From Flavobacterium sp. UBA6135 (GTDB taxonomy: Bacteria > Bacteroidota > Bacteroidia > Flavobacteriales > Flavobacteriaceae): a stretch of DNA of 64,000 bases. Below the pieces are notes generated by a model. That model had not been told where the DNA came from, did no database searches, and saw only the letters and a program-made list of their open reading frames with translations. The translations under genes and the position numbers were made by a program. Shown here piece by piece: positions 1 to 64,000 of this stretch. The stretch covers positions 108,489 through 172,488 of the forward strand of contig NZ_DIVJ01000023.1 in NCBI RefSeq assembly GCF_002428305.1, read 5' to 3'. The first letter of the stretch is position 1. Each line of letters starts with the position of its first letter.

Positions 1-612
1 AGCGTTATATTGAGGCCCTGCTACACCAACTACATCATTTTCAGTATTAAATGGTGCTTTCCCAAACAAATCTAACATATGATAATAAGACAATGCTCTC
101 AAAGCACGTGCTTCATTTCGGTAATCCTCAATTTCCGCAAGCGTTTGTGCATTTGTAATGCCTCTAGCACTTAACTTTTCTGGAGTAGATTGTCTTAAGA
201 ATTCATTAGCCAATGCTACCTGAAACATTCCTCTACTGAACATTCCTCGAATAATAGGATTTGATGCATTCCAAATATTTCTTTGAAGTTCTCTTGTTCC
301 GGGGTCATTTTCATAACTCCAGATTACTTCGTCTGTTGACAAATTTTGCATGTACCAAAGCACACGTCCATACTGACTGGTTCCTGCATCAACCCCTCCA
401 ATGTTAGAATTATCAGGCCCAAGTGTTCCTGTTAAAGACAAGTTACCATAAACCCCAGCAATAGCTTGAGCATATGCACCGTCTTGAGCATAAAACTCAT
501 CAGCAGAAGCCTGATTAGGGTCTCTGGGCACAACATCTAAATCATCTTCACACGATTGCATTAAAAATGCAAAACACATAAAGAAAAAGACTTTAGTTTT
601 CATAGTTTTCAT
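1..612 (-). CDS. susD: RagB/SusD-family glycan-binding lipoprotein, 5' part only (runs off the window start)
   Basis: Manual translation from ATG 612 (alternative ATG 603): MKTMKTKVFFFMCFAFLMQSCEDDLDVVP...EARALRALSYYHMLDLFG. Lipobox MQSC; lies directly downstream of susC; not in the ORF track. Confidence 0.9.
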   Translation of the reverse strand, partial: MKTMKTKVFFFMCFAFLMQSCEDDLDVVPRDPNQASADEFYAQDGAYAQAIAGVYGNLSLTGTLGPDNSNIGGVDAGTSQYGRVLWYMQNLSTDEVIWSYENDPGTRELQRNIWNASNPIIRGMFSRGMFQVALANEFLRQSTPEKLSARGITNAQTLAEIEDYRNEARALRALSYYHMLDLFGKAPFNTENDVVGVAGPQYNA

Positions 613-623
613 AGTTTTTTATT

Positions 624-3581
624 TTAAAATTTTACGTTAGCCCCAAACAAAAATTGTCTCTGTCTTGGGTAGATAGTATTGTCAAAACCTCCTGTTACTT
701 CGGGGTCTAAACCACCATATTTTGTGATTACAAATGCATTTTGAACACCTGTAAATAGGCGTAAAGAAGCTTTTCCTTCTAACCATTTAGGAAAAGTATA
801 ACCTAAAGTTACATAATCCATTCTTAAAAAAGAGGCATTTTCAACATACATGTCTGATAAAACATTTTCTCCATTTTGTTCTACAAAATTTGTATTTAAA
901 ACATTTGTTGAAATGTTTTCCAATACACCATTCTGAATCAAAGCATAATAAGAACGGGTAGATTCTACAGCATTTAAAACTCTATTTCCTATACTTGCTC
1001 TAAGGTTAAATGCAAAATCAAAGTTTTTATAATTCATAGTAGAATTAAAACCTAATAATAAATCAGGATCAGGATTTTTATAAATGTACCTGTCGTCACC
1101 ATTAATTAAACCATCACCATTTAAATCTGCAAAGGCTCCTTCAATTGCAGCACCACTAGGGTCATACAATTGTTTGTAAACGAAAAAGGAGAAAGGCGTA
1201 TATCCTTCTTGCAAGATTTGAGAAGTTCCTCCCGTTCCTGCACCTGATTGACCGGTAAATAAAGGTGAGCCTAATGCTATTTTCTCAATTCTTCTTTCAA
1301 ATTTTGTAGCATTAAACCCAACATTCCAATTGAAGTTTTCTGAATTAAAAAGATCATAATTGATAGAAAATTCTATACCTTTTGAACTCATGTCCCCAAC
1401 ATTCTGTGGCCCTTGGTTTGAGAAGTTACTTCCATCTGCGAATGGTCCAATCTGAAAAAGATCATTAGAAAGTTTATAAAACACATCTAAAGACCCATTC
1501 AATCTATTGTTCATAAATCCATAATCTAACCCCGCATTATAGGTTGTTGTTTCTTCCCATTTCAATGGTCCAAAAGCACTAGGAACGCCAACATTTATAG
1601 GTTGTCCGCCAATAATATATTGAGAGTTTGCATCACCTAAATTATAAATTGATTGATAAAAAGACGCCTGATCAATTGACTGTTGACCAGTAATACCCCA
1701 ACCTAGACGTAACTTTAAATCAGACAATACAGTAGAATCTTTGAAAAAATCTTCTTTAATTTTCCAACCTAAAGCTGCAGCAGGGAAATTGCCCCATCTG
1801 TTATCAGGACCAAAACGTGATGTACCGTCTCTTCTGTAAGACAATGTTAATAGATACTTGTCTTTTAAATTAAAATTTGCTCTTCCAAAATATCCTAAAA
1901 GAACAACATCTGTATCAACATAATATCTTAGTTGGTCTGTTGGATCGGTTGCTTCAAAACCTGCTTGGCCAGAGTTTTCAAACTTTTGATACGAATAACC
2001 AGCTGTACCTTCAAAACTTAAGTCGCCAAACTCTTTGTTGTAGATAAAATAGAAATCTAATAATTTATTAATTCTTTGGTTAGCTTCATTAAATTTTGTT
2101 CCTAAAGATATGTTATTGTTTTGAAAACCTGATCTAGCGGAAGTAGATCTAGTTCTAGATCTTTCCCCATCATTATTATCATACCCCAAGTTTAAAACCG
2201 CTCTTAATTCTGGTAAAAAATGAAACTTATAATCTACTTCAAAGTTTCCAAAAAATCTATTATTTGTTCCTCTGTCATTAGTTTGCAGTAATTGTGCAAC
2301 CGGATTTGGAGTTGATGGATTTAAGAATGGATTACCCGGTAAATTTGGGTTGTAATATTCAAAGAAACCATCATAAGGTGAATTTACATCGTAAATAGGT
2401 TGTGTTGGGTCAAATCGAATTGCTGCCCCTTCTACTCCATCTGCAAACCTATTTCGTTGATTTGTGTAATTCGCAGAAACTCTAAATTTCAAATGATTTT
2501 CAAATAAAGAAGGAGACAAATTTAAAGAAACTGAATTTCTTGTAAACTCATTTGTCAATCGAAGACCTTCCTGATACGTGTTTCCAATTGATAATCTTGT
2601 TGGAATTGATCCAAATAAATTTCCTTTAAGTGATAAATTATTGTCAACAAAATCTGTTCTTCTGTAAATTGCCTTTTGCCAATTTGTATTAGCATCTCCC
2701 AGCATAGCTACCTGTCCTGGTGTTCCAATACCCGGTGTAAGCTGCACACCATTTCCATCAAATGTTCCGGCTACTAAAGCTCTAAACTCATCACCGGTGA
2801 ACACATCTATTTCTCCAACATTTTTTCCAGAACCATATTGAAAATTATATTCAACCTGAAGTGTTTTAGCTCCTCTTTTGGTAGTGATAATGATAACGCC
2901 ATTAGAAGCTCTAGATCCATAAATAGCTGTAGCAGAAGCATCTTTCAAAATAGTAAATGACTCAATATCATTTGGATTTATCGAAGATAAAATCGATGTT
3001 GCTCCTGCTGCACCTTGATTATCAATTGGCAACCCATCAATCACAATCAAGGGATCATTCGAGGCCAACAAAGAAGAACCTCCACGAATTCTGATTTCAG
3101 AACCAGATCCCGGTGCTCCACTTGTATTAATTGTTAAACCGGCTACTTTACCGTTCAGTAAATTCTCCGCAGTAACATTTGCACCCTTGTTAAAATCTTC
3201 AGAAGTAATTTGAGTTACAGAGCCGGTTGCATCTTTTTTCTTAACCGTTCCATAACCAATAAGCACTACCTCATCAAGTTGTGCCGTATCTTCTTCTAGT
3301 GAGACTTGAAGATTTCTTTGATTACTAAATGTAACATCGATTGTTTTGAATCCTACAAAGGACAATTCAATAACATCTCCGCTTTTTAGATTTGACAGTG
3401 TAAAATTTCCGTCAAAATCAGTAATGGTACCATTTGTAGTACCTTTTACAATTACGCTAACTCCTGGCAATGGCAGATTTGTTGCCTTCTCTGTGACATT
3501 TCCAGTTAAAGTATTCTGTGCCAATAGTGTAAGTGGCATCAGAAGCAACGCAATGAACAACTTTTTGTAAATTGTTTTCAT
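624..3581 (-). CDS. susC: SusC/RagA TonB-dependent outer-membrane transporter
   Basis: Signal peptide, N-terminal carboxypeptidase-regulatory-like domain, plug motif ILKDASATAIYGSRASNGVIIITTK, C-terminal YP...GANVKF. Confidence 0.97.
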   Translation of the reverse strand: MKTIYKKLFIALLLMPLTLLAQNTLTGNVTEKATNLPLPGVSVIVKGTTNGTITDFDGNFTLSNLKSGDVIELSFVGFKTIDVTFSNQRNLQVSLEEDTAQLDEVVLIGYGTVKKKDATGSVTQITSEDFNKGANVTAENLLNGKVAGLTINTSGAPGSGSEIRIRGGSSLLASNDPLIVIDGLPIDNQGAAGATSILSSINPNDIESFTILKDASATAIYGSRASNGVIIITTKRGAKTLQVEYNFQYGSGKNVGEIDVFTGDEFRALVAGTFDGNGVQLTPGIGTPGQVAMLGDANTNWQKAIYRRTDFVDNNLSLKGNLFGSIPTRLSIGNTYQEGLRLTNEFTRNSVSLNLSPSLFENHLKFRVSANYTNQRNRFADGVEGAAIRFDPTQPIYDVNSPYDGFFEYYNPNLPGNPFLNPSTPNPVAQLLQTNDRGTNNRFFGNFEVDYKFHFLPELRAVLNLGYDNNDGERSRTRSTSARSGFQNNNISLGTKFNEANQRINKLLDFYFIYNKEFGDLSFEGTAGYSYQKFENSGQAGFEATDPTDQLRYYVDTDVVLLGYFGRANFNLKDKYLLTLSYRRDGTSRFGPDNRWGNFPAAALGWKIKEDFFKDSTVLSDLKLRLGWGITGQQSIDQASFYQSIYNLGDANSQYIIGGQPINVGVPSAFGPLKWEETTTYNAGLDYGFMNNRLNGSLDVFYKLSNDLFQIGPFADGSNFSNQGPQNVGDMSSKGIEFSINYDLFNSENFNWNVGFNATKFERRIEKIALGSPLFTGQSGAGTGGTSQILQEGYTPFSFFVYKQLYDPSGAAIEGAFADLNGDGLINGDDRYIYKNPDPDLLLGFNSTMNYKNFDFAFNLRASIGNRVLNAVESTRSYYALIQNGVLENISTNVLNTNFVEQNGENVLSDMYVENASFLRMDYVTLGYTFPKWLEGKASLRLFTGVQNAFVITKYGGLDPEVTGGFDNTIYPRQRQFLFGANVKF

Positions 3582-3691
3582 ACAGTTTGTTTAGATTAAA
3601 ATTGTGTTTTTTGTGTGCTTGTATTTTACTTCGAATGTTAAATTTACGTAAAAATCTAAACAATTTTTGTGAACAGCTGTTAAAAGTGTTG

Positions 3692-3705
3692 CGAAAACGT
3701 TTTCG
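3692..3705. promoter_or_regulatory. Candidate LacI-family operator
   Basis: Perfect 14-bp palindrome CGAAAACGTTTTCG with central CG, between divergent susC and the LacI gene. Confidence 0.75.
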
Positions 3706-3808
3706 TGTTGAAAAGTTTTAATAATTCATAGTTTTTTACCCCCAAAATTCCGATTACAGAAAATTAAATTTATCTTTATTCAAAATTTACTATTTACCAC
3801 ACCCTAAA

Positions 3809-4828
3809 ATGAAAAGAAAAGTTACCCTAAAACAGATTGCAAAAGAACTTGATGTATCAATTTCAACCGTTTCAAAATCATTAAAAGACAGTACAGAAAT
3901 CAGTGAAGATACTCGCTTAAAGGTACAAGCTTTTGCTAAACTTTATAACTACAAACCAAACAACATTGCTTTAAGTTTAAAGAATAAAAAAACCAAAACA
4001 ATTGGTGTTATTATTCCGGAGATTGTACATCATTTTTTTGCAACAGTTATCAGTGGCATTGAACATCTTGCTAATGAAAACGGATACAACGTTATTGTCT
4101 GTTTGTCTGACGAATCTTTTGATAAAGAGGTTATCAATATGGAAATGTTGGCAAATGGAAGTATTGACGGATTCATCATGTCTTTGTCAAAAGAAACGCA
4201 ACAAAAAAGAGATTTTCATCACATCACAGAAATTATAAATCAAGGAATGCCGGTTGTAATGTTTGACAGGGTTTCAAACGATATTTTATGCGACAAGGTA
4301 ATTATTGATGATAATCTAGCTGCTTTCAACGCTGTTCAAACCTTGATTGAAAAAGGAATGAAGAAAATAGCATTAATCACAACTGTTGATTACGTTAGCG
4401 TTGGGAAACTGAGAACTGACGGCTACATTAAAGCATTAAAAACTAACGATTTAAAAGTAAATAACGAACTAATATTAAAAATTGAAGACATTGACAACTG
4501 TGAAAATCTAATTGAGGATTTAATTAAAAACAATAAAATTGATGCTGTTTTTGCGGTTAATGAACTATTTGCAGTAACTGCAATTAAAGCAGCTTCAAAA
4601 CACAATATTAAAGTTCCAGAGGAAATCTCGGTCATTGGATTTACCGATGGCATTATCTCCAAATATGCTTCACCAAGCATCACTACTGTTAGTCAAAACG
4701 GAATTAAAATGGGAGAAAAAGCAGCTAAAATGTTAATCGAAAGATTAGAGAGTGATGAATGGGATGACGAACACTTCAAAACTGAAGTTATTGAAACACA
4801 TCTGGTGGAAAGAGAATCCACAAAATAA
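3809..4828 (+). CDS. LacI-family transcriptional regulator of the maltose/starch locus
   Basis: HTH VTLKQIAKELDVSISTVSKSL, hinge YKPN, periplasmic-binding-protein-like effector domain. Confidence 0.95.
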   Translation: MKRKVTLKQIAKELDVSISTVSKSLKDSTEISEDTRLKVQAFAKLYNYKPNNIALSLKNKKTKTIGVIIPEIVHHFFATVISGIEHLANENGYNVIVCLSDESFDKEVINMEMLANGSIDGFIMSLSKETQQKRDFHHITEIINQGMPVVMFDRVSNDILCDKVIIDDNLAAFNAVQTLIEKGMKKIALITTVDYVSVGKLRTDGYIKALKTNDLKVNNELILKIEDIDNCENLIEDLIKNNKIDAVFAVNELFAVTAIKAASKHNIKVPEEISVIGFTDGIISKYASPSITTVSQNGIKMGEKAAKMLIERLESDEWDDEHFKTEVIETHLVERESTK

Positions 4829-4880
4829 ATTTTCTATTAAAATATTTAAGCCTAATAAATTTTTCGAATAGAAAAAAATA

Positions 4881-4888
4881 TATATTTG
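4881..4888 (+). promoter_or_regulatory. Bacteroidetes -7 promoter element for the MFS-pgmB-GH operon
   Basis: TATATTTG matches TAnnTTTG, about 95 nt upstream of the ATG. Confidence 0.65.
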
Positions 4889-4900
4889 TAATCAGTATTA

Positions 4901-4966
4901 ATCAAAACTTGTATTTTACTTCGAACCCACAAGTTTTGATAAGCCTTAAACGCTTATCGTTTTATT
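4901..4966 (+). ncRNA. Structured 5' leader or candidate sRNA with two overlapping hairpins
   Basis: 12-bp perfect stem ATCAAAACTTGT/ACAAGTTTTGAT (4901-4940); 7-bp stem GATAAGC/GCTTATC (4938-4958) followed by GTTTTATT. Confidence 0.5.
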
Positions 4967-4984
4967 AACCAATAAATTACGATA

Positions 4985-6331
4985 ATGGAAAAGCGTAAGT
5001 TAAGTTTCTGGGAAATTTGGAACATGAGTTTCGGTTTCTTGGGGATACAAATGGGTTTTGCCCTCCAAAATGCAAATGCCAGTAGAATTCTTCAAAAGTT
5101 TGGTGCCGATGTTCATGAACTTTCGTGGTTTTGGATTATTGCTCCACTCACAGGATTAATTGTTCAACCCATTATTGGTCACTACAGTGATAATACTTGG
5201 GGTCGCTTTGGAAGAAGAAAACCTTTTTTCTTACTTGGTGCTGTTCTTGCCTCTGTCGGGTTAATTTTAATGCCGCAATCTGAAATTTTCATTGCCTTTT
5301 TACCTGCTCTTTGGGTTGGTGCCGGAATGCTTATGATTATGGATGTTTCATTTAACATTGCTATGGAACCTTTTCGTGCTTTGGTTGGAGACAATCTTCG
5401 AACGGATCAAAGAACATTGGGTTTTAGTGTGCAAACTGCTTTAATTGGAATGGGAGCTGTTGTTGGTTCAATTCTACCTTCTTTTTTAAGATGGGTTGGT
5501 GTTACAGGTGAAACCGAAAGCGGAATTCCCAATGATTTAATTTGGTCTTTTATTATTGGTGCAGCTATTTTAATAATTACCATTTTAGTTACTGTAATTA
5601 CTACGCATGAATATTCGCCACAAGAATTAGAAAATTTTACAGACGAAAAAGCTCATAAAGATGCCATTGGTGATGAAAAACCTTCACGGTTGTTAGACAT
5701 TTTTGAAGATTTTGCTAAAATGCCAACCACTATGCGTCAATTAAGTATGGTTCAATTCTTTTCTTGGTTTGGTCTTTTCGGAATGTGGGTGTTTACAACT
5801 CCTGCCATTGCTCAACACATTTATGGTTTGGCATCAGATGATGTGAAAAATCCATTATTTGATGACGCTGGAAATTGGGTTGGTGTTCTTTTTGGCGTTT
5901 ACAATTTCGTTTCGATGATTTTTGCGTTCACACTTCCTTACATTGCCAAACAAATTGGACGAAAAAAAACACACGCAACTTCTCTAATTATTGGAGGAAT
6001 CGGATTAATTTCTATCTATTTTATGCCAAATAAAGATGCTCTGATTTTTTCTATGATTTGTATAGGAATTGCTTGGGCGAGTATTTTATCAATGCCTTAT
6101 GCCATTCTTGCCGGATCTATTCAACCCAAGAAAATGGGAGTTTACATGGGAATTTTTAATTTCTTTATCGTAATTCCACAAATTATTAATGCCCTCATTG
6201 GAGGATTACTTGTTAAATATTTATATAATGATCATGCCATTTTTGCTTTGGTAACTAGTGGTGTCAGTTTTTTAATTGCTGCAGCCTTAGTTTACAAAGT
6301 AAAAGATGTTGATGATGTAGTACAAAACTAA
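4985..6331 (+). CDS. MFS maltose/maltodextrin transporter (SLC45/GPH-like)
   Basis: About 12 hydrophobic segments, QPIIGHYSDNTWGRFGRRKPF motif, position in the maltose locus. Confidence 0.9.
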   Translation: MEKRKLSFWEIWNMSFGFLGIQMGFALQNANASRILQKFGADVHELSWFWIIAPLTGLIVQPIIGHYSDNTWGRFGRRKPFFLLGAVLASVGLILMPQSEIFIAFLPALWVGAGMLMIMDVSFNIAMEPFRALVGDNLRTDQRTLGFSVQTALIGMGAVVGSILPSFLRWVGVTGETESGIPNDLIWSFIIGAAILIITILVTVITTHEYSPQELENFTDEKAHKDAIGDEKPSRLLDIFEDFAKMPTTMRQLSMVQFFSWFGLFGMWVFTTPAIAQHIYGLASDDVKNPLFDDAGNWVGVLFGVYNFVSMIFAFTLPYIAKQIGRKKTHATSLIIGGIGLISIYFMPNKDALIFSMICIGIAWASILSMPYAILAGSIQPKKMGVYMGIFNFFIVIPQIINALIGGLLVKYLYNDHAIFALVTSGVSFLIAAALVYKVKDVDDVVQN

Positions 6332-6987
6332 TGAATCAAAGATGTTTCATATTCGACCTCGATGGCGTAATCGTTGACACGGCTAAATATCACTTTTTAG
6401 CTTGGCAAAAAATTGCGAACCAGTTAGGTATTGAATTTACGCCCGAACACAACGAAGAACTCAAAGGTGTAAGCCGTGTTCGATCACTGGACCTTATTTT
6501 AGCCTTAGGAAATCTAGAAGCTTCGCAAGAAGACAAAAACAAATGGCTCGTTCAAAAAAACGAAGACTATCTTTCCTATTTGGTGGATATGGACGAAAGT
6601 GAAATCTTACCGGGAGTTTTACCGGTTCTCATTTATCTTAAAGAAAATAACCAAAAAATCGTATTGGGTTCTGCCAGTAAAAACGCAAAACCAATTTTAG
6701 AAAAAGCAAAAATTATCGATTATTTTGACGCCATTGTGGATGGAAACGATGTGTCTAATGCAAAACCAGACCCGGAAGTTTTTATTCAAGGAGCCAAAAA
6801 AGTAAATTTTTCAAACGAAAAATGTATCGTTTTTGAAGATTCTGTAGCTGGAGTTCAAGCTGCAAATAGTGCCGGGATGACGAGTGTTGGAATCGGCGAA
6901 GAAAGTATTTTACATGAAGCTCAATTCGTATTTCCTGATTTCACACACATCGATTTGAATTTTATACAAAACCTAATAAATAAATAG
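6331..6987 (+). CDS. pgmB: Beta-phosphoglucomutase
   Basis: HAD motifs FDLDGVIVDT, SASKN, KPDPEVF, FEDS; adjacent to GH65. Confidence 0.93.
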   Translation: MNQRCFIFDLDGVIVDTAKYHFLAWQKIANQLGIEFTPEHNEELKGVSRVRSLDLILALGNLEASQEDKNKWLVQKNEDYLSYLVDMDESEILPGVLPVLIYLKENNQKIVLGSASKNAKPILEKAKIIDYFDAIVDGNDVSNAKPDPEVFIQGAKKVNFSNEKCIVFEDSVAGVQAANSAGMTSVGIGEESILHEAQFVFPDFTHIDLNFIQNLINK

Positions 6988-7015
6988 TAAAATTTTAATG
7001 ATTTCGAATTTTAAA

Positions 7016-7047
7016 AACTTGAAACGTTAAACTTGAAACTTTTAAAC
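7016..7047 (+). repeat. Degenerate heptamer array (TTGAAAC-type) before the GH65 start
   Basis: ttgaaac gttaaac ttgaaac ttttaaac. Confidence 0.7.
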
Positions 7048-7055
7048 TAAAATTA

Positions 7056-9359
7056 ATGAACCAAGATTATATCATACCAGATAACTGGTCGATTATTGAA
7101 GAAGGATTTGAACAAGACCTGGTTAAGTCTTCCGAAAGTTTGTTCAGCATTGGAAACGGTGCGATGGGACAACGTGCAAATTTTGAAGAATATTATTCCG
7201 GAAAAACCTTCCAAGGAAGTTATATTGCCGGAATTTATTATCCAGATAAAACAAAAGTGGGTTGGTGGAAAAACGGTTATCCCGAATATTTTGCCAAAGT
7301 GCTTAATGCTCCAAATTGGATTGGTATTAACATCGAAATTAACGGTGAAAATTTGGATTTAGCCAATTGTGCAGCAGTGAAAATTTTCCGTAGAGAGTTG
7401 AATATGAAAGAGGGTTGGTATCATCGTTCTTTTACAGCAACCCTTCAAAACGGAACTGAAATTGAAGTACAAGTGCGTCGTTTTCTTTCATTGGATTTAG
7501 ATGAAGTGGGTGTAATTAATTATCAAATTACCGCTTTAAATCAGGATGCGAAAATTGTTTTCAAACCGTATATTGATGCTGGTGTTCACAACGAAGATGC
7601 CAACTGGGAAGAAAAATTTTGGGAACCATTACATGTAAAAAATAATGGAAACGAAGCTTTTGTAACAGCAAGAACTTTCAAAACGCATTTTACCGCAACT
7701 ACATTCATGCACAATACGATTTTGGTGGGTGGAAAAAATGTAAATGTTTCTCCATCGAATGTTGTCGCACCACATGATAAAATTGAATTTTCGTATGAAG
7801 TTTCAGTTGCCCAAAATCAATCGGCTACCATTCAAAAAATAGGTGGTTACACCGTTTCAATGAACCATGAAAATACGGAAGAAGCGGCTAAAAAAGTTGT
7901 ATCTGAAGCAATTTCCATCGGTTACAACCAATTATTAGAAGACCAAATCAAGGCTTGGGCAAAAATTTGGGAAATGAGTGATATAACCATAGATGGTGAT
8001 GTGAAAGCTCAACAAGGAATTCGTTTCAATATTTTTCAATTAAACCAAACGTATTTAGGAAAAGATTCTCGTTTAAATATTGGTCCGAAAGGATTTACCG
8101 GAGAAAAATACGGCGGATCAACCTATTGGGATACAGAAGCGTATTGTATTCCTTTCTATATGGCCACCAAAGATCAACAAGTTGCTAGAAATCTATTGAC
8201 GTATCGTTACAATCAATTGGACAAAGCAATTGAAAATGCCGAAAAGTTAGGTTTTAAAAACGGTGCGGCTTTGTATCCGATGGTGACGATGAACGGTGAA
8301 GAATGTCACAATGAATGGGAAATTACGTTTGAAGAAATTCACCGTAACGGAGCCATTGCTTTTGCTATATTTAATTATTACCGATTCACAGGAGATTACA
8401 GCTATATTCCTGAAAAAGGTTTGGAAGTTTTAATCGGAATTGCTCGTTTTTGGCACCAAAGAGCCACCTACTCTACCTATCGAAATCAGTATGTAATTTT
8501 AGGTGTAACAGGTCCAAATGAATATGAAAATAACGTAAACAATAATTTTTACACCAATTATATTGCCAAGTGGTGTATTGATTATACGGTAGAACAAATT
8601 CAAAAAATTGAAAAAGAATATTCTTCAGATTATACTAGAATTTTAAATAAAGTAAAACTTTCTGTAGCTGAAATTAACCATTGGAAAGAAGTTGCCGATA
8701 ATATGTATTTTCCTTTTTCGGAAGAACACGACGTTTATTTGCAGCAAGATGGTTTCTTAGATAAAGAATTAGTAAAAGTTTCTGATTTAGATAAAAGTCA
8801 GCGACCGATTAATCAAAAATGGTCATGGGATCGAATTTTACGTTCGCCTTACATCAAACAAGCTGATACGTTACAAGGGTTTTATTTCTTTGAAGATCAT
8901 TTCAGTAAAGAACAATTAGAGAAACATTTCGATTTTTATGAACCATTTACCGTTCACGAAAGTTCACTTTCGCCTTGCGTTCACTCGATTCAAGCGGCTG
9001 TTTTGGATAGAATGGAACAAGCTTATACTTTCTATCTTCGAACTTCCCGTTTGGATTTAGATGATTATAACAAAGAAGTACACGAAGGTTTACACATCAC
9101 GTCGATGGCCGGAACTTGGATGAGTATTGTAGAAGGTTTTGGTGGAATGCGAGTGAAAAATGAAACCTTACATTTTGAACCAAAAATTCCAACACAATGG
9201 AAAGGCTATTCGTTTAAAATTAATTTCAGAAATCAAATTTTAAAAGTTTCTGTTCAATCTAATGAAACGAAGTTTTCTCTGGAAGGAAATAAACCAATTA
9301 CTGTTTTTGTAAAAGGAAAAGAAATCTTGGTGGAACCGAATAGTTTGGTTACCGTTTAA
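7056..9359 (+). CDS. GH65 maltose phosphorylase
   Basis: KGFTGEKYGGSTYWDTE, GPNEYE, KQAD and HESSLS motifs; coupled to pgmB. Confidence 0.92.
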   Translation: MNQDYIIPDNWSIIEEGFEQDLVKSSESLFSIGNGAMGQRANFEEYYSGKTFQGSYIAGIYYPDKTKVGWWKNGYPEYFAKVLNAPNWIGINIEINGENLDLANCAAVKIFRRELNMKEGWYHRSFTATLQNGTEIEVQVRRFLSLDLDEVGVINYQITALNQDAKIVFKPYIDAGVHNEDANWEEKFWEPLHVKNNGNEAFVTARTFKTHFTATTFMHNTILVGGKNVNVSPSNVVAPHDKIEFSYEVSVAQNQSATIQKIGGYTVSMNHENTEEAAKKVVSEAISIGYNQLLEDQIKAWAKIWEMSDITIDGDVKAQQGIRFNIFQLNQTYLGKDSRLNIGPKGFTGEKYGGSTYWDTEAYCIPFYMATKDQQVARNLLTYRYNQLDKAIENAEKLGFKNGAALYPMVTMNGEECHNEWEITFEEIHRNGAIAFAIFNYYRFTGDYSYIPEKGLEVLIGIARFWHQRATYSTYRNQYVILGVTGPNEYENNVNNNFYTNYIAKWCIDYTVEQIQKIEKEYSSDYTRILNKVKLSVAEINHWKEVADNMYFPFSEEHDVYLQQDGFLDKELVKVSDLDKSQRPINQKWSWDRILRSPYIKQADTLQGFYFFEDHFSKEQLEKHFDFYEPFTVHESSLSPCVHSIQAAVLDRMEQAYTFYLRTSRLDLDDYNKEVHEGLHITSMAGTWMSIVEGFGGMRVKNETLHFEPKIPTQWKGYSFKINFRNQILKVSVQSNETKFSLEGNKPITVFVKGKEILVEPNSLVTV

Positions 9360-9365
9360 TAAATT

Positions 9366-9420
9366 CTCGCAAAGACGCTAAGTCGCAAAGATTTACTTAG
9401 CGTCTCTGCGACTTTGCGAG
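9366..9420. repeat. Nested inverted-repeat intergenic element
   Basis: ctcgcaaag...ctttgcgag, acgctaagt/acttagcgt and agtcgca/tgcgact. Confidence 0.8.
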
Positions 9421-9435
9421 ATAAAACAATCAATT

Positions 9436-11298
9436 ATGAAAAAAATTTCATTACTACTGTTTTGTCTCGCATTTTCATTTTTATCCGCTCAAGTCAATCG
9501 AATTGAACCCACAAACTGGTGGACAGGATTCAAAAATGAAAATCTGCAATTGCTCGTGCATCATCCAAACATCGGAAATGCCACTCCAAAAATTTCCTAC
9601 GATGGTGTTTCAATTATCAAAGTTCACAAAGCTAAAAGTCTGAACTACTTATTTATCGATTTAAAAATTGATAAATCCACTAAACCCGGAAAATTCAATA
9701 TCATTTTTGAATCGGAAAAAGGAAAAAAAATCACACAATCGTACGAATTAAAACCGAAATCTAAACCTTCAGTAGATTTTATCGGTTTCAATAGTTCTGA
9801 TGCCATTTACCTCATCACGCCAGACCGTTTTGCCAACGGAAATGAAGCGAATGATGTTGTGAAAACTATGCAAGAAACTACATTAGACAGAACCCACGAT
9901 TACAAACGTCACGGTGGTGATATTCAAGGAATTACAAATCATATTGATTATATTAAAAATTTAGGATTTACTGCTATTTGGCCAACTCCGGTTTTGACGA
10001 ATGATATGAAAAGTGGTTCGTACCACGGCTATGCAATGACCGATTTTTATCAAGTAGATCCTCGATTCGGAACCTTAGCGGATTACAAAAATCTATCCAA
10101 AAAATTGCATCAAAATGGTATGAAACTCATTATGGATCAAGTTGCGAATCATTGCGGTAGCGAACATTGGTGGATGAAAGATTTACCATTTGGCGATTGG
10201 GTTAATTATCAGGAATTATTTGAAAAAGAAAAAAAATACGTCACTTCCAATCACCGAAGAACAAGCAATCAAGATTTGTATGCTTCCGAAAAAGACAAAA
10301 AAGAAATGGCCGATGGTTGGTTTGTTCCAACCATGCCCGATTTGAATCAACGCAATCCTTTTTTAGCAAAATACATCATTCAAAACAGCATTTGGTGGAT
10401 TGAAACCTTGCATTTAGGAGGAATTCGTCAAGACACTTATCCTTACCCTGACAAAGTTTTTATGTCAAATTGGGCTGGCGAAATCATGAATGAATATCCC
10501 AATTTTAATATTGTTGGCGAAGAATGGAGTTCGAATCCGTTGCTGATTGGTTATTGGCAAAAAGGTGCAAATAATAAAGACGGTTATGAATCGAACTTGC
10601 GTTCGACGATGGATTTTGCCATGCAAACCCTCATTCCGCAAGCCATCAAAGAAACAGAAAGTTGGGACAAAGGTTTGGCGAAAATTTACGATGGTTTAGC
10701 CAACGATTTTCATTATGCTTCGCCAAAAGACATTATGATTTTTCCGGATAATCACGATATGGATCGCATTTTTACACAAATGGAGGAAAATGTTGAAAAT
10801 ACTAAAATGGCTTTGGCAACCTATTTGGTTTTACCAAGAATTCCACAGTTGTATTATGGAACAGAAATCCTAATGCAAAACACTGCCAAACCAGGTGATC
10901 ACGGCTTAATTAGAACTGATTTTCCCGGTGGATGGAAAGGTGATAAAGTAAATGCTTTTATAGGCGAAGGACTTTCTGCTGAACAAAAAGATATGCAAAG
11001 CTATTTGACTAAAATTTTAAATTACCGAAAAGACAGCAAAGCCATACACGACGGTAAAACCATTCATTTTGCTCCGAATAATGGCGTTTATACCTTATTT
11101 AGAATGTTGAATGATGAAATTGTTATTTTAATTTTAAATAAAAACGAATCCACAAAAGTTGATCTTTCCACCTATAAAGAATTAGGTTTTGAAGGTAAAA
11201 AAATGAAGAACATTGTAACCGGAGAAGAAATTATTTGGGATAAAGAATTGACTTTAAACAAAAAAGGAGCCTATCTTTTTACGACAAAAATGAATTAA
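9436..11298 (+). CDS. GH13 cyclomaltodextrinase/neopullulanase (SusA-like)
   Basis: Signal peptide; catalytic motifs GIRQDTY, VGEEW, DNHD. Confidence 0.9.
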   Translation: MKKISLLLFCLAFSFLSAQVNRIEPTNWWTGFKNENLQLLVHHPNIGNATPKISYDGVSIIKVHKAKSLNYLFIDLKIDKSTKPGKFNIIFESEKGKKITQSYELKPKSKPSVDFIGFNSSDAIYLITPDRFANGNEANDVVKTMQETTLDRTHDYKRHGGDIQGITNHIDYIKNLGFTAIWPTPVLTNDMKSGSYHGYAMTDFYQVDPRFGTLADYKNLSKKLHQNGMKLIMDQVANHCGSEHWWMKDLPFGDWVNYQELFEKEKKYVTSNHRRTSNQDLYASEKDKKEMADGWFVPTMPDLNQRNPFLAKYIIQNSIWWIETLHLGGIRQDTYPYPDKVFMSNWAGEIMNEYPNFNIVGEEWSSNPLLIGYWQKGANNKDGYESNLRSTMDFAMQTLIPQAIKETESWDKGLAKIYDGLANDFHYASPKDIMIFPDNHDMDRIFTQMEENVENTKMALATYLVLPRIPQLYYGTEILMQNTAKPGDHGLIRTDFPGGWKGDKVNAFIGEGLSAEQKDMQSYLTKILNYRKDSKAIHDGKTIHFAPNNGVYTLFRMLNDEIVILILNKNESTKVDLSTYKELGFEGKKMKNIVTGEEIIWDKELTLNKKGAYLFTTKMN

Positions 11299-11301
11299 AG
11301 A

Positions 11302-13701
11302 ATGAAAAAACTCTTTTTACTATTATTTCTTTCAACTATTGGATTTGCTCAAAATGCAAATCGGAAATACATTTCGCATCAATTAAATGAAAACGTTTTG
11401 GAAGTAAAAACTTCCGATGGCACGTATTTCATTCAATCTTATACTGATAAAATCATTGAAACTTCTTTCGTTCCAAACGGAGAAAAATTCAATCCAAATT
11501 CGCACGCTGTTGTTTTAAAACCAAATAGTAATGGTTTTGAATTTAAACAATCAACGGACTATTTAGAAATTAAAACCAATGATTTAGAAGTTCAAATTGT
11601 AAAATCACCTTTTAAAATTTCGTATTACAAAAAAGGTGAATTACTACTTTCTGAAAAATTAGGTTACTTCAAACGCAAACACGAACCCCTTGAAAAAGTG
11701 AAAGGAAATATCGTTTATGATTCCACTGAAGTAATTCAATTCAATATCAATTCAACCGAAAAACTATATGGTGGTGGAGCAAGAGTTTTAGGGATGAACC
11801 GTCGCGGCAACCGTCTAGCACTTTACAACAGAGCCGATTATGGTTATGAAACTCGTTCAGAATTGATGAATTTTACCATTCCAATAGTCATTTCTTCGCA
11901 AAAATATATGGTTCATTTTGACAATGCTCCCATAGGTTATTTGGATTTGGATAGTAAAAAAGAAAATGTTTTAGAATACGAAACCATTTCCGGCAGAAAA
12001 ACCTATCAAGTGATTGCGGGCGATTCGTGGGAAGATTTAATTTATAATTACACCGAATTAACCGGAAGACAACCGTTACCTCCTCGTTGGGCTTTGGGTA
12101 ATTTCTCCTCACGTTTTGGCTATCATTCTGAAGCGGAAGCCAGAAGAACTATCAAGAAATTTCAAGATGAAAATATTCCGGTAGATGCAATTATTTTAGA
12201 TTTGTATTGGTTTGGAAAAGAATTGCAAGGTACAATGGGGAATTTAGAAATATATCGCGACAGTTTCCCTACGTTTGAAAAAATGGTGGCAGACTTCAAT
12301 AAAATGGGTATCAAAACCATTCCGATTACAGAACCTTTTATTTTAACAACTTCCAAAAAATGGCAAGAAGCTGTGGATAAAAAAATCTTAGCTACCGACA
12401 CGAAAGGAAATCCTTTTACGTATGATTTTTATTTTGGAAACACCGGTATCATTGACATTTTTAAACCATCCGGTAAAAAATGGTTTTGGAACATTTACCA
12501 AGAACTAGCCAACAAAGGTGTGAGTGGTGTTTGGGGAGATTTAGGTGAACCCGAAGTTTTTCCGGCCGCTGCACAAACCTTTGGAGGAACTGCAGATGAA
12601 GTGCATAATATTTACGGACACAATTGGGCAAAATTGGTTTTTGAAGGTTATCGCAACGATTTTCCAACGCAAAGACCTTTTATTTTGATGCGTTCCGGCT
12701 ATTCGGGTTCGCAACGATATGGCATGATTCCGTGGAGTGGCGATGTGAATCGAACTTGGGGAGGATTATCAGGTCAAGTGGAGATTTCATTACAAATGGG
12801 AATGCAAGGTTTGGCCTATATGCATTCTGATTTAGGCGGATTTGCAGGAGCGAATTTAGATGACGAATTATATGTTCGTTGGCTTCAATATGGTGTTTTC
12901 AATCCGATATTTCGTCCGCACGCACAATCGGATGTGGCTTCGGAGCCGATTTTTAGAAGTGATTGGGCGAAAAATTTAGCGAAACAAGCGATTGAATTAC
13001 GTTATTCAATGCTTCCATACAATTATAGTTTGGCTTTTGAAAATTCGCAAACCGGTATTCCATTGATGCGTCCGCTGTTTTTTGAAGAACCGGAAAATGA
13101 AACACTATTGACTAAATCAGACGGTTATTTGTGGGGAAAAGATTATCTGGTTTATCCGATTATGGAAGCAAATCAGCAATCAAAAGAAGTATATTTTCCT
13201 AAAAATAGTAATTGGACGGAAACTAATTCCACAAAAAAATATAGTGGCGGTTCAACAGAAAAAATAAATGTTGTTACGTCTCACATTCCAACATTTGTAC
13301 GAAACGGTGTTTTGATTCCATGGACAAAAACAGTTCAAACCACTCAAAATTATGACAATTCCAACTTAAATTTTCAACTTTATTTTGATGAAAAAGTAAC
13401 ATCAAGCGAACGTCAATTCTATTTTGATGAAGGAAATAATTCATCTGAAAATAATCCAGAATTGCTTACTTGCGAAACAGAAATTTCCAAAGAAGTACTT
13501 TTGATTTCGATGGAAAGTAATTCATCAAAATCAAGTTCTAAATCTGGTTCCTATTTAATTTATCATATTAACAGCAAACCAAAATCTGTAAAAATAAATG
13601 ATAAAAAAATAAAATTTATTTACAATAAAGAGTATGATATCTTATTGTTTAATTATACCCATAACAGTAACAAAACAACTATAAAAATTAAATTAAAATG
13701 A
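11302..13701 (+). CDS. GH31 alpha-glucosidase
   Basis: WGDLGEPE nucleophile motif, WSGDV, HSDLGGF; signal peptide. Confidence 0.9.
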   Translation: MKKLFLLLFLSTIGFAQNANRKYISHQLNENVLEVKTSDGTYFIQSYTDKIIETSFVPNGEKFNPNSHAVVLKPNSNGFEFKQSTDYLEIKTNDLEVQIVKSPFKISYYKKGELLLSEKLGYFKRKHEPLEKVKGNIVYDSTEVIQFNINSTEKLYGGGARVLGMNRRGNRLALYNRADYGYETRSELMNFTIPIVISSQKYMVHFDNAPIGYLDLDSKKENVLEYETISGRKTYQVIAGDSWEDLIYNYTELTGRQPLPPRWALGNFSSRFGYHSEAEARRTIKKFQDENIPVDAIILDLYWFGKELQGTMGNLEIYRDSFPTFEKMVADFNKMGIKTIPITEPFILTTSKKWQEAVDKKILATDTKGNPFTYDFYFGNTGIIDIFKPSGKKWFWNIYQELANKGVSGVWGDLGEPEVFPAAAQTFGGTADEVHNIYGHNWAKLVFEGYRNDFPTQRPFILMRSGYSGSQRYGMIPWSGDVNRTWGGLSGQVEISLQMGMQGLAYMHSDLGGFAGANLDDELYVRWLQYGVFNPIFRPHAQSDVASEPIFRSDWAKNLAKQAIELRYSMLPYNYSLAFENSQTGIPLMRPLFFEEPENETLLTKSDGYLWGKDYLVYPIMEANQQSKEVYFPKNSNWTETNSTKKYSGGSTEKINVVTSHIPTFVRNGVLIPWTKTVQTTQNYDNSNLNFQLYFDEKVTSSERQFYFDEGNNSSENNPELLTCETEISKEVLLISMESNSSKSSSKSGSYLIYHINSKPKSVKINDKKIKFIYNKEYDILLFNYTHNSNKTTIKIKLK

Positions 13702-15347
13702 AACAATTCTTTTCCACATTAATCTTATGTTGTATGATTGTAGGATGTTCACCAAAAAAAGAAACCGTTCAAGTAGAAACACCTTTTGTTTGGGAAGGTG
13801 CCAATTTGTACTTCCTACTTATAGACCGATTTAACAACGGAAATCCTGAAAATGACTCAATCATTCGAAGAGATAAAGAAACCGGCGTTCTCCGTAATTT
13901 TATGGGTGGCGATATCAAAGGAGTTACGCAAAAAATTGAAGAAGGTTATTTTACCGATTTGGGAATTAATGCCATTTGGATGACACCTGTCGTAGAACAA
14001 ATTCACGGATCAGTGGATGAAGGAACCGGAAATTCGTATGGTTTCCACGGTTATTGGACCAAAGATTGGACAGCGATCGACCCAAGTTTTGGATCAAAAG
14101 ATGACTTGAAAGAATTAGTTGAAAAAGCTCACGCCAAAGGAATCAGAATTGTATTGGATGCAGTAATTAATCATACTGGACCAGTTACTGAATTAGATCC
14201 CGTTTGGCCGGAAAGTTGGGTGCGAACCGGTCCAAAATGTTCGTATGATACCTATAAAAATTACATTGATTGTACGTTGGTAGAAAACCTTCCGGACATT
14301 AAAACTGAAAGCAATGAAGATGTCGAATTGCCACCGGCTTTGATAGAAAAATGGAAAAAAGAAGGCCGTTACGATCAAGAAGTAGCCGAGTTAGATGAAT
14401 TTTTCAAAAGAACAGGTTATCCAAGAGCACCGAAATACTACATTATGAAATGGTTGTCCGATTACATCACCGATTATGGAATTGATGGTTATCGGGTAGA
14501 TACCGTGAAACATACCACCGAAGATGTTTGGGCTGATTTTGAAAAAGTGTGTAAAGACGCTTTTGCACAATACAAAAAAAACAATCCTGATAAGGTTTTA
14601 GATGATAATGATTTTTACCTACTTGGTGAAGTCTATGGTTATGGATTAAACGGCAAACGCAACTATGATTTTGGCGACAAAAAAGTAGATTATTTTGCTC
14701 ACGGATTTGACAACCTCATCAATTTTGATTTTAAAGGTGATGCCAATAAAAGGTATGAAGAAATTTTTTCAAACTATTCAAACGCCTTACAATCTGATTT
14801 AAAAGGAGTAAGCATCACTAATTATGTAAGTTCTCACGACGACGGTTGGCCGTTTGATAAAAAAAGAGAAAAAGCCTTTGATGCAGGAACTAAATTATTA
14901 TTAACACCCGGAATTTCGCAAGTGTATTATGGTGATGAAACCGCTCGTTCATTAGAAATTGAAGGAACCGAAGGCGATGCAACCTTACGTTCGTTTATGA
15001 ACTGGGAAGACATCAAAACCAATGCAAACACTAAAAACGTATTGACGCATTTTCAAAAAATAGGTCAGTTTAGAAAAAACCATCCTGCGGTTGGAGCGGG
15101 AGTTCATGAAGAAATTTCGAAAGCACCTTTTTATACATTTAGCAGAACTTTTACCAAAGGTGAATTTACCGATAAAGTGGTGATTGGTTTGGAATTACCG
15201 TTTGGTAAAAAAGAAATCAATGTCTCAACCATTTTTGAAGATGGCACAGAAGTTCACGATGCTTTTTCCGGTATTTCAACTAATGTAAAAGATGGAAAAG
15301 TGATAATTGATAGTCAGATGGGAATTGTTTTGTTGGAGAAGAAATAA
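13698..15347 (+). CDS. GH13 alpha-amylase lipoprotein
   Basis: Lipobox IVGC; GYRVDTVKH, LGEVY, SSHDD motifs. Confidence 0.9.
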   Translation: MKQFFSTLILCCMIVGCSPKKETVQVETPFVWEGANLYFLLIDRFNNGNPENDSIIRRDKETGVLRNFMGGDIKGVTQKIEEGYFTDLGINAIWMTPVVEQIHGSVDEGTGNSYGFHGYWTKDWTAIDPSFGSKDDLKELVEKAHAKGIRIVLDAVINHTGPVTELDPVWPESWVRTGPKCSYDTYKNYIDCTLVENLPDIKTESNEDVELPPALIEKWKKEGRYDQEVAELDEFFKRTGYPRAPKYYIMKWLSDYITDYGIDGYRVDTVKHTTEDVWADFEKVCKDAFAQYKKNNPDKVLDDNDFYLLGEVYGYGLNGKRNYDFGDKKVDYFAHGFDNLINFDFKGDANKRYEEIFSNYSNALQSDLKGVSITNYVSSHDDGWPFDKKREKAFDAGTKLLLTPGISQVYYGDETARSLEIEGTEGDATLRSFMNWEDIKTNANTKNVLTHFQKIGQFRKNHPAVGAGVHEEISKAPFYTFSRTFTKGEFTDKVVIGLELPFGKKEINVSTIFEDGTEVHDAFSGISTNVKDGKVIIDSQMGIVLLEKK

Positions 15348-15370
15348 GAGTTGATTAAATTATAAATAAT

Positions 15371-15398
15371 AAAGCCTATCAAAAAAATGATAGGCTTT
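15371..15398. terminator. Bidirectional intrinsic terminator
   Basis: AAAGCCTATCA-loop-TGATAGGCTTT between convergent genes. Confidence 0.8.
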
Positions 15399-15402
15399 AC
15401 TT

Positions 15403-15702
15403 TTATAAAAATGTTAATCCAATTCTTCTATTGAGACCGACTTCAAAAATTCGGATTAAAGTAGAAAGTTGAATATTGCCTCTACCATTTTCCAATCTTG
15501 AAATATAACTTTTTTTTGTTCCAGTTTTTTCTGCTAATTGTTCTTGAGTAAGATTTGCATCTTTTCTTGCTTCTTTAAGCATTTCACTAATGATAAACAT
15601 CTGTGAATTTTCTTCATATTGGTTTCTGGTTTCAGTTCCAATTTTTCCGTGTTCTGCTTCAATTAGTTCATCGAAAGATTTTATGTTTTCGTACTTTTTC
15701 AT
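15403..15702 (-). CDS. XRE/HTH antitoxin (HigA-like)
   Basis: LTQEQLAEKTGTKKSYISRLENG HTH; downstream of a RelE-like gene. Confidence 0.85.
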   Translation of the reverse strand: MKKYENIKSFDELIEAEHGKIGTETRNQYEENSQMFIISEMLKEARKDANLTQEQLAEKTGTKKSYISRLENGRGNIQLSTLIRIFEVGLNRRIGLTFL

Positions 15703-15704
15703 TT

Positions 15705-16043
15705 TTATTCTTTTTTCTGTTGAAAATATTCGTTCATTAATTTCAATGCCTTTTCAATTTCTCCTTTTGGTGTCTTTTGATCTTTTTTCTGAAAACCGTT
15801 GAATAAAATTACCAACTTACCTTCATCAAAACAACAAAATATCCTGTAAATGTTAGACTGATATTCTATTCTAATTTCATAAAGACCATCTGTTCCGGTT
15901 AAATGTTTTAAGAATTTTTCTGGAACTCTTTCCACTTGCTTAACTAATTCAAGTACATATTGTATTTTAACTTTTACCTTTTCATCTTGCTGTTGGTAAA
16001 AGTCAATAAAATGGTGTTTATGAAAGATAATTTTTCTTTGCAT
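15705..16043 (-). CDS. RelE/ParE-family toxin (HigB/Gp49-like); ATG 16043 preferred to GTG 16046
   Basis: GLYEIRI...YRIFCCF...LFNGFQKK..KTP; toxin-first gene order. Confidence 0.85.
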   Translation of the reverse strand: MQRKIIFHKHHFIDFYQQQDEKVKVKIQYVLELVKQVERVPEKFLKHLTGTDGLYEIRIEYQSNIYRIFCCFDEGKLVILFNGFQKKDQKTPKGEIEKALKLMNEYFQQKKE

Positions 16044-16047
16044 CACG

Positions 16048-16069
16048 CAAAGTTATCTTAAAAGTTAAC
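16048..16069 (-). promoter_or_regulatory. -7 promoter overlapped by an imperfect palindromic operator (toxin-antitoxin autoregulation)
   Basis: TAACTTTG at 16048-16055 (minus strand); GTTATCTTAAAAGTTAAC at 16052-16069 is 14/18 palindromic. Confidence 0.6.
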
Positions 16070-16233
16070 ATATTACAAATTTATTTTAATTTTTATTGGA
16101 AAGCAAATAGAATCAATGTTTCCACAAATTTTATTATTTTAGTCAAGTTTATATCCCGCAAAATCGGAAACGTTTGCATAAAATTTTTCAGTTAATAAAA
16201 ATTTAAATAGAATCAGGAATTAAAAAAATAATT

Positions 16234-16788
16234 ATGAAAAATTTAATGATGTATTTATATTTTTTCTTTCTATTGGGATGCGGTGGTTCCGATATAGATA
16301 AAAAGACAAATGAAAACATTAATAATATAGTTGAAAACGAAAGGGTCATCATGACTTTTGAGATTTATAAAAATGACATGAAATTCATGAGTGAAAAGTA
16401 TAACATTGAATATAATAAAACAGAGATTGAAGATGTTACAAAAATTAAGCTTTTTTATGAAATGTGTGTAAATGACATTCATTTAGAACTAAAAAACAGT
16501 TTAATTTTAAAAGAAAGAGAAAAGGTTTTGTCAAAATGGATAGATAATAGAAATTATAACCCCAAGTTCCATTTTGTATTTGAAAACGAAAAAGAAATTT
16601 TTCCTAGTTTAAGTTTTTTTAAAGCAATGGATTTTTATAAAAGTGATGATTTAAGGATTTACTTAAATGCATTTAAAAAAGAAATTATTAAAATGTATGA
16701 ATCAGGACAAAATCCTTCTATTATTCCTTGCTTAGAAAATGAAGGTTATTCAAATTGGAAAATTTGGGAAACAGATTCTTTTAGATGA
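16234..16788 (+). CDS. Hypothetical lipoprotein
   Basis: Lipobox LLGC; very AT-rich; family not recognised. Confidence 0.7.
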   Translation: MKNLMMYLYFFFLLGCGGSDIDKKTNENINNIVENERVIMTFEIYKNDMKFMSEKYNIEYNKTEIEDVTKIKLFYEMCVNDIHLELKNSLILKEREKVLSKWIDNRNYNPKFHFVFENEKEIFPSLSFFKAMDFYKSDDLRIYLNAFKKEIIKMYESGQNPSIIPCLENEGYSNWKIWETDSFR

Positions 16789-16835
16789 GATTCGAATAAA
16801 GTGATGTTGAATAGATATATTGCAGAGAAAATTAC

Positions 16836-17219
16836 ATGAAAAAAAAATTATTTTTACTAACAATGTTTCTTTTATTTAGTTGTAATCAAAAAAAAATGAA
16901 TCCAACCAATAAACGGTTATTGACTTTTAAATCAAGCTATTTGGCAGAAAGTGATGGTGAAAAATATGATTCAATTTTAAAGAAAAAAAAACTAAATAAA
17001 CTTGAAATCAACTATCTCAATGATATCATTTATGCGAGTTATATAACAGAAGTAAATGCATGTAGCGGTAGTAATGGAAATATCGAAATAAAAAATGATA
17101 CTATTATTTTAAAAACATTTTCAAATTCTAATGAAGTTTGTACTTCAACTATCTTGGTCAGGAATACCTATATAATCAACAACTTTAAAGAAGAAAAATA
17201 TATCATCATTTTAGAATAA
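16836..17219 (+). CDS. Hypothetical lipoprotein
   Basis: MKKK...LFSC lipobox; two further Cys residues. Confidence 0.7.
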   Translation: MKKKLFLLTMFLLFSCNQKKMNPTNKRLLTFKSSYLAESDGEKYDSILKKKKLNKLEINYLNDIIYASYITEVNACSGSNGNIEIKNDTIILKTFSNSNEVCTSTILVRNTYIINNFKEEKYIIILE

Positions 17220-17237
17220 ATACTTTTTTAAACCTTT

Positions 17238-17274
17238 CAAGCGTTTATGAACATATAAAGTTTATAAACGCTTG
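17238..17274 (+). terminator. Intrinsic terminator-like hairpin
   Basis: CAAGCGTTTATGAAC/GTTTATAAACGCTTG 15-bp stem followed by TTTATTT. Confidence 0.7.
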
Positions 17275-17341
17275 TTTATTTGTACATGAATCAAACGGCA
17301 TTATTCCTATATTTGAAAACCTCAAAAAAAGATTTCACTTC

Positions 17342-20300
17342 ATGAAAGTAATACAAAATAAAATGACTTCAAGAACGGTTAGGCAGTTCATTCTATTTTT
17401 ACTTTTCGTTGGTTTGATTACAAGTTGCACCAGTTACAAAACCCAAATGGGAAGCCAAGCAACCTCTTTTTTTAATAACCAATCACTTGACACCACTTCC
17501 ATTGTATATTCCGTTTTTCTGACCGGGAATGCAGCAAATACATTAAACGATGGAGCCAGTCCGATGCTTACTAATTTTAAAAAAAGGTTGGAAGCCGCTT
17601 CAACAAAGAGTAGTCTTCTTTTTTTAGGAGATAACATTTTTCCGCTAGATGGTTTTGGTGAAAATCGTAGGTTAGCTGAAGAAAAAATCACCAAACAACT
17701 CGATTTAACCGAAAAATTTAAAGGAAATGTGTACTTCATTCCCGGTGAAAAAGATTGGGGAAATGGCGTGGTGAATTTAACTGCTCAAGAAAATTTTATA
17801 AATAATTACAAGAAAAAAACCAGTCAACTTATCCCAAAAAACGCATGTGGTATTGCTTTTATATCATTAAGTAATGACGTTGAATTAGTGGCCATCAACT
17901 CCCAATGGTTTATGGAAGATTGGGACAAACACACCGAAATCAACAGCGGTTGCCCCATCAAAACCAGAGAGCAATTTTTTGAAGAATTGGATGATTTTTT
18001 ACAACAAAATCCACAAAAAACCATTCTTTTAGCCACACACCATCCGTTAATGAGTAACGGCATTTATGGTGGTCATTATTCTTTACAGCAACAAATTTTT
18101 CCACTAGAAAAAAACATTCCGTTGCCTGTTGTTGGAAGTTTTTACAACCTTTTTAGAAAAGCCAGTGGTACCAATCCGCAAGATTTACAAAACATAAACT
18201 ACAAAGAAATGAATGACCGAATGAAATCGATTGTTCAAAAATATCAAAATGTAATAGTAGTTTCGGGACACGAGCAAAATTTACAATACATCAATAAAGA
18301 TGGTATTCAGCAAATAATTAGCGGTTCCGGTGCTCATTTTACCGAAGCGAGAGCGGTTAATCCAAAAGATTTTAGTTACGGCGGAAATGGTTATGCTGTT
18401 GTTGACATTTATGCTAACGGAGCTTCAACAGTTTCTTATTACACCACTTCCAATCGAAAAGAAGTGTTGCTTTTCAAACAAAAAATCAGCGAACCCGAAT
18501 CGGAGGAACAACATCGCAATTATCCTAAACAATTTGACAGTGAAATCAAGCGATCTGTTTTTGGAAAATCGGTCAGCAGAAAAAGTGATGTCTATCAATT
18601 TCTTTGGGGAAAACATTATAAAAAGTATTACAAACAAAACATTGCTATTCAAACCGCTACACTAGACACGTTGTTTGGCGGATTAAAACCTCTAGGGTTG
18701 GACACAGAACATGCCACAAATTCTCTTTTGCTTGTTGATAAAAACGGTAAAGAATTTGTCATGACACCACTTGAAAAAGATGCCAATTCCTTTTTTAAAT
18801 CCATCGCCTATAAAAATGACACTTCAAAAAATCAAGCAACAAATGCCTTATCCGAAGATTTTTTGAGAGATTATTTCACCACTATTCATCCGTTTACACC
18901 CTTGGTAATTCCAACCTTGTCTAAAGCTATTCAAGTAAGTGCTTCGCAACCCGGTTTGTATTATATTCCGAATCAAAACCTCCTTGGAAAATACAATACG
19001 GATTTTGGAGGAGCATTGTATTATGTTTCACCCAAAACAAATGCCACCCAAAAAAGTAACCCGAACTTTGGCAAACCAACTTCAATTATTGATACCGACG
19101 AAATGTTGCATTTGATTCGAACCAACAAAAATCACAAGCTGGATAAGGAAAATTATATCAGAGCCCGACTTTTAGACATGCTTATTGGCGATTGGGACAG
19201 ACAAGCTAAAAACTGGCGTTGGGGTGTTTATCAAGAAAACAACAACGTGATATACCGCCCAATTCCAATCAATCGTGATCAGGCTTTTGCCAAATATGAC
19301 GGAGCGTTTATACGATTATTAAAAACTATTCCGGCTATGGGACAGATGCATTCGTATTCCTACAATCATTCCAATCCAAAAAAATTTAACGAACAAGCCT
19401 ATGCGTTAGATTTGGCTTTGCTTTCGTCTGTAGATGAGAAATTATGGGTGGAACAGGCCAAATTTATACAAGAAAACTTGACCAATAACATCATCAACAA
19501 AGCCTTTTTGAAATTGCCCTATGAATTGCAGGATGAAACCACTACCAAATTAAAGCTCAACTTGCGAAACCGAATAAAAAAATTGCCGCAAACCGCTCAA
19601 CACTATCAGAAGATTTTAGATAAAAAAGTGTTGGTTGTGGGAACGATGGAAAATGATGTATTTGTCATCAACCGATTATCGGGCGGAAGAACCACTGTTG
19701 TGGTGTATAACGGAAAAAAAATACCTGCCAATATTATTTTTGAACGCACGTTTTATAAAAATCAAACCAAAGAAATTTGGCTTTTTGGTTTAGAAGGCAA
19801 AGATGAATTTAGCATGGAAGGAAACGAATCTAAAGCCATAAAAATAAGATTGATAGGCGGATTAAGTCAGGATTCTTATTTGGTTGAAGACGGCAAGAAA
19901 GTCAAAATTCACGATTTTACTTCTAATGCTTCTACAATTTTAGCAGATGGCAAAACAACTGTTTTACTTTCAAACAATTACGAAACAAACACCTATAACT
20001 ACAAACGTCCAAAATTCAACACTTTTTCGGTGGTGCCTTTACTTGGTTTCAATCCGGATGATGGCATTAGAACAGGTTTGGGATTTGACTTTACACAAAA
20101 AGGGTTTTTGGGCAACCCCTATTCCCAAAAACACCGCTTGCAAACCAATTACTATTTTGCCACACAAGGTTATGATTTAGCATATAGTGGATTGGTTAAA
20201 AAAGCTTTTGGCGACTATGATTTTGTGATAGATGCTTCAGCAACAAGTTCTAATTTTGTTATGAATTTCTTTGGCTTTGGAAACGAAACAAGTAATGATA

Positions 20301-21055
20301 ACAACAATGATTTTGACTATAATCGTGTTCGAATTGCTTCGTATAAAGTCAATCCCGGTTTGGTTTGGACAAAAAGCAAAGCAACCACTCTTACCGCGAA
20401 AGCTCATTTTGAAGCGTATCAAGTAGAAAATACTGCAGACCGTTTTATATCTGAAACTCCTATAAATTCAAGAGTTTTTAACTTTCAATCTTTTGCAGGA
20501 GCCGGATTGACCTATCAGTTTAAAAATTATGACAATGCTTTCGTTCCGTCTTTAGGAATGGGATTTAATGCCAATGGGAAATGGATTATGAATATTTCTG
20601 ATTTTTCCCGACATGTTCCAACGGTTGAAGCAGCCTTAAATTTGGTTTACAAATTAACCCCCAACAAAGAATGGATTTTTGAAACCACATTAAAAGGAAA
20701 ATCTATTTTTAGTGATGATTTTGAATTTTATCAAGCCGCTTCTTTGGGTGGTGATGAAGATTTACGCGGATTTAGAGACAATCGTTTTTCAGGTAAATCG
20801 GCCTTTTTTCAAAGTTCTGATTTGCGGTATTTTATTGGTCAAATAAAAAATCCGTTTGCACCTATAAATTATGGAGCTTTTATTGGTTTTGATTACGGAA
20901 GAGTTTGGTTTCCTGCTGAAAACTCAGATAAGTGGCATCAATCTTCCGGTTTCGGTTTGTGGTTGAATAGTAGTAATGTTGTGGCTGCAAAGTTATCTTA
21001 TTTTCATGCTACAGATGGAGGTCGGATTGCGTTTGGGATGAAGTTTAATTTTTAG
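17342..21055 (+). CDS. Lipoprotein with degenerate metallophosphoesterase domain, kinase-like middle region and C-terminal Omp85/BamA-type barrel
   Basis: Lipobox ITSC; LGDNIF, THHP, SGHEQ; LDMLIGDWDRQAKNW; LRGFRDNRFSG barrel loop-6 motif; terminal Phe. Confidence 0.8.
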   Translation: MKVIQNKMTSRTVRQFILFLLFVGLITSCTSYKTQMGSQATSFFNNQSLDTTSIVYSVFLTGNAANTLNDGASPMLTNFKKRLEAASTKSSLLFLGDNIFPLDGFGENRRLAEEKITKQLDLTEKFKGNVYFIPGEKDWGNGVVNLTAQENFINNYKKKTSQLIPKNACGIAFISLSNDVELVAINSQWFMEDWDKHTEINSGCPIKTREQFFEELDDFLQQNPQKTILLATHHPLMSNGIYGGHYSLQQQIFPLEKNIPLPVVGSFYNLFRKASGTNPQDLQNINYKEMNDRMKSIVQKYQNVIVVSGHEQNLQYINKDGIQQIISGSGAHFTEARAVNPKDFSYGGNGYAVVDIYANGASTVSYYTTSNRKEVLLFKQKISEPESEEQHRNYPKQFDSEIKRSVFGKSVSRKSDVYQFLWGKHYKKYYKQNIAIQTATLDTLFGGLKPLGLDTEHATNSLLLVDKNGKEFVMTPLEKDANSFFKSIAYKNDTSKNQATNALSEDFLRDYFTTIHPFTPLVIPTLSKAIQVSASQPGLYYIPNQNLLGKYNTDFGGALYYVSPKTNATQKSNPNFGKPTSIIDTDEMLHLIRTNKNHKLDKENYIRARLLDMLIGDWDRQAKNWRWGVYQENNNVIYRPIPINRDQAFAKYDGAFIRLLKTIPAMGQMHSYSYNHSNPKKFNEQAYALDLALLSSVDEKLWVEQAKFIQENLTNNIINKAFLKLPYELQDETTTKLKLNLRNRIKKLPQTAQHYQKILDKKVLVVGTMENDVFVINRLSGGRTTVVVYNGKKIPANIIFERTFYKNQTKEIWLFGLEGKDEFSMEGNESKAIKIRLIGGLSQDSYLVEDGKKVKIHDFTSNASTILADGKTTVLLSNNYETNTYNYKRPKFNTFSVVPLLGFNPDDGIRTGLGFDFTQKGFLGNPYSQKHRLQTNYYFATQGYDLAYSGLVKKAFGDYDFVIDASATSSNFVMNFFGFGNETSNDNNNDFDYNRVRIASYKVNPGLVWTKSKATTLTAKAHFEAYQVENTADRFISETPINSRVFNFQSFAGAGLTYQFKNYDNAFVPSLGMGFNANGKWIMNISDFSRHVPTVEAALNLVYKLTPNKEWIFETTLKGKSIFSDDFEFYQAASLGGDEDLRGFRDNRFSGKSAFFQSSDLRYFIGQIKNPFAPINYGAFIGFDYGRVWFPAENSDKWHQSSGFGLWLNSSNVVAAKLSYFHATDGGRIAFGMKFNF

Positions 21056-21252
21056 GTTTTAATTTTACAACATCTGAATTTAAATTAAAAAAGAACACCG
21101 ATTGTTATAATTGGAGAAATTGAAATAATCAGTTTTTAATTTTTAAAATTTCTTGAATTTCCTAAATCTGTGTTCAAAAAATTAATATTCCCTTCATAAT
21201 CAAAAATGCTTTCTTTAAAATTGATTTTCCATCTTTGTAAAAATCCTTTCCC

Positions 21253-21999
21253 ATGAAACCAAATTGTTATTTGTTACTTATCTTAGCTTTGACATTCATC
21301 AATTGTTCTAAAATGAAAAAACCACTTAACATTGGTCATAGAGGTGCATTGGGACACGAAACCGAAAACACAATTGCTTCCATTAAAAAAGCATTGGAGT
21401 TGCATGTGGATATGATTGAAATTGATGTTTTTTTGATTAAAAGTGGCGAGTTGGTTGTTTTTCATGATGAAATTTTAGACAGTTTAACCAATACTCCCGG
21501 GAGAATAGAAGATTTTACTTTTGAAGAATTACAAAAAGTGATTGTGAAAGGAAATCATCACATTCCAACGTTAGAAGAAGTAATTGAAACGATTGACAGG
21601 AAAGTACAGCTTAACATTGAATTGAAAGGAAAAAACACAGTCCAACCGACTTTTGAATTATTGAAAAAATGCTATCAAAAAGGATGGAAAAAAGATGATT
21701 TCGTTATCTCTAGTTTTTTGTGGGAGGAATTGGAAACCTTCAGAAAATTGGACGATAAAATTTCCATCGCCATTCTTACTGAAGAAAATCCGATAGCTGC
21801 GATTTCCATTGGGAAAAAATTAAAAGCCGTTGCCATCAATCCGTGGTGGAAAACCTTGACCAAAGAAAACGTGCATCAAATTCATAACGAAGGATTTAAA
21901 ATTTTTACGTACACCGTGAACGAACCATCCGACATTAAATTTGTAACCGAATTGGGTGTGGATGGAATTTTTTGTAATTTCCCCGAAAGATTACACTAA
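21253..21999 (+). CDS. Glycerophosphodiester phosphodiesterase
   Basis: IGHRGA..ENT, EIDV, HD, NIELK, YTVN, DGIFCNFP. Confidence 0.92.
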   Translation: MKPNCYLLLILALTFINCSKMKKPLNIGHRGALGHETENTIASIKKALELHVDMIEIDVFLIKSGELVVFHDEILDSLTNTPGRIEDFTFEELQKVIVKGNHHIPTLEEVIETIDRKVQLNIELKGKNTVQPTFELLKKCYQKGWKKDDFVISSFLWEELETFRKLDDKISIAILTEENPIAAISIGKKLKAVAINPWWKTLTKENVHQIHNEGFKIFTYTVNEPSDIKFVTELGVDGIFCNFPERLH

Positions 22000-23207
22000 T
22001 GTATGATGTCCTGATTGTGGGTGGTGGAGCAGCCGGTTTTTTTACTGCTATTAACCTTGCCGAAAAAAATCCTAATTATAAAATAGCTATTCTCGAACGC
22101 GGAAAAGATGTGCTCACAAAAGTGCGTGTTTCGGGTGGCGGAAGATGCAACGTGACGCATGCGTGTTTTGTTCCGAATGATTTAGTAAAATTTTATCCGC
22201 GTGGCGAAAAAGAATTGCGTGGTCCGTTTCATCAATTTTGTTCCGGGGATACAATTGAGTGGTTTGAAAAACACGGCGTCGAATTAAAAATCGAAGAAGA
22301 TGGACGCATGTTTCCCGTTTCCGATTCTTCGCAAACAATTATTGACTGTTTTTTGAATGCCACTAAAAAACACAAAATTGAAATCCTAACCGGACAAAGT
22401 GTGCAGTCTATTTTTCGTTCAGAAGATCATTGGAAAGTGGAAACCAATCAGCAAACTTTTCGTTGTGAAAATTTAGTAATGACAACCGGAAGCAACCCGA
22501 AAATTTGGGAAATGTTGGAGAAATTAGGCCATACCATTGTTCCACCTGTCCCTTCCCTATTTACTTTCAACATCAAAGACAAACGAATTAAAGATTTAAT
22601 GGGTGTTTCTGCTTTTGCAACGGTGAAAGTCCAAAACTCTAAACTTGAAGCTTCGGGCCCACTTTTGATTACGCATTGGGGAATGAGCGGACCCGGTATT
22701 TTGCGACTTTCTGCATGGGGGGCACGAGAATTATTTGATAAAAATTACCAATTTGTTTTAGAAGTCAATTGGCTCAACGATGCCACTTTAGAAGCAACCG
22801 AAAACCAGTTGAAAGATTTAAAATTGGAACATGCCAAAAAAGTAGTCGTCAAAAAATCACATTTTGATTTCCCGAATCGCTTATGGGAAAGTTTGGTTGT
22901 TGCTTCAGAGATTTCTCCAGAAACAAAATGGGCGGATTTATCTAAAAAACAACTTCAAAATTTGGCTTTGCAATTAACGAATGGAAAATTTCAAGTAAAC
23001 GGAAAAAGCACTTTTAAAGAAGAATTTGTCACCGCCGGAGGAATCGATTTAAAAGAAATTAATTTTAAAACTATGGAAAGTAAATTACTTCCAAAAGTAT
23101 ATTTTGCCGGTGAAATTGTAAATATCGATGCGATAACTGGTGGATTTAATTTTCAAAATGCGTGGACAAGTGGGTTTATTGTGAGTGAGAGTATTAATAA
23201 TGACTAG
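21999..23207 (+). CDS. HI0933/YhiN(BaiN)-family flavoprotein
   Basis: GGGAAG, SGGGRCNVT, THWGMSGP, VTAGG, GGFNFQNAW. Confidence 0.92.
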   Translation: MYDVLIVGGGAAGFFTAINLAEKNPNYKIAILERGKDVLTKVRVSGGGRCNVTHACFVPNDLVKFYPRGEKELRGPFHQFCSGDTIEWFEKHGVELKIEEDGRMFPVSDSSQTIIDCFLNATKKHKIEILTGQSVQSIFRSEDHWKVETNQQTFRCENLVMTTGSNPKIWEMLEKLGHTIVPPVPSLFTFNIKDKRIKDLMGVSAFATVKVQNSKLEASGPLLITHWGMSGPGILRLSAWGARELFDKNYQFVLEVNWLNDATLEATENQLKDLKLEHAKKVVVKKSHFDFPNRLWESLVVASEISPETKWADLSKKQLQNLALQLTNGKFQVNGKSTFKEEFVTAGGIDLKEINFKTMESKLLPKVYFAGEIVNIDAITGGFNFQNAWTSGFIVSESINND

Positions 23208-23255
23208 ATTAAGTCCTTTTTATTTTATATATTTGATTATCCTAAACGATAAACT

Positions 23256-25526
23256 ATGAAAAAAATTTACCTCCTATTATTATTATCTTTTTCTGTTTTA
23301 CAAGCTCAAACCACTTTAGACAACATCAATATATGTAGTAATAATTCACCTGTTAGTGTAAATTTGACTACAAAAAATGCTGAAATTTTAGGAGCAAATT
23401 CACCAAATGATTATACTATATCTTTTCATTTGAGTAATGTAGATGCTTTAGCTAATTTGAGTCCGATTAACAATCCTACATCTTTTATAGTTTCCTTTGG
23501 TTCAACAACTATTTTTGCCAGAAGTTCAAATAATACAAATAGCACTTTTTATATTGAAAGTTTTACCGTTTTTGCTGGTGCAAATCCTATCATTAACAAT
23601 GCTACTTTAATATGGTGTGACCCGACCGCACTCCCTATATTTAATTTGGAAGACGCTAGTCAACAAATCACAAATGGGATCTCAAATTTAATTGTAACGT
23701 TTCATGAAACCGAGTCAGATGCAATAATGGGTGTAAATCAAATCACTTCATCTTTTTATTCACCTGTTGTACCGCTGACTCAAATTTTAAGTGTTCGGGT
23801 TACTGACCCAAATACGGATTGTTTTAGTATCACAACTTTAACATTGACCACTAACAATTGCGATACATCCTGTACAGCTCCTGACCAATTAACTGCTGCT
23901 AATATAAGTGATACCAGTGTTCAATTGAATTGGAGTTTAACAACTAACTCTTCATTTATTTATCATGAAATATTGATTCAATCATTAGAAAACAACATGA
24001 CCTCTACTTTTGTTGTTCAAGGAAATACATCTTTTATCTTAACCGGCTTGATTCCAAATTCTTGCTATACAACTTCAGTAAAAACAGTATGTGATGTTGG
24101 CTTTTCAAGCACTTGGTCTGAACCTTTTTCTTTTTGTTTAATGGATTGTACGAATAATGCTCAATGTGCTGAACAAATTATCTTAAATGCATTTTTGGAC
24201 ACCAATGCTAACGGAGTTAAGGATTCTGGAGAACCAAATTTCATTCATGGTTCTTTCACGTATCAAGTTAATTCAGGAGATGTCATTTCTGCAAATGGTT
24301 CAAGTGGTACTCATAGTATTTTAGTTCCGGATGTAACAAACAGCTATACTTTAAATTTTCAAATCAATCCTGAATACTCGTCCTATTTTTCTACTTCAAC
24401 AAGTTATACAAACATCAGTGTAGCAGCTGGAAGTGGATCCACCACGTATTATTTCCCAGTTACTTCTCAACAAAATTTTTCAGACGTACAAGTGAATGTT
24501 ATTGGGAACAATCAACCAAGACCAGGATTTACCTATAGCAACACCATTATTTACAAAAACAACAGTTATCAAAGTGTCCCTTCAGGTACAATCACTTTTA
24601 CAAAAGACCCCGCTGTAACCATTACCAATATCTCTCAAAGCGGAGCTACACCTACGGCTAGTGGATTTACCTTTGATTATACCAATTTAGCTCCATTTGA
24701 AACCAGACAGATTTTAGTAACAATGCAAGTTCCGGTGATTCCAACTGTAAATTTAGGTGATATTTTAACCAACAGTGTTACGATTACGCCAAGTCCCGAC
24801 ACCATTCCTTCAAATAATGAGTCAAGTGTTTCGCAAGTGGTGGTGGGCTCTTATGACCCGAATGATAAAATGGAATCAAGAGGCCCTGAAATTGACATTG
24901 ATACTTTTACAACTAATGATTATTTATATTATACCATTCGATTTGAAAATACAGGTACCGCTTCAGCAGAATTTATAAGAATTGAGGATACGCTTCATGC
25001 TGATTTGAATCCGGCAACTTTTGAAATGATTCATGCCAGTCATACGTACAATGTTACTCGTAATGGCAATGAATTGGTTTGGCACTTTTTTGATATTGAT
25101 TTGCCTCCCACCATTGAAGATCCAATTTTAAGCCAAGGCTATGTTCATTTCAGAATAAAACCAAATTCCGGTTTTGCTGTTGGAGATATTATTCCAAATA
25201 CTGCGGAGATTTATTTTGATTACAATCCTGCGATTATTACTAATACTTTTGAAACAGAGTTTGTGGAGACATTAAGTATATCTGACTATGTGGTTTCCGA
25301 TTTATTAATTTATCCAAATCCCGCATCTGATATTTTGTATTTCAATTCAAACAATACAATAAAAGATATTACAGTTTACGATCTGTTGGGAAATGAAATT
25401 TTGCTTAAAAAAGTAAATAAAAATCAAATGGATTTAGATGTTGCAAACTTAAGTAAGGGAATATATATTATTAAAATTATAAATCCTGACAATACAGAAC
25501 ATATCCGAAAATTTATTAAAAAGTAG
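23256..25526 (+). CDS. T9SS type-A cargo protein (fn3-like region, conserved 'SYDPNDK' C-terminal module, CTD)
   Basis: Signal peptide; SYDPNDKM, YTIRFENTG, NTAEIYFDYN; CTD IYPNPA...YIIKI. Confidence 0.88.
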   Translation: MKKIYLLLLLSFSVLQAQTTLDNINICSNNSPVSVNLTTKNAEILGANSPNDYTISFHLSNVDALANLSPINNPTSFIVSFGSTTIFARSSNNTNSTFYIESFTVFAGANPIINNATLIWCDPTALPIFNLEDASQQITNGISNLIVTFHETESDAIMGVNQITSSFYSPVVPLTQILSVRVTDPNTDCFSITTLTLTTNNCDTSCTAPDQLTAANISDTSVQLNWSLTTNSSFIYHEILIQSLENNMTSTFVVQGNTSFILTGLIPNSCYTTSVKTVCDVGFSSTWSEPFSFCLMDCTNNAQCAEQIILNAFLDTNANGVKDSGEPNFIHGSFTYQVNSGDVISANGSSGTHSILVPDVTNSYTLNFQINPEYSSYFSTSTSYTNISVAAGSGSTTYYFPVTSQQNFSDVQVNVIGNNQPRPGFTYSNTIIYKNNSYQSVPSGTITFTKDPAVTITNISQSGATPTASGFTFDYTNLAPFETRQILVTMQVPVIPTVNLGDILTNSVTITPSPDTIPSNNESSVSQVVVGSYDPNDKMESRGPEIDIDTFTTNDYLYYTIRFENTGTASAEFIRIEDTLHADLNPATFEMIHASHTYNVTRNGNELVWHFFDIDLPPTIEDPILSQGYVHFRIKPNSGFAVGDIIPNTAEIYFDYNPAIITNTFETEFVETLSISDYVVSDLLIYPNPASDILYFNSNNTIKDITVYDLLGNEILLKKVNKNQMDLDVANLSKGIYIIKIINPDNTEHIRKFIKK

Positions 25527-25676
25527 CCCAAAAAAGGAACAATCAGCAAACCCAAAAAATATAACTTTTTTGGGTTTTTTTGTTTATTAATACTCATTTG
25601 TCATTTATACTGCAATCTTTTTAGGCAATCTTTGAGAAAAAATCATTATTTTTGATACAACCTACATAACCAAACT

Positions 25677-27629
25677 ATGAAAAAAACACTACTCTTTTTG
25701 CTTTTACTAGCAACTACATTTCAAGGATTTTCCCAATTTTATGAAGGCTTTGAAGGTGTCACCTTTCCGCCTCCGGGTTGGTTGATAGCTGATAATGGAA
25801 TTGGCACTTCATATTCTTGGGAAAGGACAAGCATCATAACATCACCACCCTCCGTATTTGAGGGCAATTTTGCTGCCTATATGACACGTGATCAAAATGG
25901 TTTAGGAAACACCTCAGAAGATTGGTTAATTATGCCTCAAATGCTCGTAAATAATATTAGTTCGCTTTCTTTTCAATCAAGAAGCACATTATCCGGGAAT
26001 CAAGGAACATTATATCAAATTAGGGTTTCAACAAATTCTGAACAATCAAACTTAGGAGCCTATACTATTTTAGAACAATTCACAGAGAATGAATTAAGTA
26101 GTGTTTATAATATTTATGAAGAAAAAATCATTTCATTAAGTGCCTTTGAAAATCAATCTGTCTTCATTGCTTTTGTGATGGTATTTACTCAACCCTCTAG
26201 TGCTCTTGGAGGAGACAGATGGCTTTTAGATGCCGTTTCTGTTTCATCTACTACTACTATTGATTTTATAACTTTAGTTTCATTTTTAGACTTAAATAAC
26301 AACGGAGTTCAAGATAACAACGAACCAAATTTTAGTTATGGAACTTTTCAATCACAACTAAATTCTGAAAATCCAACTTATGGTAACTCCTCATCAGGAA
26401 CTTACTTAGTCTTTTTTCCTACAACAACTTTTGTTTATTCATTCAGCTATGTTATACCATCGTATTTAAACGCTTATTATGCTTCAAATGCAACATTCAC
26501 GGGTACAATAAATCCAAACGACTCTTCTTCTTTTGTGTTGTATTTTCCCATAACTATTTTGCAAAACTATAATGATGTAAGTATTTCATTCATTAGTAAT
26601 TCAAACCCAAGGCCTAATTTACCCTATATTAATACACTAACATATAAAAACACAGGACAATTTGTACAAGAAACAGGAACTATAACTTTTACAAAAGATC
26701 CTGCTGTAACAATAACAAATATTAGTGTTGATGGTACAATTTTAACGCCAACTGGATTTACTTTTGATTACATTAATTTACAAATAAATGAAACAAGAAG
26801 TATTACTGTAACTATGCAAGTTCCAAATTTACCCATTGTCTCAATTGGAGATATACTAACCAACAGTGTCTCAATATCACCATTTACTGATGTTATTCCA
26901 GCTAATAATCTAGCTTCAATTTCTCAAGTAATAACAGCGGCTTATGACCCGAACGATAAAATGGAAAACCATGGGCCAACAATTAATATTGACGAATTTG
27001 GTGCAGATGATTATTTATTTTACACCATTCGATTTGAAAATATTGGTACTGCTTCAGCTGAATTAGTTAGAATTGAAGACGCATTAAATTCTAGCTTAAA
27101 TACATCAACTTTTGAGATGATTCATGCTAGTCATGACTATAATGTCACCCGAAACGGCAATCAATTAACTTGGAATTTTTATGATATTGATTTACCCCCA
27201 ACAAGCCAAAATCCAGATTTAAGTCAAGGATTTGTACATTTTAAAATCAAACCAAACCCTGGTTTTGCAGTTGGAGATATTATTCCGAATACCGCAGAAA
27301 TTTATTTTGATTACAATCCAGCGATTATAACAAATACCTTTGAAACGGAGTTTATCTCTGTTTTAAGCGTTACTGATAAAGAGCCTTTTTCTGTTGCAAT
27401 TTATCCAAATCCATCAAATCAATTCGTTTATATAAAACTTGACCGTACAACAGACGCCCTTAAATCAATTGTCGTCTTCGATGTTTTAGGAAAGCAAATT
27501 GTTTCAAAAGAATCTTTACATACATTTGAATCAACCCTTGATATTGGTCATTTAAATGCCGGAACATACATTCTTGAAATAGTAACACATTCCAATTTAA
27601 AAACAACAAAAAAACTAGTAATAAAATAA
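25677..27629 (+). CDS. T9SS type-A cargo protein with cleaved-adhesin-like N-terminus; paralogue of 23256..25526
   Basis: EGFEG.TFPP.GW and DWLIMP motifs; same C-terminal module; CTD IYPNPS. Confidence 0.88.
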   Translation: MKKTLLFLLLLATTFQGFSQFYEGFEGVTFPPPGWLIADNGIGTSYSWERTSIITSPPSVFEGNFAAYMTRDQNGLGNTSEDWLIMPQMLVNNISSLSFQSRSTLSGNQGTLYQIRVSTNSEQSNLGAYTILEQFTENELSSVYNIYEEKIISLSAFENQSVFIAFVMVFTQPSSALGGDRWLLDAVSVSSTTTIDFITLVSFLDLNNNGVQDNNEPNFSYGTFQSQLNSENPTYGNSSSGTYLVFFPTTTFVYSFSYVIPSYLNAYYASNATFTGTINPNDSSSFVLYFPITILQNYNDVSISFISNSNPRPNLPYINTLTYKNTGQFVQETGTITFTKDPAVTITNISVDGTILTPTGFTFDYINLQINETRSITVTMQVPNLPIVSIGDILTNSVSISPFTDVIPANNLASISQVITAAYDPNDKMENHGPTINIDEFGADDYLFYTIRFENIGTASAELVRIEDALNSSLNTSTFEMIHASHDYNVTRNGNQLTWNFYDIDLPPTSQNPDLSQGFVHFKIKPNPGFAVGDIIPNTAEIYFDYNPAIITNTFETEFISVLSVTDKEPFSVAIYPNPSNQFVYIKLDRTTDALKSIVVFDVLGKQIVSKESLHTFESTLDIGHLNAGTYILEIVTHSNLKTTKKLVIK

Positions 27630-27638
27630 ATAGAACTT

Positions 27639-27669
27639 AGGGATTAAAAAAAATTTAATCCCTTTTTTT
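27639..27669. terminator. Bidirectional terminator
   Basis: AGGGATTAAA/TTTAATCCCT stem followed by a T-tract. Confidence 0.7.
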
Positions 27670-28171
27670 ATGAAAAGAAAGCACCTCGATATTCCCAAAA
27701 CTTCACCAAAAATATTCCTAAAAAAATCACCGAAATCACAAATTTCATAAACGTTGAGGCCAAGAAACCCATAAAAGAACCGGTTGCTGCTTTAAAAGCT
27801 TTTTTCGAATCTTTAGAATCATTCAACAGTTCCCCAACAAAAGCACCCACAAACGGTCCGATGATAAAGCCAAAAGGAATTGGAGCCAAAATACCAATCA
27901 CTAAACCAATATTGGTTCCCCATATTCCGTATTTGCTTCCGCCAAAACGTTTGGTTCCTTTAGCTGGAATAACGTAATCGAGAATACCGACAACAAGTGC
28001 AATGGCTAAAGTTACGCCCAAAACAGTGTAATTCATTGGAACGGCTTTGGTCAAATATAAAAGCAACAAACCTACCCAACTGATGGGAGGTCCGGGTAAA
28101 ACCGGTAAAATACTACCAAGAATACCAACTATCATTAATATGAAAGCAATGAGTAAAAGTGCGTAATCCAT
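27668..28171 (-). CDS. DUF456-family membrane protein
   Basis: LPVLPGPP, GGSKYG, GPFVGAFVGE motifs. Confidence 0.85.
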   Translation of the reverse strand: MDYALLLIAFILMIVGILGSILPVLPGPPISWVGLLLLYLTKAVPMNYTVLGVTLAIALVVGILDYVIPAKGTKRFGGSKYGIWGTNIGLVIGILAPIPFGFIIGPFVGAFVGELLNDSKDSKKAFKAATGSFMGFLASTFMKFVISVIFLGIFLVKFWEYRGAFFS

Positions 28172-28230
28172 TAATAATTTTATTACTTTTGATATATCAA
28201 AAATACGTGTTGTTTTATTACAAACGAAAA

Positions 28231-28707
28231 ATGAACAAATTTCTTTTTTATTCTTTTTTTTTCCTCTTGGCCTCCTGCCAATACTTTGAAAAGCGTGTGC
28301 CTTCCGAAGAAGAATTGCTTCAGGAACGCTTAAAACAAATTGATTGGAAAGAAGTTACTGATTATCCCTCTGTAAATGCTTGTGATAGTTTACTGGATAA
28401 AGAGCAAAAAAAGGCGTGTTTCTTTCAATTTTTGACTGAACTAATTCAACAGAAAATCGCAACAGATTCAACAGAAAATAGTGCTGAGATCTTTGACACC
28501 TTAAATGTTTTGGTCACTGTTTTTCCGGATGCCAACATTACATTTGAACCTCAATTCCCGTCAGATAGCACCAATTACAATAAAGCTAAAGTTGATAGCA
28601 TTCTTAAAAACAGACTCACAGATTTCCCTAAAATCGAACCCGCTCAGAAAGAAGGAATTCCAGTAAAAACACAATTTATTTTACCTATTCTTTTAAAAGC
28701 GGATTAA
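28231..28707 (+). CDS. Conserved hypothetical lipoprotein (TonB-C-terminal-like tail); ATG 28231 preferred to 28159
   Basis: Lipobox LASC; C-terminal PAQKEGIPVKTQFILPI. Confidence 0.75.
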   Translation: MNKFLFYSFFFLLASCQYFEKRVPSEEELLQERLKQIDWKEVTDYPSVNACDSLLDKEQKKACFFQFLTELIQQKIATDSTENSAEIFDTLNVLVTVFPDANITFEPQFPSDSTNYNKAKVDSILKNRLTDFPKIEPAQKEGIPVKTQFILPILLKAD

Positions 28708-29795
28708 GAATTGAATGTTCTCCCCTTCCACTCATAGGTTCCAAACAAAGAATACAATGCAACGGCTGAACTGAAAAACGGATAAACTAAAGCCGTCAAT
28801 AAAGTATTCTTCATTTTTATTTTATAAAATCGTGCGGTTTGATTGGCTACTAGTAAATCAGAAATGACTTTTAAAAGAAGTAAAATTATCATTTCATAAA
28901 ACCCAAAGAAAAGTAGAAATAAGGAAATGATAAAAGCTAAATTTCCTAAAAAAACTGTCAACGCCACAAATTTTCCGAAACCGGATGAATACGCTTTTGA
29001 TTTTCCGGCCCAACGAATGCGTTGCTGAAAAAGTTCTGTCCAACTTTCTGCCGAATTGGTTGTAACATGAAAATCTTTTTTGAGTAAAAATCCAACTTCA
29101 TCCGGAAAATTTTTAACAGCTTTTTGCAATAAAAACACATCGTCACCACTAGCAATTTTGTCATTTCCATCAAAAGCATTAAGTTGTTTATACAGATTTT
29201 TGGAATACCCAAAATTAGCTCCATTGCACATGAAAGCTAGATTAAAATCAAAACTACCTATAGTAACGGCTTGCAAACTAATCATTTCAATTTGCTGAAA
29301 GTCATTGAGAAAATTAGATTTACTTTTAAAAAAAACCGGTCCGCAAACCATTTGTTTTTTCGTGTTATGAATGTAATAATTCAAATCCAAAAGCCAGTTT
29401 TCAGGAACTATACAATCAGCATCGGTGGTGATAATCCAATCAAATTTTGAATGCTGAATTGCAGTTTGAATCGCATCTTTTTTTGGTGAGTTAGAAATTC
29501 TTTGATTCACAATCATTTGAACTTGAAACTTGAAACTTGAAACTTGAAACTTTTCCATCGACTCATCATCAACTAAAATCACCTCAAAATTTTCAACCGG
29601 ATAATTTAATTTTTCAATCGATTTTAAAAGAAATGGAAGATTTACAGCTTCATTTCGAAATGGAACAACAATGGAGTATGATAACTTTTCAGCGGATGAA
29701 TCTTCATTGGATTTTGGCACTTTTTTAAATCCCATCCAAAAGAAGAGCATCAAAAAAACATAAACCGAAATCGCTAAAATTAGTAAATACATCAT
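28704..29795 (-). CDS. GT2 glycosyltransferase, membrane-anchored
   Basis: VPFRNE, VDDES, TTDAD, NGAN, SGDD, QRIRW motifs. Confidence 0.92.
   Translation of the reverse strand: MMYLLILAISVYVFLMLFFWMGFKKVPKSNEDSSAEKLSYSIVVPFRNEAVNLPFLLKSIEKLNYPVENFEVILVDDESMEKFQVSSFKFQVQMIVNQRISNSPKKDAIQTAIQHSKFDWIITTDADCIVPENWLLDLNYYIHNTKKQMVCGPVFFKSKSNFLNDFQQIEMISLQAVTIGSFDFNLAFMCNGANFGYSKNLYKQLNAFDGNDKIASGDDVFLLQKAVKNFPDEVGFLLKKDFHVTTNSAESWTELFQQRIRWAGKSKAYSSGFGKFVALTVFLGNLAFIISLFLLFFGFYEMIILLLLKVISDLLVANQTARFYKIKMKNTLLTALVYPFFSSAVALYSLFGTYEWKGRTFNS
29517..29550 (-). repeat. Heptamer tandem repeat (GTTTCAA)x4 plus one degenerate unit, inside the GT2 CDS
   Basis: Encodes FQVSSFKFQVQ in frame. Confidence 0.95.
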
Positions 29796-30724
29796 AGCTC
29801 TAATTTTGGTTTAAATTTCAGTACAAAAAGGCTTCCAATCAAAACCGGAATAACCAAATTCAAAAGCCACATTAATGTTGTTATAGAAACAATTGTCCAT
29901 TGATTAACCCCTAATTTTCCGAACAAAACAACGGCGAAACTTCCTTTTATCGCCACATCCATCAAATGAATATTCGGAACAATGGAGGCTAAAAAATACA
30001 TTGAAAAAATAGTTGCCAAAGCTAAAGAATACGTAATTTCAACACCAAAAATCAACAATAAAAAATAGCATTGATGGGAGAAAATCAGAAATCGAATAAC
30101 CGATAATTGTATAGTTGTTTTGAGCGAATTTCTTGGAAAGGTTCTAATTTTCTGAATTAAGTTTTCAACTGAAAAACCATAAATGGAAATCTTTTTTCTA
30201 AAAATTAAAAAGACGAAAAAAATCAAAAAAATCAGAATTAAAACAAAGCTGATTTTATAACTGAAATAATCATAAAACAACCCTGTAATAAACAATCCAA
30301 AAACGCCAAAAAATGAAGTTGCAGCCATTTGAGAACTGTTTCCGATAAAATTCAAAAGAATAATTTTTTTGGTTTCTGATTTTGGAAAATATAACATTTT
30401 GGCTCCGTATTCCCCCATTCGATTAGGTGTAAAAACCGAAGCAGTTAATGACCCTAACGACTGAACCGCAGCTTCTTTAAACGAAATCTTATAAAAAGTA
30501 TTCACTAAGTTTTGCCATTTCAAAATCTCAAAAAACCAGTTTAAAACGCTTAAAAATACAATTCCTACTAAACTGAAAAATGTAAATTTAGTCGAGACAA
30601 GTTGCCAGTCGTTCAAATCTTTTTTGTTCAATTCAACATACAAATAATAAAAAGCAAAGCCCACAATCAAAAGTTTGACGAGAACCAGCAGGAATTGTTT
30701 AGCTTTGTAAGGAATTGAATTCAT
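29792..30724 (-). CDS. Lysylphosphatidylglycerol-synthase TM / flippase-like membrane protein
   Basis: NWFFEILKW, FTPNRMGEYG motifs; hydrophobic; ATG 30724 (track uses TTG 30730). Confidence 0.8.
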   Translation of the reverse strand: MNSIPYKAKQFLLVLVKLLIVGFAFYYLYVELNKKDLNDWQLVSTKFTFFSLVGIVFLSVLNWFFEILKWQNLVNTFYKISFKEAAVQSLGSLTASVFTPNRMGEYGAKMLYFPKSETKKIILLNFIGNSSQMAATSFFGVFGLFITGLFYDYFSYKISFVLILIFLIFFVFLIFRKKISIYGFSVENLIQKIRTFPRNSLKTTIQLSVIRFLIFSHQCYFLLLIFGVEITYSLALATIFSMYFLASIVPNIHLMDVAIKGSFAVVLFGKLGVNQWTIVSITTLMWLLNLVIPVLIGSLFVLKFKPKLEL

Positions 30725-30742
30725 CAACACAAATAAACAAAC

Positions 30743-30770
30743 TTTAAACCTGAAACTTTAAACTTTAAAC
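30743..30770 (+). repeat. Heptamer array before the ruvC start
   Basis: tttaaac ctgaaac tttaaac tttaaac. Confidence 0.85.
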
Positions 30771-30778
30771 AAAAAAGA

Positions 30779-31333
30779 TTGGCAAACGAACGCATCATCT
30801 TAGGCATCGACCCCGGAACCACCATCATGGGATTTGGTTTAATTAAAGTCGTGAACAAAAAAATGGAATTCATTCAGTTGAACGAATTGATTTTGAGTAA
30901 ATACGACGACCATTATACCAAGTTAAAGGTCATTTTTGAACGTACCATCGAGTTGATTGAAACCCATCATCCGGACGAAATTGCGATTGAAGCTCCATTC
31001 TTTGGTAAAAACGTCCAATCGATGCTCAAACTCGGACGAGCTCAAGGCGTGGCAATGGCAGCAGGATTATCGCGACAAATTCCGATTACCGAATACGAAC
31101 CTAAAAAGATAAAAATGGCTATCACCGGAAACGGAAACGCCAGTAAAGAGCAAGTGGCTAAAATGTTGCAACAATTGTTAGGCTTGAAAGAATTACCTAA
31201 AAATTTAGATTCTACCGATGGTTTGGCGGCGGCAGTTTGTCATTTTTTTAATTCAGGGAAAGTTGTTGGTACTACTAGCTATTCCGGATGGGATGCATTT
31301 GTAAAACAGAATGAAACTAGAGTTAAGAAATAG
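30779..31333 (+). CDS. ruvC: Holliday junction resolvase RuvC
   Basis: ILGIDPG, IAIE, D.TDGLA motifs; TTG start. Confidence 0.97.
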   Translation: MANERIILGIDPGTTIMGFGLIKVVNKKMEFIQLNELILSKYDDHYTKLKVIFERTIELIETHHPDEIAIEAPFFGKNVQSMLKLGRAQGVAMAAGLSRQIPITEYEPKKIKMAITGNGNASKEQVAKMLQQLLGLKELPKNLDSTDGLAAAVCHFFNSGKVVGTTSYSGWDAFVKQNETRVKK

Positions 31334-31360
31334 TGGTCAGTGGTCAGTTTTTAGTGATCA
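31320..31360 (+). repeat. 41-bp imperfect direct repeat, left copy (contains the ruvC stop)
   Basis: 34/41 identical to 31778-31818. Confidence 0.85.
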
Positions 31361-31422
31361 GTGAATCCAAGCATCATTATACTTTTATAAGAACTTTATA
31401 ATTTATTAACCATTCATAATAT

Positions 31423-31791
31423 ATGAAATTTCAAGATTTATTAGCCTATAAAAAATCATTTTCTTTAGCAATGAACATTTTTGAATTATCAAAATCATTT
31501 CCAAAAGAAGAGATTTATTCTTTGACCGATCAAATCAGGCGAAGCTCAAGAAGTGTTTCAATAACAATTGCGGAAGCTTATAGAAAAAGAGAATATCCGA
31601 AACACTTCCATAGCAAATTAACAGATGCCGATGCAGAAAACTCTGAAACACAAGGATGGCTAGAGTTTTGTTTTGCTTGTAAATACATTTCTGAAGAAAA
31701 ATTCATTGAATTGACAAACTTTAGTTTAGAAGTTGGAAAGTTGATAAACTATATGATGCTAAATCCTGAAAAATTTGGAGTTAAAAAATAG
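31423..31791 (+). CDS. Four-helix-bundle protein (23S rRNA-IVP / TIGR02436-like family)
   Basis: FQDLLAYKKS...FPKEE.YSLTDQIRRSSRSV..IAE.Y...ENSETQ.WL pattern. Confidence 0.92.
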   Translation: MKFQDLLAYKKSFSLAMNIFELSKSFPKEEIYSLTDQIRRSSRSVSITIAEAYRKREYPKHFHSKLTDADAENSETQGWLEFCFACKYISEEKFIELTNFSLEVGKLINYMMLNPEKFGVKK

Positions 31792-31818
31792 TGGGCAGTA
31801 ACCAGCTTTTAGTGGTCA
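31778..31818 (+). repeat. 41-bp imperfect direct repeat, right copy (contains the four-helix-bundle stop)
   Basis: Stop TAG at the same offset as in the left copy. Confidence 0.85.
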
Positions 31819-31824
31819 ATAATA

Positions 31825-31895
31825 ACTGAATACTAAAATACTGAAATCTGAACACTGAATACTGAATACTAAAAACTGAACACTGAACACTAAAA
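31825..31895 (+). repeat. Array of about 10 ACTGAA(C/T)-type heptamers abutting the hemW ATG
   Basis: actgaat actaaaat actgaaa tctgaac actgaat actgaat actaaaa actgaac actgaac actaaaa ATG. Confidence 0.92.
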
Positions 31896-33029
31896 ATGTC
31901 CGGCATCTACATCCACATACCTTTTTGCAAGCAAGCTTGTCATTACTGTGATTTTCACTTTTCAACTTCAATGAAGAAAAAAGACGAAATGGTTTTGGCT
32001 TTAGCAAAAGAAATTCAGTTGCGAAAAGAAGAATTCAAAAATGATATAGTTGAAACCATTTATTTTGGTGGCGGAACACCATCAGTATTAGCGATTGAAG
32101 ATTTGAGATTGTTGATTGATGAAGTTTATACAAACTACAACGTCATTGAAAACCCAGAGATTACTATAGAAGCGAATCCTGACGACTTATCGAATAACCG
32201 AATAATCGAACTATCCAACAATCGAATTAACCGCCTCTCCATCGGCATTCAATCTTTTTTTGAAGAAGATTTGAAAATGATGAATCGTGCTCATAATGCG
32301 GAAGAAGCTAAAAAATGTTTGGAAGAAGCAACTCAACATTTTGATAACATTTCCCTCGATTTGATTTATGGAATTCCGGGAATGAGTAACGAAAAATGGA
32401 TTCAAAATATTGAAACTGCTTTATCGTTTGGCATTCCGCATATTTCGAGTTATGCATTGACCGTTGAGCCGAAAACCGCTTTACATTCGTTTATTCAAAA
32501 AGGAATAATTCTACCACCAGAAGATGAAGTTGCCCAAGAACATTTTGAAATTTTAGTAGAAAAACTGGAAGAAGCCGGATTTATTCATTATGAATTGTCC
32601 AATTTTGGTAAGGAAAACTATTTCTCTAAAAACAATTCGAGTTATTGGTTGGGAAAAAAATACATTGGTATTGGTCCGTCAGCACATAGTTATGATGGCG
32701 AAAAACGAGGTTGGAATGTATCGAATAACACGTTGTATATCAAATCCATTCAAGATGGAAAATTGCCGTTTGAAACCGAAATTTTATCAAAAACCGATCG
32801 ATATAACGAATATGTGATGACGGGATTACGAACGATTTGGGGAATTTCGTTAGATAGAATTCAAACCGAATTTGGACAAACCTATTTAGATTACCTCAAC
32901 CAACAAGCCGCCAAATACATAGAAGATCATTTGCTTTTTGTAGATGAAAACATTCTGCGAACCACACGGAATGGAAAGTTTTTGAGTGATGGGATTGCAT
33001 CAGACTTATTTTTATTAAATTTGGAGTAA
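31896..33029 (+). CDS. hemW: Radical SAM heme chaperone HemW
   Basis: YIHIPFCKQACHYCDF, YFGGGTPS, YELSNF. Confidence 0.92.
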   Translation: MSGIYIHIPFCKQACHYCDFHFSTSMKKKDEMVLALAKEIQLRKEEFKNDIVETIYFGGGTPSVLAIEDLRLLIDEVYTNYNVIENPEITIEANPDDLSNNRIIELSNNRINRLSIGIQSFFEEDLKMMNRAHNAEEAKKCLEEATQHFDNISLDLIYGIPGMSNEKWIQNIETALSFGIPHISSYALTVEPKTALHSFIQKGIILPPEDEVAQEHFEILVEKLEEAGFIHYELSNFGKENYFSKNNSSYWLGKKYIGIGPSAHSYDGEKRGWNVSNNTLYIKSIQDGKLPFETEILSKTDRYNEYVMTGLRTIWGISLDRIQTEFGQTYLDYLNQQAAKYIEDHLLFVDENILRTTRNGKFLSDGIASDLFLLNLE

Positions 33030-33030
33030 A

Positions 33031-33113
33031 ATGGAACGCTGATTTTACGGATGCTAGCAACGCTGATTAATTCGTAAATATCCGCGTTAGAATATCCAGT
33101 AAACCCGCGTTCA
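33031..33113. repeat. Degenerate inverted-repeat intergenic element
   Basis: aacgctgatt x2 and ccgcgtt x2; ends tggaacgc/gcgttcaa. Confidence 0.65.
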
Positions 33114-33116
33114 ACT

Positions 33117-33881
33117 ATGCTAGCAACAATAACCCACCAAAATAAAACCTTCCAAGTAGATTTATCAAAACCCATTGATATTTCGCTTCCATTATCCAAT
33201 ACTGAAAACAATCCGATTGCGTGGTACATTGAAAAACCACAAATTGAACCCGTTCGTTTTGGTTCGTGGGTAGGAAGTGTAAAAGGTGGAGCTACAACTA
33301 ATTTTAACAACATTTTTTTCAATCCTCACGGACACGGGACGCACACGGAATGCTTGGGACATATTACGAAAGAATTTTTCAGCATCAATCAAGCACTGAA
33401 AACATTTTTCTTTACAGCAGAATTGATTTCCATCCAACCCGAAAAACAAGGTGATGATTTTGTGATTACGAAAAATCAAGTTGAAAAAGTGTTAGGTAAT
33501 GAAATTCCGGCAGCAATTATCATTCGAACATTACCTAATTTATCAGAAAAAAAATCTAAAAATTATTCGCATACCAATCCGCCTTATTTGCATGAAGAAG
33601 CGGCAGTTTTCATTCGTGAAAAAGGCATTCAACATTTGCTTATCGATTTACCAAGTGTTGACAAAGAAAAAGACGAAGGCAAATTATTAGCTCATAAAGC
33701 CTTTTGGAATGTGAAAGATGTGAATAATTTGAATGAAGATGCACGAAAAAATGCTACGATAACGGAGTTGATTTTTGTTGATGATGTTGTGAAAGATGGT
33801 TCTTATTTGTTGAACTTGCAGATTGCTTCGTTTGAAAATGATGCTTCACCTTCGAAACCAATCCTTTTTCAAATTTTATAA
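33117..33881 (+). CDS. Cyclase-family metal hydrolase (kynurenine-formamidase-like)
   Basis: HGHGTHTE and IDLPSVD motifs. Confidence 0.85.
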   Translation: MLATITHQNKTFQVDLSKPIDISLPLSNTENNPIAWYIEKPQIEPVRFGSWVGSVKGGATTNFNNIFFNPHGHGTHTECLGHITKEFFSINQALKTFFFTAELISIQPEKQGDDFVITKNQVEKVLGNEIPAAIIIRTLPNLSEKKSKNYSHTNPPYLHEEAAVFIREKGIQHLLIDLPSVDKEKDEGKLLAHKAFWNVKDVNNLNEDARKNATITELIFVDDVVKDGSYLLNLQIASFENDASPSKPILFQIL

Positions 33882-33887
33882 ATTTAG

Positions 33888-34250
33888 ATGATGAATATTG
33901 AGCAACTCTACGAATTCTGCCAATCCAAAAAAGGCGTCACCGAACATTTTCCCTTTGATGAAGATACTTTAGTTTTTAAAGTTGGTGGGAAAATGTTTTG
34001 TTTGACTTCTTTAAAAGAATGGGAAAACGGAACTCCTTCTTTAAATTTAAAATGTGATCCTGAAAAAGCATTAGAACTTCGAACGGAATTTGATGCAATT
34101 AATCCCGGTTATCATATGAGTAAAATTCATTGGAACACGGTTGCTTTTCACAGCGATGTGGGTGACAAAATGATGCGTGAATTGATTAACCATTCGTATG
34201 AATTGGTTTTTAAGAGCTTGACTAAGAAGGTGCAAAATGAAATTGGTTAA
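33888..34250 (+). CDS. MmcQ/YjbR-family protein
   Basis: FPFDEDTLVFKVGGKMF, LKCDP, PGYHMSKIHWN. Confidence 0.9.
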   Translation: MMNIEQLYEFCQSKKGVTEHFPFDEDTLVFKVGGKMFCLTSLKEWENGTPSLNLKCDPEKALELRTEFDAINPGYHMSKIHWNTVAFHSDVGDKMMRELINHSYELVFKSLTKKVQNEIG

Positions 34251-34284
34251 AACCCTTCCAGAGTTTGAAACTCTGGAAGGGTTT
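34250..34284. repeat. Perfect 17+1+17 palindrome (REP-like or bidirectional terminator)
   Basis: AAACCCTTCCAGAGTTT-G-AAACTCTGGAAGGGTTT between two convergent stop codons. Confidence 0.9.
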
Positions 34285-35383
34285 AAAGCGATTTCTTCTG
34301 CTTTTCCACAAAACCATCGGCTTGTAATTCTAACAATTCGATGGCTCGTTTTTTCTTATAATCGTATAAGCCTTTGTCTTCTCGAATATCGGCATACACT
34401 TTATCGTAGATGGAAGCATCGGTTTGTTTTTGCAAATCGCTTTGGTATTTGTTTTGAGATAAAACATTTTTAACAGCCAATTCGCCTTCTTCTTGTTTGA
34501 AATCATATTCGCCTTTGGGCGATACTAATTTGGCAATAATGGGTGAAGTTTCAATGGCTAAGAAAAGTAGCATAATAAAAAAGGATGGCAACCACGGTAA
34601 GTCTCCCAACGCATTGATGCGAGCCATTAAACCATCAAAACCATCGATAATAGGTTGGGTTTCGGCAATTTTTTTATCTAAATTGGTTTGAAGTAGTTTT
34701 CCTTTTTCTTCTAATTCAGCAATTTTTGTTTGATTAGTTGTTTTTAGAGTGGCTAATTCTTGTAAAGCAGCATCGTGTTTTTCACGCTTTTCTTTGTAAA
34801 CCGGACCTTTTCCTAGCTTTCTTGTTCCGGCAGTTCCTTCGGCTTCGGTGATGAAAACGGTATATAAATCATTGACTTCTTTTTCTTTTTTAAGAACATC
34901 AGATTTTAAACTGTCAATTTGAGCTTTATTTTGATCTAAGTCGGATTGAAAATAATTGGCAACTTGTTTTTTATTATTCATTGCCATTTCATTTTTTTCT
35001 TTCAACAAAACGGTATTGATTTCTTTTTCAAAAATTTTGATTTCCAATGGTTTTGAAATAACGATGGCAATGATGATGGCCAACACAATTCGGGGTGAAG
35101 CCTGAATCAATTCATCCAGAAAACTGTCTCTTTTTTTTATCGTAGAAACAATAAATCGGTCGAGGTTGAAAATGAGTAAACCCCAAACGATTCCAAAAAA
35201 AACAGCGGTGTAAACGTTATCAAAAACGGTGTAAAGAGCGTAACTTCCGGCAATAAAAGCCATGACTGCCGTAAAGAAAACCGTCGCACCAATTCCGGCA
35301 TATTTGTTTTGTTCGCCGTTAGAACAACTTTCGATGATTTCTTTGTCGGCACCCGAACAAAGCATGAAGAATTTTTTGAGCAT
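34283..35383 (-). CDS. DUF4407-type membrane/coiled-coil protein
   Basis: N-terminal TM segments (LIFNLDRFIV), long coiled coil, EAEGT.GT...GKGP.Y, C-terminal TM segment. Confidence 0.8.
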   Translation of the reverse strand: MLKKFFMLCSGADKEIIESCSNGEQNKYAGIGATVFFTAVMAFIAGSYALYTVFDNVYTAVFFGIVWGLLIFNLDRFIVSTIKKRDSFLDELIQASPRIVLAIIIAIVISKPLEIKIFEKEINTVLLKEKNEMAMNNKKQVANYFQSDLDQNKAQIDSLKSDVLKKEKEVNDLYTVFITEAEGTAGTRKLGKGPVYKEKREKHDAALQELATLKTTNQTKIAELEEKGKLLQTNLDKKIAETQPIIDGFDGLMARINALGDLPWLPSFFIMLLFLAIETSPIIAKLVSPKGEYDFKQEEGELAVKNVLSQNKYQSDLQKQTDASIYDKVYADIREDKGLYDYKKKRAIELLELQADGFVEKQKKSL

Positions 35384-35555
35384 AATGATTGATGATTTAA
35401 TTACTGAAACGAGTACAGCAAAATTGATGATTGATTAGTCTTGCTTCAACGTAAAATGTTTCAAATTGTTATAAATAGTTGAAAAATTGATGGTTAAATA
35501 GAGTTGCTGATTCGCTGATTTACTATTCATTTTTTTGTAGAATATTAATCGAAAT

Positions 35556-35588
35556 AAAAAAACCGCTTACTCAGATGAATAAACGGTT
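35556..35588 (-). terminator. Intrinsic terminator of the M20 dipeptidase gene
   Basis: Minus-strand AACCGUUUAUUC/GAGUAAGCGGUU stem followed by a U-tract. Confidence 0.65.
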
Positions 35589-35614
35589 ATACAATTTGCG
35601 AATCTGCGGTTGAA

Positions 35615-37003
35615 TTATTTACTCAACTCCACAAAGTATTTATAAAACAACGGAATGGTTTCGATTCCTTTCAGATAATTAAAAATCCCGAAATGTTCGT
35701 TGGGTGAATGTATGGCATCGCTGTCAAGACCAAATCCCATTAATATGGTTTTTGAATTCAATTCTTTTTCGAACAGAGCCACAATTGGAATACTTCCGCC
35801 GGAACGAACCGGAATGGCAGGCACTCCAAACGTTTCGGTGTAGGCTTTGTTGGCCGCTTGATAGCCGATGCTGTCGATTGGCGTCACATAACCCTGACCG
35901 CCGTGATGTGGTGTAACTTTTACTTTTACGGATTTTGGAGCGATGCTTTCAAAGTGATTTTTAAACAATTCGGTGATTTCTTGCCAATCTTGATTAGGAA
36001 CCAATCGCATTGAAATTTTAGCAAAAGCTTTGCTGGCGATTACTGTTTTGGCACCTTCGCCGGTGTATCCGCCCCAAATTCCGTTGACGTCTAACGTAGG
36101 TCGGATGGAGTTGCGTTCGTTTGTGGTATATCCTGCTTCGCCATGAATATCATTGATATCTATTGATTTTTTATAGTCGTCGAGTGAGAACGGTGCTTTG
36201 GCCATTTCTGCTCTTTCCTCCAGCGATAATTCTTCTACTTTGTCATAAAAACCGGGAATGGTGATGTGATTATTTTCATCGTGAAGCGACGCTATCATTT
36301 TGGTCAAAACATTAATTGGATTAGCAACCGCACCGCCGTAAAGTCCGGAATGCAAGTCGCGGTTAGGTCCGGTCACTTCCACTTCCACATAACTTAACCC
36401 TCGAAGACCTGTAGTAATTGATGGTTGTTGATTGGAAATCATTCCGGTATCGGAAATTAGAATCACGTCGTTGGCCAATTTTTCTTGATTGCGTTCTACG
36501 AACCAGCTTAGACTTTTTGAACCCACTTCCTCCTCGCCTTCAATCATGAATTTGACGTTGCAAGGCAAGCAATTGTTGGCAATCATATATTCAAATGCTT
36601 TCACGTGCATGTACATTTGACCTTTGTCATCACACGAACCACGTGCGAAAATGGCACCTTCCGGGTGAATTTCGATAGTTTTGATGACCGGTTCAAACGG
36701 TGGCGAAGTCCACAAATCCATTGGATCGGGCGGTTGCACGTCGTAATGACCGTACACCAAAACGGTTGGCAAATTCTTGTCGATGATTTTTTCTCCGTAA
36801 ACAATTGGGTATCCCGGTGTTTCGCAAAGTTCTACGAAATCGCAACCGGCTTTTTCGAGACTTGTTTTTACAGCTTCGGCTGTATCAATAACATCTTGTG
36901 AATAAGCAGAATCGGCACTTACAGAAGGTATTTTTAGTAATTCGATTAATTCGTCGATGAATCTTTCTTTGTTTTGTTGAACGTAGTTTTTTATGTTGTT
37001 CAT
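35615..37003 (-). CDS. M20-family dipeptidase
   Basis: YGHYDVQP, RGSCDDKG, EGEEE, IHSPNE. Confidence 0.92.
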   Translation of the reverse strand: MNNIKNYVQQNKERFIDELIELLKIPSVSADSAYSQDVIDTAEAVKTSLEKAGCDFVELCETPGYPIVYGEKIIDKNLPTVLVYGHYDVQPPDPMDLWTSPPFEPVIKTIEIHPEGAIFARGSCDDKGQMYMHVKAFEYMIANNCLPCNVKFMIEGEEEVGSKSLSWFVERNQEKLANDVILISDTGMISNQQPSITTGLRGLSYVEVEVTGPNRDLHSGLYGGAVANPINVLTKMIASLHDENNHITIPGFYDKVEELSLEERAEMAKAPFSLDDYKKSIDINDIHGEAGYTTNERNSIRPTLDVNGIWGGYTGEGAKTVIASKAFAKISMRLVPNQDWQEITELFKNHFESIAPKSVKVKVTPHHGGQGYVTPIDSIGYQAANKAYTETFGVPAIPVRSGGSIPIVALFEKELNSKTILMGFGLDSDAIHSPNEHFGIFNYLKGIETIPLFYKYFVELSK

Positions 37004-37095
37004 AGTAAAAAGTAAAAAATGATAAAGTTCAAAATTACAAAAAATAAAGGGCTAAAAAAATTCATCATTCATAATTTAAAGTTCAAAATAATTTC

Positions 37096-37103
37096 TATAT
37101 TTG
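37096..37103 (+). promoter_or_regulatory. -7 promoter element of tRNA-Leu
   Basis: TATATTTG followed by CAC. Confidence 0.7.
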
Positions 37104-37141
37104 CACCCACTTATTGAAACAGCTACTGTTTTTATTCGCCC

Positions 37142-37223
37142 GCGGGTATGGTGAAATTGGTAGACACGCCAGACTTAGGATCTGGTGCCGCAAGGTGTGA
37201 AGGTTCGAGTCCTTTTACCCGCA
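37142..37223 (+). tRNA. tRNA-Leu, anticodon TAG
   Basis: Acceptor GCGGGTA/TACCCGC, anticodon arm CCAGA-CTTAGGA-TCTGG, long variable arm, GGTTCGAGTCC; no encoded CCA. Confidence 0.97.
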
Positions 37224-37224
37224 C

Positions 37225-37255
37225 AAAGCTCAAACGAAAGTTTGGGCTTTTTTTT
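37225..37255 (+). terminator. tRNA-Leu terminator
   Basis: AAAGCTCAAAC-GAAA-GTTTGGGCTTT followed by a T-tract. Confidence 0.85.
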
Positions 37256-37341
37256 GTGTCATTCAGTCATAAAATAACGTTAATTTGAAAGACTGATTTT
37301 TAAATTTAAATTAAATTAGCCATTCTATAAAAATATGAATA

Positions 37342-39468
37342 ATGAATAAAAAATATCTTTTAGTACTTATTATGGGATTAATTGCAAGTCAAACACAAGC
37401 ACAAGAATTAGACAAAAAATTTGCCAGTAATCCGTTTTTTTCCTCCTATAATACACCTTATAATGTTCCTCCATTTGATTTAATAAAAAACGAACATTTT
37501 AAGCCTGCTTTTCAAGAAGCTATTAAAAGACATCAAGCTGAAATTAATGCTATTGTCAATAATAAAAGTAAACCAACTTTTCAAAATACTATTGTGGCTT
37601 TAGAAAATTCAGGTGATTTATTAAGCAATGTTTCAACTGTATTTTACAATTTGAATTCTGCTAATACTAACGAAGAAATTCAAAAAATTGCGAGAGAAAT
37701 TGCTCCGGAAACTTCTGCTCATAATGATAATATTGTATTAAATGACAAACTATTTGCTAAAGTAAAATCGGTTTGGAATGAAAAGGACAAATTAAAACTA
37801 TCTACAGAAGAATCCAAACTTTTAGAAAATGCCTACAAGCGTTTCGTGAGAAGTGGTGCTAATTTAAACGAAAAAGACAAAGAGAGATTGAGAGCAATTA
37901 ACAGTGAGCTTTCCCTTTTGACATTAAAATTTGGTCAAAATATTTTGGCTGAAACTAATAAATATGAATTAGTCATCGAAAAAAAAGAAGACCTTTCCGG
38001 TTTGTCTGACGAATTAATTGCAGCTGCAGCAGAAACTGCAAAAGCGAAAGGAAAAGAAGGCAAATGGGTCTTTACGCTTTCTAACTCCAGTGTAATGCCT
38101 TTTTTACAATACAGCTCCAACAGAAAACTTCGTGAAATTATTTGGACTGCTTATAAAAACAGAGCAAATAATGGTGGTGAGACTGACAATAACATTAATG
38201 GAATTCAATTGGCTAATTTGAGAGCTGAAAAAGCCAAACTATTAGGTTATGAATCTCATGCTCATTATGTTTTAGAGGAAAGCATGGCAAAAACACCAAC
38301 CAAAGTAATGGATTTTTTGAATCAATTATGGACACCTGCCTTGGAAAAAGCCAAAGTTGAAGAAGCAGAAATTGCGACAATGATGAAAAAAGAAGGAATA
38401 TCAGGAAATGTTCAACCTTATGATTGGAGATATTATAGTGAAAAAATCAGAAAAGAAAAATTTGATTTAGACGAACAAGAATTAAAACCTTACTTTAGTC
38501 TAGACAATGTAACAGAAGGTGTTTTTATGGTATGTGATAAATTATTTGGATTGCAATTCAAACAACTAAAAAACGTTCCAACCTATCATCCTGAAGCAAC
38601 AACTTGGGAAGTAACCGAAAAAGACGGAACCGTTTTAGGATTGCTATACATGGATTTCTTTCCTAGAGATTCAAAAAGAGGTGGTGCTTGGATGACCTCT
38701 TATCGACCACAAAAAACAGAAAACGGAAAACGAATTCCTCCGGTAATTTCCATTGTTTGTAATTTTTCAAAACCAACCGGAAATGCTCCCGCACTATTTA
38801 CATTTGATGAAGTTACAACTTATTTCCATGAGTTTGGACATGCTTTACACGGATTGCTTTCGGATGTAAAATACAAAAGTTTAGCAGGAACTAGTGTTCC
38901 AAGAGATTTTGTAGAATTACCATCTCAAATTATGGAAAATTGGGCTGCTGATTCTGAAGTATTAAAAATGTATGCAAAACATTATCAAACCGGAGAAGTT
39001 ATTCCGGATGAATTAATTGCTAAATTGGAAAAATCAGGCACTTTTGGTCAAGGATTTTCTACTGTTGAATATTTATCATCATCATTTTTAGACATGGAAT
39101 TTCACACAGCAACTTTACCAATTTCGGGAACGGCAGAAGAATTTGAAAAAGCGGCAATGAAAAAAATAGGTTTGCCGGAATCAATTATTCCAAGACATAG
39201 AGCCAATTATTTCAGTCATATTTTTGCTGGTGGTTACTCTGCTGGATATTATAGTTATATCTGGTCAGGGGTATTAGATACAGATGCTTTTGATCAATTC
39301 AAAAAAACATCTTTATTCAATCAAGAAAAGGCAAAATTATTCAGAAGAAGTATATTAGAAAGAGGAGGCACGGAAGAACCGATGGATTTATACAAAAGAT
39401 TTAGAGGAAGCGAACCAAGTATTGAACCTTTATTAAGAAAAAGAGGTTTGGATACGCAAACAAAATAA
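37342..39468 (+). CDS. M3-family metallopeptidase (peptidyl-dipeptidase Dcp-like)
   Basis: HEFGHALH, DFVELPSQIMENW, YSAGYYSYIW; signal peptide. Confidence 0.93.
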   Translation: MNKKYLLVLIMGLIASQTQAQELDKKFASNPFFSSYNTPYNVPPFDLIKNEHFKPAFQEAIKRHQAEINAIVNNKSKPTFQNTIVALENSGDLLSNVSTVFYNLNSANTNEEIQKIAREIAPETSAHNDNIVLNDKLFAKVKSVWNEKDKLKLSTEESKLLENAYKRFVRSGANLNEKDKERLRAINSELSLLTLKFGQNILAETNKYELVIEKKEDLSGLSDELIAAAAETAKAKGKEGKWVFTLSNSSVMPFLQYSSNRKLREIIWTAYKNRANNGGETDNNINGIQLANLRAEKAKLLGYESHAHYVLEESMAKTPTKVMDFLNQLWTPALEKAKVEEAEIATMMKKEGISGNVQPYDWRYYSEKIRKEKFDLDEQELKPYFSLDNVTEGVFMVCDKLFGLQFKQLKNVPTYHPEATTWEVTEKDGTVLGLLYMDFFPRDSKRGGAWMTSYRPQKTENGKRIPPVISIVCNFSKPTGNAPALFTFDEVTTYFHEFGHALHGLLSDVKYKSLAGTSVPRDFVELPSQIMENWAADSEVLKMYAKHYQTGEVIPDELIAKLEKSGTFGQGFSTVEYLSSSFLDMEFHTATLPISGTAEEFEKAAMKKIGLPESIIPRHRANYFSHIFAGGYSAGYYSYIWSGVLDTDAFDQFKKTSLFNQEKAKLFRRSILERGGTEEPMDLYKRFRGSEPSIEPLLRKRGLDTQTK

Positions 39469-39492
39469 TATAGTAGGTTGTTATTAATTCGG

Positions 39493-39529
39493 AAAAGTCC
39501 CGTTTGATTAAATTCGAACGGGACTTTTT
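39493..39529. terminator. Bidirectional terminator
   Basis: AAAAGTCCCGTT/AACGGGACTTTT. Confidence 0.8.
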
Positions 39530-39531
39530 AG

Positions 39532-39894
39532 TTAGCCATGATATACTCGTGAAGCTATGATTTTATTTTCTCGAATTTCGAGTACTTCGGCAATCATCAT
39601 ATCGTTTTCATTTTCAACGGAACGAACATATTCCATAAAAACCCTATCGGCATTAGCTGTAAGCGAAGTAACCTTGTAATGTAACGTTGGGAGTCTGTCA
39701 AATGCCTCTTGCCACCAATCTCTTAATTCTAGCTTACCAACCACCAATCCGTTTGTTTCCGGTTTTCTGATTTTTAACTTTGGACTAAAATGTTCCGCAT
39801 TATCATCATAAAGCGACAACAATTGATCGATGTCTTTTTTATTAAAAGCATCAAACCATTTATAAGCAATAGACAAACAATTTTCGGAATTCAT
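39532..39894 (-). CDS. NTF2/SnoaL-like protein
   Basis: WFDAFN.KDID.LL.LY..NA...SP pattern. Confidence 0.8.
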   Translation of the reverse strand: MNSENCLSIAYKWFDAFNKKDIDQLLSLYDDNAEHFSPKLKIRKPETNGLVVGKLELRDWWQEAFDRLPTLHYKVTSLTANADRVFMEYVRSVENENDMMIAEVLEIRENKIIASRVYHG

Positions 39895-40770
39895 TTAAAA
39901 ATTTTTCAAATTGATGATTTCTTGCTCTGTTAAAAAACGCCAATTTCCTCTGGGAAGATTCTTTTTAGTTAAACCCGCAAATGAAACGCGATCCACTTTC
40001 AGTACATTATAACTAAACTTTTCAAAAATAGCACGAACTACTTTTACGTTTGGAGTCCGAAGTTTAATGCCAATTTCTGTTTTTGGTTGATCTTCGATAT
40101 AACTGATTTCATCCACATATAATTTATGTTCATCAAATGAAACACCACCAGCTATTTTTTCTAAATCTTCAAATTTCAAATTTTTGTCTAATGAAACCTG
40201 ATAAATTTTAGTTGATTTTTGATTGGGTAAACTGAATTTTCGAATCATATCGGTATCGTTGGTAAACAACAATAATCCGGTTGTGTTCATATCCATTCTT
40301 CCAATAGGCTGAATTTTTATTGGAGTTGCATTTTTAATCAATTCCATTACATTTCGCATATCGCGATCATCTTCAACCGAAGTGGTGAAGTTTTTTGGCT
40401 TATTAAGCAAAACATATTCTTTCTTTTCAGGAACAATAGTTGCTCCGTCAAAGTTAACCACATCACCGGGTTTTACTTGATAGCCCATTTCTGTAATCAC
40501 AACACCATTAACTTTAACGTTACCTGACTGAATGTAAATATCAGCATCACGACGTGAACAAGCTCCTGAATTGGCAATGTATTTATTCAAACGAATATTG
40601 TCTGATTTTACTTTTGGTTTTGCTACAGGAGGTTTTTCATCTGTAGAAACTTTTTTAGGTTTTTGTGAACGCTTAGCCATGGCTGGTTTTGGCTTACTAA
40701 AACCACCCGGTTTACCTTTTGTATTTTTGTTGGAAGTTGATTTTCTGCTGCTTCCGTCTTTTTTATTCAT
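39895..40770 (-). CDS. S4-domain pseudouridine synthase (RsuA/RluB family)
   Basis: RLNKYIANSG.CSRR.AD, LLNKP, GRMDMNTTGLLL. Confidence 0.9.
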   Translation of the reverse strand: MNKKDGSSRKSTSNKNTKGKPGGFSKPKPAMAKRSQKPKKVSTDEKPPVAKPKVKSDNIRLNKYIANSGACSRRDADIYIQSGNVKVNGVVITEMGYQVKPGDVVNFDGATIVPEKKEYVLLNKPKNFTTSVEDDRDMRNVMELIKNATPIKIQPIGRMDMNTTGLLLFTNDTDMIRKFSLPNQKSTKIYQVSLDKNLKFEDLEKIAGGVSFDEHKLYVDEISYIEDQPKTEIGIKLRTPNVKVVRAIFEKFSYNVLKVDRVSFAGLTKKNLPRGNWRFLTEQEIINLKNF

Positions 40771-40826
40771 CTTTAAAATTTTTGCAAAGATACGGAATTG
40801 GAAATTGGTATAGGAAAGTGTTTTCT

Positions 40827-41780
40827 TTAAATGTCTAACACCTCTCTGCTGTGAAGAATTACGGATGGTTTAATCAAAACAATACTAAAAACCCCGGCTA
40901 CAATTATAAATTTCAGGACATTATGCAACAGCAAATAGTTTTCTCTTGAATCAGAATTCCACAATTTAATTAAGAAAAACAACAACACTATAAAACTAAG
41001 ATAAAAATAAATATCCATATAACCCACATCATAAACTTCAATGAGAATATAAACCGGAACAACAGTGCAAATCACTAATAATGTGATGATTTTTTTGGAA
41101 AAGTTTTCCCCCAAAATCACAGGAATCGTTCGATAGTTCTGTACCAAATCACCTTTAATATTTTCTAAATCCTTAATCATTTCACGAATCAAAATCAGTA
41201 AAAACAGAAAACTGGCATGAGCAAAAATGACATAATACTTATCATTGTTCAAATTTTGAAGTATTTCATTTATCTTTTGATAATACAACAAAATCGCAAA
41301 AAAGGGTAAAATTGCAAGCAATGCAGCTGTAACATTTCCAATTATGGGATATTTTTTAATTTTATGAGAATATAACCAAATCAAAAATATGTAAACAGAA
41401 AAGAAAAAAACGGCTCGCCATGACACCAATGTTGCTATAAGAAAAACAAAAAAGTTAAGCCCAAAATAAACCTGTAACTTCGTTTTCTGAGAAACTAATC
41501 TATCTAACATTGTTTTATTTGGCATATTTATTAAGTCTTTTGAGCTATCATAAAAACTATTAATAATGTAGCCTGAAGCAATAGTTAGTGAAGAAGCCAA
41601 TACAATAATAAATAAATTGAAATCTAGAATTACATCTAATGCTCTTTTTTCATCTGAAAGTATAAAAATGGCTGCCAGATATTGAGCCAAAACAATAACC
41701 GGAATATTATAGCCTCTTACCACCGAAAATAAACTGATTATTTTCATCAAAATCAATTTATTTTTTCTGGATAATGCCAT
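40827..41780 (-). CDS. UbiA-family prenyltransferase (DGGGP-synthase-like)
   Basis: GYIINSFYD..KD.IN.P and REMIKDLEN..GD motifs; multiple TM segments. Confidence 0.8.
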   Translation of the reverse strand: MALSRKNKLILMKIISLFSVVRGYNIPVIVLAQYLAAIFILSDEKRALDVILDFNLFIIVLASSLTIASGYIINSFYDSSKDLINMPNKTMLDRLVSQKTKLQVYFGLNFFVFLIATLVSWRAVFFFSVYIFLIWLYSHKIKKYPIIGNVTAALLAILPFFAILLYYQKINEILQNLNNDKYYVIFAHASFLFLLILIREMIKDLENIKGDLVQNYRTIPVILGENFSKKIITLLVICTVVPVYILIEVYDVGYMDIYFYLSFIVLLFFLIKLWNSDSRENYLLLHNVLKFIIVAGVFSIVLIKPSVILHSREVLDI

Positions 41781-41824
41781 AATAGAAGGAAAAAATCAAG
41801 ATAAACTCTTGATTCTAATACGTT

Positions 41825-42763
41825 TTAAAATTGATAAACCACTTCTAATTCATAGTCTTTTAGTGATGCTTTTGCTTTTTCCAAGTCTTGAGTAAAGCCA
41901 AGAATATAACCACCCCCTCCAGAACCACAAAGTTTTAAATAATAATCATTAGTATCGATTCCGTTTTGCCAAACATTGTGAAATTGTTCAGGAATCATTG
42001 GTTTAAAATGGTTCAACACCACTTTAGATAATTTTTTGGTGTTGGTGAAAAGTGATTTTATATCGCCTTGCAAAAAGTTTTCCACACAAGCATCGGTGTG
42101 TTTCACAAATTGATTTTTAAGCATGCTACGGAAACCCTTGTCTTTTAGATTTTCCATAAAAATAGTAACCATAGGTGCTGTTTCACCAACTATTCCTGAA
42201 TCTAATAAAAATACCGCTCCTTTTCCTTGCATACTTTGTGAAGGAATTCCGGTTGGTTCAATATTATCCTTAGAGTTAATAAGAATTGGCAAACTCAAAT
42301 AACTATTTAATGGGTCTAATCCTGAACTTTTCCCGTGGAAAAAGGATTCCATTTGCGAAAAAACGGCTTTTAATTGCAATAATTTTTCGCGTGTTAAATT
42401 CTCTAAAACGGTGATTTTGTTGTTGGCATATTTGTCATAAATCGCAGCGACTAAAGCACCGCTACTTCCAACACCATAACCTTGTGGGATAGATGAATCA
42501 AAATACATTCCTCTTTCAATGTCTTGATTAAGTAATTCTAAATTGAAAGTCACCAATTCTGAATTTTCTGCCTGTAAATTATCCAAATACGAAGCAAATT
42601 TACGTAAGCTTTCATTAGATTTGATTGCTTCAGGCGAAGGATTCTCGTCCACCTTTAACGCACCATTATAAAAATTATAAGGAATTGAAAGTCCTTTTGA
42701 ATCTTTAATGATTCCGTATTCTCCAAAAAGAAGAATTTTTGAGTAAAAAAGTGGTCCTTTCAT
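41825..42763 (-). CDS. mvk: Mevalonate kinase
   Basis: KILLFGEY, IPQGYGVGSSGA, SGLD, KLCGSGGGG. Confidence 0.9.
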   Translation of the reverse strand: MKGPLFYSKILLFGEYGIIKDSKGLSIPYNFYNGALKVDENPSPEAIKSNESLRKFASYLDNLQAENSELVTFNLELLNQDIERGMYFDSSIPQGYGVGSSGALVAAIYDKYANNKITVLENLTREKLLQLKAVFSQMESFFHGKSSGLDPLNSYLSLPILINSKDNIEPTGIPSQSMQGKGAVFLLDSGIVGETAPMVTIFMENLKDKGFRSMLKNQFVKHTDACVENFLQGDIKSLFTNTKKLSKVVLNHFKPMIPEQFHNVWQNGIDTNDYYLKLCGSGGGGYILGFTQDLEKAKASLKDYELEVVYQF

Positions 42764-42793
42764 AGTAACTGTTATGTTATCGTGTAAATGTAG

Positions 42794-43882
42794 TTAAAAT
42801 TTAGTGAATTCAATCGCTCCCACACCAATTTCGTCACAAATATACTGCTCGTTTTGACAATGCACAACTAATTCATTCTTAATAAACTGCAAAACTTCTT
42901 CTCTAACGTTTGCGGGATAAAGCACGTGTACATTGGCACCTGCATCTAAAGTAAAACAAACTGGAATGGAAGTTTGTTCTCTAAATTTCCAAATTTTGTT
43001 AATGATTTCCAACGTATTAGGTTTCATCAAAATAAAATACGGCAGGGATGTCATCATCATTGCATGTAACGTCAAAGCTTCGCTTTCCACTAATTTGACA
43101 AATTCATTTACATCCCCATTTGCCAAAATGGTTTTGATTTGCGACAAATTTTTGTGAGCTTGTTCAAATCTTCTTTCGGCAAACGAATGTCCGTTCATCA
43201 AATCGTGACCTAACGTACTCGATACTTGTTTTTCGCCTTTATCAACCAATAAAATCGTGTCTTGATAATTTTTAAAATTGTGATGAAGTTCAGAAAATTC
43301 AATCCCAAATAAATCAGAACTGTTTTCAGTTTGATTATGATTTCCCCAAATAACAACTTCTCCTTTTATACTTCTACAAGCACTTCCTGAACCTAAGCGA
43401 GCCAAAAAAGAAGCTTTTTGGTTAAAATATTCCTCTGTCATTTTAGGATTTAATCCCTTTTCCAAACTCATAAAATTCACCGCCAACGCAGCCATTCCGG
43501 AAGCTGAAGATGCAATTCCAGAACTATGGGGAAATGTATTTTGTGTATCAATCGTAAAATGATAGTCTTTTAAAAAAGGTAAATAAACGGCAACTCGTTC
43601 CAAAAATTTTTGAATTTTAGGTCGGAATGATTCTTTTGGTTTTCCTTCAAATAACAAATCAAATGAAAAATTATTAGTTCTTTCAATTTTAGAAAAAGAC
43701 AGTTTTGTGATTGTTTTACAATTTTTTAGCGTAAAACTGATGGACGGATTGGCCGGAATCTGATTTTCCTTTTTTCCCCAATATTTCACTAAGGCGATAT
43801 TGCTGGGAGCCGACCATTGAAAACTACCGTTTTCGATTGTTTTTGAATAATTTTTAGGAATAAAATCTGAAGAAGACAGCAT
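42794..43882 (-). CDS. mvaD: Diphosphomevalonate decarboxylase
   Basis: APSNIALVKYWGK, GIASSASG, RLGSGSACRS, FTLDAGAN. Confidence 0.92.
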   Translation of the reverse strand: MLSSSDFIPKNYSKTIENGSFQWSAPSNIALVKYWGKKENQIPANPSISFTLKNCKTITKLSFSKIERTNNFSFDLLFEGKPKESFRPKIQKFLERVAVYLPFLKDYHFTIDTQNTFPHSSGIASSASGMAALAVNFMSLEKGLNPKMTEEYFNQKASFLARLGSGSACRSIKGEVVIWGNHNQTENSSDLFGIEFSELHHNFKNYQDTILLVDKGEKQVSSTLGHDLMNGHSFAERRFEQAHKNLSQIKTILANGDVNEFVKLVESEALTLHAMMMTSLPYFILMKPNTLEIINKIWKFREQTSIPVCFTLDAGANVHVLYPANVREEVLQFIKNELVVHCQNEQYICDEIGVGAIEFTKF

Positions 43883-43966
43883 ATTTCTTTTTTTGGCAAA
43901 GATACATTTTTTGATGGAGTAGCTGTTTTTAGCAACTAGAATTGTTACTTTTGAAAAAAAAGAATT

Positions 43967-44443
43967 ATGTCAAAAACCATTAAAATTATAATCGCTGTAG
44001 TTGTTTGTCTTTCGGTTGGATATGCTTCGGGAATGGCAACACAATCATCTATTCAAACTTGGTATCCAACTTTGACAAAACCCTTTTTTAATCCGCCTAA
44101 TTGGATTTTTGCACCGGTTTGGACTGTTCTATACATAATGATGGGAATTAGTGCCGGATTGATTTGGTCAAAAAAAAGTCAATCGCCAGATTTGGTCAAA
44201 AATGCTTTACTGCTTTTTAGTATCCAATTAATTTTAAATGCCATTTGGAGTTTTTTATTTTTTGGATTAAACAACACTTTATTAGCCTTGATTGAAATTT
44301 TATTGTTGGGATTATTGATTTTAGAAACTATCAAAAAATTCAAACCCATTGATGCTCTAGCTGCAAAATTGATGATTCCGTATTTGCTTTGGGTTGTTTT
44401 TGCAACGATTTTGAATGGAAGCATTTGGTGGTTGAATAGGTAA
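43967..44443 (+). CDS. tspO: TspO/MBR-family membrane protein
   Basis: WYPTLTKPFFNPPNWIFAPVWT..Y, PYLLWV.FA. Confidence 0.93.
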   Translation: MSKTIKIIIAVVVCLSVGYASGMATQSSIQTWYPTLTKPFFNPPNWIFAPVWTVLYIMMGISAGLIWSKKSQSPDLVKNALLLFSIQLILNAIWSFLFFGLNNTLLALIEILLLGLLILETIKKFKPIDALAAKLMIPYLLWVVFATILNGSIWWLNR

Positions 44444-44510
44444 ATATTTAATATTTTTGAAAATTTACAGAATATTCCCTTTATCTAACAATAATTACAA
44501 TGAACAATCA

Positions 44511-45797
44511 ATGGAAAAATCAAAACATGATTTAACTAAAACTATAATAGATAAATTGACCATAAAGGAATTTGGAGTTCATCTGTCTACTTATGTCAGC
44601 CTTTTCACTCATCCTTATAAATCTTGGATGAAAGCCATAAATATTAGAAAATCTAGTTTTGATTTTATTATATTAAACATTATTTATTATGGAATTTTTT
44701 TATTTTATATAATTCAAGAACCACAAAAAACAATTCAGTTATTATTTTTAGACTTGTTAACTACAATTGTTCCTTTCATTTTATTTTACCCATCTTTTAA
44801 AATTTGCATTTTTTTATCTAAGAAGAGAATAAAAAGTAACAGACTTTTTAGATTATTTTTGATTTTTAAATTCCAAAGTACACCAATATTAATTCTCTTT
44901 TTGTTAATGACAAATTGGTTTGATTCAGAAAATTTATTTATTGTAATTGAAAATTTTATCGTTTTAGTTCTTATAGGTTATATGATTGTATACTTACTAG
45001 TTGCTAAAATGAAACTTTGGGTTAAAGTATTAAGCTTTTTTATAAATTATGTCATCTTTATTTCCGTTTTCTTAATTTTTTCAATTTTTGAAATTAGTTT
45101 TGAATTAAAAAATGCTGACGATTATTCGACTTTAAATACTCCAACTACGGAATTTAGAAATTTTTTCATAAATTCTTCTCATGCTGAAAGATTTATATTA
45201 GATGATAAATATTTTGTATTATTAGAAGTTGATGAATTAAATCAGCTAATTAATTTTAGTCCTCAATTTGTTAATCATCAACTATTAGGTGAATTTTATG
45301 AATTATCTAAAATTAAAAGTGAAAAAAAATTAATTGAATATGATTCTATTTTATTCTCGTTAAAAAAATCTCATATATCAAGTTTAAATTTAACCAAAAA
45401 TTCAAATACAAAAGCTCAATCAACAAAAATGAGGTTAGATTCACTTAAAAAATCTTTTACAAAAATTGTTGATACTGATATGAAAGTATCAGATTCTTTG
45501 AGACTGCATGCGAAATTTAATAGCAACAGGCAGTATTTTCAGGCATATTTCAAATATTTAGAAAAATATTATTCGACTTATGTTAATAATGATTCCATAT
45601 TAAAAATATTGACTAATAAAAAAACTCATCTTGAACCTTTAAAGATTAATGAAAATGAAATTATCACTATTTATGAAATTGACACACTTTACTACGAGCC
45701 TCAGAAGTCAAATCTAATTAAGCAAAAAAAATTAATTGACAAAAGAGATAAATCATCAGGCTTTCTGTTCAACATATTATTTTATCCTATATTATAA
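44511..45797 (+). CDS. Hypothetical AT-rich integral membrane protein (track start TTG 44457; first in-frame ATG 44511)
   Basis: About 6 N-terminal TM segments followed by a soluble C-terminal half; family not recognised. Confidence 0.65.
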   Translation: MEKSKHDLTKTIIDKLTIKEFGVHLSTYVSLFTHPYKSWMKAINIRKSSFDFIILNIIYYGIFLFYIIQEPQKTIQLLFLDLLTTIVPFILFYPSFKICIFLSKKRIKSNRLFRLFLIFKFQSTPILILFLLMTNWFDSENLFIVIENFIVLVLIGYMIVYLLVAKMKLWVKVLSFFINYVIFISVFLIFSIFEISFELKNADDYSTLNTPTTEFRNFFINSSHAERFILDDKYFVLLEVDELNQLINFSPQFVNHQLLGEFYELSKIKSEKKLIEYDSILFSLKKSHISSLNLTKNSNTKAQSTKMRLDSLKKSFTKIVDTDMKVSDSLRLHAKFNSNRQYFQAYFKYLEKYYSTYVNNDSILKILTNKKTHLEPLKINENEIITIYEIDTLYYEPQKSNLIKQKKLIDKRDKSSGFLFNILFYPIL

Positions 45798-45809
45798 TTC
45801 CAAAAAAAA

Positions 45810-46382
45810 TTAAACACCAAAAACACTTTCAATCTCCATAACTTCTCCCGATTGCAAATTATCTAAATGGAAGTTTCCAATTCGAACTCGAACCAATCGC
45901 AAAGTGGGGAAACCTACAGCAGAAGTCATTTTTCGCACTTGTCTAAACTTTCCTTCAGTAAGTGTAATGGAAACCCAAGAAGTGGGTCCGTGTCGTTCAT
46001 CACGAATTTTTTGGATACGCAATGGAAGATTTGGAGCGTCAATTAATTTAGCTTGACATTTTTTGGTTTTGTATTTGGTTCCTTTAAAACCAATTAAAAC
46101 ACCGTTTTGAAGTTGGTCAACGGCTTCTTGAGTGAAAATACCATCCACTTGAGCATAATATTCTTTTTCCACTTTTTTGCTTCGCACCAATTCGCTCATC
46201 ATGCCATCTGTGGTAAGAATGAGTAGGCCTTCTGAATCTTCGTCCAAACGACCAATTGCCATAGTTCCAGGAGGAAAATCGTATAATTCTCCCAATAACT
46301 TTTTGGTCCGCTTTAGCTCATAGATAAACTGACTAAGGTAGCCGTAGGGTTTGTGAATTAAGAAGTGACGGTGGTTTGTCAT
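45810..46382 (-). CDS. Pseudouridine synthase, RluE-like (start MTNHRHF; track extends to 46421)
   Basis: HKPYGYLSQF, GRLDEDSEGLL, EG.FRQVRKMT. Confidence 0.9.
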   Translation of the reverse strand: MTNHRHFLIHKPYGYLSQFIYELKRTKKLLGELYDFPPGTMAIGRLDEDSEGLLILTTDGMMSELVRSKKVEKEYYAQVDGIFTQEAVDQLQNGVLIGFKGTKYKTKKCQAKLIDAPNLPLRIQKIRDERHGPTSWVSITLTEGKFRQVRKMTSAVGFPTLRLVRVRIGNFHLDNLQSGEVMEIESVFGV

Positions 46383-46459
46383 GCTTTTATGAGTTGGCAT
46401 TCGCCATTTTTCAGTTTTCATTCACAGTTGGTAGATTTTGACATACAACTTTAAACTCC

Positions 46460-46660
46460 CAGATTTAGTTTCTAGACCCTTAATTCACTACTAAACAGGG
46501 ACTTCCTTAAATCAAAAAAGCCATTCACCAAAAGGTGAAAAGCTTTTCATTGGTCTAACTACTAAACCGAGACTTCCTTACGGTCGTCCAAAACAACACA
46601 ACTATTTTAAATGCCTCACTGAACTTTTATTTTAATGTGTGTTCGGCGAATGCATAGCAT
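46460..46660 (-). ncRNA. Candidate small RNA(s) with a tandem 23-nt motif and an internal terminator
   Basis: 46487-46509 and 46558-46580 are 21/23 identical; terminator-like hairpin at 46514-46547. Confidence 0.45.
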
Positions 46661-46674
46661 TTGCTTTTTTGGGC

Positions 46675-46704
46675 AAAAAAGCGATTCATTTCTGAATCGC
46701 TTTT
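46675..46704 (-). terminator. tRNA-Asp terminator
   Basis: GCGATTCA/TGAATCGC stem with A/T tracts on both sides. Confidence 0.8.
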
Positions 46705-46714
46705 CCCAATTTAG

Positions 46715-46788
46715 CGGTCTGGACGGGACTCGAACCCGCGACCCCATGCGTGACAGGCATGTATTCTAACCAACTGAACTACCAAACC
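46715..46788 (-). tRNA. tRNA-Asp, anticodon GTC
   Basis: Acceptor GGTTTGG/CCAGACC, anticodon arm CATGC-CTGTCAC-GCATG, GGTTCGAGTCC; TATATTTG promoter at 46807-46814 (minus strand). Confidence 0.97.
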
Positions 46789-46874
46789 ATCGCTTTATTG
46801 CGGTTGCAAATATACAACTGATTTCTATATCCGCAAGTATTTTTTTTACTTTTTTTTCTTCAAAAAACCCAATA

Positions 46875-47801
46875 CTATCCAAACAATTGTTTTTCAACCA
46901 AATATGTGGTTAGTATTTTTTCAAAATCTGCTCCAACATTCACCGGAACATATTTTATTTTATTTTGAGCACAAGTCATCGCTACTTTTTTGAAATAGAA
47001 ATCGACACTTTTTTCGTAAGCCTTTTTGATGTTTTCGGCAAACAAATTGACAGTTTCTCCAGTTTCAACATCAATAAATTTACGTGGAGCATTATCAAAA
47101 TCAAAATTTAACTCTCTTTTTTCGTCCACAACATGAAATAAAACCACTTTGTGTTTGTTGTGTTTCAAATGTTGAAGAGCATTAAAAAGCTTTTCTTCAT
47201 CGCCATTTTGAAACATATCGGTAAATAAAATAATCATGGAACGGCGTTGCATTTTTTCGGCAATTTGATGCAAAAATGTAACGGTTTCCGTTGGTTTTGA
47301 TTCTTTTGGTTTTTCCAGTAATTCTTCTAATTTATTTAAAACCATTCGATGATGGCGATCACTTCCTTTTTCGGGAGCATAGTATTCATACATATCTGAA
47401 TAAACACTTAAACCCACGGCATCGCGTTGTTTCTTTAACAAATTCATCAAAACCGCAGACGCTAAAACCGAAAATCCTATTTTACTTTCATAAAATGGTT
47501 CGTCATCTTTTAACTTCGGAAAATGCATCGAAGAAGAATTATCAATAATTAAATGACATCGAAGGTTGGTTTCCTCCTCATATTTTTTGGTGTATAAACG
47601 GTCTGTTTTAGCAAATAATTTCCAATCAATGTGTTTGGTGCTTTCGCCTTTGTTATAGACTTTATGCTCAGCAAATTCGGCAGAAAACCCATGGAAAGGT
47701 GATTTGTGCATACCGGAAATAAAGCCTTCTACTACTTGGTTGGCAAGTAATTCTAAGTGTTTAAATCCGGATATTATTTCTTTTTGAGATTCGATGTTCA
47801 T
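46875..47801 (-). CDS. DUF58-family (vWA-like) protein
   Basis: G.HKSPFHG.S.EFAEH, IDWK, YEEETN, DNSSSM. Confidence 0.9.
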   Translation of the reverse strand: MNIESQKEIISGFKHLELLANQVVEGFISGMHKSPFHGFSAEFAEHKVYNKGESTKHIDWKLFAKTDRLYTKKYEEETNLRCHLIIDNSSSMHFPKLKDDEPFYESKIGFSVLASAVLMNLLKKQRDAVGLSVYSDMYEYYAPEKGSDRHHRMVLNKLEELLEKPKESKPTETVTFLHQIAEKMQRRSMIILFTDMFQNGDEEKLFNALQHLKHNKHKVVLFHVVDEKRELNFDFDNAPRKFIDVETGETVNLFAENIKKAYEKSVDFYFKKVAMTCAQNKIKYVPVNVGADFEKILTTYLVEKQLFG

Positions 47802-47868
47802 CTTTCAAAGATATCAAATCCCATTTGAGCTACAAAAGAAAATCGAACAAGACTCCGCTAATTTTATG

Positions 47869-48663
47869 TTAAGATGGTTTAGGACCTTTTGCCATCATTT
47901 TTCTCATAACACCCGGAAACCAGCGTTGTATACCTATGAAAATTTTGCCATGGGCCGTAAAAATATAATTGCGTTTTCTTTGCCAAATGGCTGAAACCAT
48001 AACTTGTGCTGCTTTTTCTGTGGGCCACATCATTTTTTCAGGTCTGGGATCTTTGCGATCCGGATGCCAAACTCCTTCGTTATCAATTCGGGCTATTTCC
48101 GATTTAACAAAACCGGGGTGTAACGTGGTACAACTTACTCCGGTATCAAGTAATTCAACTTGATAAGTCAATCCAATGGAATTCACCGCAGCTTTTGAAG
48201 CTCCATAAGCTCCAACATAAGGATTTGGAAGATAAGCACCAACGCTTCCAACTAAAGCGAGTCTGCCCTTGGTTTGTTTTAAATGAGGTAATGCATATTT
48301 GGCCGTTAAAGCAAGTCCAATTACATTTCCTTGCAATTGGCGTTGCCATTCTTCTTGCGTCAAATCTTCCATTTTACCAAATACTCCAAAACCAGCATTG
48401 GCAACTGCTACGTCTAATTTACCAAATGTGTCAATTATTTGATTCACACAGTTTTTAATACTAACTTCATCCAAAATATCACAGAAAAATGCTTTTGCTT
48501 TACCGCCTGAACTTTCAATTTCTAAAACTAATTTATCTAATTCAACCATTCTTCGTGCGGAAACGGCAACAATAGCTCCGTTTTTGGAAAACGTTAATGC
48601 CATAGCTCTTCCAATTCCAGAAGAAGCACCGGTAATCCAAACGATTTGATCTTTAAAATTCAT
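47869..48663 (-). CDS. SDR-family oxidoreductase
   Basis: TGASSGIG, ANAG, YGASK. Confidence 0.92.
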   Translation of the reverse strand: MNFKDQIVWITGASSGIGRAMALTFSKNGAIVAVSARRMVELDKLVLEIESSGGKAKAFFCDILDEVSIKNCVNQIIDTFGKLDVAVANAGFGVFGKMEDLTQEEWQRQLQGNVIGLALTAKYALPHLKQTKGRLALVGSVGAYLPNPYVGAYGASKAAVNSIGLTYQVELLDTGVSCTTLHPGFVKSEIARIDNEGVWHPDRKDPRPEKMMWPTEKAAQVMVSAIWQRKRNYIFTAHGKIFIGIQRWFPGVMRKMMAKGPKPS

Positions 48664-48842
48664 TGATTAAGGTTTTAAATGAACAACATCTTTTTACATC
48701 GAAAGTAAATTAATTAAATTACAAAAATTGAAATTACAAAAAACAAATAGAATATCAGTAATAAATTCTGAAAATCAATCATTTAAAATAAAAAAAGCCC
48801 AACTTTCGTTGGACCTTTAATTTGTAAAATATAATTTTTAGA

Positions 48843-49160
48843 TTACAACAATGCATCAATTGCATCAGTATAATTTTTCTTTGGAGCTACGCCCACTTGT
48901 CTTCCTACCACTTCTCCATTTTGAAAAACAAGAACTGTTGGAATATTTCTAACGCCATATTTTGCTGCAAATTCTTGGTTTGCATCTACGTCAACTTTTC
49001 CAACTACCGCTTTCCCTTCATACTCTGTTGCGATTTCGTCGATAACCGGCCCTACCATTCTACAAGGTCCGCACCAAGCTGCCCAAAAATCTACTACTAC
49101 CGGCTTATCTGATTTTAAAACTACTTCATCAAAAGTAGCATCTGTTATTGCTAATGCCAT
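48843..49160 (-). CDS. trxA: Thioredoxin
   Basis: WCGPC active site. Confidence 0.97.
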   Translation of the reverse strand: MALAITDATFDEVVLKSDKPVVVDFWAAWCGPCRMVGPVIDEIATEYEGKAVVGKVDVDANQEFAAKYGVRNIPTVLVFQNGEVVGRQVGVAPKKNYTDAIDALL

Positions 49161-49277
49161 TTTATATTTTTTTAATTAATATTCATTTATTGATAATGCA
49201 AATTTAAAAATTTAAAACTTAATGAAGTGTTAATTGAAAATTAGTTTTGATTATGAAGGTATTTGTGGAATTGATGG

Positions 49278-52200
49278 TTAGTTCAACCTAAAGTCAACTT
49301 GTCTTTTTTCTAACTCATTTAATAATTCATTTGTAATTCGAACTTTCAGCTTTCTACTTGGCATCGTTAACTTTGTCACCAATTGGATATCATCTTTTGG
49401 AGCTTCGATTTCCATTTCAATATCTTCCAAATTTTCAATATCTAAATCTTCATCAGAAGCAATTACAACTGGTTTTATCTCAATTCCTTTTATCATTTTT
49501 TCCAATTCTAACACTTCAAAAGTTACCGAGTTATCACCTTGATAGGATTTAAAAATAGTACTTAACTCTGAAATAAGAGCACTATTTAAGTCTGCAATAT
49601 TCATCTGAATGATAAGCTTTTTGGCGAACTGTGGCAAAACATCTTGCAAATATTGAATCAATTGAAATGTAATTCTCGGATCGCCTTTTTTACCTGTTTC
49701 TTTGTTTGCCCATCCTTCACGCACCATCACTTTCATAAACGTAAAATTATTTTGGATGATAAAATGACGGAATTTTAAATATTCTTCTCCGTAGATTCTA
49801 AATTCATAACTTTCATCATATCCTTCCAATACAAAGGATGCCCAGCCTTTTCCGTTTTGAGCCACACGATGCTGCACATTGGTTATAATTCCGCCAAAAG
49901 TCAACGTCTTATTCACGTGTTGCTCTAAATTTTTAAGGTATTCTAATTTTGAATTACAGAAATATTTCATCTCAAATCGAAAATCATCTAACGGATGTCC
50001 GGAAATATAAATCCCGACTACTTCTTTTTCTTTAGCTAATTTTTCCATCGTACTCCATTCATCGCAAGGCGGAACTTGCGGCTCCGCAATTTGAACATCA
50101 CTTGCTTCACCAAACAAACTCACTTGAGCTGAATTTTCATTTTCCTGAAATTTTGCTCCGTAACGAATCGCTTTTTCCAAAAACGTGATATTATCACCGT
50201 CATGATGAAAATATTGTGCTCGATGCGTTGCCGAAAAACCATCAAATCCACCTGCTAAAGCTAAATTTTCAAAAGCTTTTTTGTTGGCTGCACGTAAATC
50301 AATTCGTTTTGCTAAATCAAAAATGGATTTATATTTTCCGTCTTTCAATCGGTTTTGCACGATGGTTTCTACCGCACCGGCTCCAACTCCTTTGATTGCC
50401 CCCATTCCAAAACGAATCGCACCATCATCATTTACGGTGAATTTATAAAACGATTCATTTACATCGGGACTCAATACTTTCATACCCATTCGCTTGCATT
50501 CTTCCATAAAAAACGAAACCTGTTTGATATCGTTCATGTTGTTAGAAAGCACCGCTGCCATATATTCTGCAGGATAATGAGCCTTAAGATAAGCCGTTTG
50601 ATAACCAATCCAAGCATAGCAAGTGGAATGCGATTTGTTGAAGGCATAACTCGCAAAAGCTTCCCAATCTGTCCAAATTTTATCCAACTTTTTAGCATCA
50701 TGACCTTTTTCAACAGCCTGATCAATGAACTTGGATTTCATTTTATCCAAAACATCTTTTTGCTTTTTACCCATCGCTTTACGAAGTACGTCGGCATCAC
50801 CTTTAGAGAAACCGGCTAATTTTTGCGAAAGTAACATTACCTGCTCTTGGTAAACTGTGATTCCATAGGTTTCTTTCAAAAATTCTTCGTTGGCTTCTAA
50901 ATCATATTCTATCGCTTCTTCGCCATTTTTTCTGCGAACGAAAGACGGAATATATTCTAATGGTCCAGGACGATACAAGGCATTCATCGCAATTAAATCA
51001 CCAAAAACAGTTGGTTTTAAATCACGAAGGTATTTTTGCATTCCAACCGATTCATATTGGAAAATTCCAACTGTTTCACCACGTTGAAATAACTCATAGG
51101 TTTTAACATCATCAATTGGAAAAGCATCCGGATCGAGTTCTTTTCCGGTTCGATATTTAATTAATTTAACTGTATCTTTTATTAACGTAAGGGTTTTTAA
51201 TCCTAAAAAGTCCATCTTCAACAAACCGGCACTTTCTACCACCGAGTTGTCAAATTGAGTGACATATAAATCCGAATCTTTTGCGGTTGCTACTGGAACG
51301 AAATTTGTAATGTCACTTGGCGTAATGATCACTCCGCAGGCGTGAATTCCGGTATTTCGCAACGAACCTTCCAATACTTTTGCTTGTTGAATGGTTTCTC
51401 CGGCTAATTCACCTTGATTGGCAATCGCAATTAATTCTTTTATGTTATCAAATTCATCAGAACGGACGGCTTTTTTTACTTCTTCGATTGAATCGGATAA
51501 AAATCGGGCTAAACTCCATTTTCCAGGCATCATTCCCGGAATTAATTTGGCTAATTTATCCGCTTCAAAAAGTGGTAAATCGAGCACACGAGCGGTATCT
51601 CTCAACGAGGATTTAGTAGCCATTTTACCATAGGTAATAATTTGAGCCACCTGATTTGAACCGTATTTATCAATCACATATTGCATCACGCGACCACGAC
51701 CTTCATCATCAAAATCGATATCAATATCGGGCATCGAAACCCTGTCAGGATTCAGGAAACGCTCAAAAAGCAAATCGTATTCTAATGGGTCAATGTTCGT
51801 AATCCATAAACAATACGCCACCACTGAACCGGCAGCCGAACCACGACCGGGTCCAACCGAAACATCCATTTCACGAGCGGCTCTAATAAAATCTTGAACA
51901 ATCAAAAAGTATCCGGGATAACCCGTGTTTTCAATTGTTTTTAATTCAAAATCAAGACGTTCTTCAATTTCCGGAGTGATGGTTCCGTAGCGTTTTTTAG
52001 CACCTTCATACGTGAGGTGTCTCAAATATAAATTCTCACCTCTTTTCCCACTATCTTCTTCATCTTCTGGAACTAAAAATTCTTCAGGAATATCAAACTT
52101 TGGAAGTAAAACTCCTCGAGCTAAATCGAAAATTTCAATTTTATCGACTACTTCGCTAATGTTTAAAATTGCTTCCGGTAAATCGGCAAAGAGTTTTTTC

Positions 52201-53792
52201 ATCTCGTCGCCCGACTTAAAATAATATTCCTGATTAGGCAAACCGTAACGATAACCACGACCTCTTCCTATCGGTGTGGCTTGTTTTTCACCATCGCGAA
52301 CACAAAGTAAAATGTCGTGAGCATTGGCATTTTCTTTATCTACATAAAAAACGTTGTTCGTAGCCACCATTTTTACGTCATGCTTTTTGGCTAATGAAAT
52401 CAACGATGTATTCACTCTGTTTTCATCTTCTTGATTGTGTCGCATCAATTCGATGTACAAATCATCACCAAATTCATTTTTCCACCAGAGCAAGGCTTCT
52501 TCGGCTTGATTTTCGCCAATATTTAAAAGTTTATTCGGAATTTCGCCGGACAAACTTCCCGACAAAACAATCAAATCTTCTTTATATTTTTGAATTACTT
52601 CTTTGTCAATTCGGGGAACATAATAAAATCCGTCCGTATAACCAATGGATGACATTTTGGCTAAATTGTGATAGCCTTTTTTATTCTTAGCCAGAAAAAC
52701 CACTTGATAGCCATTGTCTTTTCGGGTTTTATCTTTGTGATTATCGCAGACGAAAAATTCGCAACCTACAATGGGTTTGATAATTGTTTCTGTGGGATTT
52801 TCTCCGGCTTCAATTGCTGCTTTGTTTTTCGCTTCGGCAGATTTATTATGGTATAAAACATCTCGAACAAAATGAAAAGCTCCCATCATATTCCCGATAT
52901 CGGTCATAGCAACCGCCGGCATTTTATTTTTAACCGCCGCTTTCACCAAGTCAGCAACGGAAATTGTCGATTGTAAAACGGAAAATTGTGAATGATTATG
53001 CAAATGCACAAAATCAACATCGACTAATGTTTTTTGGTTTTCAACTAAGTCTTTTTTAGGAAGTTCTTTTGGTTGTTCTTTTTGAAATTGTTTCCGAATT
53101 ACTTCAGAAGCTTCTTTCAAATTAATATGTTTTAATCCGATTAGTTGAATTTCTTTCGGATTGTGTTCATTAAAATTTTTGAAATAATCTGCCGGAACAT
53201 CGAGTTCTTCTTTGGTGAAAATTTCTCTTTTGATTAATTCGAGAAAACATCGTGTTGTTGCTTCAACGTCGGCAGTTGCATTATGAGCTTCTGAAAAAGG
53301 AACGCCAAAAAGATATTGATGTAATTCGGTTAAGGTTGGTAATTTGAATTTCCCACCACGTCCGCCGGGAAGTTTCAACAGATTTGCAGTCACTTCGGTA
53401 CAAGTATCTAAAACCGGTTTAGAAGTCAGTAGAGAATTTACATTCATCCGATGAAATTCGCATCCCATAATATTCACATCAAATCCAACATTTTGACCAA
53501 CAATGAATTTGGCTTTACTTAAAGCGATGTTGAATTTTTTGAGTACTTCATTTAAAGAAATTCCGTTTTGCTGAGCCAATTCGGTTGAAATACCGTGAAT
53601 TCGTTCAGCGTCATATGGAATATTAAACCCGTCCGGTTGCACAAGATAATCTTGATTTTCGACCAAATTCCCCATTTCGTCATGCAATTGCCAAGCAATT
53701 TGAATGCAGCGGGGCCAATTGTCTGTATCGGTTAGTGGTGCATCCCATCGTTTGGGCAAGCCGGTGGTTTCAGTATCGAAGATTAAATACAT
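49278..53792 (-). CDS. dnaE: DNA polymerase III alpha subunit with N-terminal DEDDh exonuclease domain
   Basis: DTETTG...HNA.AD exonuclease motifs; PHP motif HLHNHSQFS; PDIDIDF polymerase motif. Confidence 0.97.
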   Translation of the reverse strand: MYLIFDTETTGLPKRWDAPLTDTDNWPRCIQIAWQLHDEMGNLVENQDYLVQPDGFNIPYDAERIHGISTELAQQNGISLNEVLKKFNIALSKAKFIVGQNVGFDVNIMGCEFHRMNVNSLLTSKPVLDTCTEVTANLLKLPGGRGGKFKLPTLTELHQYLFGVPFSEAHNATADVEATTRCFLELIKREIFTKEELDVPADYFKNFNEHNPKEIQLIGLKHINLKEASEVIRKQFQKEQPKELPKKDLVENQKTLVDVDFVHLHNHSQFSVLQSTISVADLVKAAVKNKMPAVAMTDIGNMMGAFHFVRDVLYHNKSAEAKNKAAIEAGENPTETIIKPIVGCEFFVCDNHKDKTRKDNGYQVVFLAKNKKGYHNLAKMSSIGYTDGFYYVPRIDKEVIQKYKEDLIVLSGSLSGEIPNKLLNIGENQAEEALLWWKNEFGDDLYIELMRHNQEDENRVNTSLISLAKKHDVKMVATNNVFYVDKENANAHDILLCVRDGEKQATPIGRGRGYRYGLPNQEYYFKSGDEMKKLFADLPEAILNISEVVDKIEIFDLARGVLLPKFDIPEEFLVPEDEEDSGKRGENLYLRHLTYEGAKKRYGTITPEIEERLDFELKTIENTGYPGYFLIVQDFIRAAREMDVSVGPGRGSAAGSVVAYCLWITNIDPLEYDLLFERFLNPDRVSMPDIDIDFDDEGRGRVMQYVIDKYGSNQVAQIITYGKMATKSSLRDTARVLDLPLFEADKLAKLIPGMMPGKWSLARFLSDSIEEVKKAVRSDEFDNIKELIAIANQGELAGETIQQAKVLEGSLRNTGIHACGVIITPSDITNFVPVATAKDSDLYVTQFDNSVVESAGLLKMDFLGLKTLTLIKDTVKLIKYRTGKELDPDAFPIDDVKTYELFQRGETVGIFQYESVGMQKYLRDLKPTVFGDLIAMNALYRPGPLEYIPSFVRRKNGEEAIEYDLEANEEFLKETYGITVYQEQVMLLSQKLAGFSKGDADVLRKAMGKKQKDVLDKMKSKFIDQAVEKGHDAKKLDKIWTDWEAFASYAFNKSHSTCYAWIGYQTAYLKAHYPAEYMAAVLSNNMNDIKQVSFFMEECKRMGMKVLSPDVNESFYKFTVNDDGAIRFGMGAIKGVGAGAVETIVQNRLKDGKYKSIFDLAKRIDLRAANKKAFENLALAGGFDGFSATHRAQYFHHDGDNITFLEKAIRYGAKFQENENSAQVSLFGEASDVQIAEPQVPPCDEWSTMEKLAKEKEVVGIYISGHPLDDFRFEMKYFCNSKLEYLKNLEQHVNKTLTFGGIITNVQHRVAQNGKGWASFVLEGYDESYEFRIYGEEYLKFRHFIIQNNFTFMKVMVREGWANKETGKKGDPRITFQLIQYLQDVLPQFAKKLIIQMNIADLNSALISELSTIFKSYQGDNSVTFEVLELEKMIKGIEIKPVVIASDEDLDIENLEDIEMEIEAPKDDIQLVTKLTMPSRKLKVRITNELLNELEKRQVDFRLN

Positions 53793-53900
53793 TTTAGAAG
53801 CGAATTAGGCAAAAGGCAATGGCCAAAAGCAGTAATTTGAATAGAAACAAAAATACATTTTAAGGGGGAAGAAATCAACTTTAGTTATTAACAAAAAGCA

Positions 53901-53930
53901 AAAAACCACTCACTTTAGTGAATGGTTTTT
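53901..53930 (-). terminator. Terminator of the RRM gene
   Basis: AAAAACCA.TCAC/GTGA.TGGTTTTT. Confidence 0.7.
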
Positions 53931-53952
53931 AATATCGTATAAAGAAAAATTC

Positions 53953-54327
53953 TTAGTATCTTCCTCCTCCGCCACCGCGACTGTTTCCACCTCCGCTGTA
54001 GCCACCGCCACCACGACTGTTTCCACCACCACCGTAACCACCACCGCCTGAACGGTTGCTGTTAAAGCTTTTTCTTTCACCTTCCGGTTTTGGCTCTGAT
54101 TTATTTACAACGATAGCACGTCCTTGAACAGTAGCTCCGTTTAATTCGTCAATTGCTTTCTGACCTTCTTCGTCATTTGGCATTTCAACAAAACCAAACC
54201 CTTTACTTCTTCCAGTAAATTTATCAGTTACAACTTTTACAGAATCAACTGCACCATAAGCCTCAAAAGACTCTCTTAAATCTGCTTCCTCAATACTCCA
54301 AGGAAGACTTCCAACAAAAATATTCAT
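53953..54327 (-). CDS. Single-RRM RNA-binding protein with Gly-rich tail
   Basis: RNP2 IFVGSL, RNP1 KGFGFVEM; TACCTTTG promoter at 54350-54357. Confidence 0.95.
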   Translation of the reverse strand: MNIFVGSLPWSIEEADLRESFEAYGAVDSVKVVTDKFTGRSKGFGFVEMPNDEEGQKAIDELNGATVQGRAIVVNKSEPKPEGERKSFNSNRSGGGGYGGGGNSRGGGGYSGGGNSRGGGGGRY

Positions 54328-54489
54328 AAATTGAAATTAAAATTCCCTACAAAGGTAATCTATTTTAGTATGCAACTGAATATTTTTGTCTTTATTTTGA
54401 ATTTCAAGCTATTAAACCCATCCTTACACATAAAAAAAGGCATTCATTTAAACATGAACGCCTTTGTATTATCTATACTCATAAAGAAT

Positions 54490-54969
54490 TTATTGAGCCG
54501 GAAACACAGGTACTTTATAAAAAACACCCTCTTGCATATTAAGCAATTCAGCCCCTAAAGGATTATTCTCAATATTTACGGCATTAAATCTAAATTCACC
54601 GGATACTGTATTATTAACTGCATCGTATTCATCAATTACAATTTGTCCGTCACCACCAATATTTGCACCAGTTGCATAAATCAATTGAGTGCCACTAAAA
54701 TTAGTTGTAAAAGAAGCACTTCTTGCACTATTTTCTCCTAAAATATATATGGCGGGGTTACGTGAAGGGGTTTTTAAAATTAATTCTTGATTGGAAGTAT
54801 ATGCATTTATAGTCAAAGCTCCATTTAAATCAACAAAAGCTTGAAAATCTATGGCTCTCCAAGTAGCATTATCCAATCTTCCTTGAACAGAAGGGTTATT
54901 GAATTTAACATTCTCTTCGCAGGAGCTTAAGAGTGTTATCATTACAAAAAAAGAAACTATTTTTTTCAT
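54490..54969 (-). CDS. Hypothetical lipoprotein (DUF6252-like); start ATG 54969 preferred
   Basis: MKKIVSFFVMITLLSSC lipobox; VSGEFRFNA...EGVFY.VP. Confidence 0.75.
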   Translation of the reverse strand: MKKIVSFFVMITLLSSCEENVKFNNPSVQGRLDNATWRAIDFQAFVDLNGALTINAYTSNQELILKTPSRNPAIYILGENSARSASFTTNFSGTQLIYATGANIGGDGQIVIDEYDAVNNTVSGEFRFNAVNIENNPLGAELLNMQEGVFYKVPVFPAQ

Positions 54970-55111
54970 TATTTCGGTAAATTTGAATTGCATTAGTGAT
55001 ACAAAAATAGTTTTTCTACTGAAATAGCCCTCAATATTTGTATAAAAATTTGAAAAACAGAACATTTTTTAATAAAAGACAGTTTAGAGTTGGGCACATT
55101 GAAAACTTTTG

Positions 55112-55168
55112 TATATTTGCACCCTTAATTAACAGAGGTCGAGAACCTCAAAATTTAATCACAAGATT
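55112..55168 (+). promoter_or_regulatory. rpsP promoter plus leader hairpin (candidate ribosomal-protein leader)
   Basis: TATATTTG at 55112-55119; GAGGT-CGAGA-ACCTC hairpin at 55135-55149. Confidence 0.6.
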
Positions 55169-55747
55169 ATGTCAGTAAAAATTAGATTACAAAGACACGG
55201 AAAAAAAGGAAAACCTTTTTTCTGGATCGTAGCAGCAGATGCTCGCTCAAAAAGAGATGGTAAATTTCTAGAAAAATTAGGAACTTACAATCCAAACACA
55301 AATCCTGCAACTATTGATTTGAACCTTGATGGTGCTGTTCAATGGTTACATAATGGTGCTCAACCAACAGATACAGCAAGAGCAATCCTTTCTTACAAGG
55401 GAGCGTTATTGAAACATCACTTGGATGGCGGCGTTAGAAAAGGAGCTTTAACTCAAGAACAAGCAGATGCTAAGTTAGCAGTTTGGATTGAAGAAAAAGC
55501 AAACAAAGTTACTTCTAAAAAAGAAGGTTTAAGCAAAGCACAAGAAAAAGCAAAAGCGGAAGCATTAAAAGCTGAAAAAGCGGCTAATGACAAACGTGCA
55601 AATGCTGCTGCAGAAGCTTTAAAAGCTGAAGAAGTAACTGAAGAGGTTGCTGAAGAAGTGACAGAAGAAGTAAGTGAAGTGGCTGCTGAGGTAGTTGCAG
55701 AAGAAACTCCTGCTGTTGAAGAATCAAATGAAGAAAAAGAAGCTTAA
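55169..55747 (+). CDS. rpsP: 30S ribosomal protein S16 with acidic C-terminal extension
   Basis: MSVKIRLQRHGKK...KLGTYNP; followed by rimM. Confidence 0.97.
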   Translation: MSVKIRLQRHGKKGKPFFWIVAADARSKRDGKFLEKLGTYNPNTNPATIDLNLDGAVQWLHNGAQPTDTARAILSYKGALLKHHLDGGVRKGALTQEQADAKLAVWIEEKANKVTSKKEGLSKAQEKAKAEALKAEKAANDKRANAAAEALKAEEVTEEVAEEVTEEVSEVAAEVVAEETPAVEESNEEKEA

Positions 55748-55759
55748 TAAATTGCGATA

Positions 55760-56284
55760 ATGCGTAAAGAAGAATGTTTCTATCTTGGCAAAATCGCTAA
55801 AAAATTTAGTTTCAAAGGGGAATTGTTAGTCTATTTAGACACTGACGAACCCGAGTTATATGAAAATATGGAATCAGTTTTTGTTGAATTAAACAAAAAC
55901 TTGGTTCCATTTTTTATTGAAAATAGTTCGCTACACAAAAATGATTTTCTCAGGGTTAAATTTGAAGATGTAGAAAATGAAGCTGATGCAGATGCAATTA
56001 TGGGTTGCGAGCTTTATTTGCCTCTCTCTTTTCTTCCAAAATTAGAAGGAAATCAATTTTATTATCACGAAGTAATTGGCTTCGAAATTGAAGACCAACG
56101 TCTTGGTGTTTTTGGAAAAATTGTTTCTATAAACGATTCAACCGCTCAGCCACTTTTTGAAGTTTTGAATGGTGCGGTGGAAATGCTTATTCCAATGATT
56201 GATCACTTTTTGGTTAAAATTGATCGTGAAAATAAAAAGGTAATCATGAATTTACCGGAAGGTTTGGTGGAGATGTATCTTTAG
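55760..56284 (+). CDS. rimM: Ribosome maturation factor RimM
   Basis: GKIAKKFSFKGE, FYYHEVIG; synteny with rpsP. Confidence 0.95.
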   Translation: MRKEECFYLGKIAKKFSFKGELLVYLDTDEPELYENMESVFVELNKNLVPFFIENSSLHKNDFLRVKFEDVENEADADAIMGCELYLPLSFLPKLEGNQFYYHEVIGFEIEDQRLGVFGKIVSINDSTAQPLFEVLNGAVEMLIPMIDHFLVKIDRENKKVIMNLPEGLVEMYL

Positions 56285-56287
56285 AAC

Positions 56288-56317
56288 GTTTCAGGTTTCA
56301 AGTTTCAAGTTTCAAGT
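56288..56317 (+). repeat. (GTTTCAA)-heptamer array directly after the rimM stop
   Basis: gtttcag gtttcaa gtttcaa gtttcaa gt. Confidence 0.9.
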
Positions 56318-56415
56318 ATTGAAATCAAAAATCTTCATTCAAAAATCGTTAATTTTGATTTTGTAATTCTTAAAAAATACCTGAAGCCCACTGGACTTCC
56401 TCCTTTTAATTTCAA

Positions 56416-57123
56416 ATGTTTCAATTCAAACAATTTTCTGTTCAACAAGACCGATGTGCCATGAAAGTGGGAACGGATGCCGTTTTATTGGGTGCTTGGT
56501 GTCCGATTGAAAACAACCCCATTTCAATTTTAGATATTGGAGCTGGCACAGGAATACTCGCTTTAATGCTGGCACAAAGAAGCAATGCAGAACAAATTGA
56601 TGCTCTGGAAATTGATGAAGAAGCATATGAACAGTGTGTTGAAAATTTTGAAAACTCTCCTTGGAGTGATCGTTTGTTTTGCTTTCATGCCGGCTTGGAT
56701 GAGTTTATTGATGAGCCCGAAGATGAATATGATTTAATCATTTCCAATCCTCCTTTCTATACTGAAAATTATAAAACTGAAAATTCGCAACGGGATTTAG
56801 CAAGATTTCAAGATGCGTTACCTTTTGACGAATTAATTGAAGCTGCAGATTTGTTACTTTCTGAAAACGGAATTTTTGCAGTAATACTTCCTTTTAAAGA
56901 AGAACAGAGATTTATTGATTTATGTGCTGAATTTGAATTGTTTCCCGTGAAAATTACAAGAGTAAGAGGCAATTCTTCAACTCCAATTGTCAGAAGTTTG
57001 TTGGCTTTTAAACGATACGAACTAAGCACTTTAGAAGCTGACGAAGTGATTATTGAAACAGCTCGGCATCAATATACAAATGACTACATTGATTTAACAA
57101 AAGACTTTTATTTAAAAATGTAA
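56416..57123 (+). CDS. tRNA1(Val) A37 N6-methyltransferase (TrmN6/YfiC family)
   Basis: MKVGTDAVLLGAW, LDIGAGTG, ISNPPFY. Confidence 0.9.
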   Translation: MFQFKQFSVQQDRCAMKVGTDAVLLGAWCPIENNPISILDIGAGTGILALMLAQRSNAEQIDALEIDEEAYEQCVENFENSPWSDRLFCFHAGLDEFIDEPEDEYDLIISNPPFYTENYKTENSQRDLARFQDALPFDELIEAADLLLSENGIFAVILPFKEEQRFIDLCAEFELFPVKITRVRGNSSTPIVRSLLAFKRYELSTLEADEVIIETARHQYTNDYIDLTKDFYLKM

Positions 57124-57263
57124 CTTCATTTTTATTGTCTGTTTTTGGAAATTATAACAATCGTTAATTGATTTGTTACATTTCTTTACTTACTTTTGCA
57201 AACGTTTTCGTTATCAATATTAACCAAGATGAGATTGCATTTTGCCTCATAAAAGCACAACTT

Positions 57264-58442
57264 ATGAAACCAGATTTATTTCAAGCTCCTGATTATTACT
57301 TACTAGATGATTTATTAACCGAGGAACACAAATTAGTGCGTGATTCTGCTAGAGCATGGGTGAAACGTGAAGTATCACCTATTATTGAAGATTATGCTCA
57401 ACGTGCTGAATTTCCAACTCAAATCATTAAAGGTTTAGGAGAAATTGGCGGTTTTGGTCCCTATATTCCTGAGGAATATGGCGGAGCAGGTTTAGATCAA
57501 ATATCTTATGGATTAATCATGCAAGAAATTGAAAGAGGAGACTCAGGAGTTCGTTCTACATCATCTGTTCAATCTTCGTTGGTTATGTATCCTATTTGGA
57601 AATATGGAAACGAAGAACAACGAATGAAATACCTACCCAAATTAGCCACAGGCGAAATGATGGGTTGTTTTGGATTAACTGAACCTGATCATGGTTCAAA
57701 TCCGGGCGGAATGACTACAAACTTTAAAGACAAAGGCGATCATTACTTATTGAATGGAGCTAAAATGTGGATATCAAATGCTCCGTTTGCAGACATTGCT
57801 ATTGTTTGGGCAAAAAATGAAGAAGGAAGAATTCACGGCTTGATTGTAGAACGAGGAATGGAAGGCTTTACAACACCTGAAACTCATAATAAATGGTCAC
57901 TTCGTGCTTCGGCAACAGGTGAATTAATTTTTGATAATGTAAAAGTTCCTAAAGAAAATTTATTACCCAATAAATCAGGATTAGGTGCTCCACTTGGCTG
58001 TTTAGACTCTGCAAGATACGGAATTGCTTGGGGTGCAATTGGAGCTGCAATGGATTGTTATGATACTGCATTACGCTATGCCAAAGAAAGAATTCAATTT
58101 GACAAACCAATTGGAGCAACACAATTGCAACAAAAAAAATTAGCTGAAATGATTACAGAAATCACAAAAGCCCAATTATTAACTTGGCGTTTAGGTGTTT
58201 TGCGTAATGAAGGAAAAGCAACAACTGCCCAAATTTCTATGGCAAAAAGAAACAATGTAAATATGGCAATTGAAATTGCACGAGAGGCAAGACAAATTTT
58301 AGGAGGGATGGGAATTACCGGTGAATATTCCATCATGAGACACATGATGAATTTGGAGTCAGTGATTACCTATGAAGGTACACACGACATTCATTTATTG
58401 ATTACGGGAGCTGATATAACTGGAATACAAGCGTTTAAATAA
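57264..58442 (+). CDS. Acyl-CoA dehydrogenase (glutaryl-CoA dehydrogenase-like); ATG 57264 preferred
   Basis: GCFGLTEPDHGSNP, KMWISN, TYEGTHDIH. Confidence 0.92.
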   Translation: MKPDLFQAPDYYLLDDLLTEEHKLVRDSARAWVKREVSPIIEDYAQRAEFPTQIIKGLGEIGGFGPYIPEEYGGAGLDQISYGLIMQEIERGDSGVRSTSSVQSSLVMYPIWKYGNEEQRMKYLPKLATGEMMGCFGLTEPDHGSNPGGMTTNFKDKGDHYLLNGAKMWISNAPFADIAIVWAKNEEGRIHGLIVERGMEGFTTPETHNKWSLRASATGELIFDNVKVPKENLLPNKSGLGAPLGCLDSARYGIAWGAIGAAMDCYDTALRYAKERIQFDKPIGATQLQQKKLAEMITEITKAQLLTWRLGVLRNEGKATTAQISMAKRNNVNMAIEIAREARQILGGMGITGEYSIMRHMMNLESVITYEGTHDIHLLITGADITGIQAFK

Positions 58443-58445
58443 TAT

Positions 58446-58478
58446 AAAAAGTCCTTCTAAACCTAGAAGGACTTTTTT
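58446..58478. terminator. Bidirectional terminator
   Basis: AAAAGTCCTTCTA-AACC-TAGAAGGACTTTT. Confidence 0.85.
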
Positions 58479-58491
58479 CTTTACAACCTAA

Positions 58492-60336
58492 TTATTTAAA
58501 AATTGGTATTTTTTGAGTATAAGCTTTTTTAGATTCATTTGTTGTAATTTGAAGGATGTGAATGCTATCACCTAACAAACTTGTATCAAATTCATAGTTA
58601 CTGTTGGATCCCATATTTTTAAAATGAAGTACTTTTTTTCCTGAAAGATCAAATAAATCAATAGTGTTTAATTCTAAATTTTTAGGGTTCTTAATAACCA
58701 ATAAATTATCTTTTAAATTGGAATACCCAAGTAGTTGGCTATCCAAAAGTTCAGGGACATTTAAAGTAGCGTTCAAAAAAGTAATTTCATAACGCGTGTT
58801 GTTTGTGCCGGCAGGTAATATTATTGTTTGTTCACTATTTTTTATATCATAGTACACCCCTGTAACTTTATCATGTAAATAAACATCTAAAAACCCGGAA
58901 ACGCCACACATTTCAACAACTCCAATTTTGAAAGTTGCCTCAGTGTTACATTTAAATCCTATTGGATACACATTTGTAACCGCAAAAGGCATTGTTGAAT
59001 GAACGTATTCTTGCTGATTTAAATAAAGATAAGAATCAAAAGGTAAATTGGTGCCATCGCCTGATTTTGAATCTGCATTATCCAAACCTTCTGTAGCATT
59101 AGAAAGAAAACAAATTGCATATTGTCTAATTGCTTGGTTGTTCAAAAGCGTATTTATTTTAATGTGAGGAGCCGGTTTTTTATTAATTTGTGTATAATCA
59201 ATACCTGCTAAATTTGGAATTTCTCCAAAGAAATCACTTTCATTATCTTCAGTAGGGTTACTAGTTGAAGCAGTGTTAGCATTACGTTCAAATTGTGATT
59301 GATTTGAAAAGCCTTCTTTTCTAAAGACTCTATGGGTATTTTTCATTTTAACCGTACCGTCTGCCAAACCTCTTATCATGAATCCTTGTCCTATGGGAGA
59401 AAAACGTCTTTCGTAACTATTCAATGGATTGCTGGCAACGGTGCCTTGATTTCCGCCAATATCATAATTATAAAAAGTAGCAGGCGTATAAACACTAGTT
59501 GAACCATTATAAACACCATAACCTCCGCGATAATTCGATACTACATGTGAATTCACCGTTTTGTCGTGTTCCCAAAATAAAGCAGTTCCGTCAATAAAAG
59601 GTGTGTTTTCAGAATCCGTTAAAAAAAGGTTTAAGTCAATCGCAGAAGGATATGGATTTCCGGTTAATGTGAATTTATTTGCTGCTACTTCAATAGAGAT
59701 TGTGCCTGAATTAGGTCTACCTCTAAAATCATAGCGTTGACTTGTCCCAGATGCATTGTTTGGAACTATCCCAGCATAAGGCTGTGTGGAATCAAAACCT
59801 GAACTGCCCTTCATTGTAAATCCTTGTCCAGTTACAATATTTATTGCAGCACCTGTATGCAACCACTGCGAATAAAATTCAGAAGATAAAAATCGATAAA
59901 TCCATTTTGAAGATATAGTTAAACTTGTATCTGTTGTTGATCCGTTATTTGAAGCAGTTGTTACAACAGGTAAACTTTGTGTTTTAGTTACCGGTCTTTG
60001 AAATAAAGTAATACCAAAAGGATTATTACCTAACGTAGAAGTACTACCCACTGGAGAACACCAATAATTATACTGAAAATTGTTTACCGTTCCTTCTTGA
60101 TAAACAGACAATTGCCCTAACCCCTCGTTTGTTGAAGCAACTTCTTTCTGTAATAATTGTCCGTTATTCCTCAGATAAACTGCTGCAGATGGTGCTAAGT
60201 TTAAATAACTACTAACAGTTATATATTGATTGTCTACATACAAAAACGAATTATTTTTTACATATAGCTGTCCTTTTACATAAAAAGGAAGAAATAGTAA
60301 AATATAGCATACTGCTTTTCTCATTTTTAATATCAT
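58492..60336 (-). CDS. Large secreted protein with a T9SS-like C-terminal domain
   Basis: Signal peptide; YWCSPV, GQGFTMKG, GNPYPSAIDL; CTD-like LFDLSGKKV tail. Confidence 0.8.
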   Translation of the reverse strand: MILKMRKAVCYILLFLPFYVKGQLYVKNNSFLYVDNQYITVSSYLNLAPSAAVYLRNNGQLLQKEVASTNEGLGQLSVYQEGTVNNFQYNYWCSPVGSTSTLGNNPFGITLFQRPVTKTQSLPVVTTASNNGSTTDTSLTISSKWIYRFLSSEFYSQWLHTGAAINIVTGQGFTMKGSSGFDSTQPYAGIVPNNASGTSQRYDFRGRPNSGTISIEVAANKFTLTGNPYPSAIDLNLFLTDSENTPFIDGTALFWEHDKTVNSHVVSNYRGGYGVYNGSTSVYTPATFYNYDIGGNQGTVASNPLNSYERRFSPIGQGFMIRGLADGTVKMKNTHRVFRKEGFSNQSQFERNANTASTSNPTEDNESDFFGEIPNLAGIDYTQINKKPAPHIKINTLLNNQAIRQYAICFLSNATEGLDNADSKSGDGTNLPFDSYLYLNQQEYVHSTMPFAVTNVYPIGFKCNTEATFKIGVVEMCGVSGFLDVYLHDKVTGVYYDIKNSEQTIILPAGTNNTRYEITFLNATLNVPELLDSQLLGYSNLKDNLLVIKNPKNLELNTIDLFDLSGKKVLHFKNMGSNSNYEFDTSLLGDSIHILQITTNESKKAYTQKIPIFK

Positions 60337-60758
60337 ATTAAATTATTTAAAATCTATCTTTTCAGTGTAAAGAATAAAAAGGCTTCGTTAAAACTAGATT
60401 ATATTAAATTTGAGGTAACCAAAAATAGTATATTAATCAAAATAATCATTATTTTAACAGTAATTAAGTTTGTTTATTATGATAATCGTAAATTTTAAAC
60501 TTTTTATTTAATTATTATTAATTTTTTATAAATATTTATGCAATCCATTACATATTTACTATTTCTTTAATTCATTAATTATATTAAAATTCTTAAAAAT
60601 TTGATTTTAATTACTAAAGAGGTTGATTTATATTCTCTATTTTGAAAAAAAGTGCTGGTGTTTCTTTTGATAAGTAAATCAAACCGGTGTATAATTAATT
60701 TCAATCATATAAATTTCGTAAAACCATGAAGCTTTTCTATTTTTGAAGTAAAAAAGCT

Positions 60759-61544
60759 ATGAACTTTAACAACATTAAGCAAACTATTGAGCCACTTCGT
60801 TTACAACTTTTAAATCATTCTTTATACAAAAACATAAAAACTGCAGACGATTTACATAGCTTTCTAGAAGGCCACGTTTATGCTGTTTGGGATTTTATGT
60901 CTCTTTTAAAGGCACTTCAATCAAAATTAACGTGCACTACAACACCTTGGATTCCCTATGGAAATCCAGAGATTAGGTATTTGATTAACGAGATTGTACT
61001 GGCAGAAGAAACAGATATTTCACTTGACGGAAAAAGACAAAGTCACTTTGAAATGTATTTAGACGCTATGAATACGTGTGATTCTAACACCCAAGAGGTT
61101 GCTAGATTTTTAGAAAACATTCAAGAAACTCAAAACATTTTTGTTTCGATTAAGCAAAGTAATTTAGACCCTAAAATAAAATCATTTTTAGATTTTACTT
61201 TTAGAATAATTGAAGAGGGAAAACCTCACAAAATCGCTGCTGCTTTTACATTTGGCAGAGAAGATTTAATTCCGGATATGTTTACTTCAATACTTAAAAA
61301 CTTCCAAGAAAACTTCCCTGAAACTAATTTAGCAAAACTTATCTACTATTTTGAAAGACATATTGAATTAGATGGCGACGAACATGGCCCGATGGCTATG
61401 AAGATGATAGCAGAATTATGTGGCGAAAATGAAACAAAATGGAAAGAAGTAGCAGAAGTCTCTGTTTTAGCGTTAGAAAAACGTATTGGCCTTTGGGATG
61501 CAATAGAGGAGAAAATTCTTCAAAAAGAAGTTTGTCATCCCTAG
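60759..61544 (+). CDS. DUF3050-family protein (heme-oxygenase-like helical fold)
   Basis: HVYAVWDFMSLLKALQ, INEIVLAEETD, SHFEMY, YFERHIELDGDEHG. Confidence 0.85.
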   Translation: MNFNNIKQTIEPLRLQLLNHSLYKNIKTADDLHSFLEGHVYAVWDFMSLLKALQSKLTCTTTPWIPYGNPEIRYLINEIVLAEETDISLDGKRQSHFEMYLDAMNTCDSNTQEVARFLENIQETQNIFVSIKQSNLDPKIKSFLDFTFRIIEEGKPHKIAAAFTFGREDLIPDMFTSILKNFQENFPETNLAKLIYYFERHIELDGDEHGPMAMKMIAELCGENETKWKEVAEVSVLALEKRIGLWDAIEEKILQKEVCHP

Positions 61545-61571
61545 TTATTTAAAAAGTAAAAGTTGTAATTC

Positions 61572-62285
61572 ATGAGAAAAGTTTTCGCTTGCCTATTTCT
61601 TACCATTCTAACATTATTAGGATGCTCTGACAATGAAAACCATTTGGAAACAGAAGAAATTCAAATTCAAAATGAATACCATTATCTAGCATTAGGGGAT
61701 AGTTATACCATCGGTCAAAGTGTTTGTGAGACTTGTCGGTTTCCTGAACAATTAAAAGACAGTTTGAAAAATCATTTAAATGCTTCAGACAAAATTACGG
61801 TAAAAGTAGTTGCTCAAACCGGCTGGACTACGAGCAATTTAAAAACAGCAATTACTAATGAAAATTTAATTTCAGAATATGATCTGGTAACATTATTAAT
61901 TGGCGTTAATAACCAATATCAAAACAAACCTTTTTTGTTGTACGAAACTGAATTTCCTGAGTTACTTCAGAAAGCAATTATTTTGGCAAAAGGAAATAAA
62001 AATCGTGTAATTGTAATTTCTATTCCGGATTATGCTTTTACTCCTTTTGGACAATCAAGCTCAAATCCGCAATCAATTTCAAATGAATTGGACAATTATA
62101 ATTTGTTTGCTAAAAATTATGCGGAATCTCAAGGAATAATTTTTATAAACATTACCGATATTACACGAAATGGACTGAATAATCCAGATTTGGTTGCTTC
62201 AGATAATTTACATCCGTCAAAATTAGCTTATTCAAAATTTGTTGAAAGGATATTACCTGATGCGAAAAATATTTTGGGGATTTAA
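61572..62285 (+). CDS. SGNH/GDSL hydrolase lipoprotein
   Basis: Lipobox LLGC; LGDSYT, IGVNN, DNLHP. Confidence 0.92.
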   Translation: MRKVFACLFLTILTLLGCSDNENHLETEEIQIQNEYHYLALGDSYTIGQSVCETCRFPEQLKDSLKNHLNASDKITVKVVAQTGWTTSNLKTAITNENLISEYDLVTLLIGVNNQYQNKPFLLYETEFPELLQKAIILAKGNKNRVIVISIPDYAFTPFGQSSSNPQSISNELDNYNLFAKNYAESQGIIFINITDITRNGLNNPDLVASDNLHPSKLAYSKFVERILPDAKNILGI

Positions 62286-62618
62286 CTATTGTTCTGGTGC
62301 TATTTGAACTTCTAAACCTTCTATTTCTTGATTAATATGAATTTGGCATCCTAATCTACTGTTTTCTTGAACATGATAAGCCTCCCAGAGCATTGCCTCT
62401 TCATCAGGAGATTTTTCCGGCAAGGGTACTTCATTTAAAACATAACATTGACAAGAAGCACACATTGCCATCCCCCCACATATTCCTATCGTTCCTTCCT
62501 CTGCCAATTCAAAAGCACGAATCACTTCCATAAGATTCATGTTCATGTCTGTTGGAGCTTGCACTTCGTGTTGAACTCCATTTCGGTCTGTAATTTTAAT
62601 AGTGATGTCTTTTGACAT
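62286..62618 (-). CDS. 2Fe-2S ferredoxin (start MSKDIT; track extends to 62681)
   Basis: CGG.AMCASC...SRLGCQI. Confidence 0.92.
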   Translation of the reverse strand: MSKDITIKITDRNGVQHEVQAPTDMNMNLMEVIRAFELAEEGTIGICGGMAMCASCQCYVLNEVPLPEKSPDEEAMLWEAYHVQENSRLGCQIHINQEIEGLEVQIAPEQ

Positions 62619-62622
62619 ATTT

Positions 62623-63681
62623 TTATTCAATCGATTTAACAACTGCTTTTTCAGCTTCTTTTCGTGTCCCATCAAAACCATCTACACCGGAAACCGTTGT
62701 ATATTTTAAAACATATTTTTTACCGGGGTTTAATCTGCTGTAAACACTTTGACACATTAAAGTGGCTTCGTGAAACCCACATAAAATCAGTTTTAGTTTT
62801 CCGGGATAGGTATTAACATCACCAATAGCATAAATTCCTTCAATATTGGTTTGATAATCTAGAGCATTATTCACTTTAATGGCGTTTTTCTCGATTTCTA
62901 AACCCCAATTTGCAATGGCACCCAACTTTGGCGTGAGTCCGAATAAGGGGATAAAATAATCTGTTTCCACATTCATTCGAGCTCCGTTAATTTCTATATC
63001 AACGGATTCAATTCGTTCTGATCCTTTGAAACCAACTACTTCTGCCGGTGTAATTAATTTTATTTTCCCTTCGTTTTTTAATTCTTGTACTTTTTCAACG
63101 GAATCTAAAGCTCCTCTAAATTCATTTCTTCTGTGAACCAAAGTTACTTCTGAAGCAACGTCAGAAAGAAAGATGCTCCAGTCTAATGCAGAATCACCCC
63201 CTCCTGAAATTACAATTTTTTTATTCCTGAAAAGTTCCGGGTCTTTAACAAAATATTCAATTCCACGACCTTCTTTCTCATAAAACTCTACATCTTTCAA
63301 CAAAGGTTTTCTAGGTTCAAAAGTTCCTAATCCTCCGGCAATAGCAATCGCTTTTGCATGATGTTGCGTTCCTTTGTTTGTGGTAACAATAAAACTTCCA
63401 TCTTCTAATTTATCGATTGTTTCAGCAGTTTCTCCCAAAGTAAATCCGGGTTGGAATTGTTTAATTTGTTCCATTAAGTTGGTTACTAAATCACCTGCTA
63501 AAACTTCGGGATAACCAGGAATATCATAAATAGGTTTTTTGGGATAAAGTTCTGCCAACTGACCTCCGGGTTGCGGAAGAGCATCAATTAAATGGCATTT
63601 TAATTTTAAAAGTCCTGCTTCAAAAACAGTAAAAAGCCCTGTCGGGCCAGCACCAATAATGAGTATATCAGTTTGTATCAT
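62623..63681 (-). CDS. Ferredoxin-NADP+ reductase (TrxB-like, YumC type)
   Basis: IIGAGPTG, GGGDSALDW, YAIGD; no CxxC motif. Confidence 0.88.
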   Translation of the reverse strand: MIQTDILIIGAGPTGLFTVFEAGLLKLKCHLIDALPQPGGQLAELYPKKPIYDIPGYPEVLAGDLVTNLMEQIKQFQPGFTLGETAETIDKLEDGSFIVTTNKGTQHHAKAIAIAGGLGTFEPRKPLLKDVEFYEKEGRGIEYFVKDPELFRNKKIVISGGGDSALDWSIFLSDVASEVTLVHRRNEFRGALDSVEKVQELKNEGKIKLITPAEVVGFKGSERIESVDIEINGARMNVETDYFIPLFGLTPKLGAIANWGLEIEKNAIKVNNALDYQTNIEGIYAIGDVNTYPGKLKLILCGFHEATLMCQSVYSRLNPGKKYVLKYTTVSGVDGFDGTRKEAEKAVVKSIE

Positions 63682-63692
63682 TCTATTTTAAG

Positions 63693-63748
63693 TTGCTAAG
63701 ATTCTGAGTTACTGAGATTCTGAGTTACTGAGAAGCTGAGTTGCTGAG
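63693..63748 (-). repeat. Array of seven octamers (nnnCTGAG on the + strand) before the FNR start
   Basis: ttgctaag attctgag ttactgag attctgag ttactgag aagctgag ttgctgag. Confidence 0.92.
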
Positions 63749-63883
63749 TTCTTTTTAGGTTTACTTGGCGAAAGTAGTTTTTCTTTTTTCTTTTGTATAT
63801 GACATTTATCAGTTGGCACAAATTGCGTAAGTGATTGTTGCGGAAAGCCCAAAGCTACGAAGGAACTTGCAGAATTGAAGCAA

Positions 63884-63901
63884 TCCCGATAACTATCGGG
63901 A
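63884..63901. repeat. Short REP-like palindrome
   Basis: TCCCGAT-AACT-ATCGGGA. Confidence 0.65.
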
Positions 63902-63942
63902 CGTAGTGGATAGTCCACCCCTTATAGTTACATCAAAAAAAT

Positions 63943-64000
63943 TTAGGCTACGTTTTCAACGGTTTCAATTTGTGGTACATATTTTTTTATTGTTGTTTCA
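63943..64000 (-). CDS. 3' end of a NifU-family protein (partial)
   Basis: Translates ...ETTIKKYVPQIETVENVA*; upstream of FNR and ferredoxin. Confidence 0.6.
   Translation of the reverse strand, partial: ETTIKKYVPQIETVENVA

What the first reader, a model, noticed from the sequence alone, without database searches (positions are those of the whole stretch)
46460..46660. Tandem-motif small-RNA candidate downstream of tRNA-Asp carrying GUUUAGUAGU twice
Seen: about 290 bp of non-coding DNA. On the minus strand, UAAGGAAGUCUCGGUUUAGUAGU and UAAGGAAGUCCCUGUUUAGUAGU (21/23 identical, 71 nt apart) are separated by a terminator-like hairpin. In each unit the variable bases can pair with unit-specific downstream sequence (GUCU...AGAC; CCCU...AGGG), leaving UUUAGUAGU in a loop, which resembles compensatory change. 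An upstream imperfect stem (CCGAAC-ACACA/UGUGUUGUUUUGG) is also present. Established: (G/A)U1-3AGU is the binding consensus of Musashi-type RRMs, and Bacteroides RRM protein RbpB binds a family of paralogous sRNAs (FopS). Inference: paralogous sRNAs or an RRM-protein sponge; an RRM gene lies at 53953.
Basis: partly seen in the sequence, partly recalled or inferred. Interest (0 to 1): 0.65.

Follow-up and report, generated by a model that had tools for sequence, protein, structure and literature searches.

The report
Flavobacterial small RNA beside tRNA-Asp
The first copy of the repeated motif lies inside an undescribed ~89-base small RNA found across the Flavobacteriaceae, usually just after tRNA-Asp, whose invariant 5' end GUUGUGUUG is complementary to CA-rich leaders of the PNPase gene and of purine and pyrimidine synthesis genes.

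Summary
Two 23-nt copies (21/23 identical, 71 nt apart) flank a terminator downstream of tRNA-Asp, and an RRM gene lies at 53953.

The interpretation mostly fails. Copy 1 is part of a conserved ~89-nt RNA (window 46514-46602, minus strand) with four parts:
- a single-stranded 5' GUUGUGUUG, invariant in 57/57 aligned copies
- a variable hairpin, compensatory at 6/6 pairs
- a second hairpin, GGUUUA-GUAGU-UAGACC
- an intrinsic terminator

The RNA occurs in 35/36 genomes of the genus, in at least 139/300 Flavobacteriaceae genera, and almost never in other families. It has no Rfam match. tRNA-Asp lies just upstream in 106/114 copies. Five stand-alone copies carry a TAnnTTTG promoter box placing the start at the first G.

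The complement, (A)CAACACAAC, sits just upstream of the start codons of pnp, purF, purL, purC, purA, purB, purH, pyrD, pyrG, carA, carB, rpiB and rpe in several genera.

Best reading: a trans-acting, GcvB-like base-pairing RNA acting on PNPase and nucleotide synthesis.

Copy 2 is a structureless partial duplicate confined to a small clade.

The parts
46714..46788 (-). tRNA-Asp (anticodon GTC), with no encoded CCA. It is the upstream neighbour of the small RNA in most genomes.
   Evidence: ARAGORN and Rfam tRNA at 66.4 bits. tRNA-Asp lies on the same strand within 260 nt upstream of 106 of 114 copies, at a median of 63 nt.
46671..46707 (-). Long hairpin with a U-tract directly after the tRNA (GGGAAAAGCGAUUCA-GAAA-UGAAUCGCUUUUUUGCCC). 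It is either the tRNA terminator or a processing hairpin.
   Evidence: Perfect 12-nt inverted repeat I4, also seen in the fold. The same hairpin sits between tRNA-Asp and the RNA in many genera. It is absent in L048, where the RNA starts 10 nt after the tRNA.
46605..46670 (-). Species-specific spacer of about 65 nt between the tRNA hairpin and the small RNA.
   Evidence: Most of the genus lacks this spacer, including the close relative L260. The Rfam PyrR hit is 34 bits against a gathering score of 54. Part of the spacer recurs elsewhere in G030, G035 and G021.
46594..46602 (-). Seed: GUUGUGUUG, single-stranded, at the inferred 5' end of the small RNA.
   Evidence: Invariant in 26/26 and 57/57 aligned copies. 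Unpaired in the minimum-energy fold. Five stand-alone copies have TAnnTTTG plus 4 nt directly before the first G.
46570..46589 (-). Hairpin 1 (GGACGACC-GUAA-GGAAGUCU). Its sequence varies between species but it is always a hairpin.
   Evidence: 6 of 6 model pairs show compensatory changes, with all four Watson-Crick pair types; 92.5% of cells are paired. Also present in the minimum-energy fold.
46552..46568 (-). Hairpin 2 (GGUUUA-GUAGU-UAGACC). It resembles the 5' end of tRNA-Asp (GGUUUGGUAGUU).
   Evidence: 99.7% of cells are paired; 2 pairs have compensatory changes (UA to CG) and UA/UG alternate at one pair. It is absent in the short-form homologues of G084, G075 and G061.
46514..46548 (-). 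Intrinsic terminator of the small RNA (AAAAGCUUUUCACC-UUUU-GGUGAAUGGCUUUUUU), preceded by the conserved AAUG.
   Evidence: Terminator scan. 4 pairs have compensatory changes and 96% of cells are paired.
46558..46580 (-). It equals the 3' arm of hairpin 1 plus the 5' arm and loop of hairpin 2.
46487..46509 (-). It is a partial duplicate lying just after the terminator, without seed or terminator.
   Evidence: Repeat D1. The region has no significant fold (z = 0.17). It is absent in L006. Related second units occur only in L260 and L198.
46464..46478 (+). Inverted, degenerate copy of hairpin 2 (TTTAGTTTCTAGACC), downstream of unit 2.
   Evidence: Inverted repeat I2, 80% complementary to 46552-46566.
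45810..46421 (-). Downstream gene for a pseudouridine synthase. This is context only; the downstream neighbour differs in relatives.
   Evidence: Pfam PseudoU_synth_2, E = 3.8e-21. Downstream genes differ among the loci.
53953..54327 (-). RRM-domain RNA-binding protein with a Gly-rich tail. This is context only; no link to the RNA was shown.
   Evidence: Pfam RRM_1, E = 1.3e-22. Sequence.

Best explanation
Window 46514-46602 (minus strand) encodes a trans-acting, base-pairing small RNA of about 89 nt that is specific to the Flavobacteriaceae.

**Anatomy (shown).**
- An invariant, unpaired 5' GUUGUGUUG(UUU).
- A hairpin of free sequence.
- A second hairpin, GGUUUA-GUAGU-UAGACC.
- An intrinsic terminator.

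**Expression (inferred).**
- In most genomes the RNA follows tRNA-Asp and is probably made by read-through or co-transcription, then freed by processing of the tRNA 3' trailer.
- In some genera it has its own sigma-A-type promoter. That promoter puts the transcription start exactly at the first G, so the seed sits at the extreme 5' end.

**Action (inferred from complementarity and its conservation).**
- The seed pairs with CA-rich boxes, (A)CAACACAAC, in very short 5' UTRs, usually 1-35 nt (up to about 55 nt in pnp leaders) before the start codon.
- The most widespread predicted target is the pnp (PNPase) leader, where the box lies in the loop of a conserved hairpin.
- In Flavobacterium and several other genera the boxes extend to purF, purL, purC, purK, purA, purB, purH, pyrD, pyrG, carA, carB, folD, rpiB and rpe.
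- Because these bacteria initiate translation on unstructured A-rich leaders rather than Shine-Dalgarno sites, pairing there should block 30S binding and repress translation. This is how GcvB acts on CA-rich enhancers in gamma-proteobacteria.
- Linkage to a tRNA operon would tie repression of de novo nucleotide synthesis to growth-rate-controlled tRNA transcription. This last step is speculative.

**Copy 2 and origin.**
- The 3' part of the RNA itself probably descends from a duplicated tRNA-Asp unit.
For: **Conservation and structure.**
- BLAST-level matches in 35/36 genomes of the genus.
- The covariance model hits 139/300 genera of the family with strict filters. Only one borderline hit appears among roughly 175 genomes of other families in the order.
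- 57 copies: 96.1% of cells paired against 59% with slid partners; 12 pairs with double changes; hairpin 1 compensatory at 6/6 pairs.
- The minimum-energy fold of the window RNA equals the comparative model, z = -4.27, with the seed unpaired.
- No Rfam family matches.

**5' end.**
- L063, G084, G075, G061 and the metagenome locus L580 all read TAnnTTTG-NNNN-GUUGUGUUG.
- The box spans -12 to -5 in Flavobacterium psychrophilum (PMC9723704).

**Targets in the window's own genome.**
- Seed-duplex ranking of 2645 crude ORF starts puts rpiB 1st, purL 2nd, purF 4th, pnp 5th, pyrD 6th, pyrG 11th, folD 14th, purK 18th and rpe 37th.
- Protein names were confirmed with NCBIfam.

**Targets in other genera.**
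- In G079, 10 of 13 occurrences of ACAACACAAC lie 2-30 nt upstream of the start codons of carA, carB, purA, purB, purH, purF, serC, rpe and pnp. Two more are the small-RNA genes themselves, read on the opposite strand.
- G254 has the box before pnp, pyrD, pyrG and purF. G087 has it before pyrG, pnp and purL. G299 has it before purC. G219 has it before pyrG and pnp. G292 has it before pnp.

**Cross-check back into the window's genome.**
- The G000 orthologues of the seven genes found only in G079 or G299 rank 18, 51, 69, 108, 115, 328 and 590 of 2645.
- By my own binomial arithmetic, five of seven falling in the top 4.4% has probability of about 3e-6, assuming independence.

**pnp leader.**
- CAACACAAC is present in 27/30 genomes of 21 genera.
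- The one seed variant found (G074, GUUGUGUGU) co-occurs with ACACACAAC in its pnp leader.

**Parallel with GcvB.**
- GcvB targets carry AACACAAC(AT), and its seed contains AUGUUGUGUU (PMC5900567).
- There is a weak anti-GcvB (AgvB) hit on the opposite strand.
Against:
- In the one Flavobacterium transcriptome atlas in the library, no Rfp RNA has this sequence. The transcribed stretch after one tRNA-Asp gene is only 32 nt. That suggests the intervening hairpin can terminate efficiently. It is unknown whether that species carries the RNA.
- Most copies have no recognisable promoter of their own.
- A whole-genome repeat in a distant genus (G196) recovered only pnp (4th) and an aspartate aminotransferase (16th), not pur or pyr genes.
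- Six of the ten genera first scored as lacking the RNA turned out to have divergent or variant-seed copies, yet they have no CA box at purF, purL or rpiB. The nucleotide regulon is therefore lineage-limited, and my first co-occurrence test was flawed.
- The 10-mer is not over-represented genome-wide relative to its reversed control.
- CA-rich leaders could be general translation enhancers.
- ORF starts were called crudely.
- The direction of regulation is not shown.
Confidence: 0.6

Rival explanations
1. Cis-acting tail of the tRNA-Asp transcription unit. On this reading the element is a processing or termination module, or merely a decayed duplicate tRNA-Asp with its terminator, and has no trans-acting role.
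For: - tRNA-Asp lies directly upstream in 106/114 copies.
- Most copies have no promoter of their own.
- Hairpin 2 matches tRNA-Asp positions 1-12 at 11/12. The 3' part aligns to the tRNA 3' part plus terminator, score 45.5 against shuffles of 19.8 (sd 3.4).
- Pseudo-tRNA-Asp remnants occur at the same loci (L172, L245).
Against: - A 9-nt single-stranded block is invariant in every copy retrieved at strict thresholds (57/57 aligned, from about 29 genera), while the adjacent hairpin varies freely.
- Stand-alone copies exist far from any tRNA, with a promoter that starts at the seed.
- Matching CA boxes occur at functionally coherent genes.
Confidence: 0.12
2. The CA box is primarily a protein-recognised element, and the RNA's complementarity to it is secondary or coincidental. 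The box could be a DNA operator just downstream of the promoter in nucleotide-synthesis genes, or an RNA site for a translational enhancer or repressor protein. On this reading GTTGTGTTG at the RNA gene is the same operator in the opposite orientation.
For: - The boxes lie between the -7 promoter box and the start codon, for example TACTTTTG-cacgta-CAACACAAC at purL. That is a typical repressor position.
- No purine repressor is known to me in this family (my own knowledge).
- Some genera have the RNA but no box at the pur genes.
Against: - The boxes are always CA on the sense strand and vary in length, register and repeat number. This is like pairing sites and unlike dyad operators.
- In pnp the box sits in the loop of an RNA hairpin whose stem co-varies.
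- tRNA-linked copies of the RNA have no promoter for an operator to act on.
- The same seed and box pair is an experimentally proven RNA-RNA interaction in GcvB.
Confidence: 0.1
3. One reading: two paralogous small RNAs, or a sponge, presenting GUUUAGUAGU loops to an RRM (Musashi- or RbpB-like) protein.
For: - The motif occurs twice.
- The GUAGU loop of hairpin 2 is invariant in the genus.
- A second GGUUUAGUAGU unit, with its own terminator in L260, exists in two related species.
- An RRM protein is encoded 7.4 kb away.
- RbpB binds 5'-seed small RNAs in Bacteroides (PMC11697453).
Against: - GGUUUA is stem, not loop.
- The proposed unit-specific pairings are contradicted by relatives.
- Unit 2 has no fold, no seed and no terminator, and is not conserved.
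- Hairpin 2 is missing in the short-form homologues and its loop varies in other genera.
- There are only two copies in the genome.
Confidence: 0.08
4. PyrR-type transcription attenuator. A PyrR-binding hairpin in the spacer would control the terminator at 46515-46548.
For: - Rfam PyrR hit at 46511-46641, 34 bits, E = 0.0067, with AGUUCAGUGAGGCA resembling the PyrR loop.
- The predicted targets include pyr genes.
Against: - The hit is below the gathering score of 54, and most of the score comes from the terminator.
- The spacer carrying the hairpin is missing in most of the genus and in the closest relative L260.
- The downstream gene is a pseudouridine synthase, and the downstream neighbour is not conserved.
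- The presence of pyrR in the genome was not checked.
Confidence: 0.02

Closest known systems
GcvB (Rfam RF00022), the Hfq-dependent small RNA of Enterobacteria and Pasteurellaceae
   Same: - It has a G/U-rich single-stranded seed containing GUUGUGUU.
- Its target sites are CA-rich (AACACAAC) and lie at or just upstream of ribosome-binding regions of many biosynthetic mRNAs. purC is among the Pasteurella multocida targets (PMC5900567).
- The predicted outcome is translational repression of a metabolic regulon.
   Different: - There is no sequence or structure homology (no Rfam hit).
- This RNA is about 89 nt with a 5'-terminal seed, against about 200 nt with an internal R1 region.
- It occurs in a phylum without Hfq (my own knowledge).
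- It is linked to tRNA-Asp rather than placed divergently from gcvA.
- Its predicted regulon is PNPase plus nucleotide synthesis, not amino-acid transport and synthesis.
- The resemblance is therefore convergent.
FopS/GibS small RNAs of Bacteroides thetaiotaomicron (RbpB-associated)
   Same: - It is a Bacteroidota trans-acting small RNA with a single-stranded 5' seed followed by hairpins and an intrinsic terminator.
- It acts at the start-codon region of mRNAs that lack Shine-Dalgarno sites (PMC11697453).
   Different: - Sequence, seed and targets differ (susC and PUL genes).
- FopS is a 14-member multicopy family, whereas this RNA is one to a few copies per genome.
- The FopS model in Rfam gives no hit here.
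- RbpB binding was not tested.
tRNA 3' external-transcribed-spacer RNAs such as E. coli 3'ETS-leuZ
   Same: It lies in the 3' trailer of a tRNA gene. It may be released by tRNA-processing nucleases from a growth-rate-controlled precursor.
   Different: - 3'ETS-leuZ is a sponge for other small RNAs (my own knowledge). Here an mRNA regulon is predicted.
- This RNA has its own terminator, and usually a hairpin with a U-tract separates it from the tRNA.
- Some genera give it an independent promoter.
Rfp small RNAs of Flavobacterium psychrophilum (Rfp18 and others; PMC9723704)
   Same: They come from the same genus. Some of them (Rfp11, 13, 15, 18) are conserved beyond the species.
   Different: None of the listed Rfp sequences contains the seed or hairpin 2.

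Membership tests
Any Rfam 15 family | cmscan score at or above the family's gathering score | tested here: not met
   Only the tRNA matches in this region. The best other hit is PyrR at 34 bits against 54. Short-form homologues and pnp leaders also give nothing.
GcvB | G/U-rich seed complementary to CA-rich (AACACAAC) target sites | tested here: met
   The seed GUUGUGUUG is invariant. The GcvB consensus was read in PMC5900567.
GcvB | Homologous sequence and structure (about 200 nt, R1 and R2 regions, five stem-loops) | tested here: not met
   There is no RF00022 hit even at E up to 10. The RNA is 89 nt with three hairpins.
GcvB | Hfq dependence and a gcvA-adjacent locus | not tested
   The neighbours here are tRNA-Asp and a pseudouridine synthase. 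Hfq was not searched for.
FopS/GibS | Match to the FopS consensus (5' R1' seed, Rfam model) | tested here: not met
   There is no Rfam hit. The FopS query sequence quoted is unrelated.
FopS/GibS | Bound by the RRM protein RbpB | not testable with these tools
   An RRM_1 protein is encoded in the window, but binding needs CLIP or EMSA.
Trans-acting base-pairing small RNA (generic) | Discrete transcript with a defined 5' end and an intrinsic terminator | tested here: inconclusive
   The terminator co-varies. Promoter spacing in 5 stand-alone copies puts the start at the seed.
Trans-acting base-pairing small RNA (generic) | Conserved unpaired seed with conserved complementary sites in functionally related mRNAs | tested here: met
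tRNA 3'-trailer-derived RNA (3'ETS type) | Located in the 3' trailer of a tRNA gene on the same strand | tested here: met
   106/114 copies, at a median of 63 nt after tRNA-Asp. The gap is 10 nt in L048.
tRNA 3'-trailer-derived RNA (3'ETS type) | Co-transcribed with the tRNA and released by processing | not testable with these tools
   This needs RNA 5'-end mapping. A hairpin with a U-tract usually intervenes. In F. psychrophilum the transcribed stretch after one tRNA-Asp gene is 32 nt.
PyrR binding site (RF00515) | Gathering score, plus conservation of the binding hairpin | tested here: not met
   34 bits against 54. The hairpin-bearing spacer is absent in most relatives.

The most novel reading that the evidence does not exclude
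A small RNA born from a duplicated tRNA-Asp unit, and still transcribed with tRNA-Asp, is the master post-transcriptional regulator of PNPase and of de novo purine and pyrimidine synthesis across much of the Flavobacteriaceae. It would be a convergent counterpart of GcvB in a phylum without Hfq. It would use a 5'-terminal GUUGUGUUG seed against CA-rich, Shine-Dalgarno-less leaders, and so couple nucleotide supply to tRNA-operon (growth-rate) transcription.
Probability: 0.4. Interest if true: 0.85.

Novelty: new member of a known kind. Interest (0 to 1): 0.7.

Why it matters
Regulation by small RNAs in Bacteroidota is known from a handful of Bacteroides examples. I know of no family-wide 'core' small RNA with a coherent regulon described for the Flavobacteriaceae, and none surfaced in the searches here. 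This family includes fish pathogens, plant-associated species and major marine polysaccharide degraders.

How these bacteria control purine and pyrimidine synthesis is largely unknown. This locus offers a concrete, testable regulator together with its binding sites.

The locus would also provide three further things:
- A clear case of convergent evolution of the GcvB seed and CA-box logic without Hfq.
- An example of a regulatory RNA arising from a tRNA gene duplicate.
- A new conserved pnp leader element.

The covariance model and the CA-box signature can be used at once to annotate hundreds of genomes.

Tried and rejected
- **PyrR attenuator.** The score is sub-threshold, and the spacer that carries the hairpin is not conserved.
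Both are contradicted by relatives and by the minimum-energy folds.
- **Dispersed motif family.** There are only two copies in the genome.
- **Small ORF.** An ORF starting at the conserved AAUG (MKSF...) was rejected. The stem co-varies at the RNA level, and the AUG is lost in L058 and L060.
- **'TAGTTGTG' as the -7 promoter box.** Rejected because the TA is not conserved while GUUGUGUUG is, and because spacing to the upstream TTG varies.
- **Co-occurrence test (sRNA-positive against sRNA-negative genera).** Leader duplex energies were about -11 to -12 against -5.6 to -5.9 kcal/mol for purF and purL, with a weaker gap for rpiB (-8.3 in other sRNA-positive genera). The 'negative' set was later shown to contain divergent copies, so the result shows lineage-limited targeting, not presence versus absence.
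- **Whole-genome repeat in G196.** It recovered only pnp and an aspartate aminotransferase.
- **Genome-wide counts of the 10-mer.** Not above the reversed control.
- **Metagenome scan for promoter-to-seed spacing.** Mostly unrelated matches, with one true copy, again at a 4-nt gap.
- **Literature.** Searches by sequence and by topic found no earlier description.
Full report
**1. The observation**

On the minus strand, tRNA-Asp(GTC) lies at 46714-46788. It is followed by a long hairpin with a U-tract at 46671-46707. About 290 nt of non-coding DNA then runs to a pseudouridine-synthase ORF starting at 46421.

The 23-mers at 46558-46580 and 46487-46509 are 21/23 identical and 71 nt apart. The core pattern has 2 matches where shuffles give 0.02. 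It occurs nowhere else in the 3.0-Mb genome. A terminator lies between the two copies. The gene at 53953-54327 encodes an RRM_1 protein.

**2. What the first copy belongs to**

A BLAST of the intergenic region against relatives showed that only a block of about 100 nt is conserved. That block is present in 35 of 36 genomes of the genus. It contains copy 1 and the terminator, but not copy 2.

Twenty-six distinct sequences align to a common plan:
- an invariant (U)AGUUGUGUUGUUU
- a hairpin whose sequence differs from species to species
- an invariant GGUUUAGUAGUUAGACC
- AAUGAAAAGC and an intrinsic terminator

A covariance model (R1) found the RNA in 139 of 300 genera of the same family under the strict filters. 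Among roughly 175 genomes from other families of the order there was one borderline hit. Named records show the genus is Flavobacterium. Other carriers include Myroides, Avrilella, Kordia, Sinomicrobium and Ascidiimonas.

A second model with all three helices (R2) aligned 57 copies. The pair counts were as follows:
- 96.1% of cells form pairs, against 59% when partners are slid by one column.
- 12 pairs show changes on both sides.
- Hairpin 1 is compensatory at 6/6 pairs, using all four Watson-Crick types.
- Hairpin 2 has two compensatory pairs, and the terminator has four.

One caveat applies: the alignment was fitted to the model. However, the window RNA folded on its own gives exactly this structure, with nucleotides 1-13 unpaired (z = -4.27).

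Nothing in Rfam 15 matches.

GUCU pairs upstream with GGAC, AGACC pairs with GGUUU, and only GUAGU is loop.

**3. Where the RNA starts and how it is made**

tRNA-Asp lies on the same strand within 260 nt upstream of 106 of 114 copies, at a median of 63 nt. Usually the U-tract hairpin lies between them. In L048 the RNA begins only 10 nt after the tRNA, which leaves no room for a promoter. This argues for co-transcription or read-through followed by processing.

Five copies that are not tRNA-linked all read TAnnTTTG-NNNN-GUUGUGUUG. They are L063, G084, G075, G061 and the metagenome locus L580. In F. psychrophilum the sigma-A box TAnnTTTG spans -12 to -5 (PMC9723704). This spacing therefore puts +1 on the first G of the seed. 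I infer that the mature RNA carries the invariant 9-mer at its extreme 5' end.

G084, G075 and G061 have a short form made of the seed, one hairpin, and CCAAUGAAAGGC with the terminator. Hairpin 2 is missing.

**4. What it probably does**

The complement of the seed is CAACACAAC.

*In the window's own genome.* Six of the 39 occurrences lie within 50 nt upstream of long ORFs. That places it second among the 126 permutations of the 9-mer, despite one of the lowest total counts. RNAduplex of the 13-nt 5' end was run against positions -45 to +6 of 2645 crude ORF starts (mean -5.5, sd 2.2 kcal/mol). The ranking was:

| Rank | Gene |
|---|---|
| 1 | rpiB |
| 2 | purL |
| 4 | purF |
| 5 | pnp |
| 6 | pyrD |
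| 8 | fbp |
| 10 | gap |
| 11 | pyrG |
| 14 | folD |
| 17 | aspartate aminotransferase |
| 18 | purK |
| 34 | gcvP |
| 37 | rpe |

With a 16-nt seed, carA, carB and gmk also appear (gmk was named from its N-terminus only). Protein identities were confirmed with NCBIfam. The boxes lie downstream of the -7 promoter box and 2-45 nt before the ATG, so they are inside very short 5' UTRs.

*Independent check in other genera.* All occurrences of ACAACACAAC were listed in six genomes and the flanks inspected.
- In G079, 10 of 13 occurrences precede the start codons of carA, carB, purA, purB, purH, purF, serC, rpe and pnp. Two more are the RNA genes themselves read on the other strand, and one is inside an ORF.
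- G254 has the box before pnp, pyrD, pyrG and purF.
- G087 has it before pyrG, pnp and purL.
- G299 has it before purC, G219 before pyrG and pnp, and G292 before pnp.
- Names were confirmed. The purF and purL assignments rest on the orthologue searches and leader sequences.

*Back-test in G000.* The orthologues of the seven genes found only in G079 or G299 rank 18, 51, 69, 108, 115, 328 and 590 of 2645. By my own arithmetic the binomial probability of five in the top 4.4% is about 3e-6, assuming independence.

*The pnp leader.* This is the most widely conserved site. 27 of 30 genomes from 21 genera have CAACACAAC in a long CA-rich loop. The loop is closed by a co-varying stem (UUUUCAUUGGGU...ACCCAUUGUUUAAUUAA) in the rpsO-pnp spacer. 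The single seed variant I met (G074, GUUGUGUGU) co-occurs with ACACACAAC in its pnp leader. This is suggestive only, because that 9-mer also occurs in standard leaders.

*Precedent.* GcvB uses a G/U-rich seed containing AUGUUGUGUU against AACACAAC(AT) boxes at or near ribosome-binding regions (PMC5900567). This also explains the faint AgvB hit on the plus strand.

I therefore propose translational repression by occlusion of Shine-Dalgarno-less leaders. Pairing is inferred. The sign of regulation is inferred from position only.

**5. Limits of the target argument**

My first co-occurrence test compared leader energies of purF, purL and rpiB across three groups:

| Group | purF | purL | rpiB |
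|---|---|---|---|
| Same genus | -11.7 | -11.9 | -11.5 |
| Other genera scored as carrying the RNA | -11.8 | -10.8 | -8.3 |
| Genera scored as lacking it | -5.6 | -5.8 | -5.9 |

A permissive re-search then showed that several 'lacking' genera carry divergent copies. The correct statement is that pnp is the common site, and that pur, pyr and pentose-phosphate leaders were recruited in a subset of genera that includes Flavobacterium.

A whole-genome scan of the distant genus G196 recovered pnp (4th) and an aspartate aminotransferase (16th), but no pur or pyr genes.

The 10-mer is not enriched genome-wide over its reversed control. The signal is in where the sites lie.

There is no expression evidence. 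None of the Rfp RNAs of F. psychrophilum has this sequence. The transcribed stretch after one tRNA-Asp gene there is only 32 nt, and it is unknown whether that species carries the RNA.

**6. The second copy and the origin of the motif**

Copy 2 follows the terminator directly. It has no seed and no terminator, and it folds no better than shuffles (z = 0.17). It is missing in the 94%-identical relative L006.

Two related species have a second unit after the RNA (L260, whose tRNA region is 100% identical, and L198). It consists of GGUUUAGUAGU, then the hairpin CUCGUUGU(G/U)AACAACGAG, then AUGAAAAGC. In L260 a copy of the same terminator follows. Copy 2 is therefore a partial tandem duplicate confined to a small clade, and it is decaying in the window's species.

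The motif itself resembles the 5' end of tRNA-Asp: GGUUUGGUAGUU against GGUUUAGUAGUU, 11/12. The 3' part of the RNA aligns with the tRNA 3' part plus its terminator (score 45.5; shuffles 19.8, sd 3.4). Pseudo-tRNA-Asp remnants and tandem tRNA-Asp/RNA modules are common at these loci. I infer that the RNA's 3' module descends from a duplicated tRNA-Asp unit.

**7. Comparison with known systems, and verdict**

The RNA works like GcvB in seed and target logic. It is built like the Bacteroides 5'-seed RNAs (FopS/GibS). It sits like a tRNA 3'-trailer RNA. It is a member of none of these, as the membership table shows.

Literature searches by sequence and by topic found no earlier description.

- The gene is a new family of a known kind.
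- My confidence that it is a real, structured RNA gene is about 0.9.
- My confidence that it pairs with the CA boxes is about 0.65.
- My confidence in the whole statement, including repression, is about 0.6.

Noticed in passing
L442-L471 (rpsO-pnp spacers of 30 genomes); in the window's genome, contig C35 just upstream of 40978: The pnp leader carries a conserved hairpin (UUUUCAUUGGGU...ACCCAUUGUUUAAUUAA) with a 25-35-nt CA-rich loop, (ACAAC)n ending in CAACACAAC. It is present in 27/30 Flavobacteriaceae genomes and has no Rfam match. The S15-Flavobacteria leader lies just upstream.
   Followed up: partly
L260:870-960 and L198 (close relatives of the window's species): A second terminated unit follows the small RNA. 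It reads GGUUUAGUAGU, then the hairpin CUCGUUGU(G/U)AACAACGAG (a seed-like GUUGUG paired with its complement), then AUGAAAAGC and a terminator.
   Followed up: partly
window 46620-46660 (-): About 40 nt of the species-specific spacer (gcattcgccgaacacacattaaaataaaagttcagtgagg) matches three sites about 1.8 kb apart in G030 contig C7, and single sites in G035 and G021. It may be a small repeated element of unknown nature.
   Followed up: no
L172, L245 (downstream of the small RNA): Degenerate tRNA-Asp pseudogenes (5' half intact, body replaced) sit directly after the small-RNA terminator. Many genomes have tandem tRNA-Asp/small-RNA modules, and G168 has six copies.
   Followed up: no
window 55128-55159 (+): S16-Flavobacteria ribosomal-protein leader (Rfam RF03138), just above its gathering score (39.1 against 35.7 bits).
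   Followed up: no
L021 (G030:C8), upstream of the small RNA's terminator side: A short ORF-like stretch lies next to the tRNA-Asp/small-RNA module.
   Followed up: no
G000 contigs C10:29632-30846 (-) and C12:16397-16897 (-): A 405-aa signal-peptide protein and a 167-aa membrane protein, both without family matches, also carry exact CAACACAAC boxes 3 and 10 nt (box end to ATG) before their start codons.
   Followed up: no
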